Shown: piece after piece, positions 1 through 64,000 of the stretch | Layout: each line of letters opens with the position of its first letter | Numbering within the stretch: position 1 is the stretch's first letter | Source of the DNA: Candidatus Krumholzibacteriota bacterium | GTDB lineage: Bacteria; Krumholzibacteriota; Krumholzibacteriia; JAJRXK01 | Assembly (NCBI GenBank): GCA_963764625.1 | Contig: CAVXTH010000009.1 | Location: 768,001-832,000, forward strand | DNA: 64,000 nucleotides | Direction: 5' to 3' | The notes under the pieces: model-generated | What the model saw: the letters and a program-made list of their open reading frames with translations, nothing else | Databases searched by the model: none | What the model was told of the DNA's origin: nothing | Position numbers and translations under genes: made by a program

Positions 1-223
1 GGCTCTTCGCCCAGCGCAGCAGGGCCTTCGAAACCGGTCCCTCGCCCAGAACTTCGGACAGGCCTTCTGCTTCCTCGCGACTCAAGAACAGATACCCGCT
101 GGCGAAGAGTTCTGGCAAAACCCAGAGGTCCACATCATGGGACTCCATGAGTTGCTCGACTTCGTCGAGGTTGCGTTGAATCTCGCCGAACTGTGGGGTG
201 CTTTGCACGATTCCCACTCTCAT
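1..223 (-). CDS. nitrilase/carbon-nitrogen hydrolase family protein (5' part; runs off window)
   Basis: Manual translation MRVGIVQSTPQFGEIQRNLDEVEQLMESHDVDLWVLPELFASGY has the N-terminal Q strand and the LPELF catalytic-Glu motif; ATG overlaps the GT4 stop. Confidence 0.85.
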   Translation of the reverse strand, partial: MRVGIVQSTPQFGEIQRNLDEVEQLMESHDVDLWVLPELFASGYLFLSREEAEGLSEVLGEGPVSKALLRWAKS

Positions 224-1350
224 GTTCGAGCGTCTCCTTGCCGAGAGTCCCGGTACGCGCGTGCGAGGATCTCTTCCATAGTACTCAGCATGGTATCAAG
301 GGAGAGCCTCGCGCGCACGTCGTCGTGTCCCTTCGCGCCCAAATCCTCCCGCAGCACAGGATCATCGATCAGGCGGGCCAGGATCGGGGTCAGGGAGTTG
401 TCGTCTCTAGCGGCGGCGATGAGACCCCCCACGCCGTGGTGCACCACTTCGGGGATACTGCTCGCGCCGTAGGCCGCGACCGGCCGGGACGCTGCCATGG
501 CCTCGGCCAGAACGTACCCGAAGCCCTCGATGAGCGAAGGCAGGACCAAGAAGTCGATCGCCTTCATCCACGCGGGAAGATCCGAGACGAAACCACAGAA
601 GCACACGCGATCACTAAGGTCGAGCTCACCGGCCAGAGTCTTCAGTGCCTCCTCCGCGGGACCTATTCCGGCCAGCACCAGCCGCCAGGGCTTGGCGCGG
701 AGTTCCTCGCCGGCGAGGAGTCGCATGAGAAGATCCACCCGCTTGCGCGGCACCAATTGACCCGCGTAGCCCACGATGATCTCTCCATCCCGCTGCCCAA
801 AGCGGCGCGGCCATTCGCCGGCGCTCGCGTACTCCCAGGGAGCCAGATCGATTCCCTTGTACAGGAGGTCGACTCGCTGTGGCGAGAGCCAGGGTGCCGA
901 GTCAAGAGTGGTGCGTGCGGTGGATTCGCTGTTGACCACCACCCGGTTCGCTACGTGACGGAAGAACCAACGGTATTGGGGGCTCGTCTTGATCGGGTCG
1001 TCGCATTCCCGGCTGTGCACGACCGCGATCCGGCGTCTGGCCAGCTTGGCAGCCAGTCCACTGGTGCGCAGGTCCTTGTCCCGCGTGGTCCACACCACCT
1101 CCACATTCCGGCGGCGCAACTGCCAGGCCAAAGGCAACACGGTCCAGGGCGCGGCGTCGGTCCGCACGCGCGTCGCCATTACCTGAAGGCCGGCGGCGCG
1201 CGCCCGCTCGAGCAGGGGCGTACCGGGATAGCTCTGGACGATGATCTCGTGTCCGCGCCCCGCGAGCCCCACCGCGGCGTCCAACACGAAGCGTTCCGCG
1301 CCGGCCCACAGCCGGATGGTGTTGGAGAGGAGAATGCGCAGAGGAATCAT
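220..1350 (-). CDS. glycosyltransferase family 4
   Basis: GAER, AGQLVPRKR, LPSLIEGFGYVLAEAMA motifs; start trimmed to MIPLRILL. Confidence 0.9.
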   Translation of the reverse strand: MIPLRILLSNTIRLWAGAERFVLDAAVGLAGRGHEIIVQSYPGTPLLERARAAGLQVMATRVRTDAAPWTVLPLAWQLRRRNVEVVWTTRDKDLRTSGLAAKLARRRIAVVHSRECDDPIKTSPQYRWFFRHVANRVVVNSESTARTTLDSAPWLSPQRVDLLYKGIDLAPWEYASAGEWPRRFGQRDGEIIVGYAGQLVPRKRVDLLMRLLAGEELRAKPWRLVLAGIGPAEEALKTLAGELDLSDRVCFCGFVSDLPAWMKAIDFLVLPSLIEGFGYVLAEAMAASRPVAAYGASSIPEVVHHGVGGLIAAARDDNSLTPILARLIDDPVLREDLGAKGHDDVRARLSLDTMLSTMEEILARAYRDSRQGDART

Positions 1351-1629
1351 GAGCCGAAACGTCGCCTCTGGGATGGGGGTTGCTCCTGTGACTCGCCGGA
1401 CCCAGTCTAGAGACCCGCACGGAGCGGTCAAGCGAGACCCCGGCCCGAGGTCTTTTCCTCTCAGTGGTCGCGGGCACACGGCGTCGCAGGGACCGTCGCG
1501 CCCGGGCGCCGCCGAGCCTATCTTCTTGCAGCGCTGTCTGGCTCCCGCAGCCTGCGGCAGCACCGTGCACGTGTTCCCCCGCACAACTCACTCTGTGGAA
1601 ACGGTTTAGAGCCGGGAGAGGATCGTTCC

Positions 1630-2340
1630 ATGCTGACGAAGCGCACCGCCAAAGAGCGCGGCCAGGCCGAACACGGTTGGCTCCATTCACGCTTCACCTT
1701 CTCCTTCGCGGACTACTTCGACCCAGAGCACATGGGGTTTCACGCGCTTCGGGTGATCAACGACGACATCATTCAACCCGCCACCGGCTTCGGCACCCAC
1801 GGCCACCAGGACATGGAGATCGTCACCTACGTGCTGGACGGGGCGCTGCAGCACAAGGACAGCCAGGGCAACGGAGGCATCTTGCGCACCCACGATGTCC
1901 AGCGCATGAGCGCGGGACGGGGCATTCGACACAGTGAGTTCAATGCGTCGAAGGACGAGCGCCTGCGCCTATTGCAGATCTGGATCCACCCAGAAGAGCG
2001 TGGCCTTCAGCCCGGCTACGAGGACAGAAACTTTCCTGAGGAACAAAAACGAGGACGCCTCTGCGTTCTCGCCAGCCGCGATGAACGCGACGGCTCGCTG
2101 AAGATCCACCAGGATGCCACCGTGTACGCCTCTATCTTGAAGGGCGACGAAAGCGTCGAACACTCGCTCGGCGACAAGCGGGTGGCTTGGCTGCAAGTCG
2201 CGCGGGGCAAATTCGAGGTGAACGGGCTCGAACTCGAAGAGGGCGACGGTCTCGCGGTCGAGCACGAGGGACGACTCCTCATCAAGGGTCGCGGGGATGG
2301 AGGCGAGTTCTTGCTCTTCGATCTCCGTGAAGAATCGTGA
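1630..2340 (+). CDS. pirin family protein (YhhW-like)
   Basis: HGWLHSRFTFSFADY, GFGTHGHQDMEI, MSAGRGIRHSE, LLQIW. Confidence 0.95.
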   Translation: MLTKRTAKERGQAEHGWLHSRFTFSFADYFDPEHMGFHALRVINDDIIQPATGFGTHGHQDMEIVTYVLDGALQHKDSQGNGGILRTHDVQRMSAGRGIRHSEFNASKDERLRLLQIWIHPEERGLQPGYEDRNFPEEQKRGRLCVLASRDERDGSLKIHQDATVYASILKGDESVEHSLGDKRVAWLQVARGKFEVNGLELEEGDGLAVEHEGRLLIKGRGDGGEFLLFDLREES

Positions 2341-2437
2341 GGAATCCATCCTTGGCTCTTCTGAGGGTGAGGCCCTAGACTGAATCAGTGACTGTCGATC
2401 GCTCCGATTCCCTCTCGCATTTCCTTCGACCAGGAGT

Positions 2438-4159
2438 ATGCCCATGAGCGAGACCACGCACGAGAGTCTGCCCGTCGACGTTCTCTTCGTGGGAGCCGGT
2501 CCGGCCAACCTCGTGGGGGCCTACCACTTGGCCAAGCTCGTGGCCGCGCACAACCAAACGGCGCAGACCAAGATCGAGCCGATGATCGCCATTATCGAGA
2601 AATCCAACGAGGTGGGCGATCACATCCTCAGCGGAGCCGTACTCGACCCCAGAGCGCTCCGCGAGATCTTCCCCGACTTTGCGCAGGCGGCCCCCTTCCA
2701 CACGCCGGTGAGCAAGGAGAGGCTGCTCTTTTTGACTGAGAGTCGTGCGCTCAAGGCGCCCATCATTCCCAAGCCCATGGACAACCACGGAAACTACGTG
2801 GTGAGTCTTTCTGATCTCACCAAGTGGCTGGCGGAGAAGGTGGGCGAGATGGGAGTGCAGATCTTCTGCGGATTTCCCGGCAGCAGCATGCTCTACGCTG
2901 AGGACGGCGCGGTGATCGGGGTACGCACTGGCGACAAAGGCGTCGACAAGGAGGGCAACCACAAGGCCAACTTCGAGGCTGGAGTGGATCTGCTGGCGAA
3001 GGTGACGGTTCTGGGGGAGGGCAGCCGGGGCAGCCTGTGCAAGCAGCTCTTCGCCGACAAAGAGATGTACTCCGCGACGCATCCCATGGTCTACGGCATT
3101 GGGGTCAAGGAACTGTGGGAGGTCCCCGCCGGTCGCATGACCAAGGGAGAAGTCGTGCACACCATGGGTTTCCCCCTCAAGCGGGAGGAGTACGGCGGCT
3201 CCTTTCTCTATGCGGTGAGCGAAACCGAGTTGAGCTTGGGCCTGGTCATCGGGCTGGACTACCGCGATCCCTTCCTCGATGCGCACGCGCGTCTGCAGAA
3301 GCTCAAGACCCACCCCACCTTTCGGCGCATTCTGGAAGGCGGCAAGCTCTTGAAGTACGGCGCGGCCACCCTGCCCGAGGGCGGCTACTACACCATGCCC
3401 AAGCTCTATCATGACGGAGTGATGGTGGTGGGAGACTCGGCCTCCTTTCTCAATGGGATGCGGCTGAAGGGAATTCACTTGGCCATGAAGAGCGGGATGC
3501 TAGCTGCGGAAACCGCACTCGAGGCCTTGGTCCAAGGCAATAGCAGCCAGAAAGTACTCGCAGGCTACCGGAAGCGATTCGAGGCCAGCTGGGCCCACGA
3601 AGAACTCTTCAAGACCCGAAACTTCCATCAGGCCTTCCAGGGAGGGCTTTGGTCGGGACTCTTTCACGCCGGTCTCCAGATGATCAGCGGCGGTCGTGGT
3701 CTTCACGATCCATGGCCCGCACCCGCCGGGCACGAGCACCTGCGCACCGTCAGCGAGTACTACGGCAAGCCCTACGCCGACACGGCGGACACTCAGGGAG
3801 CCGTCCCGGAGGAGGCTTCGTACGACGGGAAGCTCACCTTCGACAAGCTCACCTGCGTCTACCATTCCGACACGGGACACGAGGAGAACCAGCCCTGCCA
3901 CCTGCGGGTGCGGGATCTGAATCTCTGTCACGATCGCTGCACCTGGGAGTACGGCAATCCCTGTCAGCATTTTTGTCCCGCGGGAGTCTACGAGTGGCTC
4001 GCGATAGCGGAGCCGGACGAGAACGGTCGCCGCTACGAGTTCAATCTCAACCCCGCGAATTGCGTCCACTGCAAGACCTGCGACATCATGGATCCCTACC
4101 AGATCATCGATTGGGTCACGCCCGAAGGCGGAGGAGGGCCGCATTTCAGCAAGATGTAG
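2438..4159 (+). CDS. electron transfer flavoprotein-quinone oxidoreductase
   Basis: VGAGPA FAD motif, HILSGA, KGIHLAMKSG, C-terminal FCPAGVYE...NCVHCKTCDI 4Fe-4S motif. Confidence 0.95.
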   Translation: MPMSETTHESLPVDVLFVGAGPANLVGAYHLAKLVAAHNQTAQTKIEPMIAIIEKSNEVGDHILSGAVLDPRALREIFPDFAQAAPFHTPVSKERLLFLTESRALKAPIIPKPMDNHGNYVVSLSDLTKWLAEKVGEMGVQIFCGFPGSSMLYAEDGAVIGVRTGDKGVDKEGNHKANFEAGVDLLAKVTVLGEGSRGSLCKQLFADKEMYSATHPMVYGIGVKELWEVPAGRMTKGEVVHTMGFPLKREEYGGSFLYAVSETELSLGLVIGLDYRDPFLDAHARLQKLKTHPTFRRILEGGKLLKYGAATLPEGGYYTMPKLYHDGVMVVGDSASFLNGMRLKGIHLAMKSGMLAAETALEALVQGNSSQKVLAGYRKRFEASWAHEELFKTRNFHQAFQGGLWSGLFHAGLQMISGGRGLHDPWPAPAGHEHLRTVSEYYGKPYADTADTQGAVPEEASYDGKLTFDKLTCVYHSDTGHEENQPCHLRVRDLNLCHDRCTWEYGNPCQHFCPAGVYEWLAIAEPDENGRRYEFNLNPANCVHCKTCDIMDPYQIIDWVTPEGGGGPHFSKM

Positions 4160-4267
4160 GCAACTCGCAGGGCCCAAGGCGCCCGGGCCGCGGTGCATCC
4201 TTTCCCTTAGTGGTGAAGTCAACGCGTTGGCTGGCGCAACGGACAGCGAGGGCCTAAGCTACGTCTC

Positions 4268-4687
4268 ATGAGTGACGCGGCGCCTCTTCTCGTACTCCTG
4301 TGCCATTCGGGCGCTTGGGACCGGCTCTACCAGGCCTTCAGCGCCGCTGCCTCCGCCAGCGCGGTCGGACAAGAAGTCGTCCTGGTGTTCTTCTTCCAGG
4401 CGCTGCGCAAGCTGGTCGAGCAGCGCCTCGACGAAGTCTCGGGCCCGTCTGAGGGCCCATGGTACGCGGAGCTCGAGGAGCGTGCTCGAGAAGCGGGTAC
4501 CACCCCACCGAGCGAGCTATTGGCACTGGCGCGCAAGAGCGAGAGGACGCGCGTCTTGGCCTGCAGCGCTTCGGTGAAGCTCATGGGTAGCCAGCACCAA
4601 AGAGTAGCGGAACTGGTGGACGAGATCGTTGGGTGGCCAACCGTGACCTCTATCATGAGCCGAGCGACCCAGGTGCTCTACATCTGA
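4268..4687 (+). CDS. DsrE/DsrF/DrsH-like family protein
   Basis: Size and pattern (VVLVFFFQAL, VLACSAS conserved Cys, VDEIVG, VLYI C-terminus). Confidence 0.7.
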   Translation: MSDAAPLLVLLCHSGAWDRLYQAFSAAASASAVGQEVVLVFFFQALRKLVEQRLDEVSGPSEGPWYAELEERAREAGTTPPSELLALARKSERTRVLACSASVKLMGSQHQRVAELVDEIVGWPTVTSIMSRATQVLYI

Positions 4688-4701
4688 GGCTGAGGAAAAC
4701 C

Positions 4702-5736
4702 GTGGCAAACGAACTGGCATCGCCCATCCGAGCTCGCCCGAGCCTGAACGACAAGCGCCGCGCCGTGCGGGCGATCTTCGAGTCGGCGCATGCCGTGCTC
4801 TCTCCGATGGCGGGAGTGACTGATCGGATGTTCCGTGCCCTCTGCGCGCGGCACGGGGCGGACGTGACCTACTGCGAATTCGTGAGCGCCAACGGCGTCC
4901 TCCACGGCAATCCGGCGAGTTTCGATCTGATGGAGCTGGGGGAGAACGAACACCCCGTCGGCATCCAGCTCTTCGGCAGCGATCCGGGCATTCTGGCCGA
5001 GGCCGCGCGTACCGCGGAGAAAGTGGGACCGGACATCATCGATCTCAACTTCGGTTGTCCGGTGAAGAAGGTCGTGAAGCGCAACGGCGGTTCCGCTCTG
5101 CTCTGCAATGTTCCCCTGATGCAGGAAATCGTGGAAGCGGTGGTACTGGCCGTCTCTCTTCCGGTGACGGCGAAGATTCGCACCGGCTGGAGCCGCGATC
5201 AGCTCAACTACCTCGAGGTGACGAAAATGCTGGAGGAGGTCGGTGTCTGCGCCATCACGGTCCACGGTCGCACGCGCGACCAGCTCTTTACGGGCAGCGC
5301 CGATTGGGAGCCGATCGCTCAGATGGTGGAGATTGCGAGCGTTCCCATCATCGGCAACGGTGATGTGGTGTGCGGCGACGATTACTTTCGAATGAAGAGA
5401 GAGACTGGTTGCGAAGCGGTGATGATCGCGCGGGGAGCCATCGGCAATCCCTTCGTGTTCGAGGAGATCCGCGCCCGCGAGGAGGGCACTTCCTGGTCTC
5501 CTCCCAGCGTGTCGCGGATCATCGACGTGATGATCGAGCATCTCGACCAGGAAATCGCGCTCAAGGGAGCGCACACGGGAATGATGCGCATGCGCAAGCA
5601 CTTCTCGCACTACCTCAAGGGACATGCGGGGGCGAGCGGTCTGCGCAAGCTGGTCTACCTGGAAACCGAGAGGGACAGAGTCGTTGACCTCCTGCTGGAG
5701 TACCGCGCCTTGAACGGTGAGGAGAGAGTGGCATGA
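4702..5736 (+). CDS. dusB: tRNA dihydrouridine synthase DusB
   Basis: SPMAGVTD, DLNFGCP, KIRTG, VHGRT, GNGD; GTG start after GAGG. Confidence 0.9.
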   Translation: MANELASPIRARPSLNDKRRAVRAIFESAHAVLSPMAGVTDRMFRALCARHGADVTYCEFVSANGVLHGNPASFDLMELGENEHPVGIQLFGSDPGILAEAARTAEKVGPDIIDLNFGCPVKKVVKRNGGSALLCNVPLMQEIVEAVVLAVSLPVTAKIRTGWSRDQLNYLEVTKMLEEVGVCAITVHGRTRDQLFTGSADWEPIAQMVEIASVPIIGNGDVVCGDDYFRMKRETGCEAVMIARGAIGNPFVFEEIRAREEGTSWSPPSVSRIIDVMIEHLDQEIALKGAHTGMMRMRKHFSHYLKGHAGASGLRKLVYLETERDRVVDLLLEYRALNGEERVA

Positions 5737-6482
5737 GAGCAAAGCTCCTCATCGTATCCCTGTCGCTGCTCGTGATCTTCGCCGCCGCTTGCGGCCGGGG
5801 ACCTTCCACCGACTACGAAGACGTGAGCGGCGACACCTGGATGGAGTACACGGTCCAGCCCTCGCAGTCGTGGCGCTCGATCGCCGAGGATTTCTTCGGC
5901 GGGGGCGAGAATGCCGCGCGCATCGCCAGCGACAATGGAGCGGACTTGTCGACTCCACCGCGCGAGGGGCAGAAACTCCGCATCCGGATTCGCCAAAACG
6001 AGCTGGATCTGGTGCGCCGCCTGGCGTCCGCTCGGGAGCCCTACAACGCCGGGGTCGCCTATCACGAGGCCCAGGACTACCAGAACGCGGTGAAAGCGTT
6101 CCGCGAGGCCCTGCACCGGGCTCCGGAATTCGTGGATGCGCGCTACAATCTGGGCCTGGCGCTTCTGAAGCTCGGACGACCTCAGGAGGCGGCGGATCAG
6201 CTCGCGCCGGTGGTGGCGGCGCGAATCGACGACAAGGATGCTCATTACGGTCTGGCCTCGACATACTTTCATCTGGGGGCCTACCCCCAGGCGGCCGAGG
6301 AGCTTCGCGAGGCCTTGCGGCTGGACGAAGGATTCTTGCGCGCGCGCTACACCCTCGCCCTCGCGTTGGAGCGGATGGGTGACTCCCAGGGAGCCAGGGA
6401 AGCATGGGAGTCCTATCTGCGTCTCGATTCGAGCAGCGCCTGGGCGAAAGAGGCGAAGACTCACCTGGAGACCTTGCCTTGA
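5733..6482 (+). CDS. lipoprotein with LysM-like domain and TPR repeats
   Basis: Signal and lipobox FAAAC; YTVQPSQSWRSIA LysM-like; about 4 TPR motifs. Confidence 0.75.
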   Translation: MRAKLLIVSLSLLVIFAAACGRGPSTDYEDVSGDTWMEYTVQPSQSWRSIAEDFFGGGENAARIASDNGADLSTPPREGQKLRIRIRQNELDLVRRLASAREPYNAGVAYHEAQDYQNAVKAFREALHRAPEFVDARYNLGLALLKLGRPQEAADQLAPVVAARIDDKDAHYGLASTYFHLGAYPQAAEELREALRLDEGFLRARYTLALALERMGDSQGAREAWESYLRLDSSSAWAKEAKTHLETLP

Positions 6483-6553
6483 ACGAGCCATTGCACTAGC
6501 ATGGGTCGACCGCCCCACCGGCGGTGGCACTTACGATCGCGAGTAGAATTCTG

Positions 6554-6586
6554 TCCTTTAAGCGGATCCCGTGAGGTCCAAAAGGA
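6554..6586 (+). promoter_or_regulatory. PyrR-binding RNA stem-loop
   Basis: TCCTTTAAGCGGATCCCGTGAGGTCCAAAAGGA matches the PyrR binding-loop consensus (CUUUAA..RUCCNGNGAGGY..AAGG); lies upstream of pyrR. Confidence 0.85.
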
Positions 6587-6620
6587 TGGCGGAAATGGCT
6601 GGTCTTCGAGTTTGGAGCGC

Positions 6621-6648
6621 ACCCCACCGCATGGCGGCGGGGTTTTTT
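6621..6648 (+). terminator. intrinsic attenuator terminator of the pyr leader
   Basis: ACCCCACCGC-ATG-GCGGCGGGGT hairpin followed by a T run, downstream of the PyrR site. Confidence 0.85.
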
Positions 6649-6737
6649 CATGTCCAGGGCCCGCCTCGCTCGAGCCTCGAGCATGGCCCCATCCAACGGG
6701 GCCCAGCCCTCTTCGCAACTGCAACGATGGGAGAGAG

Positions 6738-7289
6738 ATGAGCTTCCACGAGAAGGCCACGATCATGGACGCTCAGCGCATGCGCCGGGCCCTAACCCGA
6801 ATCGCGCTGGAAATCGTCGAGAAGAACAAGGGAACCGATGGGATCGTCCTGGTGGGAATCCAGCGGCGAGGAGTGAATTTGGCGGCGGCGATCGCGCGCG
6901 CCATCGCAAAGAACGAAGGCAGCGAGCCCGAGATGGGCACGCTGGACATTACTTTCTATCGAGACGATCTGAGCACCCTGGGGCCGGTGCCACGAGTGGG
7001 GCACACCGATATCGGCTTCGACATCAACGACAAGACGGTGATTCTGGTCGACGACGTGCTCTACACCGGACGGACGGTGCGGGCGGCGCTGGACGAACTC
7101 ATGGATTTCGGACGGGCCCGCAGAATCGAGTTGGCCGTTCTCATCGATCGAGGTCACCGAGAGCTGCCCATTCGCCCCGACTTCGTGGGCAAGAACGTCC
7201 CGACCTCCAAGAAGGAGGTCATCAAGGTGATGGTGCAGGAGCTCGACGGCCGCGAGTGCGTGGTCGTCGGAGAAATCATGGATGACTGA
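6738..7289 (+). CDS. pyrR: bifunctional pyr regulator / uracil phosphoribosyltransferase PyrR
   Basis: [38 protein letters not shown]. Confidence 0.97.
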
Positions 7290-8235
7290 AATGCTCAGAA
7301 GCAAAGACTTGCTCGATCTGGAGAGTCTTACCGCCGCCGAGATCAAACTCATCCTCGACACCGGCGAATCGTTTCTCGCGGTGATGCGAAGGCCCATTCC
7401 CAAGGTCCCCATTCTGCGCGACAAGACTATTCTGAATCTCTTCTTCGAGAACAGCACTCGAACCCGGATCTCCTTCGAGTTGGCCGAGAAGCGGCTCAGT
7501 GCTGACGTCATCAACTTCTCGGCCTCGACCTCTTCTTTGAGCAAAGGAGAGACGCTCAAGGATACGGTGGACAACATCCTCGCGATGCGCGCCGACATGG
7601 TGGTCATGCGGCATTCCGCGTCCGGAGCCGCGCGCTATCTCGCCGATCGGGTTCCGGTGGGAGTGGTGAACGCCGGCGATGGAACGCACGAGCACCCCAC
7701 CCAGGGTCTTCTGGATCTTTTGACCATGCGGCAGAAGATGGGCTCTCTGCAGGGGAAGCGGGTGGTCGTGGTGGGAGACATTCTCCACAGCCGGGTCGCG
7801 CGATCGAACCTGTGGGGTCTCACGAAGCTGGGAGCGAAAGTGACGTTGTGTGGCCCGCCGCCGATGATTCCCGCGGAAGCCGAACAGCTCGGATGCGAGG
7901 TGGATTACGACCTGCGCCACGCGGTGCGTGACGCCGACGCGATCAACGTCCTGCGAATTCAGCTCGAACGGCAATTGGTGCAGACCTTTCCCAGCAACCG
8001 GGAGTACGCGCGCAGCTATCGGGTCGACGAGAGTGTCATGGCCCTCACGAAAGATTCCTGTTTCGTCTTGCACCCGGGGCCGATGAACCGCGAGGTCGAA
8101 ATCACTTCCGCCGTGGCGGATGGTCCGCGGCAGGTGATTCTCGATCAGGTCACCAACGGGGTGGCGGTTCGGATGGCGGTCATCTATCTGCTCTCCGGTG
8201 GAGCACCGCAGAGTCTGGGAGAGAACCTGAACTGA
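7282..8235 (+). CDS. pyrB: aspartate carbamoyltransferase catalytic subunit
   Basis: [24 protein letters not shown]. Confidence 0.97.
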
Positions 8236-8259
8236 TCTCTGTTGTACGAGGATCTGGGC

Positions 8260-9594
8260 ATGAATGCAGAAATACGAAAGACCGAAAGACGAGACGTCCG
8301 GCGCGTCATCGAAAACGTTCGCGTCGTGGATCCGTCCCGTGGACTCGACGATACCGGCCACCTCGTGTGCGAAGGGGGCCTGATTCTGGAGTGCGACGAG
8401 GGTCCGGCGCCCAGTGAGCTCGTCGGCAAGGGTACGGACACCATCGACGCCCGGGGCCTCCTGCTCACTCCGGGCCTGTGGGACGTGCACGTGCATTTCC
8501 GAGAGCCGGGACAGGAGGACAAGGAGACCATCGCCACCGGAAGCAGCGCGGCCGCCGCGGGCGGATTCACCGACGTGGTGACGATGCCCAATACCGTCCC
8601 GGTGGTGGATACCTCGGGTACGGTCACGTTCATTGTGAGGAAAGCCCAGGAGGCCGGACTCTGCAGCGTGCATCCCACCGGCGCCATCAGCGCGGGACTG
8701 AAGAGCGAGAGCATGGTGGAATACGGGGACCTCGTCGACGCGGGGGCGGTGGGATTCACCGACGACGGGCGGCCGGTGGAGGACGGGAGCCTGATGCGCC
8801 ACGCCATGGAGTACAGTCGGATCCTGGGAGTGCCCATCATTACGCACGCCGAGGACCTGAGCCTGTCGGCACACGGCGTGATGCACGAGGGTTCGTGGAG
8901 CACCAGACTCGGGCTGAGGGGGATTCCCTACGCGGCGGAGGTGGCCTGCATCGCACGCGATCTCGAACTGGCTCGTCTCACCGGAGCCCACCTGCACGTG
9001 GCCCACGTCAGCAGCCGTCGAGCAGTGAATCTCCTCCGCCGGGCCAAGGAAGAAGGAATCACGGTCACTGCGGAAACCGCTCCCCACTTTCTCGACCTGA
9101 CTGACGCGGACTGCGCCGAATACGATCCGCGCTTCAAGATGAATCCGCCTCTTCGGACTGTCGACGACCAGGAGGCTCTCGTCGAGGCTCTCCTGGACGG
9201 AACCCTGGATTGCATTGCCACCGACCACGCGCCCCACACCCCAAGCGAAAAGAACCGCCCCTTCGCCGAGGCGCCCTTTGGCGTGATCGGCCTGGAGACC
9301 TCCTTCGCGGTCAGCCACGACCGACTGGTGCGGCGCGGACCCATGGACATGGCCAAACTGGTGGAGTTGATGTCCACCGCCGGTGCGCGTATCATGGGAC
9401 TGTCCGGTGGCTCGCTGGCCCCGGGCAGTCGCAGCGACTTCACCCTGATCGACCCGGAAGAGACCTGGACTCCGCAAATCAAGGATCTGCGGAGCAAAGG
9501 GCGAAACTGTCCCTGGCTGGGACACAGCCTGACCGGCCGGGTGATCGCCACCCACCGGGGAACGGATTTCACCTACCGTCGTCAGAACGGGTGA
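8260..9594 (+). CDS. pyrC: dihydroorotase
   Basis: DVHVHFREPG, MPNT, KMNPPLR, ATDHAPH. Confidence 0.95.
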   Translation: MNAEIRKTERRDVRRVIENVRVVDPSRGLDDTGHLVCEGGLILECDEGPAPSELVGKGTDTIDARGLLLTPGLWDVHVHFREPGQEDKETIATGSSAAAAGGFTDVVTMPNTVPVVDTSGTVTFIVRKAQEAGLCSVHPTGAISAGLKSESMVEYGDLVDAGAVGFTDDGRPVEDGSLMRHAMEYSRILGVPIITHAEDLSLSAHGVMHEGSWSTRLGLRGIPYAAEVACIARDLELARLTGAHLHVAHVSSRRAVNLLRRAKEEGITVTAETAPHFLDLTDADCAEYDPRFKMNPPLRTVDDQEALVEALLDGTLDCIATDHAPHTPSEKNRPFAEAPFGVIGLETSFAVSHDRLVRRGPMDMAKLVELMSTAGARIMGLSGGSLAPGSRSDFTLIDPEETWTPQIKDLRSKGRNCPWLGHSLTGRVIATHRGTDFTYRRQNG

Positions 9595-11212
9595 TTGGCA
9601 TTGCCTCTACTTCGAGGAAAGAGGAAGTTCCTCAGCACCGAAAGAGCAGGTGAAGCGCGCGGGATTTTGCTGCTGCGGTACCTGCTTCTCGCACTCGCGC
9701 TGAACGCTCTTTGCGGATGCGCCTACTACAATACTTTCTACAACGCGAAGGTGGCCTATTCCACGGCGGAGAAGCTGGGGAAGGACATCGACCGCAGCAA
9801 ACTTCCCACCTCTTCGCAGAGACCCAAGTACGAAACAGCCATCGCCAAGTGCGAGCAGATGCTCGACCTGTACCCGAACAGCAAATACGTCGACGATGCC
9901 CTCTTTCTGATCGGCAAGTGTGAGTTCCGGCTCACGGAGTACCGCAAGTCGATCCGCAATTTCGACAACGTTCTGAACAATTTCCCTCGCAGCAAATTCG
10001 CCGAGGAATCGCTGTACTTGAAGAGTATCGCGCACCTCCAACTCGGAGAGGAGCAAGTCGCCCTGGATACTCTGCGGCGACTCAGGGAGGGTTATCCCAA
10101 GAGCAAGTTCACGGCGGAATCGCTCTACCAACTGGGCGACACTTTCGCCGCGGACGAGAACTGGGACCAGGCGCTGAAATACTACCAGCAGTACCTGCAG
10201 AAATACCGCAAGGACAAAGAGCGCAAGCGGGTGCTTTTCGACTCCGCCAGCATCTACCATCGTCTGAAGCAAGACGATCAGGTCGAGGCCCTGCTCGAGG
10301 AATTCCAGAAGGACACGAAAAAGGAAGATCTGGAGCAGGTCGTGCGGGCCAAACTGCTCTTGGCCGAATCGCTCAATGATCTGGGGAAGAGCACGGAGGC
10401 CCTGAAAATCCTCAATTCGGTGGAAGAGCAGGCAGCAATCTTCGAGAAGCGAGCTGAAGTCCTCTTGCTCAAGGGCAAGATCCAGCTGGCTCTGGGAAAG
10501 GAGGCCGATGCCCTGACGGTGCTGGGTCAGGTGAACGCGGAGTTTCCCAAGACCGAGTACGAGACGCAGTCACACTATCTGGTGGCGCAGCATGCGATCG
10601 AAGCGAAGGGTCCCAACGAGCAGGTGATTCGGGATGAGCTCGCGACCGCGACCGAGCAGGGGCTCAAAGGGGATTATCTCGGATCCGGTAAAACGACTGC
10701 GGCTGGAGATCTCTCGGTACGACAAGCTCATGGCGAATCTGGAAAAGCCCGATAGCACTTCCTGGCGGGAGGCCTTCGCCCTCGGCCAACTCCTCTATCT
10801 CGATTTGGGCAAGCCCAAGCTGGCCCTGCAGTACTACCGGATGGTGCTCGACAACTATCCCGATTGCCCGGAAGCGCCCCGGGCCGCCTACGCGATCGGC
10901 TTCATCGAAGAGGATGTCCTGGGAGATGACGACGCCGCGCAAGCCGCGTACGCCCTCCTGGACGAACGCTACCCCGAGAGTCTGCAGGCGCGCGGGAGAG
11001 AGGGGGAGGAGTTCTTGAAGCCGAAACCGCACACTCTCAATTCACAAACCGTGTTGGCTCGCAACCGCGGTCTTCGGCAAGGGGGCCAGGGCCCTGGCTC
11101 GTCTGAGTTTTCTCCGGCCGCGGTGGCGAACCGGCCGGGCCTGAATCCACTCAGAGCCTTGCGCAGAGGAGGCCCGGGAGCCACGTCGCCGCGCGATCGA
11201 GCCCAGCGATGA
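9595..11212 (+). CDS. TPR-repeat lipoprotein (frameshift near 10680)
   Basis: Lipobox-like LCGC then AYYNTFYNA; many TPR/YPxS motifs; ORF 9595..10755 continues in the shifted frame of ORF 10634..11212. Confidence 0.75.
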
Positions 11213-11979
11213 AGCGTGTTCTCTCTACCGCCACCGTCCTGCGCAGCCGCAGAGTCGCCGCCAAGACCTGGATTCTCGAACTCGCCTTCGAAGCCGAGAC
11301 ATCCTTTCGCGCGGGTCAATTCGTCATGGTGCAACCACGTACGCAAGGGTGCTTTCTGCCCCGACCGTTCTCGATTCTCGCACTTCGGGATGGCGTGTTG
11401 GAAATCCTGGTCAAGGAGCTGGGAAGAGGCAGTCGGGCTCTGGCGGAAAAGCGCCCGGGGTCTCCCCTGGAAGTTTTCGGTCCCTTGGGAAGGGCGTTTC
11501 CCTCAGAGCTCCTCTCCCGCAAGGCCCTGATTCTCGTGGCGGGCGGCGTGGGTATCGTGCCTCTGCGCTGTCTTCAACTCGAAGGCGCTGCTTCCAAGAC
11601 GACGCAGTGCGTGCCGCTCATGGGCGCCAGGCACTCCAGGGATCTGCCGCACGAGCTGCTGGATGGCTGGGAGCTGTGGGTGGAGGAGGACCCCCAAGGC
11701 ACAATGCGCAAGGGAGTCGTGACGCGTGGTCTCAAGGAGGCGCTGCGGCGGTTGCCCCAGGCGACGATCGCTTGCTGCGGGCCCACCGCCATGATGAAAG
11801 AGGTGGCGCGGATCGCCAGGGAGAAGGAGACTGAGACCTGGGTATGCCTCGAAGAGCAGATGGCCTGTGGCGCGGGCGTGTGCCGCTCCTGCGTAATTCC
11901 CGCCGCGGATGGCTCGCTAATGCGACCGGTCTGCAAGGAAGGGCCCGTGTTTTCCCTGAGTGAGATTCAGTATGGCTGA
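11209..11979 (+). CDS. pyrK: dihydroorotate dehydrogenase electron transfer subunit
   Basis: GQFVM, RPFSI, GPLG, AGGVG, MACGAGVCRSC...CKEGPVF 2Fe-2S motif. Confidence 0.92.
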   Translation: MKRVLSTATVLRSRRVAAKTWILELAFEAETSFRAGQFVMVQPRTQGCFLPRPFSILALRDGVLEILVKELGRGSRALAEKRPGSPLEVFGPLGRAFPSELLSRKALILVAGGVGIVPLRCLQLEGAASKTTQCVPLMGARHSRDLPHELLDGWELWVEEDPQGTMRKGVVTRGLKEALRRLPQATIACCGPTAMMKEVARIAREKETETWVCLEEQMACGAGVCRSCVIPAADGSLMRPVCKEGPVFSLSEIQYG

Positions 11980-12928
11980 TGCGCCTGCGCCAACGCCCAC
12001 CGATCCCGCCGAAGTCGACCTGAGGGTGCGCATCGGTCCGGTCGAGTTTCGCAATCCCATCTTCACCGCCTCGGGCACCTGGGGCTACGGTCTGGAATAC
12101 CTGGATCTGGTCGATCCCGCGCTTCTGGGCGGCGTGGTCACCAAGACGATCACAGTGAAGCCCCGTCTGGGGAATCCCCAGCCCCGCGTGCGGGAGTTGC
12201 CGACCGGAATGCTCAACTCGATCGGTCTGGAGAACGTGGGGCTAGAGGTTTTCCTCAAAGAAAAGTTGCCTCGTCTTCGGGAGCGTGGAGTCGGGGTGAT
12301 CGTCTCCCTTGCCGGCCGTGACGAGACCGAGTTCGGTGCGATGATCAACGAGCTGAGCCGCCATGAGGGTTGGGTGGGAATCGAATTGAATCTCTCGTGT
12401 CCCAACGTGACCGAGGGTGGACTCGATTTCGGAATCGACCCGAAAGCGATTCGGCGGATCAGCGAACTGGCCCGCAGCGAACTACCTCAGGACAAGTGTC
12501 TCTGGGCGAAGCTCACGCCGAACGACGCTCCCATCGAGTCTCTGGCTCGCGCGGCGAGCGATGGAGGCGCCCACGCCGTCACGTGCATCAACACCGTGGT
12601 GGGAATGAAGGTCGATCTTCAGACGCTTGCCCCCGTGTTCGCACGGGGAATCGCCGGGTACAGCGGCACCGGCATCAAGCCCATTGCCCTGGCGAAGGTC
12701 TGGCAGGTTGCGAAGTCTCTTGGGATCCCCGTGGTGGGAGTGGGCGGCATCGGCAGCATCGAGGACATTCTCGAGTTCTTCGTGGTGGGCGCCACCGCGG
12801 TCCAGGTGGGCACCGCGCTCTTTCCCCGACCGGACTTGGCGCATACTCTTCTTAGCAACTTGAAGAATGCTCTGGCGGCCCGGGGCGTCCGCAGTCCGAC
12901 GCAACTGCGTTGCGAGTCGCTGAACTAG
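11972..12928 (+). CDS. pyrD: dihydroorotate dehydrogenase class 1B catalytic subunit
   Basis: ASGT, NSIGLEN, ELNLSCPN, KLTPN, INT. Confidence 0.95.
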   Translation: MADAPAPTPTDPAEVDLRVRIGPVEFRNPIFTASGTWGYGLEYLDLVDPALLGGVVTKTITVKPRLGNPQPRVRELPTGMLNSIGLENVGLEVFLKEKLPRLRERGVGVIVSLAGRDETEFGAMINELSRHEGWVGIELNLSCPNVTEGGLDFGIDPKAIRRISELARSELPQDKCLWAKLTPNDAPIESLARAASDGGAHAVTCINTVVGMKVDLQTLAPVFARGIAGYSGTGIKPIALAKVWQVAKSLGIPVVGVGGIGSIEDILEFFVVGATAVQVGTALFPRPDLAHTLLSNLKNALAARGVRSPTQLRCESLN

Positions 12929-12942
12929 CCGGGAGGTTTGCA

Positions 12943-13443
12943 GTGTCACGCTATTGGCCTTGGTTGCTGGTGATTCCGGCGGCCCTTTTCGTGCTCATTC
13001 GGGGCCTTTCTCCCGGCCGGCCCATCGAGTTGGAGAAGCAAGAACTTCTACGAAGACACCAGGAACTGTTGCAGTCGGTTCGCCAGGGCAATCTCGACGC
13101 GTGGTTGGCTCTGGAGACCGAAAACTTCGTAGAATGCACCGGGGAGGAAATCCAGCAGCTCAGCCCTTCACAGCGGCGCACCCAGCGCTCGCTCTGGCTC
13201 GGTACCGTCAAGCTCGAGCGCTATGAAGACGCTTCCGATCCCATCGTCGAGGTCGCGAACGATGGATCGCTGGCATGGTTGATCACGCGCGTGCGCGTGG
13301 TGGGAACGCGTGAGGGCGCCGACGGGGCCGAAACGAAACTCGATTCCGTCGAACCCTGGGTGGAGCTGTACCGCAAAGTTCAGGGAGAATGGAGGCTCAG
13401 CGGCCGACAGACCGGCCGCTGCCTCAATTCGCAAGCCCCCTAG
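12943..13443 (+). CDS. membrane-anchored NTF2-like (DUF4440-type) protein
   Basis: N-terminal TM; DGSLAW...YRKVQGEWR pattern; GGAGG before GTG. Confidence 0.6.
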   Translation: MSRYWPWLLVIPAALFVLIRGLSPGRPIELEKQELLRRHQELLQSVRQGNLDAWLALETENFVECTGEEIQQLSPSQRRTQRSLWLGTVKLERYEDASDPIVEVANDGSLAWLITRVRVVGTREGADGAETKLDSVEPWVELYRKVQGEWRLSGRQTGRCLNSQAP

Positions 13444-13465
13444 GCACCAAGAACGTCGGGGAAAA

Positions 13466-14446
13466 CTATTTCTTTCGCGCGCCGAGGAGATGCTCAAAGG
13501 CATCCGTCAGTCCGGCGCGGAGGGCCGCTACTTCGGCCTCGGGCCACTCCGCGGGGTCCTGGCGGACGAAGGTCGTGAGATCTTTCCGGTTGTCGAAGCG
13601 AGCCAGAGGCAGATGAAAGACTCTCCCGCGGGTTTCGATGCGCACCGTATCGGGGCGATCGGTCTGCTGAAGCAGCCACTCGATGTCGTCGCAGCCGTAG
13701 TCACCCAGCATGACCTTGATGGGTACTCCGTGATTGAGAATCGAAGCGTCCCCGTCGCGGCCGGGCTTGGCCCGCTCTTCGTTCTTGCGGCGCGATTCCG
13801 CGGGCGAAACCCAAATGTAGAGAACGCTGGCGCTCTCGAGGATTTCGTCGCTCAACTGGGCGAATCCCCAAGCGTATCCGAAAGGGGCCGGCAGGGGCAT
13901 CGATGATCCGTCGGCGCCTCCGCGCGCGAATTCGATGACGATGGTCCTGCCGTCGAGGCTCTTGGGGATTCCGGCGAGCTTGTCGTTCAGAATCGCGGCG
14001 GCCTCGTCCTCCAGCGCTTCGATCAGTTCTTCGCGTACTGCGGGCGCCAGTTCGGCCAGCGCCGCTCGTGCGCCGACCGCGGCACGGCAGCGATCGAAGC
14101 GTTCGAAGAGCCATGCCGCCGCGGACTGGACCTCGATGCGGGGCGGCGCGTGAAGATCGCGGTAGTCTTCGTTGATCAGATGCATCAGCGTTCCCCAGTC
14201 CAGAGGCTCGCTGAACGGCTCCAGTTGTGAGGAGAAGAAGATGCCGTCGTGACCTCGCGCCGTCAGTTCCTCGGAAATACGGCGCATGGCATGAACATAG
14301 GGGTAGTCGTCCAGCTGCACCGTTTCCCCCAGGTGAAAATCCCGCGTGACCTCTTCGGGGCTCAGATGTTCCAGGTAGCGGCGGACTTCGGACTTGCCCG
14401 AGGCCGGGAGCGCGGTCAAAAGGAGCGTGGGCAGGAGCTTGGTCAT
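13466..14446 (-). CDS. conserved hypothetical P-loop (kinase-like) protein
   Basis: N-terminal LLTALPASGKS Walker-A-like motif; start overlaps the upstream stop by 4 nt. Confidence 0.65.
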   Translation of the reverse strand: MTKLLPTLLLTALPASGKSEVRRYLEHLSPEEVTRDFHLGETVQLDDYPYVHAMRRISEELTARGHDGIFFSSQLEPFSEPLDWGTLMHLINEDYRDLHAPPRIEVQSAAAWLFERFDRCRAAVGARAALAELAPAVREELIEALEDEAAAILNDKLAGIPKSLDGRTIVIEFARGGADGSSMPLPAPFGYAWGFAQLSDEILESASVLYIWVSPAESRRKNEERAKPGRDGDASILNHGVPIKVMLGDYGCDDIEWLLQQTDRPDTVRIETRGRVFHLPLARFDNRKDLTTFVRQDPAEWPEAEVAALRAGLTDAFEHLLGARKK

Positions 14447-15522
14447 TCGAGGAACTCCTCTTCTTCAGAATCCTCCGATTCGTCTGCCAGGTCGTCAGAC
14501 TCGGCAAACTCGTGTTCCATCTCGCTCAGATTGGTCGCCAGCAAGAGCGCCCTGAGCTCGTCGTCGATTTCATCTTCGGGGGCTTCCGACTCGGCGAGAG
14601 CTTCGGACTCCCACGGTTCGTCCATCTGAGAAAGTCCCCGCTCCAAGAGTTCTGCCACCGCTTCGCCCACCTCGATCGATTCGGTGGACTTCCCTTCCAC
14701 GCCCTCTCGGATGAGGCGATACCCGTCGGTGTCGGCGACCATTCCCAAGAGAAGGAGACGCCTTCCCTTACACTGCGCGAGCGCGGCGACCGGGGAGTCC
14801 CATTCGCAGCCCAGGGCATCCATCAACGAGCGCTCGGCTGCGTACTCCCGCGCGGTCGGCAGGTGATGCACGCACGAGAGCCGTTCCCGCGTCAGCTTGT
14901 CCTCACGCCGGACGACACAGACCAGAATTCCCGAGCAGGGGGCCGGAATCACCAGGTCGGCGGGAAAGATCTCACTCACACGTTCCTGAAGGCCCAGCTG
15001 TTCGATGGCCGCGTTGGGCATGACCAGTGCTTCGATCTTGTGATCCAGAAGATCGGCCAGCCAGGTCGCCACGTCTCCGGACATGAGTGTCCAGTCCAGA
15101 TCGTGTCGGTACTGGAGCATCTGCACGCGGGCCCTCAGCTGCACGACGCCCACCGAAGTGCCCGCGTCCAATTCGTCGAGGGTGATTCCGCAGGGCGAAA
15201 GGAGCGCGTCGTAAGGCGAGCAACGCCGGGGGATCGCCGCAATGGCGAGATCCGGTGGAAGCTTGTCGCGCAGATCGAAGCCTCGATGGATCACGAGGTC
15301 GCAGTCGCCATCCCGCAGGATCTGGTGCAGAACCTGAATACTGCGCCGGTTCTCCGCGATGTGGTCCACATGTACCGCGATGGGACGATCCTGCGAGGGA
15401 CGCACGAGTTCGAGATGCACGGGATACGACGGCACGAATTCCCGCAGCTGTTTCAAGAACAGCTCGGCTTGGGCTCTGGCGAGACCATCCTCTCTCGTTC
15501 CAATGGTGAGTGGTTGAACCAT
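14443..15522 (-). CDS. HemC (hydroxymethylbilane synthase)-like protein with degenerate active site and acidic tail
   Basis: IGTR..LA.AQ, DLVIH...D, PYDALLS, PAPCSG, AERSL follow HemC order; GTSSLRR, RGN and GGC motifs are altered. Confidence 0.75.
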   Translation of the reverse strand: MVQPLTIGTREDGLARAQAELFLKQLREFVPSYPVHLELVRPSQDRPIAVHVDHIAENRRSIQVLHQILRDGDCDLVIHRGFDLRDKLPPDLAIAAIPRRCSPYDALLSPCGITLDELDAGTSVGVVQLRARVQMLQYRHDLDWTLMSGDVATWLADLLDHKIEALVMPNAAIEQLGLQERVSEIFPADLVIPAPCSGILVCVVRREDKLTRERLSCVHHLPTAREYAAERSLMDALGCEWDSPVAALAQCKGRRLLLLGMVADTDGYRLIREGVEGKSTESIEVGEAVAELLERGLSQMDEPWESEALAESEAPEDEIDDELRALLLATNLSEMEHEFAESDDLADESEDSEEEEFLE

Positions 15523-15525
15523 GGA

Positions 15526-16620
15526 TCAGGCGGCTTTGTCATGCGAAACGGCGTCGATGCGCCGACTCTTTGCGCTCGATTCGTCCGAACGCGGGAATAC
15601 GTGTGGGAGCACGATCCACACCAGCAAAAAGGTGGCAAGGAGGAGCGCAGTTGTAAAGAAAAGAGCGTGATGGCCGAGAATCACGGTCACTCCGGTGACT
15701 GCGCCCAGGAGGGTGAGCGCGCTCAAACTCAGCCCCGCGCTCTTGGGAGAGAGACCGGCGTCGAGCAGGCGGTGGTGAAGGTGCCCCAGGTCGCCACGGA
15801 AAATGCTGCTGCGTCGCGCCCAGCGACGCAAAACGGCGTAGCCCGTATCCAGCACCGGCACCCAGGAAATGAGGAGAAGGCCGAGCAGTGTACGGAGTGA
15901 AGGCTGGGCCCAGAAGATCGCCGCCCCCACGCCAGCGAGGACGAAACCGGTGAACATCGAGCCGGTATCCCCCATGATGATGCTGGCGGGCGGAGCGTTC
16001 TTGCGCAAGAACGCGAAGCTCGCTCCAGAAACTACCGCCGCGACCAGAGCAGCCAGCGGCAAGTGGAGCAGCAGGGCCACAACCGCCATCGCGAAACCGA
16101 TCACCGCCGCGATCGAAGCCGCCAGGCCGTCCAGCCCATCGATGAGATTCATGGCATTGCTCAGGCCCAACATCCAGAGCAAGAGCATGAGCGACACGAG
16201 GATGTGTAGCCAGAGACTCGAGGCAACTTGCAGTCCCAAGACATCCATGTGGATCTGTAAGACACCCACCGCCACCGCTTGGGTAATCAACTTCTTCCAG
16301 GGGAGACTCTCCTGCAGGTCGTCGATCAATCCCAGAATGACCACGAGTCCTCCGGCAAGGATCACTCCGCTGAGAAAGCGCGACGCGCTCGGACTTCTCA
16401 GGGCCCCAAAAGCGAAGGAGGAGATCAGCAGGGTCAAAACGACTGCTCCGTAGATCGCGAGTCCGCCGATGCGCGGTCTCATTTCCGGCTCCAATTCGGA
16501 TCGACGAGGGGCTGAGTTTCTGAGTCCGTCGAGGATCGCCAGTCGGGCGACGAGGGGAGTGAGACCGAGGCACAACAGGCACGCGAGACTGAACCCGAAG
16601 ATGGCCGACAGGATGGACAT
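15526..16620 (-). CDS. WecA/MraY-family polyprenyl-phosphate HexNAc-1-phosphate transferase
   Basis: GLIDD, NAMNLIDGLDGLA, MGDTGS, HLHHRL; multiple TMs. Confidence 0.92.
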   Translation of the reverse strand: MSILSAIFGFSLACLLCLGLTPLVARLAILDGLRNSAPRRSELEPEMRPRIGGLAIYGAVVLTLLISSFAFGALRSPSASRFLSGVILAGGLVVILGLIDDLQESLPWKKLITQAVAVGVLQIHMDVLGLQVASSLWLHILVSLMLLLWMLGLSNAMNLIDGLDGLAASIAAVIGFAMAVVALLLHLPLAALVAAVVSGASFAFLRKNAPPASIIMGDTGSMFTGFVLAGVGAAIFWAQPSLRTLLGLLLISWVPVLDTGYAVLRRWARRSSIFRGDLGHLHHRLLDAGLSPKSAGLSLSALTLLGAVTGVTVILGHHALFFTTALLLATFLLVWIVLPHVFPRSDESSAKSRRIDAVSHDKAA

Positions 16621-16784
16621 GTTCGCGCTTCTCCGAAGCGAGGGAGGCAAGGCGCAAGAGCGGCGAATCACGCGGCTGCCTTCCGTTTACCGTCCCGGGG
16701 GAGGCAGGTCAAGAATTATCGGCGGCGTCGGGCTTCAGTACGCGGCCCTTCGAGCTCGCGGCCGCGGGTAAAAGGAGAAAGTGG

Positions 16785-18047
16785 TCAGCCCGGCGCAGCG
16801 GGCCACACCAGGAGTCTCGCTACGATCCACAATCCGCCCACGGTGAGCGGGAGCAGGCTCGCGATCGTGGCCAGGATCGCTCCCTGCGCGCCCAGGGGTG
16901 GAATGAGGAGGAAATTGGCCACCACGTTCAGGAGCGCGGTCAGGACCATGAGCCGGGCATAGGTGGTCTGACGATCCGTGGCGAGAAGGGCGGGAAAGAT
17001 CACGGTGCCGATTCCTCGCATCACGAGGATGGGCACCATGATCCTCAGCAGAGGTCCAGAGGCCGAAAAGTCGCGCGTGAAGAGCCGGACCAGAATGGGT
17101 GGGCCCAGCCAGTAGAGCAGCATTCCCCCCACGACCGCGTACACCGAGGACCACGACAGCGCTTCCAGCAGCCGCGCACGGGCCTCGGGAAGCAGGTTCT
17201 TTTTCACCGCGCTCACGAGCGCGGGGCGTAGAGTCCAGGCAATGGCGAAGGTGGGAAACAGCGCTGCGTCCAGAATGGTGCGCGCCACGCCGAAGTCTCC
17301 CGCGGTCGCCGCGTTACGCAACCATCCCACCATGAGCTTGTCCGTCTGTGCATAGATCAGAAAGGACGCCGAAGACAGGGCCAGAGGAGCGCTCACCCTC
17401 ATGACGCGCTTGCGGGCGAAAGACCGCTCGTCGGAGGTGGAGTGGGAGGGAAAGCGGCGCAGGATGTAGGTCCAAGCGATCGATGAGGTCAAGAGCTGCG
17501 AGAGAACGTGGGCGGTGAGAAAAGCCACCACCCCCCACGCGGCCGAGCGCACGATGAGCACCGCCGCGACGCGCAGCACCAAAAAGCAGAGGCGGACCAG
17601 GAAGATGGCCGGAAAGCGGCCCAGTCCCACCAGAGATTCGCTCGCGAGCTCATAGCTCGAAGCCGCCAGGAGCACCGGCGCCACCATCCAGAACGGCGCG
17701 ACCAGAGCGGGTCCGTCGATGGCTTTGGCGAGGAAGGGGGAGATCACCAGCGCGAGCAGCGCGGTGGGAACAGTGAACAAGCTCCGCACCGCAATGCCGG
17801 CCCTGATCCACACCCCGGGATCTTCCTGGTTCTCGGTGATCAGGCGGCTGGCGGCGGCCTGGACTCCGAACTTCGCCACGATGAGGAGAACTGTGGCCGC
17901 CGACATGACCAGGATATACTGCCCGGTCGTCTCCCGGCCCAGATAGGGGAAGAGGAGAACCGAAACCAGGAAGGACGCCACGAGCGGAAGCACGGCCGAA
18001 CTCAGGTTCCAGGCCATGCCACGAGCGAAACCGCTGCCAGCCCTCAT
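16785..18047 (-). CDS. Wzx-type oligosaccharide flippase
   Basis: About 12 TMs; TDKLM, LNVVANFLLIP.LG..GA motifs; polysaccharide context; start uncertain. Confidence 0.85.
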   Translation of the reverse strand: MRAGSGFARGMAWNLSSAVLPLVASFLVSVLLFPYLGRETTGQYILVMSAATVLLIVAKFGVQAAASRLITENQEDPGVWIRAGIAVRSLFTVPTALLALVISPFLAKAIDGPALVAPFWMVAPVLLAASSYELASESLVGLGRFPAIFLVRLCFLVLRVAAVLIVRSAAWGVVAFLTAHVLSQLLTSSIAWTYILRRFPSHSTSDERSFARKRVMRVSAPLALSSASFLIYAQTDKLMVGWLRNAATAGDFGVARTILDAALFPTFAIAWTLRPALVSAVKKNLLPEARARLLEALSWSSVYAVVGGMLLYWLGPPILVRLFTRDFSASGPLLRIMVPILVMRGIGTVIFPALLATDRQTTYARLMVLTALLNVVANFLLIPPLGAQGAILATIASLLPLTVGGLWIVARLLVWPAAPG

Positions 18048-18057
18048 CTCCACGGAA

Positions 18058-19365
18058 TCACCTTCCGAAACAGCCGTAGGCGAAGCCCAGAGACTCCATG
18101 TGCGCTCGCTCATACACGTTGCGACAATCGAGGAAGACAGCGCTACGCATCGACGACTTCAGGCGCAAGAGATCGAGAGTGCGAAAGGAGTTCCATTCGG
18201 TGACGAGCACCACTGCATCCGCGCCCTTCGCGCATGAGTAGGCGTCGTTCGTCGTTTCCATGTCCGCGACCACGCGACAAAAGCTCTGGTTGGCCTCGGG
18301 GTCGAAGCCCACCACGCTCGCGCCTTTCTGCCGGAGAATCCTCACCAGCTCGATCGCCGGAGCTTCCCGCACGTCGTCCGTGTTCGGCTTGAACGCCAGT
18401 CCCAACAGAGCGATGCGCTTTCCCTCGATCTTCCCCAGAAGAGCCTCGAGCTTGTGCACTGCTCTTGGGACTCGATGGGCGTTCACCTCGATCGCGGCGC
18501 TGATGATCGAGAGCTCCTCCTCGTGTTCTTTGCCCATGTTCACGATCGCCCGTGTGTCCTTGGGTAGACACGAACCACCGAACCCCAAGCCGGGGTGCAG
18601 AAACTTGGGGCCGATGCGCCCATCGAGCCCCATGACTTTGGCCACCGCGGAGACGTCGGCGCCGGTTTGCTCGCACAAGTCGGCGAGTTCGTTGATGTAG
18701 GAGATCTTCAGGGCCAAGAAAGCGTTACTGGCGTACTTGATGAGCTCGCTGGTGGGGATGTCGCAAACCACGATGGGAGTTTCAAGCAAGAAGAGCGGCC
18801 GATACAGCTCACGCAGAAGCCGTTCGCCGGCCGCCGATTCCACACCGAGCACGACCCGGTCCGGGCGCATGAAGTCCCCGATCGCGCTTCCCTCGCGCAA
18901 GAATTCTGGATTGGAGGCGACTTCGAATTTCGCTCCCTTTTGCGCGACGCTCTCGATCTCCGCCTTAACGCGGCGCGAGGTTCCCACCGGAACCGTGCTC
19001 TTGGTGACGATGAGCTTGCTCTCCCCCGCGACTAGATGCGTTCCCACTTCTCGGGCCACGCTGAGCACATGACTCAAGTCTGCCTCTCCACGTTCTCCGC
19101 TGGGAGTTTGCACCGCGATCATGATCACTTCCGCCGCGCGGATTCCCGCCTTGAGATCGGTGCTGAAATCGAGTCGGCCCTCTTCGTGATTGCGGAGCAC
19201 GAGTTGGGTAAGGCCCGGTTCGAAAAAGGGAATCTCGTGGCGCTTCAGAGCCGCGATGCGTTCCTTGTCGATGTCCACGCAATGCACTTCGTGCCCGAAA
19301 TCGGCGAAGCACGCCCCCGAGACCAAACCGACATAACCCGTTCCCACCATGCAGATCTTAGCCAC
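18058..19365 (-). CDS. ugd: UDP-glucose/GDP-mannose dehydrogenase
   Basis: GTGYVG, KSTVPVG, NPEFLREG, GFGGSCLPKD, FKPNTDD. Confidence 0.93.
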   Translation of the reverse strand: MAKICMVGTGYVGLVSGACFADFGHEVHCVDIDKERIAALKRHEIPFFEPGLTQLVLRNHEEGRLDFSTDLKAGIRAAEVIMIAVQTPSGERGEADLSHVLSVAREVGTHLVAGESKLIVTKSTVPVGTSRRVKAEIESVAQKGAKFEVASNPEFLREGSAIGDFMRPDRVVLGVESAAGERLLRELYRPLFLLETPIVVCDIPTSELIKYASNAFLALKISYINELADLCEQTGADVSAVAKVMGLDGRIGPKFLHPGLGFGGSCLPKDTRAIVNMGKEHEEELSIISAAIEVNAHRVPRAVHKLEALLGKIEGKRIALLGLAFKPNTDDVREAPAIELVRILRQKGASVVGFDPEANQSFCRVVADMETTNDAYSCAKGADAVVLVTEWNSFRTLDLLRLKSSMRSAVFLDCRNVYERAHMESLGFAYGCFGR

Positions 19366-20332
19366 CGGCCTCACCTCTTTGAAGTCGCGCGCGCCAATAC
19401 TCCAGTAGATCGTTCAGAGTTTGCTCCGCGGGGGTGGAAGGTGACCAACCCAGCAAAGCTTGGAGTTTCTTCACGTCGCCCACCAGGACTGGAACGTCCA
19501 GTGGGCGCAGTCGCTTCGGATCGACTCTTAGCTCGACTTCCCGGGTGGAAAGGGACCGAAGGATATCGAGTCCTCTCTCGATTGCCATGCCCTTCCCCGA
19601 GCAGACGTTGTAGACCTCACCCGGCTCACCCTTCTCGGCCAACTCCACGTACGCCCGGGCGACGTCGCGCACGTCGCTGAGATCACGTACCGCGGCCAGG
19701 TTTCCCACCAGGAGCTTACCCGGATCCTTCGAGTCTTGGCGTTCCTGCTCCGCGATCTGTCGCGCGAAACTGGAGAAGACGAAACGGTCGCTCTGACCGG
19801 GTCCGCTGTGGGTGAACGAACGGGTGCAGACGATGGGAAGCTGGTAGGCTTCGTGGTACTGCAAGCTCAGGAGAGTTTGCGCCACCTTACTGACGGCGTA
19901 GGGAGAGGCCGGGCGCAGCGCGTGATCTTCTCGCACCGGGATCTCGTTCTCGTCAAGAATGGGTCCATACTCCTCGCACGACCCCACCGAGAGAAAAACC
20001 GTATCCTTCTTCGAAGCGTGACGAATTCCCTCGAGTAAATTGACGGTAGTCTGCAAATTCACGTGCAGGGTTTCGCCCGGCCACTCGAAGGAACGCGCGG
20101 CGCTGCTCTGTGCGGCGAGGTGGAACACCGCGTCGGGCTGGTTCTGCCGCACGGCGCGTGCCACCGCTTCGGGGTCGAGAAGATCCAGCTCGAGTTCCTC
20201 GTGGCCACTCTCGTTTCGCTCAGCCCGTCCGGGGCGATCGATCCCCTGGACTTCTGTCCCGCGTCTGATGAGTTCTCGAATCAACCACGGCGCAACGAAG
20301 CCGTGGCTTCCCGTGACCCAGGCACGCTTCAA
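19358..20332 (-). CDS. GDP-mannose 4,6-dehydratase / Rmd-like extended SDR
   Basis: VTGSHGFV, HLAAQS, PYAVSK, GNL..VRD. Confidence 0.85.
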   Translation of the reverse strand: MKRAWVTGSHGFVAPWLIRELIRRGTEVQGIDRPGRAERNESGHEELELDLLDPEAVARAVRQNQPDAVFHLAAQSSAARSFEWPGETLHVNLQTTVNLLEGIRHASKKDTVFLSVGSCEEYGPILDENEIPVREDHALRPASPYAVSKVAQTLLSLQYHEAYQLPIVCTRSFTHSGPGQSDRFVFSSFARQIAEQERQDSKDPGKLLVGNLAAVRDLSDVRDVARAYVELAEKGEPGEVYNVCSGKGMAIERGLDILRSLSTREVELRVDPKRLRPLDVPVLVGDVKKLQALLGWSPSTPAEQTLNDLLEYWRARLQRGEAGG

Positions 20333-21303
20333 GAGTCGGAGCCTCCGGTGGAGGCGAGCGTCTTACGCCAGTGGTCCAGGATCTCATCGAGCGTATCTTC
20401 GAAGGGAATCTCTGGCTTCCATCCCGCGATCTTGTGGAATTTCTCTGCGCTACCCTTCAGGACCGGCACGTCACTCGGGCGGGCGCGCGCGGGATCGAAT
20501 TCGACTTTCACTTCCACCTCGCTGCGCGAGAGCAAGTGGTCCAGAATCTGACGAATGCTCCAGGCGCGGCCGCTGCAGAGATTGTAGACCTCACCGGACT
20601 CCGCTTTCTGCAGCGCGAGTTGATACCCTCTCACGATGTCCCGCACGTCGGTGAAGTCGCGCCGGGCTTCGAGGTTTCCCGCCTTGATGACGGGCTCGGC
20701 TTCGCCGCGTTCGATCCGCGCGATCTGCCAGGCGAAATTGGAGCACACGAAGACCTGTCCCCGGCGGGGCCCCGTGTGATTGAATCCGCGCGTGCGGACC
20801 ACGTCGATTCCATAGGAGCGAAAGTACTGATAGGCGAGAAGGTCTTGCGCCACCTTGCTCACCGCGTAGGGTGAGAGGGGGCGAAGAGGCTGGTCTTCGG
20901 TGATGGGCAGCTCCTCCTCATGGACGAGTCCATATTCCTCGCTGCTTCCGGCGATCTGAATGCGGGGCGAGATCTTCAGTTGCCTCACGGCCTCGAAGAG
21001 GTTGAGCTCTCCCTGGATGTTGGTGTCCAGAGTTGCGCCGGGGCTCGTCCACGAGGTCGGAACGAAGGACTGGGCGGCCAAATGGTAGATCTCGTCCGGG
21101 CGCGAGACCTCCAGTACATGGCGCATGGCGGCCGCGTCGGCGATGTCGCCCTCGACCAGCTGGACGCGGTCCTGAAGATGTCGGACGTTTTCGAGCCGGC
21201 TGCGCCAGCGATAGAGTCCATACACCTCGGTCCCGCGCTGAAGAAGCGCCTCCGCGAGGTGGCTGCCCACGAAACCAGTGTAACCGGTGATCAGTGCCCG
21301 CAT
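20329..21303 (-). CDS. GDP-mannose 4,6-dehydratase-like extended SDR
   Basis: ITGYTGFVG, YHLAAQSFV, GSSEEYG, PYAVSK, FNHTGPRR. Confidence 0.88.
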   Translation of the reverse strand: MRALITGYTGFVGSHLAEALLQRGTEVYGLYRWRSRLENVRHLQDRVQLVEGDIADAAAMRHVLEVSRPDEIYHLAAQSFVPTSWTSPGATLDTNIQGELNLFEAVRQLKISPRIQIAGSSEEYGLVHEEELPITEDQPLRPLSPYAVSKVAQDLLAYQYFRSYGIDVVRTRGFNHTGPRRGQVFVCSNFAWQIARIERGEAEPVIKAGNLEARRDFTDVRDIVRGYQLALQKAESGEVYNLCSGRAWSIRQILDHLLSRSEVEVKVEFDPARARPSDVPVLKGSAEKFHKIAGWKPEIPFEDTLDEILDHWRKTLASTGGSDS

Positions 21304-21471
21304 GTTTGGCGTTCTCCCGTGTTTCGTCCTTTGGGGCGACATGGCAAGCTGAGTCTTGGCATGAAGGAGAACCAAGGATACGGTGAAGCCGATCCGCGGT
21401 CAACGTAGCGCCCGCGTTGGAGTGGGCGCGAGCGCGGCGATCGACTCCGTCTGGGAAAGGAATCGTTTCCG

Positions 21472-22425
21472 GTGCAAACCTCGGTGGCATTCATCTTGGT
21501 GGTGGTAGGAGCGTTGGGCACCTGGCTCGGGGCCGAGATGCTGGTGCGCGGCGCGACCAGAATCGCGTTCCGTTTGGGAGTTCGTCCCATGGTGGTGGGG
21601 ATGACCGTGGTCGCGTTGGGGACCAGCGCGCCGGAAGCCGTCTCCTCGCTCACCGCGGCGCGCTTGGGTTCGGGCGGCCTGGCCCTGGGAAACGTGCTGG
21701 GTTCCAACATCGCGAACATCGGCCTGATCCTGGGGATCCTGGGGTTGATGCGGCCCATCCAGGTCAGCTGGGCTCTGGTCAGGTCGGAGATCCGGATTCT
21801 GGTGGCGGTGACTTGCTTGGGGGTGGCTCTGGCTCTCTTCCCGCGCGGGTTCTCCGTTCTGGACGGGGTGATTCTGCTCGCAGGCCTGGGTCTGTTCTGC
21901 TGGTACTACCTGCGCAGCGATCACGCGGTCAGCGAGACCCCTCTTTCGGGGCAGGAAATCACCCGAGAAGGTGGAGTCGTCTTCCCGCTGTCGATGGTGC
22001 TCCTCGGCCTCGTGTTTCTGGTGGGCGGCGCCGCCGCCCTGGTGAACGGCGCCCGGACGGTGGCGCTTCGGATGGGGATCGACGAGAGCGTGGTTGGCGC
22101 CACCCTGGTGGCGGTGGGCACCTCACTCCCGGAGCTGGCCGCGTCGATCGTGGCGGTGCTTCGCGGACAGCACGAAATCGGAGTGGGCAACATCCTCGGC
22201 TCGAACATTCTGAATTTGCTCTTCGTACTGGGGATCAGCGCCACCTTTGGTGGGCACTTCATTCCCTACGACTCCAAGTCCACTGGCTTTCTACTTTTCG
22301 TGATGGTCTTCTTTACCCTGGCCGTGATTCCCATCCTGCATCGGCATGGGCGCGTGGAAAGGCCAGAAGCGGCGGCACTCTTGCTGCTCTACATCGCGTT
22401 CTCGATCTACGTCTACCGTTTCTAG
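21472..22425 (+). CDS. calcium/sodium antiporter (YrbG/CaCA family)
   Basis: Two alpha repeats: GTSAPE..GNVLGSN and GTSLPE..GNILGSN. Confidence 0.93.
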   Translation: MQTSVAFILVVVGALGTWLGAEMLVRGATRIAFRLGVRPMVVGMTVVALGTSAPEAVSSLTAARLGSGGLALGNVLGSNIANIGLILGILGLMRPIQVSWALVRSEIRILVAVTCLGVALALFPRGFSVLDGVILLAGLGLFCWYYLRSDHAVSETPLSGQEITREGGVVFPLSMVLLGLVFLVGGAAALVNGARTVALRMGIDESVVGATLVAVGTSLPELAASIVAVLRGQHEIGVGNILGSNILNLLFVLGISATFGGHFIPYDSKSTGFLLFVMVFFTLAVIPILHRHGRVERPEAAALLLLYIAFSIYVYRF

Positions 22426-22447
22426 CTTCTCCACACCGGAGCCGAAC

Positions 22448-23551
22448 GTGAAGCGCAGCTCTCCTCATCTCTTGAACTGGCTCGGTCGTCTCATCGATCC
22501 CACTGTCCTGAGCTCACCGCTCTTGGCTCCGGACGCGGCTACCCTGGAGTTGGCGAACGCCAACGGAATGCTCTCATTGCTCCATCGAGTGCTGGTCGAC
22601 GACGGAGTCTTCGGCGAGCTTCCTCCTCTGCTGAAGAAGAGGATGCACGACGCGCGCGACCAAGAGATCACGCTGGACCTGAAGATCCACGAGGCGACCC
22701 GCGGCCTGGCCGAGGAGTTTGCCACGGCCGCGATTCCCGTGATCGCGCTAAACGGAACCGCATTGCGTAGCGTGCTCTATGAACCTCGGGGGTGGACCCA
22801 CGCCCCCGACGGTATCGATCTCCTCTTGGGCCGCGATTCGATGGAGGAGGCGGAGAAGCTCCTCGATGCCTGCGGATTCGTCCGTCTGGGGCAGAATCCG
22901 CCGGAGTTCTACGTGCATCACCATCGCGCCGAACCGCGAACCTTGCCCGGTTGCCCCGCGCTGCGGCTCGAACTCCACTGGGACCTGGCGCGTTCGCCTC
23001 ACTCCTTTCATCTCGACCTGGACGGAATGTGGCAGCGCGCGATTCCTCTGTCCCCCCACGAGGGAAGCCTGCTGCGGCTGGTCGATTCCGATCTGCTGGT
23101 TCAGCTGTGCTTGCGCATCGATCACGACGAGAACTACGCGGGCTGCATGCGCGCGTTGGTGGAAGCGTTGGCCTTCGCACGCCACCGGCGCGTCGATGGT
23201 CACACCCTCTCCCTGCGGGCGCGAGAAGCGAGAGCGCAGATGGAGGTGAGCCGGGTGTTGGGTTTGGCGAGTTTGTTCCTGGGACTGGGCGCACCGGCCG
23301 GCCTGCCGCTCAACCGGGGGCCCAAAGGTCTACGGGGTAGGAGTTGGCGCGCGCTCGTGCAGCGCACTCTCTGGCGTCAACATGAGGGCGGGATGCTTCC
23401 ACTTTGGTACTTGAATTACGCGACCGAGGTTCTTCTGCGTGCGAAGTCGTCTCCGCATGCCCTCGCGCTGCTTCTGAAGCCGGTGCTCTCCAACCCGCGG
23501 CTCGGTGGCCGCGGCTTCGTGCATCCGCGCCGCGAGGAGCTCGAGGATTAA
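22448..23551 (+). CDS. nucleotidyltransferase family protein (NTP_transf_5-like), degenerate motifs
   Basis: IPVIALNG..L...LY...DGIDLLL...LELHW pattern. Confidence 0.7.
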   Translation: MKRSSPHLLNWLGRLIDPTVLSSPLLAPDAATLELANANGMLSLLHRVLVDDGVFGELPPLLKKRMHDARDQEITLDLKIHEATRGLAEEFATAAIPVIALNGTALRSVLYEPRGWTHAPDGIDLLLGRDSMEEAEKLLDACGFVRLGQNPPEFYVHHHRAEPRTLPGCPALRLELHWDLARSPHSFHLDLDGMWQRAIPLSPHEGSLLRLVDSDLLVQLCLRIDHDENYAGCMRALVEALAFARHRRVDGHTLSLRAREARAQMEVSRVLGLASLFLGLGAPAGLPLNRGPKGLRGRSWRALVQRTLWRQHEGGMLPLWYLNYATEVLLRAKSSPHALALLLKPVLSNPRLGGRGFVHPRREELED

Positions 23552-23841
23552 CTCGCCTCCGGCGGGGACACCACGAGCAGATTCTCACTTTCCAACGCGT
23601 TTAGAAAAGCCTCGAAGTCCTGCCGGGCGGTTTCCTCGACGACGTCGAATGACTCGACGATTTTCGCCAAAATCTGCGCGTTCGAAGCTTGACCGTCACA
23701 GAGATCCCAGATGAAGAGCGCAACCGGATTCAGACTGAAATAAAAGCCCGTCTCCAGGTTCACGAGGATTCCCTCTTCCTCGACGGCTTGCCAGCGAACT
23801 TGCTCGTTTCGGCTCGGGCGAAAGTCGGGGTCGAAAACCAC
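23548..23841 (-). CDS. stand-alone PqqD family protein / RiPP recognition element (RRE)
   Basis: ILVNLETGFYFSLNPVALFIWDLCDG...FDV..ETARQDFEAFLNAL; GGAGG before GTG 23841 (alternative ATG 23859). Confidence 0.88.
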   Translation of the reverse strand: MVFDPDFRPSRNEQVRWQAVEEEGILVNLETGFYFSLNPVALFIWDLCDGQASNAQILAKIVESFDVVEETARQDFEAFLNALESENLLVVSPPEAS

Positions 23842-23877
23842 GGTTCCTCCAAAGGGCATAGGACCGGTCGGAAAGGG

Positions 23878-23906
23878 AGGTTAGAGGGCACAGAGGGAGC
23901 TGTCAA
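23878..23906 (-). promoter_or_regulatory. sigma70-type promoter of the PqqD/RRE gene
   Basis: TTGACA-17 bp-TAACCT on the minus strand. Confidence 0.7.
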
Positions 23907-23951
23907 TCGCCTAGGCGCGCGCACCGTAAGAGAATTTGACTGCAGAAACCC

Positions 23952-23969
23952 AAATAGACGATTCTATTT
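23952..23969. promoter_or_regulatory. AT-rich palindromic operator candidate
   Basis: AAATAGA-CGAT-TCTATTT perfect inverted repeat just downstream of TTGACT. Confidence 0.5.
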
Positions 23970-24094
23970 TAGTCCACCCCTGAAGGCGCGGGGCCGGGGG
24001 GGGATTCGGGGCTTTGCGGTGGGCAAACCGTGGACTTGTGCTACTTTTCCCTCTCCGCGGAGAGCCAACCCGGAGAAAACCGAGGAGAGGACAC

Positions 24095-25495
24095 GTGCCA
24101 GAGAGAGAGTACGAAGTTCTGGTGGTGGGAGCGGGCCCCGGCGGCTACGTCGCCGCGATTCGCAGCGCGCAGCTGGGAATGAAGACCGCGATCGTCGAAA
24201 GGGATCAGCGTCTGGGCGGGACCTGCCTGCTGCGAGGGTGCATCCCCACTAAGGCCATGCTCCACGCGGCCGATCTGGTCACCGAGATTCGGCGAGCCAA
24301 GAGCGCCGGGATCCAGGTGGGTGGGGTCGAGATCGATTTCAGTGGCGTGATGAAGTCGAAGGAGGCCGCGGTCACCAAGAACTCCAAGGGCGTCGATTTC
24401 CTCATGAAGAAGAACAAGATCGACGTACTCCACGGGCACGCGACGCTCCTGGCCGCAGGCAAACTCGCGCTGAAGGGTGAGAACTCAAGTCAGGAGATCT
24501 CCGCCAGCAAGGGGATCATTCTGGCCATGGGCAGTCGCCCGCGCGCGATTGGGGCCTTCGAGGTCGACGGCAAGAAGATCGTGGACAGCGATCAGATTCT
24601 TCAGTTGAAGGAGATCCCTGAGCGCCTGGCGGTCCTGGGCGCCGGTGCGGTGGGCGTCGAGTTCGCCTCGATCTTCTCCCGCTTCGGCAGCAAGCTCACC
24701 CTCATCGAAATGCTGCCGCGCATCGTGCCCCTGGAAGACGAGGAGATCAGCGCCGAGCTCACGAAATCGTTCAAGAAGCAGGGCATGGACGTGCGAGCGG
24801 GAACCACTCTTCAGTCAGCCAAGGTCAAGGGCAACACGGTCGAGCTCGTCACTTCCAAGGACGAGAAGAAGGACACGATCGAGGCGGACATGCTGCTCGT
24901 CGCGGTGGGGCGCGCCCCAAACAGCGAGAATTGTGGCTTGCAAGAAGCGGGGGTCAAACTGGAGAAGGGCTACGTGGTGGTGGACGAGTACATGCGTACC
25001 GCTCTTCCCAAGGTGTATGCGATCGGTGACCTCGTACCCACGCCGCAGTTCGCGCACACGGCGAGCGCGGAGGGAATCGTCGCCGCGGAACACATCGCGC
25101 AGGTTTCGACCCGCCCGCTCGACTACGAGAAAACCCCGGGATGCACCTACTGCTATCCCGAGGTGGCGAGCATCGGGCTCAGCGAGGCCGAGGCGAAATC
25201 CCGCGGCTACGAGGTGGCCATCGGCAAGTTTCCCTGGGCCGCCAGCGGCAAGGCGCGAATCCTGGGAGAGAGCGGCGGATTCGTGAAGATCGTGCGCGAG
25301 ACGCGCTACGACGAAATCCTCGGAATCCACATCATCGGCCCCCACGCGACCGATCTAATCGGTGAGGCATGCGCTCTCTTGGGTCTGGAAGCGACCAACG
25401 AGGAGTTGACGCGCATCGTCCATCCGCACCCGACCCTCACGGAAGCCATGATGGAAGCCGGCCACGATGCGGCCGGCCACGCGATAGGGATGTGA
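24095..25495 (+). CDS. lpdA: dihydrolipoyl dehydrogenase (E3)
   Basis: GAGPGG, GGTCLLRGCIPTK, HPHPTLTE. Confidence 0.96.
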   Translation: MPEREYEVLVVGAGPGGYVAAIRSAQLGMKTAIVERDQRLGGTCLLRGCIPTKAMLHAADLVTEIRRAKSAGIQVGGVEIDFSGVMKSKEAAVTKNSKGVDFLMKKNKIDVLHGHATLLAAGKLALKGENSSQEISASKGIILAMGSRPRAIGAFEVDGKKIVDSDQILQLKEIPERLAVLGAGAVGVEFASIFSRFGSKLTLIEMLPRIVPLEDEEISAELTKSFKKQGMDVRAGTTLQSAKVKGNTVELVTSKDEKKDTIEADMLLVAVGRAPNSENCGLQEAGVKLEKGYVVVDEYMRTALPKVYAIGDLVPTPQFAHTASAEGIVAAEHIAQVSTRPLDYEKTPGCTYCYPEVASIGLSEAEAKSRGYEVAIGKFPWAASGKARILGESGGFVKIVRETRYDEILGIHIIGPHATDLIGEACALLGLEATNEELTRIVHPHPTLTEAMMEAGHDAAGHAIGM

Positions 25496-25497
25496 GC

Positions 25498-26547
25498 ATG
25501 GGTTTCAACGTCGCCGATCCCGTTCCCCCGCTTCTGCGCCACACCACGGCGCGCTTGGGCAAGAAACAACTGCTCGAGTTGTACCGTTACATGATCCTCA
25601 CTCGCATGACCGAGGATCGCCTGAGCAAGCTCTATCGCCAGGGCAAGGTGGTCGGCGGACTCTATAGCTCTCTGGGACAGGAGGCGGTGGCGGTCGGAAC
25701 CGCGTACGCCCTGGAAAAGGGAGACCGGATGGGTGCGCTCATCCGCGACCTGGGATCGCTCATGGTCAAGGGCATCCGACCGCGCGAGATCTTCACCCAG
25801 TATCTCGCCCGCGGCAGTAGTCCCTCGTTCGGCCGCGATGGCAACACGCACTTCGGACCGATCGAACGCGATCTCATCGCTCCCATCTCCATGCTGGGAG
25901 CGATGATCCCGGTCCTCGCCGGAACCGCTTTGGTGGCCAAGCTGCGCAAGACGAAGCGGGTCGCGATGACTTACATCGGCGACGGAGGGGCTTCCACCGG
26001 GGACTTTCACGAGGGGCTGAACTTGGCTGCGGTCTGGAAACTTCCTCTCATTCTCATCTGCGAAAACAACGGCTACGCGTACAGCACGCCCACCGCGGCG
26101 CAGACCGGCAACCCGCGCTTTGCCGATCGGGCCAAGGCCTACGGCATCAAGGGAGAGCGGGTCGACGGAAACGACGTCATCGCGGTCTACCACTCCACCG
26201 CGCGCGCGGTTCGCCGCTGCCGCAAGGGAGAAGGTCCCATTTTGCTCGAAATGCTCACCTTCCGCCGTCGCGGACATGCGGAGCACGACGACGCAGGCTA
26301 CGTTCCCAAGGATCTTCTCAAGTACTGGGAGGCGCGCGACCCCATCGACCGGCTCCGCAGCTACCTCCTCTTGGAAGGCTTGGTCACGCAGCCCCAACTC
26401 GACGCCATGCGCGACGCCATCGCCAATGAACTCGAGGAAGATGCCGAGTTCGCTCTGAACTCGCCCCTGCCCGATCCCTCGATGGCCTTCGGCGGAGTGT
26501 ACGCGGAAGATCACGATCCGCGCGTCTCCAAGGCAGAGGAGGCGTGA
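25498..26547 (+). CDS. 2-oxoacid (pyruvate/branched-chain) dehydrogenase E1 alpha
   Basis: GQEA, GDG..(TPP motif)..NN, DGND, RRRGH. Confidence 0.92.
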   Translation: MGFNVADPVPPLLRHTTARLGKKQLLELYRYMILTRMTEDRLSKLYRQGKVVGGLYSSLGQEAVAVGTAYALEKGDRMGALIRDLGSLMVKGIRPREIFTQYLARGSSPSFGRDGNTHFGPIERDLIAPISMLGAMIPVLAGTALVAKLRKTKRVAMTYIGDGGASTGDFHEGLNLAAVWKLPLILICENNGYAYSTPTAAQTGNPRFADRAKAYGIKGERVDGNDVIAVYHSTARAVRRCRKGEGPILLEMLTFRRRGHAEHDDAGYVPKDLLKYWEARDPIDRLRSYLLLEGLVTQPQLDAMRDAIANELEEDAEFALNSPLPDPSMAFGGVYAEDHDPRVSKAEEA

Positions 26548-27527
26548 TGGCTGAACGGACTTACATCGAAGCGATTCACGACGGGTTGTGGGAGGAGATG
26601 GAGCGCGACGAATCAGTTCTGCTCATGGGAGAAGACGTCGGACACTATGGCGGCGCGTTTCGGGCCACCTCAGGACTGCTCGAACATTTCGGACCACAGC
26701 GCGTTCTGGACACCCCGATCTCCGAATCGGCCATCGTGGGATGCGCCATCGGCGCCGCGCTGGAGGGCATGCGGCCGGTGGTCGAGATGCAGTTCATCGA
26801 CTTCATCGCCTGCGCATTCAACATGCTCGTCAACTGGGCCGCGAAAGCGCGTTATCGACTGGGCTACGCCCTACCCATGGTCGTTCGCGGACCTTCGGGA
26901 GGCGGTGTGCACGGGGGACCGTTCCACAGTCAAAACGTGGAGAGCTTCTTCACCTCCACTCCTGGCTTGAAGATCGTGCAACCGGCCACCGCGCGCGACG
27001 CGAAGGGACTCTTGAAGGCGGCGATTCGCGACGACGATCCCGTTCTTTTTCTCGAGCACAAGTTTCTCTACCGAAGGATCAAAGAGGACCTAGAGGACGA
27101 CGAGGAGATCCTCACTCCCCTGGGGAAAGCCGCCACTCTGCGGGAAGGAGACGATCTGGCGATCATCAGCTACGGAGCGATGGTCCACACCGCATTGCAG
27201 GCGGCGCAGCAGCTTTTTGAGGAAGATGGCGTCGAGGCCGAGGTTCTCGATTTGCGGAGTCTAGTTCCCTTGGATGAAGAGGCGGTCTTGGCGGCGGCGC
27301 GGCGCAGTGGGCGCGTGCTTCTGCTGCACGAAGCGACTCTGAACGGCGGATTCGGCGGTGAACTCGCGGCACGCATCGCCGAGAAGGCGTTCGAGTGGTT
27401 GGACGCGCCCCTGATGCGGCTGGCGTCGCCCGACAGCGCCGTACCGTACAGTCCACCCTTGGAAGAGGCGTTCTTGCCTCAGGTCGCGCAGGTGGTGGCG
27501 AAGGCTCGGACTCTGGTGCGATACTAA
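26544..27527 (+). CDS. 2-oxoacid dehydrogenase E1 beta
   Basis: GEDVG, DTPISE, EMQF, FHSQ, DLRSL.PLD. Confidence 0.93.
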   Translation: MMAERTYIEAIHDGLWEEMERDESVLLMGEDVGHYGGAFRATSGLLEHFGPQRVLDTPISESAIVGCAIGAALEGMRPVVEMQFIDFIACAFNMLVNWAAKARYRLGYALPMVVRGPSGGGVHGGPFHSQNVESFFTSTPGLKIVQPATARDAKGLLKAAIRDDDPVLFLEHKFLYRRIKEDLEDDEEILTPLGKAATLREGDDLAIISYGAMVHTALQAAQQLFEEDGVEAEVLDLRSLVPLDEEAVLAAARRSGRVLLLHEATLNGGFGGELAARIAEKAFEWLDAPLMRLASPDSAVPYSPPLEEAFLPQVAQVVAKARTLVRY

Positions 27528-27591
27528 GAGTTTGGGCGGCTCTTTCCAGTTCTCAACGAGTGCCAGTCGCGGATGCTGGCCGGGAGGAACC

Positions 27592-29007
27592 ATGGCAAGC
27601 GAAGTGATCATGCCTCAGATGGGCGAGAGTATCGCCGAGGGCACCATCACCAAGTGGCTCAAGAAGGTGGGGGATTCGGTCGAACACGACGAGCCCCTGT
27701 TCGAGATCTCGACCGACAAAGTCGACGCGGAGATTCCGGCTCCCCAGGCGGGAACCCTTCTGGAGATCCTGGTGGGGGAAGGGGAAACGGTGGAGATCAA
27801 CACCGTGGTCGCGCGCATTGGCACAGAAGACGGCGCCGGCGCCAAGGGTGCCACTGTGGAGACCCCGAAGCCTTCGGACGGAGCCCCCGCGCCGCAGGCG
27901 ACTGCTTCGCCCTCCGCCGAGCCCCGCCCAAAGAGCCAGGCTCCGGCGAAGTCCGAGCTCACCCCCAATGCGTCGCAGCCCACCCCGCAGGGTCCTGCTT
28001 CTAAAGCGGAGCGCATCCGCACCAAGAGCTCGCCGGTGGTGCGCAAGATCGCGGCCGAGCACGGGATCGACATTAGCTCGATTCAAGGGAGCGGAATCCA
28101 GGGACGGGTGACCAAGAGGGACATCCTGGCCTATATCGAGAAAGGTGGCGCCCCGGCCGCGGCACCGGCCCAAACTCTCTCGCGTGCCCCCGCGCTGGCT
28201 TTCGCCGCGCAGGGCGGCGCGCAGGAGCGCGTCTCAGCTGAGAGCGGTTCGATGCTGGGAGTGAGCGCTTGGCCGGCCAAGAAGGTAGAGGCCTATCTCT
28301 CCACTCCAGGAGCGAACGATACGGTCGAGCCCCTATCGCAGATGCGCAAGAAGATCGCCGAGCACATGGTCATCTCCAAAGCGCTGTCGCCGCACGTCCA
28401 CAGCCTGTACGAAGTCGATATGAGTCGAGTCGACGAGTTGCGCAAGGCGCACCGCGACGAGTTCATCAAGGCTTCCGGAGGCGCCAATCTCAGCTACACC
28501 GTGTTCATGGTGAAGGCCGTCGTCGACGCGCTCCGTGCCACTCCGGTGGTGAACGCGTCGGTGCTGGGCGACGAAGTGATCTACCACAACGACATCAACG
28601 TGGGGTTAGCGGTAGCGCTCGAACAGGGTCTCATCGTTCCGGTGATTCGCCGCGCCCAGGACCTCTCCATGACCGGGATCGCGCGCGCCATCGACGACCT
28701 GGCCACCAGGGCACGAAACCGTCAGCTCGAGCTCGGTGAAATCCAGGGCTCCACCTTCTCCATCACCAACCCGGGCTCCTTCGGCGGCCTCATCGGCTTC
28801 CCGGTTATCTCCCAGCCCAACGTGGCGATCCTGGGGATGGGAACGGTGGAGAAGCGGGTTTGCGTGATCAACGATGCCATCGCCATCCGGCCGAAGATGT
28901 ACATGACGCTGGGCTATGATCACCGCCTGGTGGACGGGGCCACGGCCGAGGTATTCCTGAGCTCGGTGAAGAAGACTCTGGAGAACTTCGACGAAACCGC
29001 GCTCTAG
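27592..29007 (+). CDS. dihydrolipoamide acyltransferase (E2)
   Basis: Lipoyl domain STDKV, E3-binding GSG..GRVTK, catalytic DHRLVDG. Confidence 0.95.
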   Translation: MASEVIMPQMGESIAEGTITKWLKKVGDSVEHDEPLFEISTDKVDAEIPAPQAGTLLEILVGEGETVEINTVVARIGTEDGAGAKGATVETPKPSDGAPAPQATASPSAEPRPKSQAPAKSELTPNASQPTPQGPASKAERIRTKSSPVVRKIAAEHGIDISSIQGSGIQGRVTKRDILAYIEKGGAPAAAPAQTLSRAPALAFAAQGGAQERVSAESGSMLGVSAWPAKKVEAYLSTPGANDTVEPLSQMRKKIAEHMVISKALSPHVHSLYEVDMSRVDELRKAHRDEFIKASGGANLSYTVFMVKAVVDALRATPVVNASVLGDEVIYHNDINVGLAVALEQGLIVPVIRRAQDLSMTGIARAIDDLATRARNRQLELGEIQGSTFSITNPGSFGGLIGFPVISQPNVAILGMGTVEKRVCVINDAIAIRPKMYMTLGYDHRLVDGATAEVFLSSVKKTLENFDETAL

Positions 29008-29020
29008 CCGGAGGGCGCCG

Positions 29021-29683
29021 ATGCCGATGCCCGATTGTCACTACCGCTCGCTCGGCCGCGTCGGGTACGAGGAGGCGGCGCGGTTGCAGGAAGAGCTGGT
29101 GAACCGCCGCCGCCGCGGGGAGATCCCCGATCAGCTCCTGCTCCTGGAGCACCCCCACGTCCTCACCAAGGGCAGCCGCGCGCGTGAGGAACACATCCTG
29201 GTGGACGCAGCGGCGCGCGATTCTCTGGGGCTCACGGTGCACGAATCGGGTCGGGGAGGGGACGTGACCTATCACGGTCCCGGGCAGCTCGTGGGCTATC
29301 CCATCCTCCAGCTCCAGAAAGAGGAGCAGGACGCCCATCGCTATTTGAGGCAGCTAGAGGAAGTGCTCATCCGCGTGCTCGAGCGTCTCGGCATTCCCGC
29401 GCAGCGGAATCCCCGCTACACCGGAGTCTGGGTGGGCGATGCCAAGGTGGCGGCCATCGGGGTGCGACTCAGCCACTGGGTCACAAGCCATGGATTCGCG
29501 TTGAACGTGAACTGTGACTTGAGTTACTTCGATACGATCGTGCCCTGTGGGATCCAGGGCAAGCGGGTCTCGTCGCTCAGCGACCTGGGCCTCGCATCGT
29601 TGAACCTGGAGCAGGTCACTCCCGACCTCGTCTCGCAGTTCGGCACGGTATTTCAGCGCCAGATGGTCGCGAAAGAGAATTGA
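29021..29683 (+). CDS. lipB: lipoyl(octanoyl) transferase
   Basis: LLEHPHV, RGGDVTYHGPGQ, KVAAIG, HGFALN, PCG. Confidence 0.95.
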   Translation: MPMPDCHYRSLGRVGYEEAARLQEELVNRRRRGEIPDQLLLLEHPHVLTKGSRAREEHILVDAAARDSLGLTVHESGRGGDVTYHGPGQLVGYPILQLQKEEQDAHRYLRQLEEVLIRVLERLGIPAQRNPRYTGVWVGDAKVAAIGVRLSHWVTSHGFALNVNCDLSYFDTIVPCGIQGKRVSSLSDLGLASLNLEQVTPDLVSQFGTVFQRQMVAKEN

Positions 29684-29685
29684 TC

Positions 29686-30600
29686 ATGCCCAGAGAGAGT
29701 CTGCAGGAGCGCATCGCGAAACGCCCGCCCTGGCTGCGAGTCCGTTTGCGCGATTCCAAAGCGGTGCAAGACGTGAACTCCATGATGCGCTCCCTGCGCC
29801 TGACCACCGTCTGTGAAGAGGCGCAGTGCCCCAACCTCTTCGAGTGCTGGTCGGCGCGCACCGCGACCTTCATGCTGATGGGCGAGGTCTGCACGCGGCA
29901 TTGTGGATTCTGCGCGGTGAAGAAGGGGGTGACCCTTGCCCTCGATCCCCAAGAGCCCGGGCACGTGGCCGAGGCGGTGCAGCGGCTGAAACTCAACCAC
30001 GCCGTGGTCACCAGCGTCAATCGCGACGACCTAGAGGACGGCGGAGCGGCCCATTTCGCGGCCACGATCGAGGCAATTCGCCGGGTGAACCCTGAGTGTA
30101 AGGTCGAGGTCCTCATCCCCGATTTCCAGGGCCGAGAGAGCGCGCTTCAGACCGTCCTTGCCGCCAAGCCCGAAGTCCTCAACCACAACGTGGAGACGGT
30201 GCCCCGGCTCTACTCACGCGTCCGCCACGGTTCGGATTTCCAGCGCAGCCTCACCCTCCTGCGCCGCGCCGCGCGGGCCAAACCCGAGTCCATTCTGCGG
30301 ACCAAGAGTGGCCTGATGCTGGGTCTGGGAGAGACTCTCGAGGAAGTCTACGAGCTCTGTGCGCGTCTGCGCGAAGCAGAGGTCGATGTCTTGACCATCG
30401 GGCAATACCTCCAGCCCTCCGCCCGGCATCTGCCGGTGGAACGCTGGGTTTCCCCGCAAGAATTCGAGGAGATCGGCGCGCGCACACAGACTCTCGGGTT
30501 CGCGCACGTGGAGAGCGGCGTGTTCGTCCGCTCGTCCTACCATGCGGAACGGCACGTTCCTGCAACCAGTGAGAATTTGGGGCCAGGCGAGCTAGCGTGA
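29686..30600 (+). CDS. lipA: lipoyl synthase
   Basis: CEEAQCPN..EC, CTRHCGFC, RSSY. Confidence 0.96.
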   Translation: MPRESLQERIAKRPPWLRVRLRDSKAVQDVNSMMRSLRLTTVCEEAQCPNLFECWSARTATFMLMGEVCTRHCGFCAVKKGVTLALDPQEPGHVAEAVQRLKLNHAVVTSVNRDDLEDGGAAHFAATIEAIRRVNPECKVEVLIPDFQGRESALQTVLAAKPEVLNHNVETVPRLYSRVRHGSDFQRSLTLLRRAARAKPESILRTKSGLMLGLGETLEEVYELCARLREAEVDVLTIGQYLQPSARHLPVERWVSPQEFEEIGARTQTLGFAHVESGVFVRSSYHAERHVPATSENLGPGELA

Positions 30601-30732
30601 ACCACTCGCCGTTCGTTTCGGATCCGGGCTCAGGTGTGTGAACAGCGTGATCAACTTGAGATTGCTCTGCCGCTTGACTACCGGGGGAGCGTAAGGGCGA
30701 CGCTTCTGGCTGGCGTCGTACATCGTCTTCAT
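30592..30732 (-). CDS. small peptide with lasso/RRE-type leader (putative RiPP precursor)
   Basis: 46 aa MKTMYDASQKRRPYAPPVVKRQSNLKLITLFTHLSPDPKRTASGSR; YxxPxV..L..IT leader pattern; GGAGA RBS. Confidence 0.65.
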   Translation of the reverse strand: MKTMYDASQKRRPYAPPVVKRQSNLKLITLFTHLSPDPKRTASGSR

Positions 30733-30992
30733 GGCGCGATCTCTCCGCAACTTGAAACCAATCGATGATGCCGGGCCGGCGTAAGGCTCGGCAGCGTGCT
30801 GATAGCGGCCAATATAGGTCAAATTGCTCAGGCGCGCACCATCCTGGATTTGACTTTTTTGCCCTTGAGCCAAGTTTTTTTCGGCCTGATCTCGCCCGCG
30901 CTGTCTTCTTGCGAGGACGATGAGCCCTGGACTACACTGCCGGCGCCGCAGCGAAGGGACAATCGTCACGCGCGCAGAGGAGGGAGCCCGCC

Positions 30993-32225
30993 ATGAGCAT
31001 GGAGAAGATCGACGCCGCGCTGGCCCGAGAACTCGAGGGTATGGAGAAGGAGGGACGGGCCAAGGCGCCTGAGAGGGTGATCGTGGGCTATGTTCCCGCC
31101 AAGGGCAAAAGGGGACCCCGCTACCGGCTGCAGGGGAGCGAGCAGGAGTTCATCCGCATGAACTCCAACTCCTACCTCTCGCTCTCCGATCATCCCAAGC
31201 TGGTGGAGGCGGCCGACCGGGCCACCCACGAGTTCGGGGTGGGTCCGGGCGCGGTACGCTTCATCGACGGCACCTTCAGTCATCATCGCAAACTGGAGAT
31301 CGCCATCGCCGAGTACCTGGGGAAACCCGCCGCGAAGATCTTCAACTCCGCTTACACGAGCAATCTGGGACTGGCCCTGACGCTCTCCTCGGCGAGCAGC
31401 TACTGGATCGGGGATGCCCTCAACCACAACTGCATCATCCGCGGCATGCGCATCGCCGGGGTTCCCTCCCAGCAGAGGGCCATCTACGCCCACAACGACC
31501 TGGCCGAGCTGAAAAGCCGCCTCGAGGCGGTTCCTCAGGGAATGGAGCGAGTGTTCGTCATTTTCGACGGCATTTTCAGCATGCGGGGGGACTATGCCCC
31601 CCTGCAGAGGATCCAGAAGCTCGTGGCCGAGTACGACGAGCGCTTCTCTGAGGGAATCATCACGATCGTGGACGATTCCCACGGCATCGGAGCCTACGGG
31701 GACAGAGGCCGCGGCACCGAGGACTTCACCTCGGCGCGGGCTGAAGTGGTGGTGGGGACTTTCGGAAAGGCGTTCGGGGTGAACGGCGGGTTCATCGCCG
31801 GAAGCGAGCAGCTCATCGAGGCGGTGCGGCAGAAGGCCGACACCTACATCTACACCAATCCTCTGGGAGTGGCCGACTGCGCCGCCGCGCTGGCCGCGGT
31901 CGAGCTGGCCGCCTCGGCGGAGGGTCAGAAGCGCCTGAAGCACCTCCATGCGCGGGTGGCCCAATTCCGGCGCGGGGTGGCCCTCTTGGGCATCGAGTCC
32001 ATTCCGGGGCCTCATCCGGTAGTGCCGCTGCTGGTGCGCGATACCGAAAAGACGCGTCGCTGGGTCTCGGCGCTCTTTGCCAAGGGCGTCCTAGTGGTGG
32101 GTTTGACCTTCCCGGTGGTGCCGCGAGGGGACGAGACGATTCGCGTACAGATCAACGCGGCGCACACCGAGGCGGACATCGATGAAGTTCTGAGCTGCCT
32201 GAAGGAGACCATGCCCAAGGACTGA
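30993..32225 (+). CDS. alpha-oxoamine synthase family (glycine C-acetyltransferase Kbl-like)
   Basis: NSNSYL, VRFI.GT, DGIFSM.GD, VDDSHG, GTFGKA, RVQI. Confidence 0.88.
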   Translation: MSMEKIDAALARELEGMEKEGRAKAPERVIVGYVPAKGKRGPRYRLQGSEQEFIRMNSNSYLSLSDHPKLVEAADRATHEFGVGPGAVRFIDGTFSHHRKLEIAIAEYLGKPAAKIFNSAYTSNLGLALTLSSASSYWIGDALNHNCIIRGMRIAGVPSQQRAIYAHNDLAELKSRLEAVPQGMERVFVIFDGIFSMRGDYAPLQRIQKLVAEYDERFSEGIITIVDDSHGIGAYGDRGRGTEDFTSARAEVVVGTFGKAFGVNGGFIAGSEQLIEAVRQKADTYIYTNPLGVADCAAALAAVELAASAEGQKRLKHLHARVAQFRRGVALLGIESIPGPHPVVPLLVRDTEKTRRWVSALFAKGVLVVGLTFPVVPRGDETIRVQINAAHTEADIDEVLSCLKETMPKD

Positions 32226-32377
32226 GGACGAATCGCAACTGGCGAGCAAGTCATAAGGCGTCATCTTCTCAGGAGTGGAACAAGGAAAGTGGCGCCCCGG
32301 AATCGACGGCAGGTCGAGCCGGTCGAAAAAGAGAATTCAGCGAAGGAGCACTCCTTCGCACAGAGAGAGGATGAAGT

Positions 32378-33418
32378 ATGGCACTGGTACCCATGCGTGT
32401 ACTGCTCGATCACGCGGCCGAAAATGGTTACGGAGTCGGCGCGTTCAACGTGAACAACATGGAACAGATTCAGGCCATCATGGAGGCGGCGCGGGAGACG
32501 AATTCGCCGGTGATCGTGCAGGCAAGCCGCGGTGCGCGCGCCTACTCGGACGATGCCTATCTGCGCCATCTCATGCTCGCTGCGGTCGAACTCAATCCCA
32601 AATTGCCCGTCGCCATGCACCAGGACCACGGCAACTCGCCGCAAACCTGTTTCTCCGCCATCGAAATGGGATTCACCTCGGTGATGATGGACGGCTCTCT
32701 CAACGCGGACGGCAAGACGCCTTCCACCTACGAGTACAACGTCGAGGTCACCCAGAAAGTGGTGCAGGCGGCCCACGCGAAGGGCGTCACGGTAGAGGCC
32801 GAGTTGGGAACCCTCGGGGGCATCGAAGACGGCCACGGCGCGGGCCTCACCGCGGAGCAGGCCCTGACCCATCTGACCGATCCGGCGCAGGCCGAGGAGT
32901 TCGTGGAGCAGACGGGTTGCGATGCGCTGGCCGTCGCCATCGGCACCAGCCACGGGGCCTACAAGTTCACGAAGAAGCCCACCGGGGAAGTGCTCAAAAT
33001 GGACATCATCGCGGAGATTCACCGCCGCCTGCCCAACACACACATGGTCATGCACGGCAGCTCGTCGGTGCCCAAGGAACTGGTCGACATCGTCAACCAG
33101 TACGGCGGACAGATCCGCGAGACCTACGGTGTGCCGGTTGAGGAGATCCAGGAGGGAATCCGTCACGGCGTGCGCAAGATCAACGTCGACACCGACAGTC
33201 GCTTGGCGATCACCGGCGCCATCCGCAGAGTCTTTGCCACAGACGGCAGCAAGTTCGATCCGCGCGACTACCTGAAGCCGGCGCGAGACGCCATGAAAGA
33301 GGTCGTCAAAGCGCGCATGATCGCCTTTGGACAGGCGGGGAACGCGGACAAGGTTCCCGCGCTCACGCTTCAGGACATGAAGCGGCGCTACCACGACATG
33401 GGAAGCAAAGTCTCCTGA
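32378..33418 (+). CDS. fba: class II fructose-bisphosphate aldolase
   Basis: [33 protein letters not shown]. Confidence 0.96.
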
Positions 33419-33433
33419 AAACGCGAGGGAGCG

Positions 33434-34980
33434 TCAGTTCTTGGGAAGCGTGGTAGCGTCTTCCCACTTCTCACCTTTACGCAGCCGGTCGAGATTTTGC
33501 AGCATCTGCCGGCTGTAGCGATGGTGGGGATCGAGTTTCAGGGCCTTCTCGAACCACTCCTGCGCTTCGTCGTAATTGCCGCGCATGATGGCAATGGTGC
33601 CGAAGTTCGCCCGCACCTCCGCACTGGCCGGTCTCAGTTCCAGCATTTTCCGCAGAACCGCTTCCGCGTCGTCCAGATCGCGCTGCTTCGTGTAGACGAT
33701 GATCAGCCTCTCGTAGGCCGGAATGCTGTAGGGCTTCAATTCAGTCGCGCTCTTGAAGTGGGCCACCGCGCCCGCGGCGTCGCGCTTGGCCAAAGCGGTG
33801 CCTTGGTCGATGAGCGCCCAGTAGTGCATGTCCAAGCTGTCCTTGGCCCGGCTCCACTGGTAGTGCCACACCGTGAGCGCGAGTGGCACCAGCAGATAGG
33901 CCCACTTGAGCCAGGGCCACTGCTCGAAACGCTCTCTACCCTTCAGCGCGAAGTAGAACAGGGGAATCGCGAGCGGCACCACGAAGAAGACGCCCCCGAA
34001 AATCGCGGCCGCACCGGCCACGACGAGCACCGAGAGAGCGGGGAGAAACGAGAGGGTGAGCAGAAGGTAGAAGAGCAGCGGCACCTTCGCGATCAGAAGG
34101 CCGCTCGAGTGATGCAGCCAGAGATCGCAGTAGAGCAGCACCGCGACTACCACCCCAAGGCCCAGGTGGGGAATGGACCGGACCAGACCGCCTGGCTGTT
34201 TCGCGGTAAGTTTCTCGGCGCCCTTTTTCGCTGCTCTCTCATCCGCGGGGGAACCCTCCCGTATCCACGGCCGCTCCAGGCTCAGCCGGCTCGTAAACGG
34301 CAGCACCATGACCGCCAGAAGCATCAGCCAGTGGTAGATCCCGTAGGGGGTGATGGGGAGCAGATGACCCACCCGATCGTTGCTGAGGTGGGTGAGCAGT
34401 GCAGGGGAAAGATCAAGAGGGTTAGAATGGGCCATGTCCGCCCGGGCTTAGCGCAGTAGCGGATCAACAGATAGGGCATCCAGAAATCGAAGCCGACCGA
34501 GAACCAAGCCCACAGACCGGTGGTGGGAACGTCGCGCAGAATGGAACTCTTGGTTGAAAGCGTCCACTGCCACCAGCCCATGGTGATGGCGGTCGATTCC
34601 ACCGCGTAGGCCAGGCAGAGGTGGAAGAGACAAGCCAACGAGAGCAAGGGAAAGACGCGTCCCCTTAGGGGGGGAATGCGCTCCAGGATGCGGGAGGCCA
34701 GGTACATTCCCAGATAGAGACAGAGGATCCAGCCCGCGTCGGCGGTGAACGAGTCGTGGTAGATCCCCACCACCTGCTTGGCGAAGATGTACGGGAACTT
34801 GCCCCCAAAATGGACGGTGGTGATCCACCAGATGAGGTTGCCGCGCACCACCCCGAAGATCAGGGCGGCCAGAAAGAACTCGAGGGTGTCCCGCTTGCCC
34901 CTCGTGCGCAGCGAATGAAAGATCAACCCGAGAACGACCAGAGTCGCCGGGATGATGAGGATGGCCATCTGGCGCGTCAT
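33434..34980 (-). CDS. multi-pass membrane protein with C-terminal TPRs (frameshift near 34398)
   Basis: ORF 34324..34980 joins ORF 33434..34435 at ..FPLH/LTHLS; about 12 TMs then TPRs. Confidence 0.6.
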
Positions 34981-35005
34981 GGTCTCAGCCCGCGATCCTC
35001 CTGCG

Positions 35006-36512
<1,507 letters not shown>

Positions 36513-36680
36513 ACGGCTGGGCTCCTGGGAGAGGAGAAGGTGAGAGGAGGCGTGATGGGCCTCCGCGCAAGAACTCCCGGCCCAAGGGCGAGGCGCGGGC
36601 ACGGAGTCGTGCGAGTGTATTCCAGGCACCTGCGGGGTGCAAGGGAGGGCTGATTCTCCCCATCCGTGCGATTCTCCCGT

Positions 36681-37553
36681 ATGCTGGACTCACCATGGCT
36701 ACCGTTTCGCCTCTCTGATCTCGTCCGCTTCGGCTGCTCGTCCTTTTCCAGCAAGGACTGGGTAGGCCCGTTCTATCCGCCCAAGACAGCTCCAGGCGAG
36801 TTTCTCTCTCTGTACTCCCGGCATTTCGACACCGTCGAGGTCGATGCGAGCTACTATGCGGTGCCCAGCCCACGCATGGTGGAGAGTTGGGACGAAAAGA
36901 CGCCCGAGGGTTTCCTTCTGTGCGCCAAGTTTCCCCGCAGCATCGTGCACGCGGGCAAGGGAGCCCAACCCGATGCTGCGCGGATTCTCGACCCCGATAC
37001 TGTCTACCGCGACCGCGACGTGTTCCTGTCGAACATGGCGCGCCTGGGAAACAAGCTGGGTCCTCTGCTCTTGCAGTTTCCCTACTTCAATCGGCAGACC
37101 TTTTCGCGGCGCGGGGACTTCTTCGAGCGCCTCGATCGCTTCCTGGCCGATCTGCCGCGCGAGTTCCGCTACGCGGTGGAGATCCGTAACAAGGCCTGGT
37201 TGGTTCCGGATTTCATCTCCCTCCTGCGTGAACGGGATGTGAGTCTGACCATAGTCGATCAGGCCTGGATGCCCCACGGCGACGAGCTCGAGGGGAAGTT
37301 GGACTTCGTCACCGCGCCTGTGGTCTATCTGCGCTTGCTCGGCGACCGCAAGCGGATCGAGGCCATCACCAAGACCTGGGACAAGGAAGTGATCGACCAA
37401 AACGAACGCCTGGATCGCTGGGTCACCTTTCTGGTGCGCCGGGTGAAGGACGGTGTGCCGGTGTTGGTCTTCGTGAATAACCACTACGCCGGCCACGCGC
37501 CGGCCACCGCCACACGCCTGCGGGAGATGTTCCAAGCCCAGTTAGGCTCGTAG
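36681..37553 (+). CDS. DUF72 domain protein
   Basis: [33 protein letters not shown]. Confidence 0.88.
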
Positions 37554-37558
37554 CGCAG

Positions 37559-38440
37559 CTAGTTCTGGGGCGGAGGCAGCTTCTCCAGGGCGATCAACGC
37601 CGCACGCAGAGCCGCTTGCTCCTTCGAATCGGAACTCTCCTTCAGGCCTTCACTCCACGCGGCGCGCAGCGAATCTCTCTGGATGAGACTGAGAGGCGGG
37701 TTGGCGCCCAAGTTCTTCAGGGCCGCGAGTGAATCGGGTTCCTGTACGGCGCGCACCGCCCCCACGGCAGAGCCCTTTAGAGCGGATGGCTCCTTAGGGG
37801 ATTCTTGGTTCGGGTGGCTGAGTTCCCTCAAGAAGGGCTCCGCCTTGGCCGCCGCCTCCTGAGGGGCGGCCGCTTGATCGGCGCGCAGGGTCTTTGAGGG
37901 CAGCTCGAGCGCGTCCGTCGCCTGCGTCTTCTTTTCGGCCGTTTCCTCCGAGCGGCGCTCGGCGGGTGCCATCAGGTCCTTGTCGAGGCTCCTGCCCGCC
38001 GGCGACGGCACGGGCATCTGCGGCGACCGCAGCAGGAAGAACGCCAGCACCGCCAGGGCCACCACCCCGGCCAGCGAGGGGAAACCCCAGTCCGAGAAGA
38101 ACTCTCGCCAACGGTGAGACGGCGACTTCGCGCCGCGTGCACCGCCGGGTGCCGGCGCGGCGCCCCGCCCGGGGAGGGGCTCGGCGCTTTCTTCCTCGAC
38201 CCGCTCCATGACCGACGCCACCAGCTGCTCCAGGCGTTCGGTAACCAAAGGGGCCACGGCGGGAGACTCTCGGGCCAGCTGCTCGCTCAAGCGCAGGGTG
38301 GACGCGAACTCTCGGCAGCTTGGACAACCACGCAGATGGGTCTGCAGCTCATCCAGCTCGGACGCGCTTAGCGCGCGATCGAGTCGCTCGGAGAGAAGCA
38401 TCTGAAAACGGTGACAGAGCGATTGGTTCTGGTCAGTCAT
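37559..38440 (-). CDS. zinc-finger (HC2) anti-sigma factor
   Basis: HLRGCPSC motif, single TM, overlaps the ECF sigma stop. Confidence 0.85.
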   Translation of the reverse strand: MTDQNQSLCHRFQMLLSERLDRALSASELDELQTHLRGCPSCREFASTLRLSEQLARESPAVAPLVTERLEQLVASVMERVEEESAEPLPGRGAAPAPGGARGAKSPSHRWREFFSDWGFPSLAGVVALAVLAFFLLRSPQMPVPSPAGRSLDKDLMAPAERRSEETAEKKTQATDALELPSKTLRADQAAAPQEAAAKAEPFLRELSHPNQESPKEPSALKGSAVGAVRAVQEPDSLAALKNLGANPPLSLIQRDSLRAAWSEGLKESSDSKEQAALRAALIALEKLPPPQN

Positions 38441-39086
38441 CGTCTTCCTCCTCGCCAAATTCGATGGCGCTCGGCTCGAGCCGGGTCCGCAGAGCACGTG
38501 CCAGAGAGTGGCGCGCTCGCGAGAGGCGAGACATCACGGTCCCCATGGGAACCTGAAGCGTCTCGGCGATCTCCGCGTAGCTCAGTTCCTCCTGCACCCG
38601 CAGGCGGAACACCGCTTCCCACTCCGGAGGCAGTTTGGTCAATTCATCCTCCACCATCTCGACCAGCTCGCGCCGTTGCAGGCGCTCCTCGCTGCTCTGC
38701 GGCGCGGGCATCCGCGACAAGATCTCCTGCGCATCGTCCACCACTGGCTGTCGCCGTCTCCGCTGGATTTCATTGAGCGCCGTGTTCACTCCGATCGTCC
38801 TCAGCCAGGGAAAGAAGGGGCGAGACGCATCAAATTTCGACAGCGCCTTCCACGCTTTCACGAAGCTTTCCTGCACCGCGTCCTCCGCCGCGTGTTCGTC
38901 GCGCAGTAGCCGCGCCAAGAGCGCGAACAAGGGCGGTCCGTGCCTGCGCACCAACGAGGCAAAGGCCGAGGAGTCTCCCTGAGAAATCGCGCGCAGGGCC
39001 TCGCGGTCGAAGTCCGGCGCCGCGCTCTCGTCCAGATCCGGGCGAGGCTGCGACTCGGTAGGGGGACGCTCTCTTGCTTCTGCCAT
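38433..39086 (-). CDS. ECF sigma-70 family RNA polymerase sigma factor
   Basis: AEDAVQESF, WL.TI..N, SYAEIA...GTVMSRLSRAR. Confidence 0.93.
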   Translation of the reverse strand: MAEARERPPTESQPRPDLDESAAPDFDREALRAISQGDSSAFASLVRRHGPPLFALLARLLRDEHAAEDAVQESFVKAWKALSKFDASRPFFPWLRTIGVNTALNEIQRRRRQPVVDDAQEILSRMPAPQSSEERLQRRELVEMVEDELTKLPPEWEAVFRLRVQEELSYAEIAETLQVPMGTVMSRLSRARHSLARALRTRLEPSAIEFGEEEDDD

Positions 39087-39299
39087 TCTCTATTCTCTTA
39101 CCAGCGGGGTGGGGCGTGTATTCCCGTCGTGCTCAGAATACCCCAGAGCCCCGATTGGACCGAGAAACAATCGCACGCCGCTGCCGGTACCCCCGCCGGC
39201 GATGAGGCCAAGGAACTTGGGCCCGCCACTCTGCCCGCTTGCCAAGCGCGCCTTTCAGGGGCTAGCCTGCAGGGCGATGCCCCCGAAGGATGGTTCGTC

Positions 39300-40958
39300 T
39301 TGCCGGTCTTGGTTGGAATCCTCTGCATGCTCGGCTATTTCGTCGGTTATCGCTTCTACTCCGGCTATCTGGCCCGACGCGTCTTTCGTCTCGACGATGC
39401 TCGGGTCACTCCCGCCCACACGATGCAGGATGGCATGGACTACGTGCCCACTCGGCGCGAGGTCCTCTTCGGGCATCACTACGCTTCCATCGCTGGCTTG
39501 AGCCCGATGCTGGGGCCCGCCATCGCGGTGATCTGGGGCTGGTTGCCCGCGCTGCTGTGGGTGGTTCTGGGGACCCTGCTCATCGGAGCGGTACACGACT
39601 TCAGCGCGCTCGTGGTGAGCATGCGCGCAAAGGGCATGAGCATCGGCAAGGTGGCCGAGGATATCATCGGACCGCGCGCGAAATCCCTCTTCCACGCGAT
39701 CATCTTCTTTCTCATCGCGCTGGGGATGGGCGTCTTCGTGCACGTCGTCGCTCTGCTCTTCACATCCATCTTCCACCCCGAAGCGGTCATTCCCACTTTC
39801 GGACTCATGCTGGTCGCCGTCTTCGTGGGGCTCGCGGCCTACAAGGCCAACGCTCCTTTGGGACGCCTTAGCGCCCTCGCGTTCCTTTCCACCCTGCTCT
39901 TGATCTGGGCCGGGCTCAAGATCCCTCCGCCCGATCTCTCTCTCGGCACCTGGAAGTGGCTTCTTCTGGGCTACGCCTTCCTGGCCTCGGTTCTGCCGGT
40001 GTGGCTTCTCTTGCAACCGCGAGACTACGTGAACTCGATGTTGCTCTATCTGGGGCTCTTGCTGGCATACCTCGGATTCTTCGCCCTGCGACCGTCGTTC
40101 CAGGCGCCGGCGGTGGTGGCTTCGCCCCAGGGAGCGCCTCCCATCTTTCCCTTCGTGTTCATCGTGATCGCGTGTGGAGCGGTGAGTGGATTCCACGGTT
40201 TGGTCAGCAGCGGCACCACCGCCAAGCAGATCAACCGCGAGAGCGACGCACGTCCCATCGGCTACGGCGCCATGATTGGCGAATCTCTGCTCGGGCTCCT
40301 GGCGGTTCTTGCCTGCACCGCGGGTTTCAGCAATCGGCTTGCGTGGAGCACCCACTATTCCGACTGGAACTCCGCCATGGATCTGGGCGATCGCATCGAC
40401 TCCTTCATCAATGGAACCGCGCACTTTCTCTCCTCGCTGGGAGTGCCTCAGCCCGTGGGATCGGCCTTCATCGCGCTGGTAGTCGTGAGTTTTGCCCTCA
40501 CCAGCCTCGATTCTGCCACGCGGCTCTTGCGCTATAACTTGAGCGAGGTGGGGGAGACGATTCGCTTCAAGCCACTGCGCAATCGCTACGTGGCGGGGGC
40601 TCTGGCCTGCGGCGCCATCGGCTTCTTCGCGTTCTACCAAATCGGAGCTAAGGCGGCCGGCTTGGCGCTGTGGCAACTCTTCGGCACCACAAACCAGGTG
40701 TTGGGGGGGCTGACCCTCTTGGCGGTCACCCTGTATCTGCAGCAGCGCGGCCGGAACTACTGGGTGACACTTCTGCCCATGATCTTCCTGCTCACCGTCA
40801 CCCTCTACGCCATGATCCTCAAGGCGCGCGATTTCTGGCGGGTGCGCAACTGGCCGCTGTTCATTGTGGGTCTCTTGCTCTTGGTGCTCGCGTTGTGGCT
40901 GGTGGTCGAGGCCATCCTGCGGCTACAAAAACCCACCGCCAGGGTGGAGGAGGTCTGA
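39300..40958 (+). CDS. cstA: carbon starvation protein CstA family transporter
   Basis: GHHYASIAG, GAVHDF, LLQPRDY, ACGAVSGFH, FGTTNQ. Confidence 0.9.
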   Translation: MPVLVGILCMLGYFVGYRFYSGYLARRVFRLDDARVTPAHTMQDGMDYVPTRREVLFGHHYASIAGLSPMLGPAIAVIWGWLPALLWVVLGTLLIGAVHDFSALVVSMRAKGMSIGKVAEDIIGPRAKSLFHAIIFFLIALGMGVFVHVVALLFTSIFHPEAVIPTFGLMLVAVFVGLAAYKANAPLGRLSALAFLSTLLLIWAGLKIPPPDLSLGTWKWLLLGYAFLASVLPVWLLLQPRDYVNSMLLYLGLLLAYLGFFALRPSFQAPAVVASPQGAPPIFPFVFIVIACGAVSGFHGLVSSGTTAKQINRESDARPIGYGAMIGESLLGLLAVLACTAGFSNRLAWSTHYSDWNSAMDLGDRIDSFINGTAHFLSSLGVPQPVGSAFIALVVVSFALTSLDSATRLLRYNLSEVGETIRFKPLRNRYVAGALACGAIGFFAFYQIGAKAAGLALWQLFGTTNQVLGGLTLLAVTLYLQQRGRNYWVTLLPMIFLLTVTLYAMILKARDFWRVRNWPLFIVGLLLLVLALWLVVEAILRLQKPTARVEEV

Positions 40959-40960
40959 GC

Positions 40961-42391
40961 TTGGCTCTCGATTCCAAACAGAAGCGCCAGCTCGCGGCCA
41001 TCGTTGGCAAGGACGGAGTGCTGGACGATCCCACCCATCGCCGCGTCTACGACGGGGACGCCTACACCCTCGACCGTTTCACGCCCGACGCGATCGTGTT
41101 GCCGCGGACAAAAGAGCAAGTCGCCAAGATCGTGCGCTGGTGCAACGAGAACCGAATTCCCTTCGCGCCGCGCGGTGCGGGTACCGGACTCTCGGGGGGT
41201 TGTCTGACGATTCAGGGCGGATTGCAGATCGGTTTGGCTCGCATGAGCAGCGTTCTGGAAGTCGACCCCTTGCAGCGCTTGGCGCGGGTGCAGCCTGGCG
41301 TGGTGAATCTCGAATTGGGCAAACTGGTCGCGGCGCACGGACTCACTTTCGCGCCCGATCCCTCTTCGCAGGCCGCGTGTACTCTGGGCGGAAACTTCGC
41401 CGGGAACAGCGGTGGTCCGCACTGTCTGAAGTACGGCGTTACTCTGCCGCATGTGCTCGGCGCCACTGTCGTCACCCCTGAAGGTGAATTCCTGAAAGTG
41501 GGTGGAACGCACGACCCCGGCCCCGGGGTGGATCTTCTGGGCTTGTTGGTGGGCTCGGAGGGAACGGCGGGTCTGGCGGTGGAGCTGACGGTGCGCCTCA
41601 CTCCGCTGGCTCCGGCGGTTCGCACCCTTCTCGCCGTCTTCTCTACCATCGCCGATGCGGCCCGCAGTGTGAGCCGCATCGTCGCGCGGGGCATCGTGCC
41701 GGCCGCGATGGAGCTCATCGACGCGGTGATGATCCGCGCGCTCGAAGCGGCCTTTCATCTGGGCTTTCCGCAGGGCGCGGGCGCGGTCCTCTTGATCGAG
41801 ATCGACGGTCCGGCGGAGGACTTGCCCGAGCAAGAGGAGACCATCGGAGAGATCTGCCGCCAGTGCGCGTGTCAGGAGTTGAATGTCGCGCGCGACGAAA
41901 GCGAGCGGGCCCTGTTGTGGAGAGCGCGTAAGAACGCGTTCGGGGCGGTGGGACGGATCTCGCCCAACTACGCTACCCAAGACGGAGTCGTGCCGCGCGC
42001 GATGGTTCCTTCGATCTGCGAGTTCATCGCCGACACGGCTCGGCGCCACGAGCTCACGGTGGGCGTGGTGCTTCACGCCGGCGACGGAAACATCCACCCC
42101 GCGATTCTCTACGACCGGCGTGATCCCGACTCGGTGGAGAGAGCCCTGATGGCGGGGGGAGAGATTCTGAAGGCTTGCATCGACATGGGGGGAAGTCCCA
42201 CCGGTGAGCATGGAGTGGGCCTGGAGAAAAGAGAATTCCTACCTCTGATCTTCTCCGAGGATGAGATGGACGCCCAACGGCAGATTCGCGATGCGCTCGA
42301 CCAGACGGGGCTCTGCAATCCGCTCAAGGTCTTGCCCACTGGGGCCGGCTGCGTGGAGCTGCGCGTGGCCGGTAGGCAGGTGGCCCTGTGA
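40961..42391 (+). CDS. glcD: FAD-linked oxidase, glycolate oxidase subunit GlcD-like
   Basis: RGAGTGLSGG, PDPSS, GGPHCLKYG, HAGDGNIH, GEHGVG. Confidence 0.88.
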   Translation: MALDSKQKRQLAAIVGKDGVLDDPTHRRVYDGDAYTLDRFTPDAIVLPRTKEQVAKIVRWCNENRIPFAPRGAGTGLSGGCLTIQGGLQIGLARMSSVLEVDPLQRLARVQPGVVNLELGKLVAAHGLTFAPDPSSQAACTLGGNFAGNSGGPHCLKYGVTLPHVLGATVVTPEGEFLKVGGTHDPGPGVDLLGLLVGSEGTAGLAVELTVRLTPLAPAVRTLLAVFSTIADAARSVSRIVARGIVPAAMELIDAVMIRALEAAFHLGFPQGAGAVLLIEIDGPAEDLPEQEETIGEICRQCACQELNVARDESERALLWRARKNAFGAVGRISPNYATQDGVVPRAMVPSICEFIADTARRHELTVGVVLHAGDGNIHPAILYDRRDPDSVERALMAGGEILKACIDMGGSPTGEHGVGLEKREFLPLIFSEDEMDAQRQIRDALDQTGLCNPLKVLPTGAGCVELRVAGRQVAL

Positions 42392-43599
42392 ACGTACGCG
42401 TATTGCGCGAAAAGTTCGCGTTCCGACTCAAGGCCGCGCTCGGCGACGGAGCCGTCGACATCACCACCTCCAGAATCAGTCCCTCCCACCGCGAAGGGTT
42501 TCGGCTGGCCGCGCAGATGCTTCACGAGGAAAAGGTCCCCTGGCAACCGACCGGATTCGGTAAGGCGGAGATGGGTTGGGTTGCGCTCTCGACCCAGAAC
42601 TTTCATGGCCTGATCGATTTCTGGCGAGACGATCTCGTGGCTCGTGTCGCTGCCGGCAGCTCGCTCGCGTCCATCCAGACCTCCTTGCAAGAAGAAGGCG
42701 TGCGTCTTCCGGCCACCGCGATGCGGCCGGAATCGACCAGCGTCGGCGCGCTCTTCTGCGGCGGGAGCCGCGGTTGGCGCAGTGGTCCCAATCAGGGATT
42801 GAGGGAATCGACACTGGGACTGTGCGCGGTGGACGGAAGTGGTCGCGTGTTGAAGGGGGGAGGTCGCGTGGTGAAGAACGTTGCCGGCTACGACCTCGTT
42901 CGGCTGCACCACGGAGCGCGCGGCGCCTTCGGATTGGTCACCGATCTCGTGGTGAAGTTGCAGCCCTTGCCCGTCTCCGCGGCGGCGTTTGCCATTCCCG
43001 CCAACTTGGAGGAAGCGACGCGCGTGCTCGGTGAAGCCCGGCTTCCCCGGGCAGTGCTCGAACCCACTACCCAACTCTGGCTCGATCTCTCCGAGGGGCA
43101 TCCCGGTGGGCTCTTGGCGAACGGAGTACTCGTGCTGGCGGCCGAAGGCGGCGCGGAGAGCATACGCAATTGGGGCGCGAGTCTTCCCGAGGCCGCTCTC
43201 GGCTTGGATCTCGATGCCGCCATGGCTTCCTTCGAGAACGATGGCCAGTGGCACGGCACGCTTCTCTCTCCCTTCAAGACGGTCGAGGTGGCCTGGCCCG
43301 ATTTCGCGGCGCGCTGGCGGCAGCGGGGATTGGGGGTGGCCTTGATTCTAGATTTTCTGAGCGGACGCGCCGAGGTGTTCCTGACCGGCGACGATTTCCG
43401 GCTTCTGGGAGCGGCGACCGAACTCGTGCGCGAGAGTACGGCTCACGGTGCGGTCCTGCATACCTTCTCCAAGAAACGCATCGTGGGTCCGGCCGAGGTC
43501 CCCGCGGTTCGAGCTTCTCTCGAGCGTCGACTCAAGGAAGCCTTCGATCCCGAAGGTCTTCTGCCCTTGCCGCCGGTGGAACTGGGAGGGTCCAAGTGA
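42388..43599 (+). CDS. glcE: glycolate oxidase subunit GlcE-like
   Basis: GGRVVKNVAGYDL, LKEAFDP; between glcD and glcF. Confidence 0.8.
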   Translation: MNVRVLREKFAFRLKAALGDGAVDITTSRISPSHREGFRLAAQMLHEEKVPWQPTGFGKAEMGWVALSTQNFHGLIDFWRDDLVARVAAGSSLASIQTSLQEEGVRLPATAMRPESTSVGALFCGGSRGWRSGPNQGLRESTLGLCAVDGSGRVLKGGGRVVKNVAGYDLVRLHHGARGAFGLVTDLVVKLQPLPVSAAAFAIPANLEEATRVLGEARLPRAVLEPTTQLWLDLSEGHPGGLLANGVLVLAAEGGAESIRNWGASLPEAALGLDLDAAMASFENDGQWHGTLLSPFKTVEVAWPDFAARWRQRGLGVALILDFLSGRAEVFLTGDDFRLLGAATELVRESTAHGAVLHTFSKKRIVGPAEVPAVRASLERRLKEAFDPEGLLPLPPVELGGSK

Positions 43600-44855
43600 A
43601 CCAGCCGCGGGCCACCGATACCCTCAGGCTCGACGAGCTTCTGCGCAGCTGCATTCACTGCGGTCTCTGCCTGGGATCGTGCCCCACCTATCTCGTCACC
43701 GGCGACGAACTCGACTCACCGCGCGGGCGTCTCATGGTCATGGCGGAGACGGTCTCGTTGCCCGACGCCTATTCGAGCGCCCACGGAGAGAACCCACTGT
43801 CGGCGGGCGTGCCCTCACGCGAAGGGCTGGACCGCTGCCTCGGCTGCCGGCACTGCGAAACCGTGTGCCCCGCCGGAGTTCATTACGGTGAGCTGCTCGA
43901 ATCCGCACGGGAGACCCTGGGTCCACCCAGAACCGCGCACGCCCGCTTGGCGGTCCAGCTCGTAGACCGCGTCATGAGCCGGCCCCGGCTTCTCTTTCCC
44001 GCGGCCAAGACGGCGCGAATGCTGCGGAACTTTCCCTTGGTCGGACGTCTTTTTCCTCCCCTGGGGAAACTGCTGGCGAGCCTGCCGGCACGGGCCCCTT
44101 CGCGCCCGCCCCGCCTGGATCTGCCGGCGGAAGGGGACGTGGCTTTGTTGGCTGGATGCGCCCAGCAGGTCTTTGGACCCGAAGTGTTACCGGCCACCGC
44201 GGCCCTGGTGCGCGCAGCGGGCTTTCAACCCTGTCTTCCGCCCCGGCAGAACTGCTGCGGGGCCCTCAGTCATCACGCAGGTTCGGTCGACCACGGGAAA
44301 GCTCTGGCCAGAGGGCTCATCGACGCTCTGCGGGGCCAGAAGACGATCGTGGTGCCGAGCGCCGGCTGCTCGGCGCACATGAAGGAGTACGGGCGGATCT
44401 TCGCGGACGAACCAGAGTACGCCCAGAAGGCGCACGAGGTCGCCACAGCCACGATCGATCTGGTGGCCTGGCTGGACGAAGTGGGGGAATCTCTGCGCTT
44501 TGCGGCCGATTCACGCCGGGTTGCCTACCACCCGCCGTGCCACCACTCCCATGCCCAGAGCCTCGTCGAGGAGCCCCTGCGGCTGCTTCGCCGCGTGCCC
44601 GGGATCGAGCTCGTCGAGCCGCGGGATGCCCAGAGCTGCTGCGGGAGCGCCGGCGCGTTCAGCCTGCTGCAACCCGAGATGGCCTCGGCGGTACGCGAGC
44701 ACAAGCTGGACGCCCTGAACGAGACCCGGGCCGAACTCATCGTGACCGCCAATCCGGGTTGCGAACTCTTCTTGGAATCGGGCTTGAGGGGAAGGGGCAC
44801 TCCGGGCGAGGTGACCCACCTGGCCGTCTACCTGGCCAATCTCCTCACGAACTGA
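43596..44855 (+). CDS. glcF: glycolate oxidase iron-sulfur subunit GlcF-like
   Basis: CIHCGLCLGSCP, CLGCRHCETVCP, two CCG domains, TANPGC. Confidence 0.88.
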   Translation: MNQPRATDTLRLDELLRSCIHCGLCLGSCPTYLVTGDELDSPRGRLMVMAETVSLPDAYSSAHGENPLSAGVPSREGLDRCLGCRHCETVCPAGVHYGELLESARETLGPPRTAHARLAVQLVDRVMSRPRLLFPAAKTARMLRNFPLVGRLFPPLGKLLASLPARAPSRPPRLDLPAEGDVALLAGCAQQVFGPEVLPATAALVRAAGFQPCLPPRQNCCGALSHHAGSVDHGKALARGLIDALRGQKTIVVPSAGCSAHMKEYGRIFADEPEYAQKAHEVATATIDLVAWLDEVGESLRFAADSRRVAYHPPCHHSHAQSLVEEPLRLLRRVPGIELVEPRDAQSCCGSAGAFSLLQPEMASAVREHKLDALNETRAELIVTANPGCELFLESGLRGRGTPGEVTHLAVYLANLLTN

Positions 44856-44861
44856 GGCGAT

Positions 44862-44891
44862 TTGGAAATCGGGCGTCGCTTACGATATACT
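44862..44891 (+). promoter_or_regulatory. sigma70-type promoter candidate upstream of add
   Basis: TTGGAA-18 bp-TATACT. Confidence 0.45.
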
Positions 44892-45171
44892 GAGTTCATG
44901 ACCCGCGACCGCGGGTCCAAGGCCGATGCGGAGTGGAGTTGGCGACTGGCCTCGTATAGCTCCACGCTGGGTAGGACAAATCTTCATCCACGGGTTTGAG
45001 TCGCTCTGTGGTGAAGAGGACGTTCGCCCACCGCATCGGCGCTTCCTTTTCAAGCCGACTTTCCACGACACCGCGGTACGCGAAGCGAGGAGGCTTTTCC
45101 TTCGGATGGCGCCCGAGAGATTCGGGTGCTAGCTTCGTAGGAACTCCGCGAGCAGCCATGGGGGTGGGGCC

Positions 45172-46248
45172 GTGAAACTGAGCGACGACATTCTGCACCG
45201 TCTTCCCAAGACGGACTTGCATTTACACCTCGACGGAAGTCTGAGAATAGACACGGTCTTGGACCTGGCGCGCGAGCGGGGGATTCAACTGCCGAGCACC
45301 GAGCGCGACGGGTTGCGTTCCATCCTGGAAGTGGGATTGGACTGCGAGAGTCTGGTGGAATACCTGCGGGTCTTCGACATAACGCTTCCGCTTCTGCAAG
45401 ATGCCGAGGCCCTCGCGCGCACCGCGTTCGAACTCGCCGAAGATGCGCATCGCGAGAACGTGCTTTACGCGGAGATCCGGTACTCGCCGCTCCTGCATCG
45501 CACACGCGGCATGAGCATGGACGAAGTCATCGCGGCGGTGGCCAAAGGACTGCAGCGCGCGGAGGATCAATACGGAATTCGAACTGGACAAATTCTGTGT
45601 GGTATTCGTCATCTGACTCCGGAGGATTCGCTCGAGCTGGCGGAACACGCGGTGGCGTGGAAGGACCGTGGCGTGGTCGGCTTCGATTTGGCCGGGGCGG
45701 AAAAGGACTACCCGGCCAAGCACCATCGTGAGGCGTTCTACAAGGTTCTCAACGCCAACGTGAATATCACCATCCACGCGGGCGAGGCGTTCGGCCCGGC
45801 CAGCATCGCACAGGCCCTGCACTACTGCGGCGCCCACCGCATCGGTCACGGCACGAGGTTGCTGGAAGATGTGGATCTACTGCATTACGTCAACGACCAT
45901 CGCATCCCGCTGGAAGTGTGTCCGACCTCGAACGTGCAGACGAAGGCGGTCGGTTCGTTCAAGGATCACCCCCTCCCGCGCTTCATGGAGGAGGGCCTTC
46001 GCGTCACCATCAACACCGACAACCGCCTCATCAGCAACACGGACTCCACTAACGAACTCAAGACGGTGGCGCAGGCCTTCGGCTTCGGTCTGGAGGAGAT
46101 TGTCGATCTGGTGGTTGCGGGCTTCAAGAGCGCCTTCTTGCCCTTGGGAACCAAGATCAAACTTCTCGAAGAGGTCTTCACGCAGCTTCGAGCTCTGGGC
46201 ATTCCTTACGCCCAGGAAATCTCCCGCCGCCGCCGGGTGAACATCTAG
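45172..46248 (+). CDS. add: adenosine deaminase
   Basis: DLHLHLDGS, TIHAGE, RIGHG, CPTSN, NTDN. Confidence 0.93.
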   Translation: MKLSDDILHRLPKTDLHLHLDGSLRIDTVLDLARERGIQLPSTERDGLRSILEVGLDCESLVEYLRVFDITLPLLQDAEALARTAFELAEDAHRENVLYAEIRYSPLLHRTRGMSMDEVIAAVAKGLQRAEDQYGIRTGQILCGIRHLTPEDSLELAEHAVAWKDRGVVGFDLAGAEKDYPAKHHREAFYKVLNANVNITIHAGEAFGPASIAQALHYCGAHRIGHGTRLLEDVDLLHYVNDHRIPLEVCPTSNVQTKAVGSFKDHPLPRFMEEGLRVTINTDNRLISNTDSTNELKTVAQAFGFGLEEIVDLVVAGFKSAFLPLGTKIKLLEEVFTQLRALGIPYAQEISRRRRVNI

Positions 46249-46823
46249 CCGGGAAGCGGAACCCTGGCCGCGAGCTGGTAGGCGATCACCCCGAAGGCCA
46301 CCGCGACGTTGAGGCTCTCCTTGAGTCCCTGCATCGGCAGTTCCACCGCGTTGTCACACAGCGCCAGAGTCTCGGCTCCTATTCCGGTGACTTCGTTCCC
46401 CACCACGATGGCCACGGGGGGATGCAGATCGATCTCGGTGAGAGGAAGGCTCTTGGTGGTGATCTCCAAAGCGAGGATCTGGTATCCCGACTCTCTGAGC
46501 CACAGCAGGGCCTCGGTGCTCTTGCTCCAGTAGCTCCAGGGAACGCTCTCGGTGGAGCCGAGGGCGGTCTTCTCGATCTCCGGACGCGGTGGATGGCCGG
46601 TATACCCGCAGAGGTACAGCTGGTCGAAGCAAACCGCGTCGGCGCTGCGGAAGATACTCCCGACGTTGCCCAAACTGCGGATGTTCTCCAGGACTCCCAC
46701 CACGCTGCGGCGCGGCAGATCCTGAAGTTCACGCGCGGAGAGATGTCGGGACTTGAGTTCACCGTTGCTGAGCCGGCGTCCGGTGGCGGTGAGCTCCTCG
46801 AGCGTGCGGGATCGGGAATTCAT
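46245..46823 (-). CDS. TrmH/SpoU family RNA methyltransferase
   Basis: NVGSIFRS, GNEVTG, ESLNVAVA. Confidence 0.92.
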   Translation of the reverse strand: MNSRSRTLEELTATGRRLSNGELKSRHLSARELQDLPRRSVVGVLENIRSLGNVGSIFRSADAVCFDQLYLCGYTGHPPRPEIEKTALGSTESVPWSYWSKSTEALLWLRESGYQILALEITTKSLPLTEIDLHPPVAIVVGNEVTGIGAETLALCDNAVELPMQGLKESLNVAVAFGVIAYQLAARVPLPG

Positions 46824-46993
46824 GCGCTCCAAACTAATCGGCATCGGCAGAGGCGTCGAGCCCGCTTTGCCTTTATCATCCCCCCTGGGCCCGCGCGGCG
46901 AGAGCGGTGTGGCGCCCGTAACTCGCGCGCAGCAGGGGGTGGGGCGCCGTGATCCAAGGAATCGATGCCGCCAGAGAGCCGAGGCAGGCGCAA

Positions 46994-48028
46994 ATGACCA
47001 AGGCCGTCGCGATGATCTCGGGCGGCCTGGACAGCAGTCTCGCCGTGCGTCTGATCCTCCAGCAGGGGATCGAGGTCGTCGCGGTGAATTTCTCCACCGG
47101 ATTCTGCCTCACCGACCATCAGCGCCGCGTCGCCCGCAAGGGACAGGACCCCAAGAAGCTGCGAAACCAGGCCCTGCGCCTGGGGGCCGAGACCGACGTG
47201 CCGGTCAAGATCATCGACATCGCGCAGGAGTATCTCGACGTGTTGAAGTACCCGCGCTACGGCTACGGGAAGAACGTCAATCCCTGCGTCGACTGCCGCA
47301 TCATGATGATGAGCAGGGCGCGCGAGTTCATGGAGGAGATCAATGCTTCTTTCGTCTTCACCGGAGAAGTGCTGGGGCAGCGCCCCAAGAGCCAGCACCG
47401 GCGCACGCTGGCGCTCATCGAGCGGGAGAGTGGGTTGGAGGGACGCCTCTTGCGTCCGCTTTCCGCCAAGCTTCTTCCCCCCACCATCGTGGAAGAACAG
47501 GGCCTGGTAGATCGCGAGCGGCTCATGGATTTTCACGGACGCAGTCGAAAACCGCAGGAGCGTCTGGCGGAAGAGCTGGGGGTGCAGGAGTATCCGCAAC
47601 CCGCCGGCGGGTGCTGCTATCTCACCGATCCCAACTACGCGGTGAGGGTGTTCGATCTCTTTGACCACGGAAAGAAGGCCGACGCCTCGCACGAAGATCT
47701 GCTCCTGTGCAAGCTAGGCCGCCACTTTCGAGTGAGCGACAAAGCGAAGGTCATCGTGGGTCGCTTCGAGGAGGAGAACGCCTACCTGCGCAATTTCGGA
47801 CTGACGCGTCCCCAACTGGAGGCTCTCGATTTCGTTGGCCCCTTGACCCTCATCGACGGCGATACCGACGAGGAGGTTCTCACCCGCGCGGCTCGCATCA
47901 CCGCCCGCTACTGTGACGGCCACGACGAGGATAAAGTCCGGATTCGTCTCCGCGAGGGGGAGAACGAACGCACCCTCGAAGTAAGGCCCCTGAAGCCCGA
48001 CGAAGCCGAGGCATGGTTGTTGCGATGA
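46994..48028 (+). CDS. PP-loop tRNA thiouridylase-like protein (ThiI/MnmA-related, no THUMP)
   Basis: SGGLDS, NPCVDCR, TGEVLGQRPKSQ, PAGGC. Confidence 0.8.
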   Translation: MTKAVAMISGGLDSSLAVRLILQQGIEVVAVNFSTGFCLTDHQRRVARKGQDPKKLRNQALRLGAETDVPVKIIDIAQEYLDVLKYPRYGYGKNVNPCVDCRIMMMSRAREFMEEINASFVFTGEVLGQRPKSQHRRTLALIERESGLEGRLLRPLSAKLLPPTIVEEQGLVDRERLMDFHGRSRKPQERLAEELGVQEYPQPAGGCCYLTDPNYAVRVFDLFDHGKKADASHEDLLLCKLGRHFRVSDKAKVIVGRFEEENAYLRNFGLTRPQLEALDFVGPLTLIDGDTDEEVLTRAARITARYCDGHDEDKVRIRLREGENERTLEVRPLKPDEAEAWLLR

Positions 48029-48273
48029 ACCCAACTCGGGAAATAGAGCTGGATGTCAGAGGACGGCTGTGCCCGGCGCCGATCCTGGATCTTGCCGAAC
48101 TGATCGCTCAGCAAGAGGTGGGGACGGTGATCGCGCTTGTGAGCGACGACTCGGCGATTGCCTTCGATCTCCCCGCTTGGTGTGCGAGCACCGGCCATGA
48201 GCTGCTCGAGCTGAAGCAGCGGGGAAACGAGCACCTCGGCCGCATTCGCAAGATGCACGATCGCGCCCTCTAG
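48025..48273 (+). CDS. TusA family sulfur carrier
   Basis: LDVRGRLCPAP (CPxP), DLPAWC..GHEL. Confidence 0.88.
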   Translation: MNPTREIELDVRGRLCPAPILDLAELIAQQEVGTVIALVSDDSAIAFDLPAWCASTGHELLELKQRGNEHLGRIRKMHDRAL

Positions 48274-48390
48274 CGCTGCAAAGTACCCTCTCGTCCTTCG
48301 CCTTTTCCCGTCGTTTCTTCGCTTCCTTCGACTGGGATCCCACTCGGCGAAAGGGAGCGGGCCCATCCTCCGGGAGGATCGATCCGAGTC

Positions 48391-49761
48391 ATGCAGAAGC
48401 ACTCGCTGAGTCTTTGTCTCATCATGCGGGACGAAGAGGAGACCATCGGCCGCACTTTGAAGTCCGTGCTGGCCCACGTGGATGAAGTCGTCGTGGTCGA
48501 TTTTGAATCGCAGGACAACACGCGGCTCATCGTCGAGGGCTACGGCGCGCGCGTAGTGGACGGTTCTTTCAAGGACGATTACGCACGCGCGCGAAACGCG
48601 GGTCTATCCGCCGCCTACGGGGACTGGATCCTGGTGTTGCAGCCGGGGGAGATCCTCGAACAGGTCAGGCCGGTGGACCTGGGCCGTCTTCTGGCCGATC
48701 CGGACGCGCTGGCCTATTACTGCCGGGTGCGCCGCGAGGACAAGGATGGTGCAACGGCGATTCGCGACGAGATTCGACTGTTTCGGAACCTTCCCCGCGC
48801 GCGATACCGTCAACGGGTCTGCGAGAGAATCGAGCCCTCCCTGGAGGAGATCTCCCGCGAGAGCGGCGGCGAGTTCCTGCCGAGCTCCCTTTCCATCCGC
48901 AGTGCCTACCAGGGCGACCAGGTCGCGAGGGAACGAATTCACCTGCTTCGGCAAGCCCTCAAGGAGTCACCAAAGGAGGCCTGGCTGCGCTACCAACTGG
49001 CGCGAAGCCTGGCCCGGGAAGACGGGGGAGAGATTTCGGCCATCCGGGGCTTCTCGCACGTCATGCAGTACGCGCTCGAATCGGTCAGCCAGCTGGAGAC
49101 GATCCCGGTCACGGAACTGGAAGGCAATGACTGGGCGAGGGGTCTCTACGCCCTCCTCTGTAAAGTCCAGCGAACCAGCGATCGTCCCCAGGAGGCGCTG
49201 GAGACGGCCGAGCGCGGCCTCGAGCGTCACGGACAGGGCTCTCTGCTTCGATTCGAGCACGGCGCCGCGCTACTCCTCTCGGCCGGAGAAGGCAAGAAGG
49301 GGTGCCGGCTACGCGAACTCTCCCGAAGCCAGTTCGAAGCTCTGCTCGACGGTCCCGAGAGAATCGAAGTGAACCAGATCCACGAGAGCTACTTCCACCG
49401 TTTGCCCCGGATCTGGTTGGGACGTTGCGCTTTGGTCGAGAAGAAGCTGGAAGAGGCACGCGATCATTTCCGGCGGGCTTTGGAGGAAAACCCCAAAGAG
49501 GCCGCGGCGTGGTATGGTCTGGCGAAAGCCGCGGAGATCGACGGACGCGAGTACGACGCCCTGCAACTCTATCTGAAGGCCATGGAACAGGAGCCGGCTC
49601 ACGCGGGCGCCTGGGAAGGTGGCATCCAAGTCCTCATTCGCCTCGGGTTCGAAGACAATGCCTCCAGCTGGTTGAAGAGACTGACGGTGCTTTTGCCGGA
49701 GAATGCACATCTCGCCCAGCTCAGCGCCCAGCTCGGCCGCGAGGTGGCCGCCGAGGTCTAG
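48391..49761 (+). CDS. GT2-like domain plus TPR protein lacking the DxD motif
   Basis: SLCLI.RDEE, DDYARARN, GDWILVLQPGE (normally DADE); C-terminal TPRs. Confidence 0.75.
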   Translation: MQKHSLSLCLIMRDEEETIGRTLKSVLAHVDEVVVVDFESQDNTRLIVEGYGARVVDGSFKDDYARARNAGLSAAYGDWILVLQPGEILEQVRPVDLGRLLADPDALAYYCRVRREDKDGATAIRDEIRLFRNLPRARYRQRVCERIEPSLEEISRESGGEFLPSSLSIRSAYQGDQVARERIHLLRQALKESPKEAWLRYQLARSLAREDGGEISAIRGFSHVMQYALESVSQLETIPVTELEGNDWARGLYALLCKVQRTSDRPQEALETAERGLERHGQGSLLRFEHGAALLLSAGEGKKGCRLRELSRSQFEALLDGPERIEVNQIHESYFHRLPRIWLGRCALVEKKLEEARDHFRRALEENPKEAAAWYGLAKAAEIDGREYDALQLYLKAMEQEPAHAGAWEGGIQVLIRLGFEDNASSWLKRLTVLLPENAHLAQLSAQLGREVAAEV

Positions 49762-49847
49762 GCGAAATTTCTGCGCGACCGTTGCGAGCGGGGAATTCGT
49801 GGCCGATCATGGCTGACACGAATCTCGGTCTCCTAGGACGGTATTCC

Positions 49848-51402
49848 ATGTCGAAGCAAAAGAACGAAACTCTCCCGCGTGGAAAGACGCTCTTCTCCAC
49901 CGCCATTTCGCATCTGCTCCCGGGGGAGAAGCACATTCCTCGCGAACGCCGGGTGTTCGTGAACCGGAATTTGCGCATGGAAGGCGTTCGGGCCCTGGGC
50001 TTCGACATGGACCACACCCTCGCTCTTTACCACCGCGCTCCCTTCGAGCAGCTGACACACGATTTGGCTCTGCAGAATCTGGTCGAGTGGCGGGGCTATC
50101 CCGAGAGCATCCGCAGCATTCACTACAATCCCGATTGCATCATCCGCGGGCTCATCGTCGACAAGCGTCACGGCAACATCCTGAAGATGGACTTTCACGG
50201 ATACATCGCGAAGGCGATGCATGGCAGCCACGTTTTGGACCGGGACGAACGAAAGAAGCTCTACCGCCGCTCGCGGGTGAATCTGCGAAGCGATCGGTAT
50301 CAGAGCTTCGATACTCTCTTCAGCATGCCCGAGGGATCCCTGTACTCCGCTCTCATGGATTTGCGGAGTAGGAAACCCGAGAGTGAATTCTCACACCTCA
50401 AGCCCAATCAGATCTTCGACGACGTGCGCGCCTCCGTGGACAAAGCTCACCGGGATGGATCGTTGAAATCCATCATCGTCAAAGATCTTTCGCGTTACTT
50501 CGTGTGGGATCCCGACTTGGCGGCCACCCTGCTGCGCTTCCGCGCGTTGGGGAAGAAAGTCTTCCTGCTCACCAACAGCGAGCATTCCTATACCGAAGCG
50601 GTCATGAACTACTTGCTCGGACAGGCCGAAGGCAATTGGAAACAACTCTTCGACCTGGTGGTGGTGAGCGCCGGCAAGCCGGGCTTCTTCCTGGAAAAGA
50701 GCCGACCGGAAGGCATTCCCACTCCCGAGTGCCCGGGCCGGGAGGAGTTCTGTTTCAGCGGCGGCAACGCCAGTTGGGTGGAGCGCTTCCTCGGGGCCAA
50801 CGGTGATCAGGTATTGTACTTCGGTGACCATACCTACGGGGACATCCTCAAGAGCAAGAAGAAGGTAGGCTGGCGCACGGCGATGATCGTGCAGGAGCTC
50901 GAACAGGAAGTCGCTGCCAATCGCCGTCTGCTCTATCAACGCCGAGAGCTCAACGGCCTCATGGCGCGCCAACAGGACTTGGCCCTCGATCGGGACCATC
51001 TTCGCTTTCTGCTGGAGACCCTCGATGGAAATGGGGAAGGCGGGGCTCTGTCAGCCGGGGGAAAGGCACTTCTCCTATCGCCTGCCGGAGATGGCCACCT
51101 GGTTCGGTATGGACGAGAAGGAGCGCAACCGGCACCGGGAGGGGATGCAACGCGTGCTCGAAGGGCTCGACTATATGAGCGCCCAGTACCGCGAGCGCAT
51201 GGCGGAACTCTCCCGCGTCATCATGGTGGGTCACAACCCCTATTGGGGCAGCCTTTTCAGGGAGGGAAACGAGAACAGCCGGTTTGGCCGCCAGGTGCGG
51301 GAGTTCGCCTGTATCTACACCAGCCGGGTGTCCAATTTCCTGGCCTACTCGGGGAACACCTACTTCATCGCCCCCGAGGAGAGGATGCCCCATGAGCGCT
51401 AG
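49848..51402 (+). CDS. HAD-IG family 5'-nucleotidase (frameshift near 51050)
   Basis: GFDMDHTL, LLTNS, KPGFF, GDHTYGD; C-terminal NPYWGSLF..ACIYTS in the shifted frame. Confidence 0.88.
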
Positions 51403-51467
51403 AGGAGAGGGCAAAGTCGAAGTCTCACTCTTGCGGACCCATTCGAACTCGGACTAGGATACTCCTC

Positions 51468-52019
51468 ATGATCGGTGATTTGAGCACTCCAGTTCTCGTC
51501 CTCGATGCGGGATACCAGGCGGTGAACGTGGTTCCGGTTCGCCGCGCGTTGAGCCTCCTTGCCCTGGGCAAGGCGGTCGTGGTCGAGGAAGAGTCGGGAC
51601 GACTCTTGCGGAGCGAGCATCTCAACCTGAACTGCCCCGTGATCATCCGACTGCTCATTTCCATCGCGCATCGGGTGTATCGCACTCTGCGAGTTCGATT
51701 CAACAAGCGCAACATCCTGGCCCGCGATTCGTGGACTTGCCAGTACTGCGGCGCCACCGACATTCCTCTCACGGTGGATCACGTGGTTCCACGAAGTCGA
51801 AGGACGAAGCGCTATCCCCACGGGGGAGCGCACAGCTGGGAGAACTGCGTTGCGGCCTGTCTGCCCTGTAACAACCACAAGGGAAACCGGCTCCCCGAGG
51901 AGGCGGGCATGAAGTTGGACCACTCTCCCCAGAGGCCACGCTGGGTGTTGGCGCTCCCTTGGGGGAAGGGCCGGACATCGGAGAGCTGGAACCAGTATCT
52001 CTTTCCCCAGAGCGCCTGA
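51468..52019 (+). CDS. HNH endonuclease
   Basis: RD..CQYCG, TVDHVVP, WENCVAACLPCN..KG. Confidence 0.9.
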   Translation: MIGDLSTPVLVLDAGYQAVNVVPVRRALSLLALGKAVVVEEESGRLLRSEHLNLNCPVIIRLLISIAHRVYRTLRVRFNKRNILARDSWTCQYCGATDIPLTVDHVVPRSRRTKRYPHGGAHSWENCVAACLPCNNHKGNRLPEEAGMKLDHSPQRPRWVLALPWGKGRTSESWNQYLFPQSA

Positions 52020-52050
52020 GCTCCCTCGACACTTCCCTCGGACTCCTGCG

Positions 52051-53868
52051 TCAGCGAAGCAGAGTAATCGCGCGGCTGTCGGCCGGCTGACCGCCCAGGC
52101 GTAAGAGCACGCGGTAGGCTCCGCTCGCCACTGCGCGCCCTCTGTCGTCGTCGCCCCGCCAAAGTTTCTCGTGAGTTCCCGGTCCGGCTACCGAGGCGCT
52201 CAGCTTGCGCACCACGCGACCCCGTGGGTCCACGATCCAGAGTTCGGCCAAAAGGTAATCGTCTTGCCGCCAGCGCAAGACGGTTCTGGGGTTGAAGGGA
52301 TTCGGCTGGTTGGGCAGAAGTTCCCCGCGGTCCCGGCGGTGAACGATGGGCGCCGAGGTGGGGTCGTCGATCTCGCGGATCTCATCCACTGCGATGAATC
52401 CTCCGGGCGCGGTCGAGGCGTCCTCGATCCAGATGTAGGCGCTGCGGCCTGCGAGTCCGGCCAGGTCGAAACTGACCGGAAGCAGCTCGGGTCCACCGTG
52501 GCCGTGTGCGCTAAAGAGGGCGGTGTCGGCCACCGCGTCCATCAGGGCCACGAAGCAATTGGGATCGGTACCTCCTCCCACCCGCAGGTCCAGGCGGATC
52601 CCCTCGATCACGAAGGGGCGCGACTTCATGCTGCCGGTGGCCGATTCGGGCAAGCTCTGTCCCGGCACGCCCTTGCCCGACAGAGGACCCTGGTAGTACT
52701 CCGCACTGGAGAGATAGCCATGGCCCACTGGCGAGGCGGGCGTCTCCCCGCGATAGGCCGAGTTGTCGCCGAAAGTGGGGGCGGCTTCGAACGCGGTGCC
52801 GCTCCGCTGCGGCCAGTCGGCGGCCAGGACGTCGAAGGGCACGGTCGTGGCACTTCCAGTGTTGGGATCGAGGCTCAAAGTGTCCACTCTGACCACCCAG
52901 AGTTCCTCGCCATCGAAGGCGACGGTATCGGCCGTGTAGCGCGAAAACAGATACTTGCCGCCGCCCAGCGGCACGAGTTCGGGCGCCTGCCCCTGGTCGA
53001 TGAGTTCCGCCTGGGTCATGTCCCACCCTGAGAGAAGTGATCCGTTGCGGAGGTGGTACACCCCCACCTTGTCGAACTCGCTGTAGAAGAGGTGCCATTG
53101 ACCACCGTCCTGGTAGAGCTGCACCGATTCGAGGTCGCGCCATCGATCCGCTGGGTTGCCGTTGTGAACCAGAAGTGGGTCGAGTTCGGTCCATGTGACG
53201 AAGTTGTTGCTGACCGCGTGGTGGATGCAGCCGCGATCTCCGTTGACCGTACGCAGCTGCGCGGTGTGCAAGAGGTGATGTTGGCCCGCGTAGTAGAAAT
53301 AGAACGGATCCCGAAACGAGGAATAACTCTGACTGGGCGCCCACGAATAGAGAGTGGAGTCGGGCTGAAGGACCGGATTCATCCCGTTCTTCTGCCAGTT
53401 CAAGAGCTCTCGGGAGGTCGTCAAGGCGTAGCCGGTACGCTGCACCACCTGCGCGTCCACGCCGGTGTAGATCATCAGCGCGTACGCTGAATTCAGCGGA
53501 AACTGGGGCAGGATCTGCGGGGCCCAGACGTTGCGTGCGTCCCAGTACTGTGGTCCCGAGACCAGCGCGGCCGGCAGGAACTCCCACTGGCGCAGGTCCT
53601 CGCTGCGCGCGTGCCCGAGTTCGTTCTCCCCGATCGAACCGGCCGTCGTCGAGGCGTGGATGAAGATGCAGTGCCACTCACCGTCGATCTGCACCAGCGC
53701 GTGATCCTTGATGGTCTGCCCCGGGCTGAAGAGGTAGGGGCCTTCGAAGGAAAAGTCGATGAGCGCGTACGCCGGGGCCACGCTCGCCAGAAGCAGCAGC
53801 AGAGCGTAAATTGCGCACGAGCTGACTCTGCGGCCAGGCGGGCACCTGATGTCCTCGGCTTCAGTCAT
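52051..53868 (-). CDS. secreted GH32/clan-J-like beta-propeller hydrolase with C-terminal FlgD-Ig-like domain
   Basis: Signal peptide; KDH, WAP, FRDP, LES motifs; PNPFNP...WRGDD.RG.AVASG.Y tail. Confidence 0.72.
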   Translation of the reverse strand: MTEAEDIRCPPGRRVSSCAIYALLLLLASVAPAYALIDFSFEGPYLFSPGQTIKDHALVQIDGEWHCIFIHASTTAGSIGENELGHARSEDLRQWEFLPAALVSGPQYWDARNVWAPQILPQFPLNSAYALMIYTGVDAQVVQRTGYALTTSRELLNWQKNGMNPVLQPDSTLYSWAPSQSYSSFRDPFYFYYAGQHHLLHTAQLRTVNGDRGCIHHAVSNNFVTWTELDPLLVHNGNPADRWRDLESVQLYQDGGQWHLFYSEFDKVGVYHLRNGSLLSGWDMTQAELIDQGQAPELVPLGGGKYLFSRYTADTVAFDGEELWVVRVDTLSLDPNTGSATTVPFDVLAADWPQRSGTAFEAAPTFGDNSAYRGETPASPVGHGYLSSAEYYQGPLSGKGVPGQSLPESATGSMKSRPFVIEGIRLDLRVGGGTDPNCFVALMDAVADTALFSAHGHGGPELLPVSFDLAGLAGRSAYIWIEDASTAPGGFIAVDEIREIDDPTSAPIVHRRDRGELLPNQPNPFNPRTVLRWRQDDYLLAELWIVDPRGRVVRKLSASVAGPGTHEKLWRGDDDRGRAVASGAYRVLLRLGGQPADSRAITLLR

Positions 53869-53919
53869 GGAATGGTCGCGATTCCCGTTCTCCCCAAGCT
53901 CCTAGAGGAGTCACTCTGA

Positions 53920-55110
53920 GTGTACACGAGGCGCTCATTAAGGGTCAAACCGCCGCCGCGGCCGCTGCCGTGGGGCCCGAAATGCGCCCTGGGAGTGATC
54001 TTCGTTCTTCTTCTTTTGTTCACCTCCGGGCGGGGCTTTGCCAAGGATCGCTACGACCCGGCGCGCGCGCGGGAGGCCGCTCTGGCCCATCTCACGGCTC
54101 GCTTTCAGGCAGGGGCCTACCAAGAGGTGCTGGCGGTGTTCGAGGATTCCCTGAAGGCGGAGGACTACACCCCTCGTCTCTGGAACTTGAAGGGGCTGGT
54201 CCTAGCCCAGCTCTCGCGCCAGCGGGAGGCGGTCAAGGCCTACGAGGTGGGCCTCCGGCTCGAGGACTCGCTCTTCGAGCTTCACATGAACCTGGCCAAG
54301 TCTCTGAAGGCCTTGGGCAGCACTGGCCGCGCCATGGCCGAGCTGGAGCGTGCGGTCCAGCTTGCCCCGGACAACGTGGAGGCTCGGCTCGCTCTGGGAA
54401 CAGGCTATTTGGACTACCATCGCGACGCGCAGGCGCGTGAGCAGCTAATGGAAGCTGCGCGGCTCGCGCCCGACGACCTTCGGGTACTGCGCCAGCGGGC
54501 TAAGCTGGCCGATGCAACCGGCCACCCGGAGGAGTCGTTGCGCCGGTGGACCGAGCTCGAGAGGGCCTTGCCCGACGCGGACACGGCGCGTCGCCTGGCC
54601 GAGCTGTGGACACCGTCCTCCCCCGATTCGGCGATTCTGTGGTATGAGCGCTGCGTGGAACGGGATCCTTCCTGCCAAGATTGCGCGGCCGCGGCGGGGA
54701 GTCTCCTGCTGAAGGCGGGAAAGCCCGGCCAGGCCGTCCCCTGGCTGAGGCGAGCAGTTCAGGTGGAGCCACCGTCGCAAGAAGCGGTGTACAACCTGCT
54801 CCTGGCCTGGCAAGGCCTGGGAAAGGTTGACTCGATCGAGGCCCTGGCTGCCCGCCGTCCGCCGAACTACGCCCGGAGCTGGGGGGTCATCGCCTTGACG
54901 CGACGTCAGGGGGGAATGCTTTCGTCCGCCCTGCAGGCGGCCGAAAAGGCAGTGGCCCTGGCGCCGGATGATCTGGACCTGGCGAACGTGGAGGCCGTCA
55001 TCCTGCTGGAGCTGGGGCGGAAGGAGGAGGCCAAACGCATCTGGCGCAGAATCCTCCAAATCGACCCCGATCACGCCCTGGCGAAGTCAAATCTGGAGCA
55101 GGCGGGATAG
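53920..55110 (+). CDS. exported TPR-repeat protein
   Basis: Signal peptide and about 8 TPR-like repeats; start uncertain. Confidence 0.75.
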   Translation: MYTRRSLRVKPPPRPLPWGPKCALGVIFVLLLLFTSGRGFAKDRYDPARAREAALAHLTARFQAGAYQEVLAVFEDSLKAEDYTPRLWNLKGLVLAQLSRQREAVKAYEVGLRLEDSLFELHMNLAKSLKALGSTGRAMAELERAVQLAPDNVEARLALGTGYLDYHRDAQAREQLMEAARLAPDDLRVLRQRAKLADATGHPEESLRRWTELERALPDADTARRLAELWTPSSPDSAILWYERCVERDPSCQDCAAAAGSLLLKAGKPGQAVPWLRRAVQVEPPSQEAVYNLLLAWQGLGKVDSIEALAARRPPNYARSWGVIALTRRQGGMLSSALQAAEKAVALAPDDLDLANVEAVILLELGRKEEAKRIWRRILQIDPDHALAKSNLEQAG

Positions 55111-55227
55111 AGTTATCATCACGGGTTTACAAGCAAGCCGGCGTTCCCTTATTTTGTAGTGCCTTTTCGGCGGATGGGGACGCGGGGTTGCGTTCCGGTA
55201 TACTTCTAGCGGAGATGGAGAGCCACT

Positions 55228-56457
55228 ATGTGGAGAGCGGAGCGCTTAGGGCGGCTCGGCGTGTGTCTTGTTATCGGGGCGACAGTGGCTTGGATTGCGA
55301 GCGGCTGCGCGGATACGACCGAAGAGGTATGGAATCAGCCGGGGATCCAGTTGATCGTCACCCCGGATACCGCGACGATCTATCATCGCGAGCCCTCGCT
55401 CAATTCCAACGGCTACACCGTCATCTTCTCCACCGACTGGCCGTTCGATCCTGCGATCGATAACGACAAGACCGCCCGGGACATCGCGGTCATCAACATC
55501 CCGCCCGACTTGAGACCGTATCCGACCACGAGCATGCCCGACACGCTGGTTGATGCCGCCTTTCGCAAGGTCATCTTCGGCACCTTGAGTTCGGACCTCT
55601 CCACCGGGGGAACGGCGCAGTTCGATCCCAACATCCGGGGCAAGTCGCAACCGGTTTGGAATCCGACGAACGGCTCCCAGTTCGCGGTGGTCATCCAGAA
55701 CATTGATCGCCGTGACCGTATCTACATCTGTGATGTTGATCTCTCACAGAGCGATGAGGTCCCGGTGACGAGTGCGCGCTTCATCGGGGACCCTCAGGGT
55801 AAAGAGTATTTCTTCAACGATCCCAGCTGGTCCTACGATGGAAGGTGGCTTCTCTTCAGCCGCTATTTCTTCAAACCGGGCAGCCCGACCGCGGTGCCGC
55901 CCATTCCGGACGTTTTCGAACCGCAAGCCGTGTACGTCATGGACACCGGAACCGATCAGCTCTACCAACTCACCTCCGGCTCCTCCAAGGAAGGCGATTG
56001 CGCCTTCTCACCCAGCGGGAGAAGCATCGTCTTCACCTCCAATCGCGGTGTTGGAGGGAGCAATCGGCGGGATCTTTACCTCATCGACTTCGATCCGAAT
56101 GCTCCCGGCGCGGTCGTGGATCTGAACATGCGCCGGCTCACCTTCTCCAATAATGACGGCATCGGCCCCAGTTTTCTCCCCGAGGAGAGCTTCGATCCCA
56201 CTTGGTCTCCCGACGGCGTCTCGATCGCTTTCGTGAGCACGCGCAGGAACGTGGGAACTTCATTTCGAGATCGATCGCTGTGGATCATGGATGCCAACGG
56301 AGCGAATCAGCGGGAACTCGTGTTCACGCGTACGGACGACGTGAACCCTTCCTACGATCCGAACAACTCCGATCGTCTCGTCTATGCCTCGGGCAACAAC
56401 CCCATCGAGGCGTTCAATGGGCAGCGCAACGACATCTGGCTCGATTATGATTTCTAG
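55228..56457 (+). CDS. TolB-like PD40 beta-propeller lipoprotein
   Basis: Lipobox IASGC; PSWSYDG, FSPSG..IVFTS, PTWSPDG..IAF repeats. Confidence 0.78.
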   Translation: MWRAERLGRLGVCLVIGATVAWIASGCADTTEEVWNQPGIQLIVTPDTATIYHREPSLNSNGYTVIFSTDWPFDPAIDNDKTARDIAVINIPPDLRPYPTTSMPDTLVDAAFRKVIFGTLSSDLSTGGTAQFDPNIRGKSQPVWNPTNGSQFAVVIQNIDRRDRIYICDVDLSQSDEVPVTSARFIGDPQGKEYFFNDPSWSYDGRWLLFSRYFFKPGSPTAVPPIPDVFEPQAVYVMDTGTDQLYQLTSGSSKEGDCAFSPSGRSIVFTSNRGVGGSNRRDLYLIDFDPNAPGAVVDLNMRRLTFSNNDGIGPSFLPEESFDPTWSPDGVSIAFVSTRRNVGTSFRDRSLWIMDANGANQRELVFTRTDDVNPSYDPNNSDRLVYASGNNPIEAFNGQRNDIWLDYDF

Positions 56458-56526
56458 TAGACCCTGAAGATCTTGAAGAGTGAGCCTGCAATGAGCGGGG
56501 CCGGCGCGACGCGTGTCGGCCCCGTT

Positions 56527-57777
56527 TCAATTTCCCCCCAGGATCTCGCCGAGTCGAAGCGCCAGCTGGGGCCAATCGTGGTGTTGGGCGATGTACTCTC
56601 TCCCCGCCCGCCCCCACGACGAAAGCAGCTGGGGTGTGGCCAGAAGGCGGGAGCACTCTGCGATGAAGCCCAAAGGATCGCTCGCGCAACCCACAGCTTG
56701 GCCCACTGGCGCGTCGATTCCATCCAGGCCGATCGGAGTGGTGAGCACGGGGGAGCCACGGCCGAGGGCCTCCAGAACCTTGATCTTGATTCCACCCCCG
56801 GAAAAGAGCGGAGCCGCGAAGAGCCAGGCTCTCTCGAACAGAGGCTCCAACTCGGGGACGAAACCGTGGAGAACCACGGCTCCCTTCGAAGCGGCCGCGG
56901 AGTCTCGCAACGCGGCGGGGGGATTCCGGCCCACGATTTCGCAGATGAGCGAGGGATGGTCGCGCCGCAGCGCGGGGACGAGCTCCTCGGCGAGAAAGGC
57001 GGCGGCGAGGCGGTTCGGAGGATGCGCGAAGCTGCCCACGAAGAGGATCCGGGGTGGAGGGGCGAAGTCGGGGTTCGCCTCGGGCAATTCCGCCAGCGGC
57101 ACGCCCAGGGGCAGGGTCGTGAGGCGGGTGGAGCCGGAGAGACCTTTCAAGACCTGCCGGTCTTGCTCGGAGACGCAGAGCACCCGATCCGCCCAGCCGC
57201 ACGCCTCGGCCTCGTAGCGGCGAATGCGCCGCAGGCGAAGCGAAGCCCAGAGTCGAGCTAGTCCGCTTGGTGTGGCGAGAAGGTGCCGGAGGCGAACCAG
57301 GGTCTCCACCTCGTGGGTGTTGAGGGCCACCAGGGGACCGGCTCCCCCTTGCCCCTCTTTCCACTGCATGAGCAAGCGGGCGTAAGGCGCCATGGCGAAG
57401 AACTCCACCTGCACCGCATCGGGCTCCCATTCGCTCACGAGGGCGCGCAGGCGTCGCCTCATCTGTGGATGGAAGTAGCGGACACAGCGATAAGGACGGC
57501 CGCTGAGAGCCGAGTACAACACTCTGAGCGCGCGATCCAAAATGGTGACGATTCGCCTTGGACCCCTGTCTTGACCCGAGCGAAAGCTCACCGTCTCGAC
57601 CCTCACGTTTGCCTCGACGAGTTCCCGCTCTTTCCCCTCCTCGCCCTCTCTCTGAAAACACAGGAGGCCGACCTCGTGGGTGCGGGCGAGGCATCGAAGG
57701 AGTTGGAAGACGACCGTGCCGCCGCCGTGTCCAATCTCACGATGGGGTAGGTAGGGGGAGACGAAGAGAATGCGCAT
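56527..57777 (-). CDS. glycosyltransferase family 4
   Basis: MRILFVSPYLP, FVGSF.H.PN, GGGIKIKVLEA. Confidence 0.88.
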   Translation of the reverse strand: MRILFVSPYLPHREIGHGGGTVVFQLLRCLARTHEVGLLCFQREGEEGKERELVEANVRVETVSFRSGQDRGPRRIVTILDRALRVLYSALSGRPYRCVRYFHPQMRRRLRALVSEWEPDAVQVEFFAMAPYARLLMQWKEGQGGAGPLVALNTHEVETLVRLRHLLATPSGLARLWASLRLRRIRRYEAEACGWADRVLCVSEQDRQVLKGLSGSTRLTTLPLGVPLAELPEANPDFAPPPRILFVGSFAHPPNRLAAAFLAEELVPALRRDHPSLICEIVGRNPPAALRDSAAASKGAVVLHGFVPELEPLFERAWLFAAPLFSGGGIKIKVLEALGRGSPVLTTPIGLDGIDAPVGQAVGCASDPLGFIAECSRLLATPQLLSSWGRAGREYIAQHHDWPQLALRLGEILGGN

Positions 57778-57791
57778 TGACCCTGCTACGC

Positions 57792-58076
57792 CTAGGGCAG
57801 CACGTAGGCTTTGGAGATCGCGATGTCTTCCAGCTTCTTCTCCAGTTCGATCGACCAGGCGTCGGTTCCCGGCTCCAGTCGCGGGCGGTTGAGGGTCAAC
57901 CACTCGATGGCCTCGCGCCGAATGATGTTTTCCCGCTCCAGATCCTCGAGCAAGAGATCGCCGATCAATCCCGCCAGTTCCTCTTCCTCGACGGTGAGAT
58001 CGACCAGCTCCTCCTCGGCGAGCCGATCGACGATGTCGTTGGCGATCTTTTCGATTCTCTCTTCGCTGAATCGCAT
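57792..58076 (-). CDS. DUF507-like protein
   Basis: MRFSEERI..IA pattern; paralog of the upstream gene. Confidence 0.65.
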   Translation of the reverse strand: MRFSEERIEKIANDIVDRLAEEELVDLTVEEEELAGLIGDLLLEDLERENIIRREAIEWLTLNRPRLEPGTDAWSIELEKKLEDIAISKAYVLP

Positions 58077-58084
58077 GGACGTCC

Positions 58085-58366
58085 TCAAATGATGAAGCCG
58101 CGCTGACGGGCGATTTGTCGCTTGAACTTCAAACGAAGTTCGCTCAGATCCATGTCCTCGTTCTCGATCTGGCGCGCGTGACGGTTCAACAGTTCCTCGA
58201 CCTCGCGATTGATCTCGTCCTCTTCCTCCAAATCGTCCCGGATCGCGCTACCGATCGCCACCCGGACGGCACTCTCGCTGGCGAGGAATACCACCTGGGA
58301 GTTTTGGCGGAGTAGTTCGGTGACTCGAGAGGCGAGATCCTGGATTTTCTCCTGTCTCATGCGCAT
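58085..58366 (-). CDS. DUF507-like protein
   Basis: MRMRQEKI..LA...EDEIN.EV...K.QIARQRGFII. Confidence 0.72.
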   Translation of the reverse strand: MRMRQEKIQDLASRVTELLRQNSQVVFLASESAVRVAIGSAIRDDLEEEDEINREVEELLNRHARQIENEDMDLSELRLKFKRQIARQRGFII

Positions 58367-58569
58367 GCGGGAGAGTCTCCTTTGCTGGCCGACGTTGCCG
58401 CCGTGCAATTCAAAGTTTAGAGTACCACCCTGGGCAGCGGTAGTTCCAGAGACGTTTCGGATCGCGGTATCCCCAATAGACCCCCTCGGGGGGAACCCCG
58501 ACGAGCGAAGCAGCGTATAGCTTCGGTCCCTCACCATTTTCTCTCCCAGCCAATGGAGGCGCTTGCAAG

Positions 58570-59556
58570 GTGGACAATCGAGTAAAGGAGATCCAATCAC
58601 GCGTCGAAACCGAGAGCGCTTTCGTCCAGGACATCTTCGACCAGGTGGGCCAGGTAGTGGTGGGACAGAAGTCGATGATCGAGGGGCTGTTGCTCGGTCT
58701 ACTCACCGGCGGTCACATTTTGCTCGAAGGAGTACCAGGCCTGGCCAAGACCCTGGCCGTGCGCTCTTTGGCCGCGTCCTTGGGCACCGACTTCCAACGG
58801 ATTCAGTTCACGCCCGATCTCTTGCCGGCCGATCTCTTGGGCACTCTCATCTTCGATCAGAGGCGCGGCGAATTCACGGTCAAGAAGGGACCCATATTCT
58901 CTCACATCATTCTGGCGGACGAGATCAACCGGGCACCCGCGAAAGTGCAATCGGCTCTCCTGGAGTCGATGCAGGAACTGCAAGTCACTCTCGGTGAGAC
59001 CACCTACCCATTGGAAGAGCCTTTCCTGGTTCTCGCCACCCAGAATCCAATCGAGCAAGAAGGCACCTATCCGCTGCCGGAAGCTCAGGTCGACCGCTTC
59101 ATGCTCAAGATCCTGGTAGACTATCCCAAGAGAGACGAAGAGCGACGGATGCTCGATCTCATGGTGGACGCCGACGTGCCCGCGATTCGACCCGTACTTC
59201 AGCGTGATCAATTGCTGGAGGCGCGCGAGCTCATTCGGGCGATCTACGTGGACGATAAGATCAAGGAATACATCCTGGACATCGTTCGCGCGAGCCGCGA
59301 TCCCCAGGATTTCAATCTCTCGCTAGGAGCGCTGATCTCCTACGGTGCCAGCCCCCGGGCTTCCATCTACCTCGCGCGCGCCGCGAAAGCTCACGCGTTC
59401 CTGCGCGGTCGAGGCTTCGTCACCCCCGAGGATGTGAAGACCGTCGGTCCCTCGGTTCTCAGGCACCGCATCACGGTGAGTTACGAAGCCGAAGCGGAGG
59501 ATCTCACCAGCGAAGACATCGTTCGCTCTCTATTCGATCATATCGAAGTACCCTAA
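58570..59556 (+). CDS. moxR: MoxR family AAA+ ATPase
   Basis: GVPGLAKT, RIQFTPDLLPAD, DEINRAPAKVQ, ATQNP, GASPR. Confidence 0.95.
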   Translation: MDNRVKEIQSRVETESAFVQDIFDQVGQVVVGQKSMIEGLLLGLLTGGHILLEGVPGLAKTLAVRSLAASLGTDFQRIQFTPDLLPADLLGTLIFDQRRGEFTVKKGPIFSHIILADEINRAPAKVQSALLESMQELQVTLGETTYPLEEPFLVLATQNPIEQEGTYPLPEAQVDRFMLKILVDYPKRDEERRMLDLMVDADVPAIRPVLQRDQLLEARELIRAIYVDDKIKEYILDIVRASRDPQDFNLSLGALISYGASPRASIYLARAAKAHAFLRGRGFVTPEDVKTVGPSVLRHRITVSYEAEAEDLTSEDIVRSLFDHIEVP

Positions 59557-59574
59557 TGCCAGCAGGACCCCGCG

Positions 59575-60491
59575 GTGGAGCCTAACTCGCCAGATACGAA
59601 GTCCCACTCCGGTGGCATCCCCGCCGACTTGCTCGACCAGGTGCGTCGGCTCGAGATCCGCACGCGGCGGACGGTCGAGGAGCTCTTCGGCGGCGAGTAC
59701 CATTCCGTCTTCAAGGGTCGCGGCGTCGAGTTCCGTGAAGTGCGGGAGTACGAACCAGGAGACGACGTCCGCACCATCGATTGGAACGTGACCGCGCGCC
59801 AGGGTTCTCCTTTCGTGAAGCAATTCGAGGAGGAGCGCGAGCTGACGATCCTTCTCCTCGCCGATCTCTCCGGTTCGGAGAGCTTCGGAAGCGGCCGACG
59901 GACGAAAGCAGCGGTATTGGCCGAAATGGGGGCGCTGCTGGCGCTGTCGGCGGTGAGTAACGGAGATAAGGTCGGGCTGATTCTCTTCAGCGACAAGATC
60001 GAGCTGTACGTGCCTCCGGCAAAGGGGCGACGCCACGCCCTGCGTCTCTTGCGTGAGCTGCTCTATTACGAACCCCAGTCCAGGGGCACCGATCTGCGGG
60101 TGGCTCTCCAAACCCTCAACCGGGTTCAGAAGCGCAAGGCCGTGTGCTTTCTCATGAGCGATTTTCTCGCTCGGGACTACGAGAAAGACCTGCTGGTCTC
60201 GGCGCGGCGTCACGATCTCACCGCGGTCCACCTGGTCGACCCCCGTGAACGCGAGATCCCTCCGGTTGGACTCATCCAGATCGAAGATGCGGAGACCGGT
60301 GAAGCTCTACGATCCTGGATTCGACGGACAAGAGCCTGCGTGGGAAGTTCGCCGAGCAAGGCAAAACCAGTCGGGAGAGAATTCAGCGGGATCTTCGACG
60401 CGCGGGTTGTGACCTCATCGAAATCGACGTGACCCAGCCCGTCATCGATCCACTCTTGCGATTCTTCGCGCGACGGGGAAAGCGCCGCTGA
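59575..60491 (+). CDS. DUF58 domain protein (frameshift near 60308)
   Basis: FKGRG.EF.EVREY.PGDDVR.IDWN; shifted frame gives ..DLIEIDV..LLRFF..RR stop at 60491. Confidence 0.88.
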
Positions 60492-61351
60492 TGAAGAGAG
60501 TGCCCTCGATCCTCCTCGTGCTACTCTCCGCGTTGCTGGCGGCTGCGGGGAAGGACGGAATGCACCTGGAGCCGCTGGTTCCTCACCTCGGCGAACGCGC
60601 TACCCTCATCCTCGACCTTGCGGCCAAGGACAGCAGCGAATACCCACTGGGCATCCATGCCGCCATCGTTCCTACCTCCGATCCGGCTCGCTTCACCCTG
60701 ATCCCCCTGCAGGTGGGGATAGTGGGGGCGACTCTCCCTTGGAGCAGCGACACCCTGTTCTTCGCCGTCCCCGCCACACTCGACCCCGATTCGCTCCCCG
60801 CGGCCAGACCGCTGAAGAGCATCGGGATTCTCCGGCCGGCCTGGTGGCCGACCATCGCGGTGATCCTCTTGGTTCTGAGCCCCTTGGTCTATCTTCTCGC
60901 CCGCCGGTTCCGTCATCCAACCAAGCTTCAAGCCGCGTTTCCTCTAGTGGCCGAGGCGGCTCACCTGTCGGCGCTCCGCCGGCTCCAGGAAATCGAAGCC
61001 TCCGGACTCCTTCAGTCGGGAGATTTCGACGCCTACTACGTGGCGGTGAGTCACACTCTCCGGGCCTATCTCGCCGGAAGATTCCGCGTTCCGGCCCTGG
61101 ATTGGACCCGCGCCGAATTGAAGGAACGCCTTCTTCTGGCCGGTTACGAACTCGAACTCTTCGAAACGGCTCTGGCTCTGTTGAAGCAGGCGGATGAAAT
61201 CAAGTTCGCCCGCGGCCGCCCGACCGAACATCAGGCCAAGGAGTGGCTCGCCGCCGCCAGGACCTACATTCACGACACAAAGGTGGAACCGGTGTACACC
61301 ACCGCAAAGAGCGTGGGTGCGCTCGTGCGTCTGCAGGAGGTGTCGGGATGA
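60491..61351 (+). CDS. Bat-operon membrane-anchored protein (DUF4381/BatD-associated type)
   Basis: Signal, TM, YY..S..LR.YL..RF...ALD.T..E, ADEIKFA; position in MoxR-Bat operon. Confidence 0.65.
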   Translation: MKRVPSILLVLLSALLAAAGKDGMHLEPLVPHLGERATLILDLAAKDSSEYPLGIHAAIVPTSDPARFTLIPLQVGIVGATLPWSSDTLFFAVPATLDPDSLPAARPLKSIGILRPAWWPTIAVILLVLSPLVYLLARRFRHPTKLQAAFPLVAEAAHLSALRRLQEIEASGLLQSGDFDAYYVAVSHTLRAYLAGRFRVPALDWTRAELKERLLLAGYELELFETALALLKQADEIKFARGRPTEHQAKEWLAAARTYIHDTKVEPVYTTAKSVGALVRLQEVSG

Positions 61352-62334
61352 GCTTCCTGCATCCCTGGCTTTTGGCTCTGATCCCGGTGACGTGGGGCTT
61401 ACTTTGGGTTTTGCGCCGCTTCGCCGGTCGCCGGGCCACCATCAGCTACAGCGGCCTCGCTCTGTTTGCCGGTCTCTCCATCGGCCATCGCGCCCGGACA
61501 CGGGGACTCCCGTTCCTCCTTCGCCTTCTCGCGGTGACCCTAGCCGTCGGCGCACTGGCCCGACCCGTGGTGGCTAATCATACCCAGGTCATCGAGGGCA
61601 AGGGAATCGACATCATGTTCGTCCTGGACATCAGCGGGAGCATGCGGGCCCTGGATTTTCAGCCCGACGACCGGCTCGCCGTCGCCAAGGATGTCATTCG
61701 TAAGTTCATCGATGGGCGCGAGCAAGATCGGATCGGCCTGGTCGTATTCGCGGCCAAGGCGTTTACCCAATGTCCTCTCACTCTCGACTACGGAGTGCTG
61801 AAACGGTTCCTAGACGAAGTGCAAGTCGGACTCATCGAGGACGGAACTGCGATCGGGCTGGGTATCGCTACCGGGGTCAAGAGGCTGGCGCGCAGCGACG
61901 CCAAGAGTCGTATCCTCGTTCTGCTCACCGATGGAGTGAATAACGTTCCCACCGTCGATCCCACGACGGCGGCCGAAGCGGCACGAAGCCTGGGGGTTAA
62001 GATCTACTCCATCGGAATCGGCAAGGAAGGCACCGCGCCGTACCCGGTCGACCATCCGGTACTCGGCCGACGGTACACTCAGATCAAGACGCAGATCGAC
62101 GAAGCTCTGTTGCGCCGCATCTCGAAGCAGACGGGCGGACAGTACTTCCGGGCTCGGAGCGGCGAAGGGCTCGCTCAGATCTTTCAAGTCATCGATTCGC
62201 TCGCGAAGAGCAGAGTCGAAACCACCATCTATACCGACTATCGGCAATTGGCGAGTCTGTTTCTGCTACCGGCGATCGCGCTCATCGTACTGGAACTGCT
62301 GTTGTCCGCCACGCTCTATCGGGTGTTGCCGTAG
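61348..62334 (+). CDS. batA: VWA domain protein BatA
   Basis: MSF.HP N-terminus, DISGSM, DGTAIG, LLTDG. Confidence 0.85.
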   Translation: MSFLHPWLLALIPVTWGLLWVLRRFAGRRATISYSGLALFAGLSIGHRARTRGLPFLLRLLAVTLAVGALARPVVANHTQVIEGKGIDIMFVLDISGSMRALDFQPDDRLAVAKDVIRKFIDGREQDRIGLVVFAAKAFTQCPLTLDYGVLKRFLDEVQVGLIEDGTAIGLGIATGVKRLARSDAKSRILVLLTDGVNNVPTVDPTTAAEAARSLGVKIYSIGIGKEGTAPYPVDHPVLGRRYTQIKTQIDEALLRRISKQTGGQYFRARSGEGLAQIFQVIDSLAKSRVETTIYTDYRQLASLFLLPAIALIVLELLLSATLYRVLP

Positions 62335-62343
62335 GAGAGAGTC

Positions 62344-63349
62344 ATGCGTTTCGCGCATCCTGAAATCCTCTGGCTGCTGTGGGCGCTTCCCGCTCTCGTC
62401 GTCGTATTCTACTTCGCGCGCAAATCCGCGCGCCGCCGCACCCTCCGGTTCATCGGCTCCGATCTGGAGCAACAACTCGTCATCGGACGGCGGGACCGAA
62501 GGCGCATGGGGCGCGCGGCGCTGCTCCTCTTGGTCCTCTCCCAGTTGATCCTCGCGGCGGCGCGACCTCAATGGGGAGCGAACAAAGTGGAAGTCGAGCA
62601 AAAGGGAAGCGACGTGGTGATCGCGCTCGACATTTCGCGTTCGATGCTGGCCGAAGACATCAAGCCGAGCCGCCTGACCCGGGCCAAAGTCGAACTGGCG
62701 GACCTCATGGACGATCTCAACGGAGATCGAGTAGGTCTGGTGTTCTTCGCCGGGGCTGCCTTTCCCCAGTGTCCGCTCACCGTCGACTATTCGGCGGCGC
62801 GCCTCTTTCTGTCCCAAGCCGATCCCACCATGATCGGCAGTCAGGGCACGAATATCGAAGCCGCCATGAGCACCGCTCTCGAGTTGTTCCGAGAAGAAAA
62901 GGGCGGGTATCGAGCCGTCATCTTGGTGACCGACGGGGAGGACTTCGCCGGGGGTCTCGACTGACATCACGCGCAAGTTGCAGGACGCGGGCGTCGTGGT
63001 CTTCCCCATTGGGATGGGGAGTTCCGGAGGGGCGCCGATTCCCGTCTACAACGACCAACACCAGAGAGAGGGCTTCCTCAGGGACGAGAATCAGCAAGTC
63101 GTGATGACGCATCTCAAGGAGGAACCTTTGGTGAAACTCGCCCGGGATACTGGGGGTATCTATGTACGGGCCGGAAGTGGGGGGGTCGATTTGGCCCGCC
63201 TGAGCGCCGGGCTCAGCACTCTGCAGAGTCGGGCCTATCAGGCAACCCGTGTCACCTCGTACCAGGAGCGTTACGCTTGGCCGCTCTCCGCCGCGCTCCT
63301 GTTGCTTCTCTTGGAGCCCTTGTTCAGCGACCGGAGGAAGGGGGAATGA
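62344..63349 (+). CDS. batB: VWA domain protein BatB (frameshift near 62958)
   Basis: ARPQWG, DISRSM, TDGED; continues in ORF 62978..63349. Confidence 0.82.
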
Positions 63350-64000
63350 AGATGCGAGCCATGGCCGTCACCGTTCTCGCGTTCTCCATCTGTTTTGGGC
63401 AGAGCTCACCCGCGCGCGCGTGGGATCCGCTCCAGAAGGCTCGTCGCGCGGCGGAGACGGCGGGAGAGAAGTTGCAGCGAGGAGACACGAAGGGTGCGAT
63501 CGAAAACTACGCCCGCGCGCAAGCCTACCGACCCCAGGATTCCGACTACCGTCTGGGCCTGGGAGAGGCTCTCTATGCCGACGGAGACATGAAAGGCGCG
63601 ATGAGCCAATTCCTGGCGGCCGCCAACTCTGACGATCCGGGGCGCGACCGCCAAGCCCTCTACAACGCGGGGAACGTGGCTCTGGCCAAGAAGGACCCCA
63701 AGATGGCGCTCTCGCTCTTCCAGAAGGCTCTGCTGAAGGGCAAACCCGACCCGGACCTCCTGCACAATCTGGAGCTCGCACAGCGTCTGGTCGAGCAGCA
63801 GAAGAACCAGAAGCAGAAGTCCGATCAGAATCAGAAGCAGGACCAGAAACAGAAGGGTGACCAGAAACAAGATCAGAAGAAGGACCAGGGCCAGGATCAG
63901 AAACAGAATTCCTCAGGGGGAAGGCAGGACCAGAAGAAGCAGCAACAGGATGAGAAGCAGAACGGCTCGAAGGACGATCAACAGCAGTCCCCCGAGAGAA
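63346..64000 (+). CDS. BatC-like TPR protein with Q/K/D-rich tail (runs off window)
   Basis: Manual translation: signal, ALYNAGN, LLHNLELA, then QK-rich low complexity. Confidence 0.8.
   Translation, partial: MKMRAMAVTVLAFSICFGQSSPARAWDPLQKARRAAETAGEKLQRGDTKGAIENYARAQAYRPQDSDYRLGLGEALYADGDMKGAMSQFLAAANSDDPGRDRQALYNAGNVALAKKDPKMALSLFQKALLKGKPDPDLLHNLELAQRLVEQQKNQKQKSDQNQKQDQKQKGDQKQDQKKDQGQDQKQNSSGGRQDQKKQQQDEKQNGSKDDQQQSPER
63799..63960 (+). repeat. coding low-complexity CAGAAG/GACCAG repeats (Q/K/D-rich linker)
   Basis: Repeated cagaag/gaccag units in frame within the BatC-like gene. Confidence 0.6.

Follow-up and report, generated by a model that had tools for sequence, protein, structure and literature searches.

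A conserved RiPP-precursor-like 46-residue peptide of Krumholzibacteriota, probably belonging to a cyclase-less pathway that is reduced in this genome

Lasso-type leaders are recognised by the motif YxxPx(L/V/I) and a penultimate Thr, a definition taken here from PMC13381572 and PMC10368454. The first characterisation of lasso-derived pathways that lack a cyclase dates from 2026, when the linear polyphosphorylated peptides (LPP, encoded by lppA-K-B-S-D-N) of Bacillota were described (Popov et al., Nat Commun 2026; PMC13381572). LPP are said there to be restricted to Bacillota. Their precursors were reported to carry the motif YxxPxVLxHQxIxFETxxS, to be cut after the Thr of this motif and to be polyphosphorylated on the Ser at +3; the kinase did not act on a variant with Ser3 changed to Thr, and LppN showed no activity in a heterologous host. 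For the paeninodin/pseudomycoidin-type lasso peptides, it was reported that the leader is bound by B1 and that the linear precursor is the substrate of the kinase (PMC8498205). RRE-Finder flagged discrete RREs of the lasso type that lack a peptidase and a cyclase, which that article considers to be possible false positives (PMC7470986). In our literature searches, no prior description pairing Krumholzibacteria with RiPPs was found, and nothing related appeared among the matches listed for HprK-related kinase, TIGR04352 or PF14907.

The window, i.e. the whole 64-kb stretch of DNA analysed here, to which all positions refer, comes from genome G000; other G numbers denote sampled genomes of the same phylum. 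A precursor-type gene for a 46-aa peptide was found on the minus strand at 30592–30732 (stop included). Its translation is MKTMYDASQKRRPYAPPVVKRQSNLKLITLFTHLSPDPKRTASGSR, followed by a stop, in which a leader-like part extends to about residue 29–30 (…KLITL) and the remaining tail is FTHLSPDPKRTASGSR. Both strings quoted in the preliminary description of this DNA are present in this translation, and the surrounding signals named there were recovered as well. A GGAGA Shine-Dalgarno-like motif lies at 30742–30746 on the minus strand, 9 nt before the ATG. Between the peptide gene and the divergent kbl-like gene, the intergenic region (30733–30992) contains the TATATT (reverse complement of 30811–30816) and the A-tracts (plus-strand T-runs at about 30851–30885). 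The peptide gene converges on lipA (29680–30600, plus strand) with an overlap of 9 nt (30592–30600). A purine-rich stretch is also found upstream of the ATG in relatives, and 182 of 270 aligned columns of the intergenic region are identical in G002. By consensus scanning of 30300–31300, neither a sigma-70 promoter nor an intrinsic terminator was found; the host may use other promoter types. The peptide frame is open further upstream, to a GTG at 30969, but the resulting 125-aa form was rejected, because 12 of 12 aligned relatives start at an M(K/E) corresponding to the ATG at 30732. Pfam and NCBIfam searches with the 46-aa and 125-aa forms gave nothing meaningful.

A profile of the family (A2; match threshold E ≤ 0.001) was run on 151 genomes sampled from the phylum, and matches were obtained in 13 of them, with 1–3 copies each. 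The pattern RRPYxxPx(V/L)..Q..LKxITL(F/L/Y)(T/S), followed by a variable tail, was common to all matches. Among 52 family members, Y14 and P17 were invariant, and R12, L25, T29, L30 and T32 were at least 90% conserved; the YxxP..IT pattern, whose absence from homologs would, by the preliminary description, have told against the peptide, is kept in these homologs. In a set of 5.8 billion proteins the family comprised 37 proteins, 28 cluster representatives were obtained in addition, and as far as searched it is confined to Krumholzibacteria-like genomes. Paralogues were observed within genomes, with the second G000 copy on contig C6, and paralogues at unrelated loci retained the protein motif through synonymous change. 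The dN/dS of the peptide against G002, a genome of the same genus, was 0.21, with 0.08 for residues 9–32 and 0.32 for the rest; the same comparison gave 0.05 for the neighbouring PqqD gene described below and 0.13 for lipA. Judged from the translation, family, paralogues and dN/dS, the 46-aa ORF is a real, conserved small gene rather than a chance ORF.

The gene is probably also transcribed. Metatranscriptome contigs from three runs (30518–30779, 30586–30781 and 30581–30765) covered the ORF with 0–1 differences. The covered stretch (30581–30781, unstranded) takes in the ORF, about 35–50 nt 5′ of it and a hairpin spanning the stop codon. The right ends of the RNA contigs fall within 16 nt (30765–30781) with no loose end listed, and a DNA-run contig continues through the region (29915–31175). 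This gives a weak hint of a discrete transcript over the ORF. The contigs are unstranded, and DNA may be present in RNA libraries. Over most of lipA and kbl there was no RNA contig, which was not counted as absence.

The peptide had been described beforehand as having a lasso-type leader, and the family agrees: across the 52 sequences, the YxxPx(V/L) motif is followed at a Val-to-Thr spacing of 10 by the conserved T29, and in relatives the gene immediately precedes lasso-type PqqD (B1) and B2 genes. The Krumholzibacteria consensus could also be aligned with the LPP motif at Y, P, V, H/Q, I/L, T and S/T. As in LPP as described in PMC13381572, a conserved N-terminal YxxPxV…T-x-x-S is combined with highly variable C-termini, and each cluster has between one and three genes for precursors. 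Two features differ from that description: the tails after the conserved Thr are 7–27 residues long among the members listed, compared with an LPP core of 45 residues, and family f1, which includes the window copy, has Thr rather than Ser at +3 from the conserved Thr, the residue being Ser in families f4 and f7.

In relatives, the peptide genes accompany a cassette in which PqqD (RRE) is joined by a kinase resembling HprK, a peptidase of the lasso B2 type, a nucleotidyltransferase of PF14907 and an exporter of the ABC-2 type (matches to ABC_tran and ABC2_membrane), and which has no lasso cyclase. The G041 cluster is a compact one of seven genes. In 10 of the 13 peptide-bearing genomes, a peptide copy and PqqD share a contig and are no more than 7 kb apart. 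The distance from the peptide stop to the PqqD start is 62–87 nt in G053, G071 and G145, the two genes are likewise adjacent in G041 and G054, in both G008 and G009 they cluster in a stretch of about 2 kb, and they are 5–7 kb apart in G000, G004 and G005. PF05402 and PF14907 were both present in 12 of the 13 peptide-bearing genomes, their overall occurrence being 99/151 and 62/151, respectively. The B2 peptidase was found in G001, G004, G005, G008, G009, G041, G053 and G071 and scored 43–62 bits with NF033537 (cut-off 33), and the HprK-related kinase matched TIGR04352 at 32–58 bits, below the cut-off of 200. Neither an S24/S26 peptidase domain nor a macrolactam cyclase was found in the relatives' loci scanned. 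The cassettes of five relatives had no PF00733 match, and the nearest partial match was 23 kb off, in G041. Beside the same cassette in genome family f2, no precursor was found at four loci (YxxP scan on all four, six-frame reading beside PqqD in three and of a 60-nt stretch in the fourth), and the A2 profile matched none of 61 f2 genomes.

The relatives' cassette shares with LPP, as described in PMC13381572, a stand-alone RRE, a kinase resembling HprK, an uncharacterised NTP transferase, an exporter and the lack of a macrolactam cyclase. It differs in its peptidase, which is lasso B2-type (transglutaminase-like) whereas LPP is defined by the SipW-like SpI peptidase LppS, and in its exporter, which is a two-gene ABC-2 type whereas that of LPP is MsbA-like. 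A cluster joining B1 (PqqD), B2, an HPr-kinase homologue and a nucleotidyltransferase is also known from the paeninodin/pseudomycoidin-type lasso peptides (PMC8498205). In contrast to these, there is here no cyclase, no lasso and no conserved acidic ring-closing residue. In addition, the conserved hydroxyl residue is near the start of the core here, whereas in the described examples it is a C-terminal Ser, although many members here end in Ser (…FGPPS). The earlier suggestion of a non-lasso RiPP class with a phospho-, nucleotidyl- or glyco-modified product fits the HprK-like kinase and PF14907 partners and the lack of a cyclase.

In G000 the set is smaller. The stand-alone PqqD-family protein (RRE, lasso B1-like, 103 aa; 23548–23859, minus strand; PF05402 69 bits) has no second clear PqqD match beside it in the genome and is 90% identical to that of G002. 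It scored below the cut-offs of all NCBIfam lasso/Scm models (lasso models 36–40 bits, cut-offs 70–80) and is therefore not a curated member. On the opposite strand, a nucleotidyltransferase-fold protein of 367 aa (PF14907, NTP_transf_5; 22448–23551, plus strand) is encoded by a gene that converges on PqqD with a 4-nt overlap; it is the sole copy in the genome, and an earlier start at 22346 is possible. Its identity is 51% to G004 and 47% to G002 (tblastn), the latter too diverged for a useful dS, and its score is 84 bits against 138 bits in G004; it may be under relaxed constraint. Between PqqD and the peptide gene, which are 6.7 kb apart, lies a housekeeping operon (lpd, E1-alpha, E1-beta, E2, lipB and lipA; 24014–30600, plus strand), which is context and not part of the system, and this layout is the same in G002 and G004.

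The B2 peptidase was not found in G000 (best PF13471 match E 0.93) or in G002. The only HprK-type gene found in G000 was the canonical HprK (C9:982062–982562), which was also the only hit of the G004 kinase used as protein query (E 0.003). A Pfam scan of window positions 11209–40955 revealed no exporter beside the cassette and no S24/S26 peptidase domain. A single deletion in G000 and G002, taking out the genes for exporter, kinase and peptidase that would lie between those for the nucleotidyltransferase and PqqD, is what the comparison suggests. All three remaining frames (peptide, PqqD and PF14907) have nevertheless stayed intact in both genomes at a synonymous divergence of dS 0.55–1.27, and by the dN/dS values purifying selection is still acting on the peptide and the RRE after the deletion. 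Compared with LPP as described (PMC13381572), G000 retains the RRE and the NTP transferase without a cyclase and differs in the absence of the kinase (LppK), peptidase and exporter. The PqqD protein is of the discrete, peptidase- and cyclase-less kind flagged by RRE-Finder (PMC7470986); such RREs are regarded there as possible false positives, whereas here a cognate peptide family was identified.

We favour, as the likely reading, that this is a genuine small peptide of RiPP-precursor build, with a conserved lasso/LPP docking leader and a hypervariable tail, in a cyclase-less pathway that is reduced here. If lasso B1 and LppB are taken as models, the Y14-x-x-P17-x-V19 motif of the leader would bind the stand-alone PqqD/RRE, which would then offer the conserved I-T-L-F-T segment to its partner enzymes. 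In those relatives that have the whole cassette, the HprK-like kinase would phosphorylate the conserved Ser/Thr three residues past the conserved Thr, the lasso B2-type cysteine peptidase would take off the leader, the PF14907 nucleotidyltransferase would add a further group, and the ABC-2 exporter would secrete the short linear peptide. In G000 and G002, the peptide, RRE and nucleotidyltransferase would be what is left after the deletion. Because the kinase, peptidase and exporter were not found in G000, the pathway so proposed cannot run here in full.

The docking step was modelled by complex prediction. PqqD with the peptide scored 0.58, 0.59 and 0.58, against 0.01 for the best control, with at least 83% of contacts in agreement between runs and a partner pLDDT of at least 53. 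This was graded weak support: 116 of 157 solved complexes and 2 of 215 mismatches reached the mark, but only 18 of the 157, together with both mismatches, did so with a score of 0.60 or less. The pass may also reflect prior exposure of the predictor to RRE-leader complexes, which have already been solved.

A B2-type cut after T-L would give the 16-aa core that had been proposed, and an LPP-type cut after the Thr would leave a core of 17 aa whose third residue is Thr. Since no leader peptidase or kinase was found in G000, the peptide may well stay uncut in this genome. A tentative extension, which we think improbable though worth stating, is a minimal three-gene system in which an RRE-guided PF14907 enzyme would directly nucleotidylylate or phospho-glycosylate Thr32 or a tail Ser of the uncleaved, intracellular 46-aa peptide. 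If so, this would be the first assignable activity for LppN/PsmN-type enzymes; LppN is presumably a PF14907 protein.

It is also conceivable, though unlikely in our view, that the G000 peptide is no longer a modified RiPP and is instead a small protein that kept the leader-like motif for another role, as a PqqD partner or regulator or in connection with lipA/lipB-kbl. Such a role would suit the missing kinase, peptidase and exporter of G000, the missing B2 of G002, the tail of both genomes, which has diverged from the common FTNFGPP type, and G003 (93% complete), which kept one paralogue and has no PqqD or PF14907 match. It would also suit the lipA/lipB-adjacent position, kept in G000, G001, G002 and G004 of the same genus; this lipoate synteny, however, is absent outside genus g1. 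Against it, the strongest constraint falls exactly on the RRE-docking and cleavage-type motif, PqqD is strongly constrained as well, and no known family or fold points to another role.

Considerably less probable is a decaying remnant, in which four cassette genes (ABC-2, ABC, HprK-like and B2, deleted relative to G004) were lost and the remaining three, peptide, PqqD and nucleotidyltransferase, are disappearing. The fast evolution and weaker HMM score of the nucleotidyltransferase are in line with decay. The deletion is, however, common to G000 and G002 despite their synonymous divergence, all three frames remain open, the dN/dS values of the peptide and PqqD are low, and the ORF is covered by RNA contigs.

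A true lasso peptide with its cyclase and protease encoded elsewhere in the genome has very little to recommend it. The preliminary description had placed an Asp at position 7 of its 16-aa core; this Asp is present in the window copy but is not conserved, and many family tails have 7–8 residues without an acidic residue (FTNFGPPS, LSFTPPN), so a core Asp/Glu at positions 7–9 followed by a threading tail, as needed for a 7–9-membered macrolactam, cannot be formed by them. The lasso-type leader and three Asn-synthase homologues on contig C6 would favour a lasso, but these three are ordinary glutamine-hydrolysing Asn synthases or EPS amidotransferases (PF00733 proteins; TIGR01536 482–483 bits, cut-off 267; lasso-cyclase model 217–256 bits, cut-off 525), leaving no lasso cyclase detected in G000; B2 is missing there, and no cyclase lies near any cassette in the five relatives. 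On sequence grounds the 46-aa peptide is not a lasso peptide, and no macrolactam ring would be made because no cyclase is present.

That the ORF is a chance frame over a non-coding RNA, or over the lipA 3′ end or terminator region, is scarcely credible: the ORF is short and overlaps lipA, and the RNA contigs are unstranded, but the protein motif survives synonymous change in paralogues at unrelated loci, the other reading frames over the gene carry stops, an Rfam scan of 30400–31200 (E ≤ 10) returned only two chance lncRNA matches, and the fold of 30500–30800 (minus strand) was no better than shuffled (z 0.24), giving no sign of a structured RNA.

If the favoured reading of a reduced, cyclase-less RiPP pathway holds, a precursor family of an LPP-related pathway has been identified in an uncultured FCB-group phylum that is new for such pathways, and such pathways can use a lasso B2 peptidase instead of a SipW-like one. 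One genus would then offer a natural 'deletion series', from the full cassette in G004 to RRE and nucleotidyltransferase only in G000 and G002, which could help to assign the function of the PF14907 enzyme. For 'orphan' lasso-type RREs, it would follow that the substrates can be ORFs of 35–60 aa lying kilobases from the enzymes. In relatives, it was also observed that peptide genes are co-operonic with genes for large, secreted beta-propeller proteins of the BNR/Sortilin type; the mature peptide could have its partners or receptors in these.

The peptide gene at 30592–30732(-) encodes MKTMYDASQKRRPYAPPVVKRQSNLKLITLFTHLSPDPKRTASGSR. A GGAGA motif is separated from its ATG by 9 nt, A-tracts and a TATATT (the reverse complement of 30811–30816) lie upstream, and the gene is convergent with lipA (29680–30600), with an overlap of 9 nt; all of these features, on which the preliminary description had been based, were found to be present. 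The reading frame is open as far as a GTG at 30969. A 125-aa form starting there was rejected, because the peptides of all relatives start at the Met matching 30732; a purine-rich stretch precedes each of these starts. Searches of Pfam, NCBIfam and Rfam returned no match to the 46-aa peptide.

Among 41 related genomes, a tblastn-type search detected clear matches within the same genus and family, several copies being present per genome (a loose tally of 14 of 41 genomes at E ≤ 10, the convincing matches being those in G000, the genome of the window, and G001–G005). The translations of these homologues, which the preliminary description had proposed to look for by tBLASTn, form one family: M(K/E)…(K/R)RRxYxxPx(V/L/I)x(K/R)(Q/H)xxLKxITL(F/Y)T and, after it, a tail that varies. 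Searching 5.8 billion proteins with a profile yielded 37 members of 33–78 aa, all unnamed or 'hypothetical' (two labelled Candidatus Krumholzibacteria), and an exhaustive representative search yielded 28. Among 52 aligned members, Y14 and P17 were invariant, and R12, L25, T29, L30 and T32 were each conserved in at least 90%. Between G000 and G002, of the same genus, the peptide orthologues showed 12.5 synonymous and 11.5 non-synonymous differences and a dN/dS of 0.21 (0.08 for residues 9–32 and 0.32 for the remainder), compared with 0.13 for lipA. Stops were present in both other sense frames of the peptide ORF.

A second, more diverged copy in G000 was found on another contig (C6:32193–32279(-); L017 8185–8304). 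Paralogues of this second type, MKDQQ…KRRIYKAPEVKKQQ.LKEL…HFNRQG, no longer have the ITLFT segment; the type also occurs at the relatives' loci L016 (8586–8705) and L018 (8208–8327). Its place is conserved: one neighbour is an unannotated gene of 597–738 aa, and the other is an MFS transporter in G002 and G003 and a Band_7 gene in G000. It is kept in G003, a genome in which neither PqqD nor PF14907 was matched.

Of 151 genomes sampled evenly across the phylum (117 of high quality), 13 matched the peptide profile, all of them among the 117 high-quality ones. PF14907 (NTP_transf_5 nucleotidyltransferase) was found in 62 and PF05402 (PqqD, the lasso B1-like RRE) in 99 of the 151 genomes, and both were found in 12 of the 13 peptide-bearing ones, the exception being G003 (93% complete). 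In G041, G053, G054, G071 and G145 (families f4 and f7), the peptide gene is the immediate upstream neighbour of PqqD and shares its strand, with measured gaps of 71 nt (G053), 87 nt (G071) and 62 nt (G145). The most compact cassette was that of G041, with peptide, PqqD and kinase-like genes on one strand and B2 (lasso-type leader peptidase), PF14907, ABC and ABC-2 on the opposite one. In G008 and G009 the peptide gene lies within a cluster of PqqD, B2, kinase-like, peptide and PF14907 genes; in G005 two tandem peptide genes come ∼5 kb after PqqD and kinase-like genes; and in G001 and G043 peptide and partner genes are split over contigs. The relatives' B2 genes scored 43–62 bits, above the NCBIfam 'lasso peptide biosynthesis B2' cut-off of 33. 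Their ∼330-aa kinase-like proteins scored 32–58 bits with TIGR04352, far under its cut-off, and are predicted to be distant HprK-related kinases. No PF00733 protein was found in or beside the cassettes of the five genomes checked.

According to Popov et al. 2026 (PMC13381572), linear polyphosphorylated peptides (LPP) were defined in Bacillota, to which they are stated to be restricted, and are made from a precursor (LppA) by a kinase (LppK), an RRE (LppB), a SipW-like peptidase (LppS), an exporter (LppD) and an NTP transferase (LppN), without a cyclase. In the same account, the precursor motif is YxxPxVLxHQxIxFETxxS, the leader is cut after the motif Thr, Ser3 carries up to four phosphates, and LppN was inactive in the host used. 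The Krumholzibacteria consensus matches this motif at 7 positions, among them the Thr and, three residues on, the Ser/Thr. As far as LPP are described there, the Krumholzibacteria system differs in the relatives' peptidase, which is B2-type rather than SpI-like, in the relatives' ABC-2 exporter, in its much shorter peptide tails, in the +3 residue, which is Thr in the genus of G000 rather than Ser, and in belonging to a different phylum. In the review PMC8498205, the same kinase and nucleotidyltransferase are documented to tailor paeninodin and pseudomycoidin, and according to the RRE-Finder paper (PMC7470986) about half of discrete lasso-type RREs are without neighbouring peptidase and cyclase. 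The Krumholzibacteria system is a variant of the recently described LPP-type pathway, and the earlier suggestion of a lasso-like leader on a non-lasso product was borne out by independent genomic evidence.

The window carries the sole clear PqqD-family gene of G000 (23548–23859(-); PF05402, 69 bits), which falls under the cut-off of all curated NCBIfam PqqD models. It is convergent, with an overlap of 4 nt, with the sole PF14907 gene of the genome (22448–23551(+)), and is separated from the peptide gene by the lpd, E1-alpha, E1-beta, E2, lipB, lipA operon. A PF13471 search of G000 found no lasso B2 peptidase (best E 0.93), and a search for an HprK-like kinase found nothing besides canonical HprK. 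The three Asn-synthase homologues of G000, all on a contig other than that of the window, are glutamine-hydrolysing enzymes of the ordinary kind, with 482–483 bits for TIGR01536 (cut-off 267) and 217–256 bits for the lasso cyclase model (cut-off 525).

PF14907 is followed by PqqD with no gene between them in both G000 and G002; G004, of the same genus, has the window layout with four genes between them (PF14907 / ABC-2, ABC, HprK-like, B2, PqqD before lpd). B2 was present in G001, G004 and G005 and was not found in G000, G002 (88% complete) or G003. The simplest reading is that exporter, kinase and peptidase were lost by a single deletion in the ancestor that G000 and G002 share. Since that event PqqD has remained 90% identical between the two genomes (dN/dS 0.05), and the peptide is still constrained. 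The PF14907 gene is intact; its product (compared at 22448–23551(+) of the window and at the relatives' loci L044 712–1809(-) and L037 7819–8928(+)) shares, in G000, 47% identity with its counterpart in G002 and 51% with that in G004. For LipA the value between G000 and G002 is 80%; set against this and against the 90% of the adjacent PqqD, the PF14907 protein is an unusually fast-evolving enzyme. G000 carries a reduced form of the pathway, one of doubtful activity.

As lasso B1 proteins and LppB suggest by analogy, the leader would dock on the RRE through its YxxPxV stretch. Judging from the enzymes in relatives, the kinase would phosphorylate the conserved Ser/Thr, the leader would then be removed, the PF14907 enzyme would make a further transfer, and the peptide would be exported. 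In G000, the sole step that could still take place is RRE-guided action of the nucleotidyltransferase. Complex predictions for the window PqqD and the peptide (alignments of 9 and 52 rows, respectively) scored 0.58, 0.59 and 0.58; the best control reached 0.01, the runs shared at least 83% of contacts, and the pLDDT of the partner was at least 53. Passes at or below 0.60 comprised 18 of 157 solved complexes and both of the two passing mismatches (2 of 215), and the predictions lend weak support to a PqqD–peptide complex. Because solved structures of RRE–leader complexes already exist, likeness alone may account for the pass.

In one look-up, part of 30300–31100 was present in 18 public runs, 3 of which were metatranscriptomes. 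Contigs of these 3 runs and of one DNA run were placed on 29000–32500. Each RNA run gave one short contig over the peptide ORF: 30518–30779 (1 difference), 30586–30781 (0) and 30581–30765 (0). Their right ends lie within 16 nt of one another, with no loose end listed there, and the DNA-run contig is continuous over 29915–31175, past these ends. The left ends at 30586 and 30581 lie just past a hairpin spanning the peptide stop codon. The RNA contigs hint weakly at a discrete transcript, being strandless, possibly from one campaign across the three studies, and from libraries that may contain DNA.

Elsewhere in the window, a POT/PTR2 peptide transporter (35006–36629(-)) is broken into two overlapping frames, 35006–35911 (profile positions 184–384) and 35646–36629 (profile positions 2–115); that of relatives is a single 531-aa ORF. 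The split is a frameshift, marking a pseudogene or else an assembly error.

In G001, G005, G053, G071 and G145, peptide genes also adjoin large secreted BNR/Sortilin or PKD/FlgD-Ig proteins. Genes for secreted BNR/Sortilin-Vps10-type beta-propellers (L031 10903–13194, L032 16248–18497, L033 8253–10481, L014 9070–11376, L012 6–2132) adjoin peptide genes or come after the kinase-like gene in five relatives of two families (f1, f4), frequently with a FlgD-Ig/Por_Secre_tail C-terminus; in G053 (L031) the BNR and kinase-like genes overlap by 4 nt. PKD-domain proteins of ∼1,000–1,070 aa are encoded before peptide genes in L014, L032 and L033. Two further genes of G071 (L032 12651–13277 and 13311–14477) lie between two peptide genes. 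One encodes a protein with a YdjY domain and the other a protein that weakly matches the squalene-hopene-cyclase C-terminal domain, which suggests a terpene-cyclase or prenyltransferase-like fold; the two are possible extra tailoring genes. In family f2 (L040 ∼8150–8500(-), L041 ∼7930–8390(-), L043 ∼7840–8240(-)), a ∼770-aa gene with an apparent signal peptide start lies just downstream of a PqqD/HprK-like/B2 cassette. An apparent in-frame TGA within the conserved SADG*PYCPSAVAGF is present in all three loci, which looks like selenocysteine in a thioredoxin-like UxxC motif.
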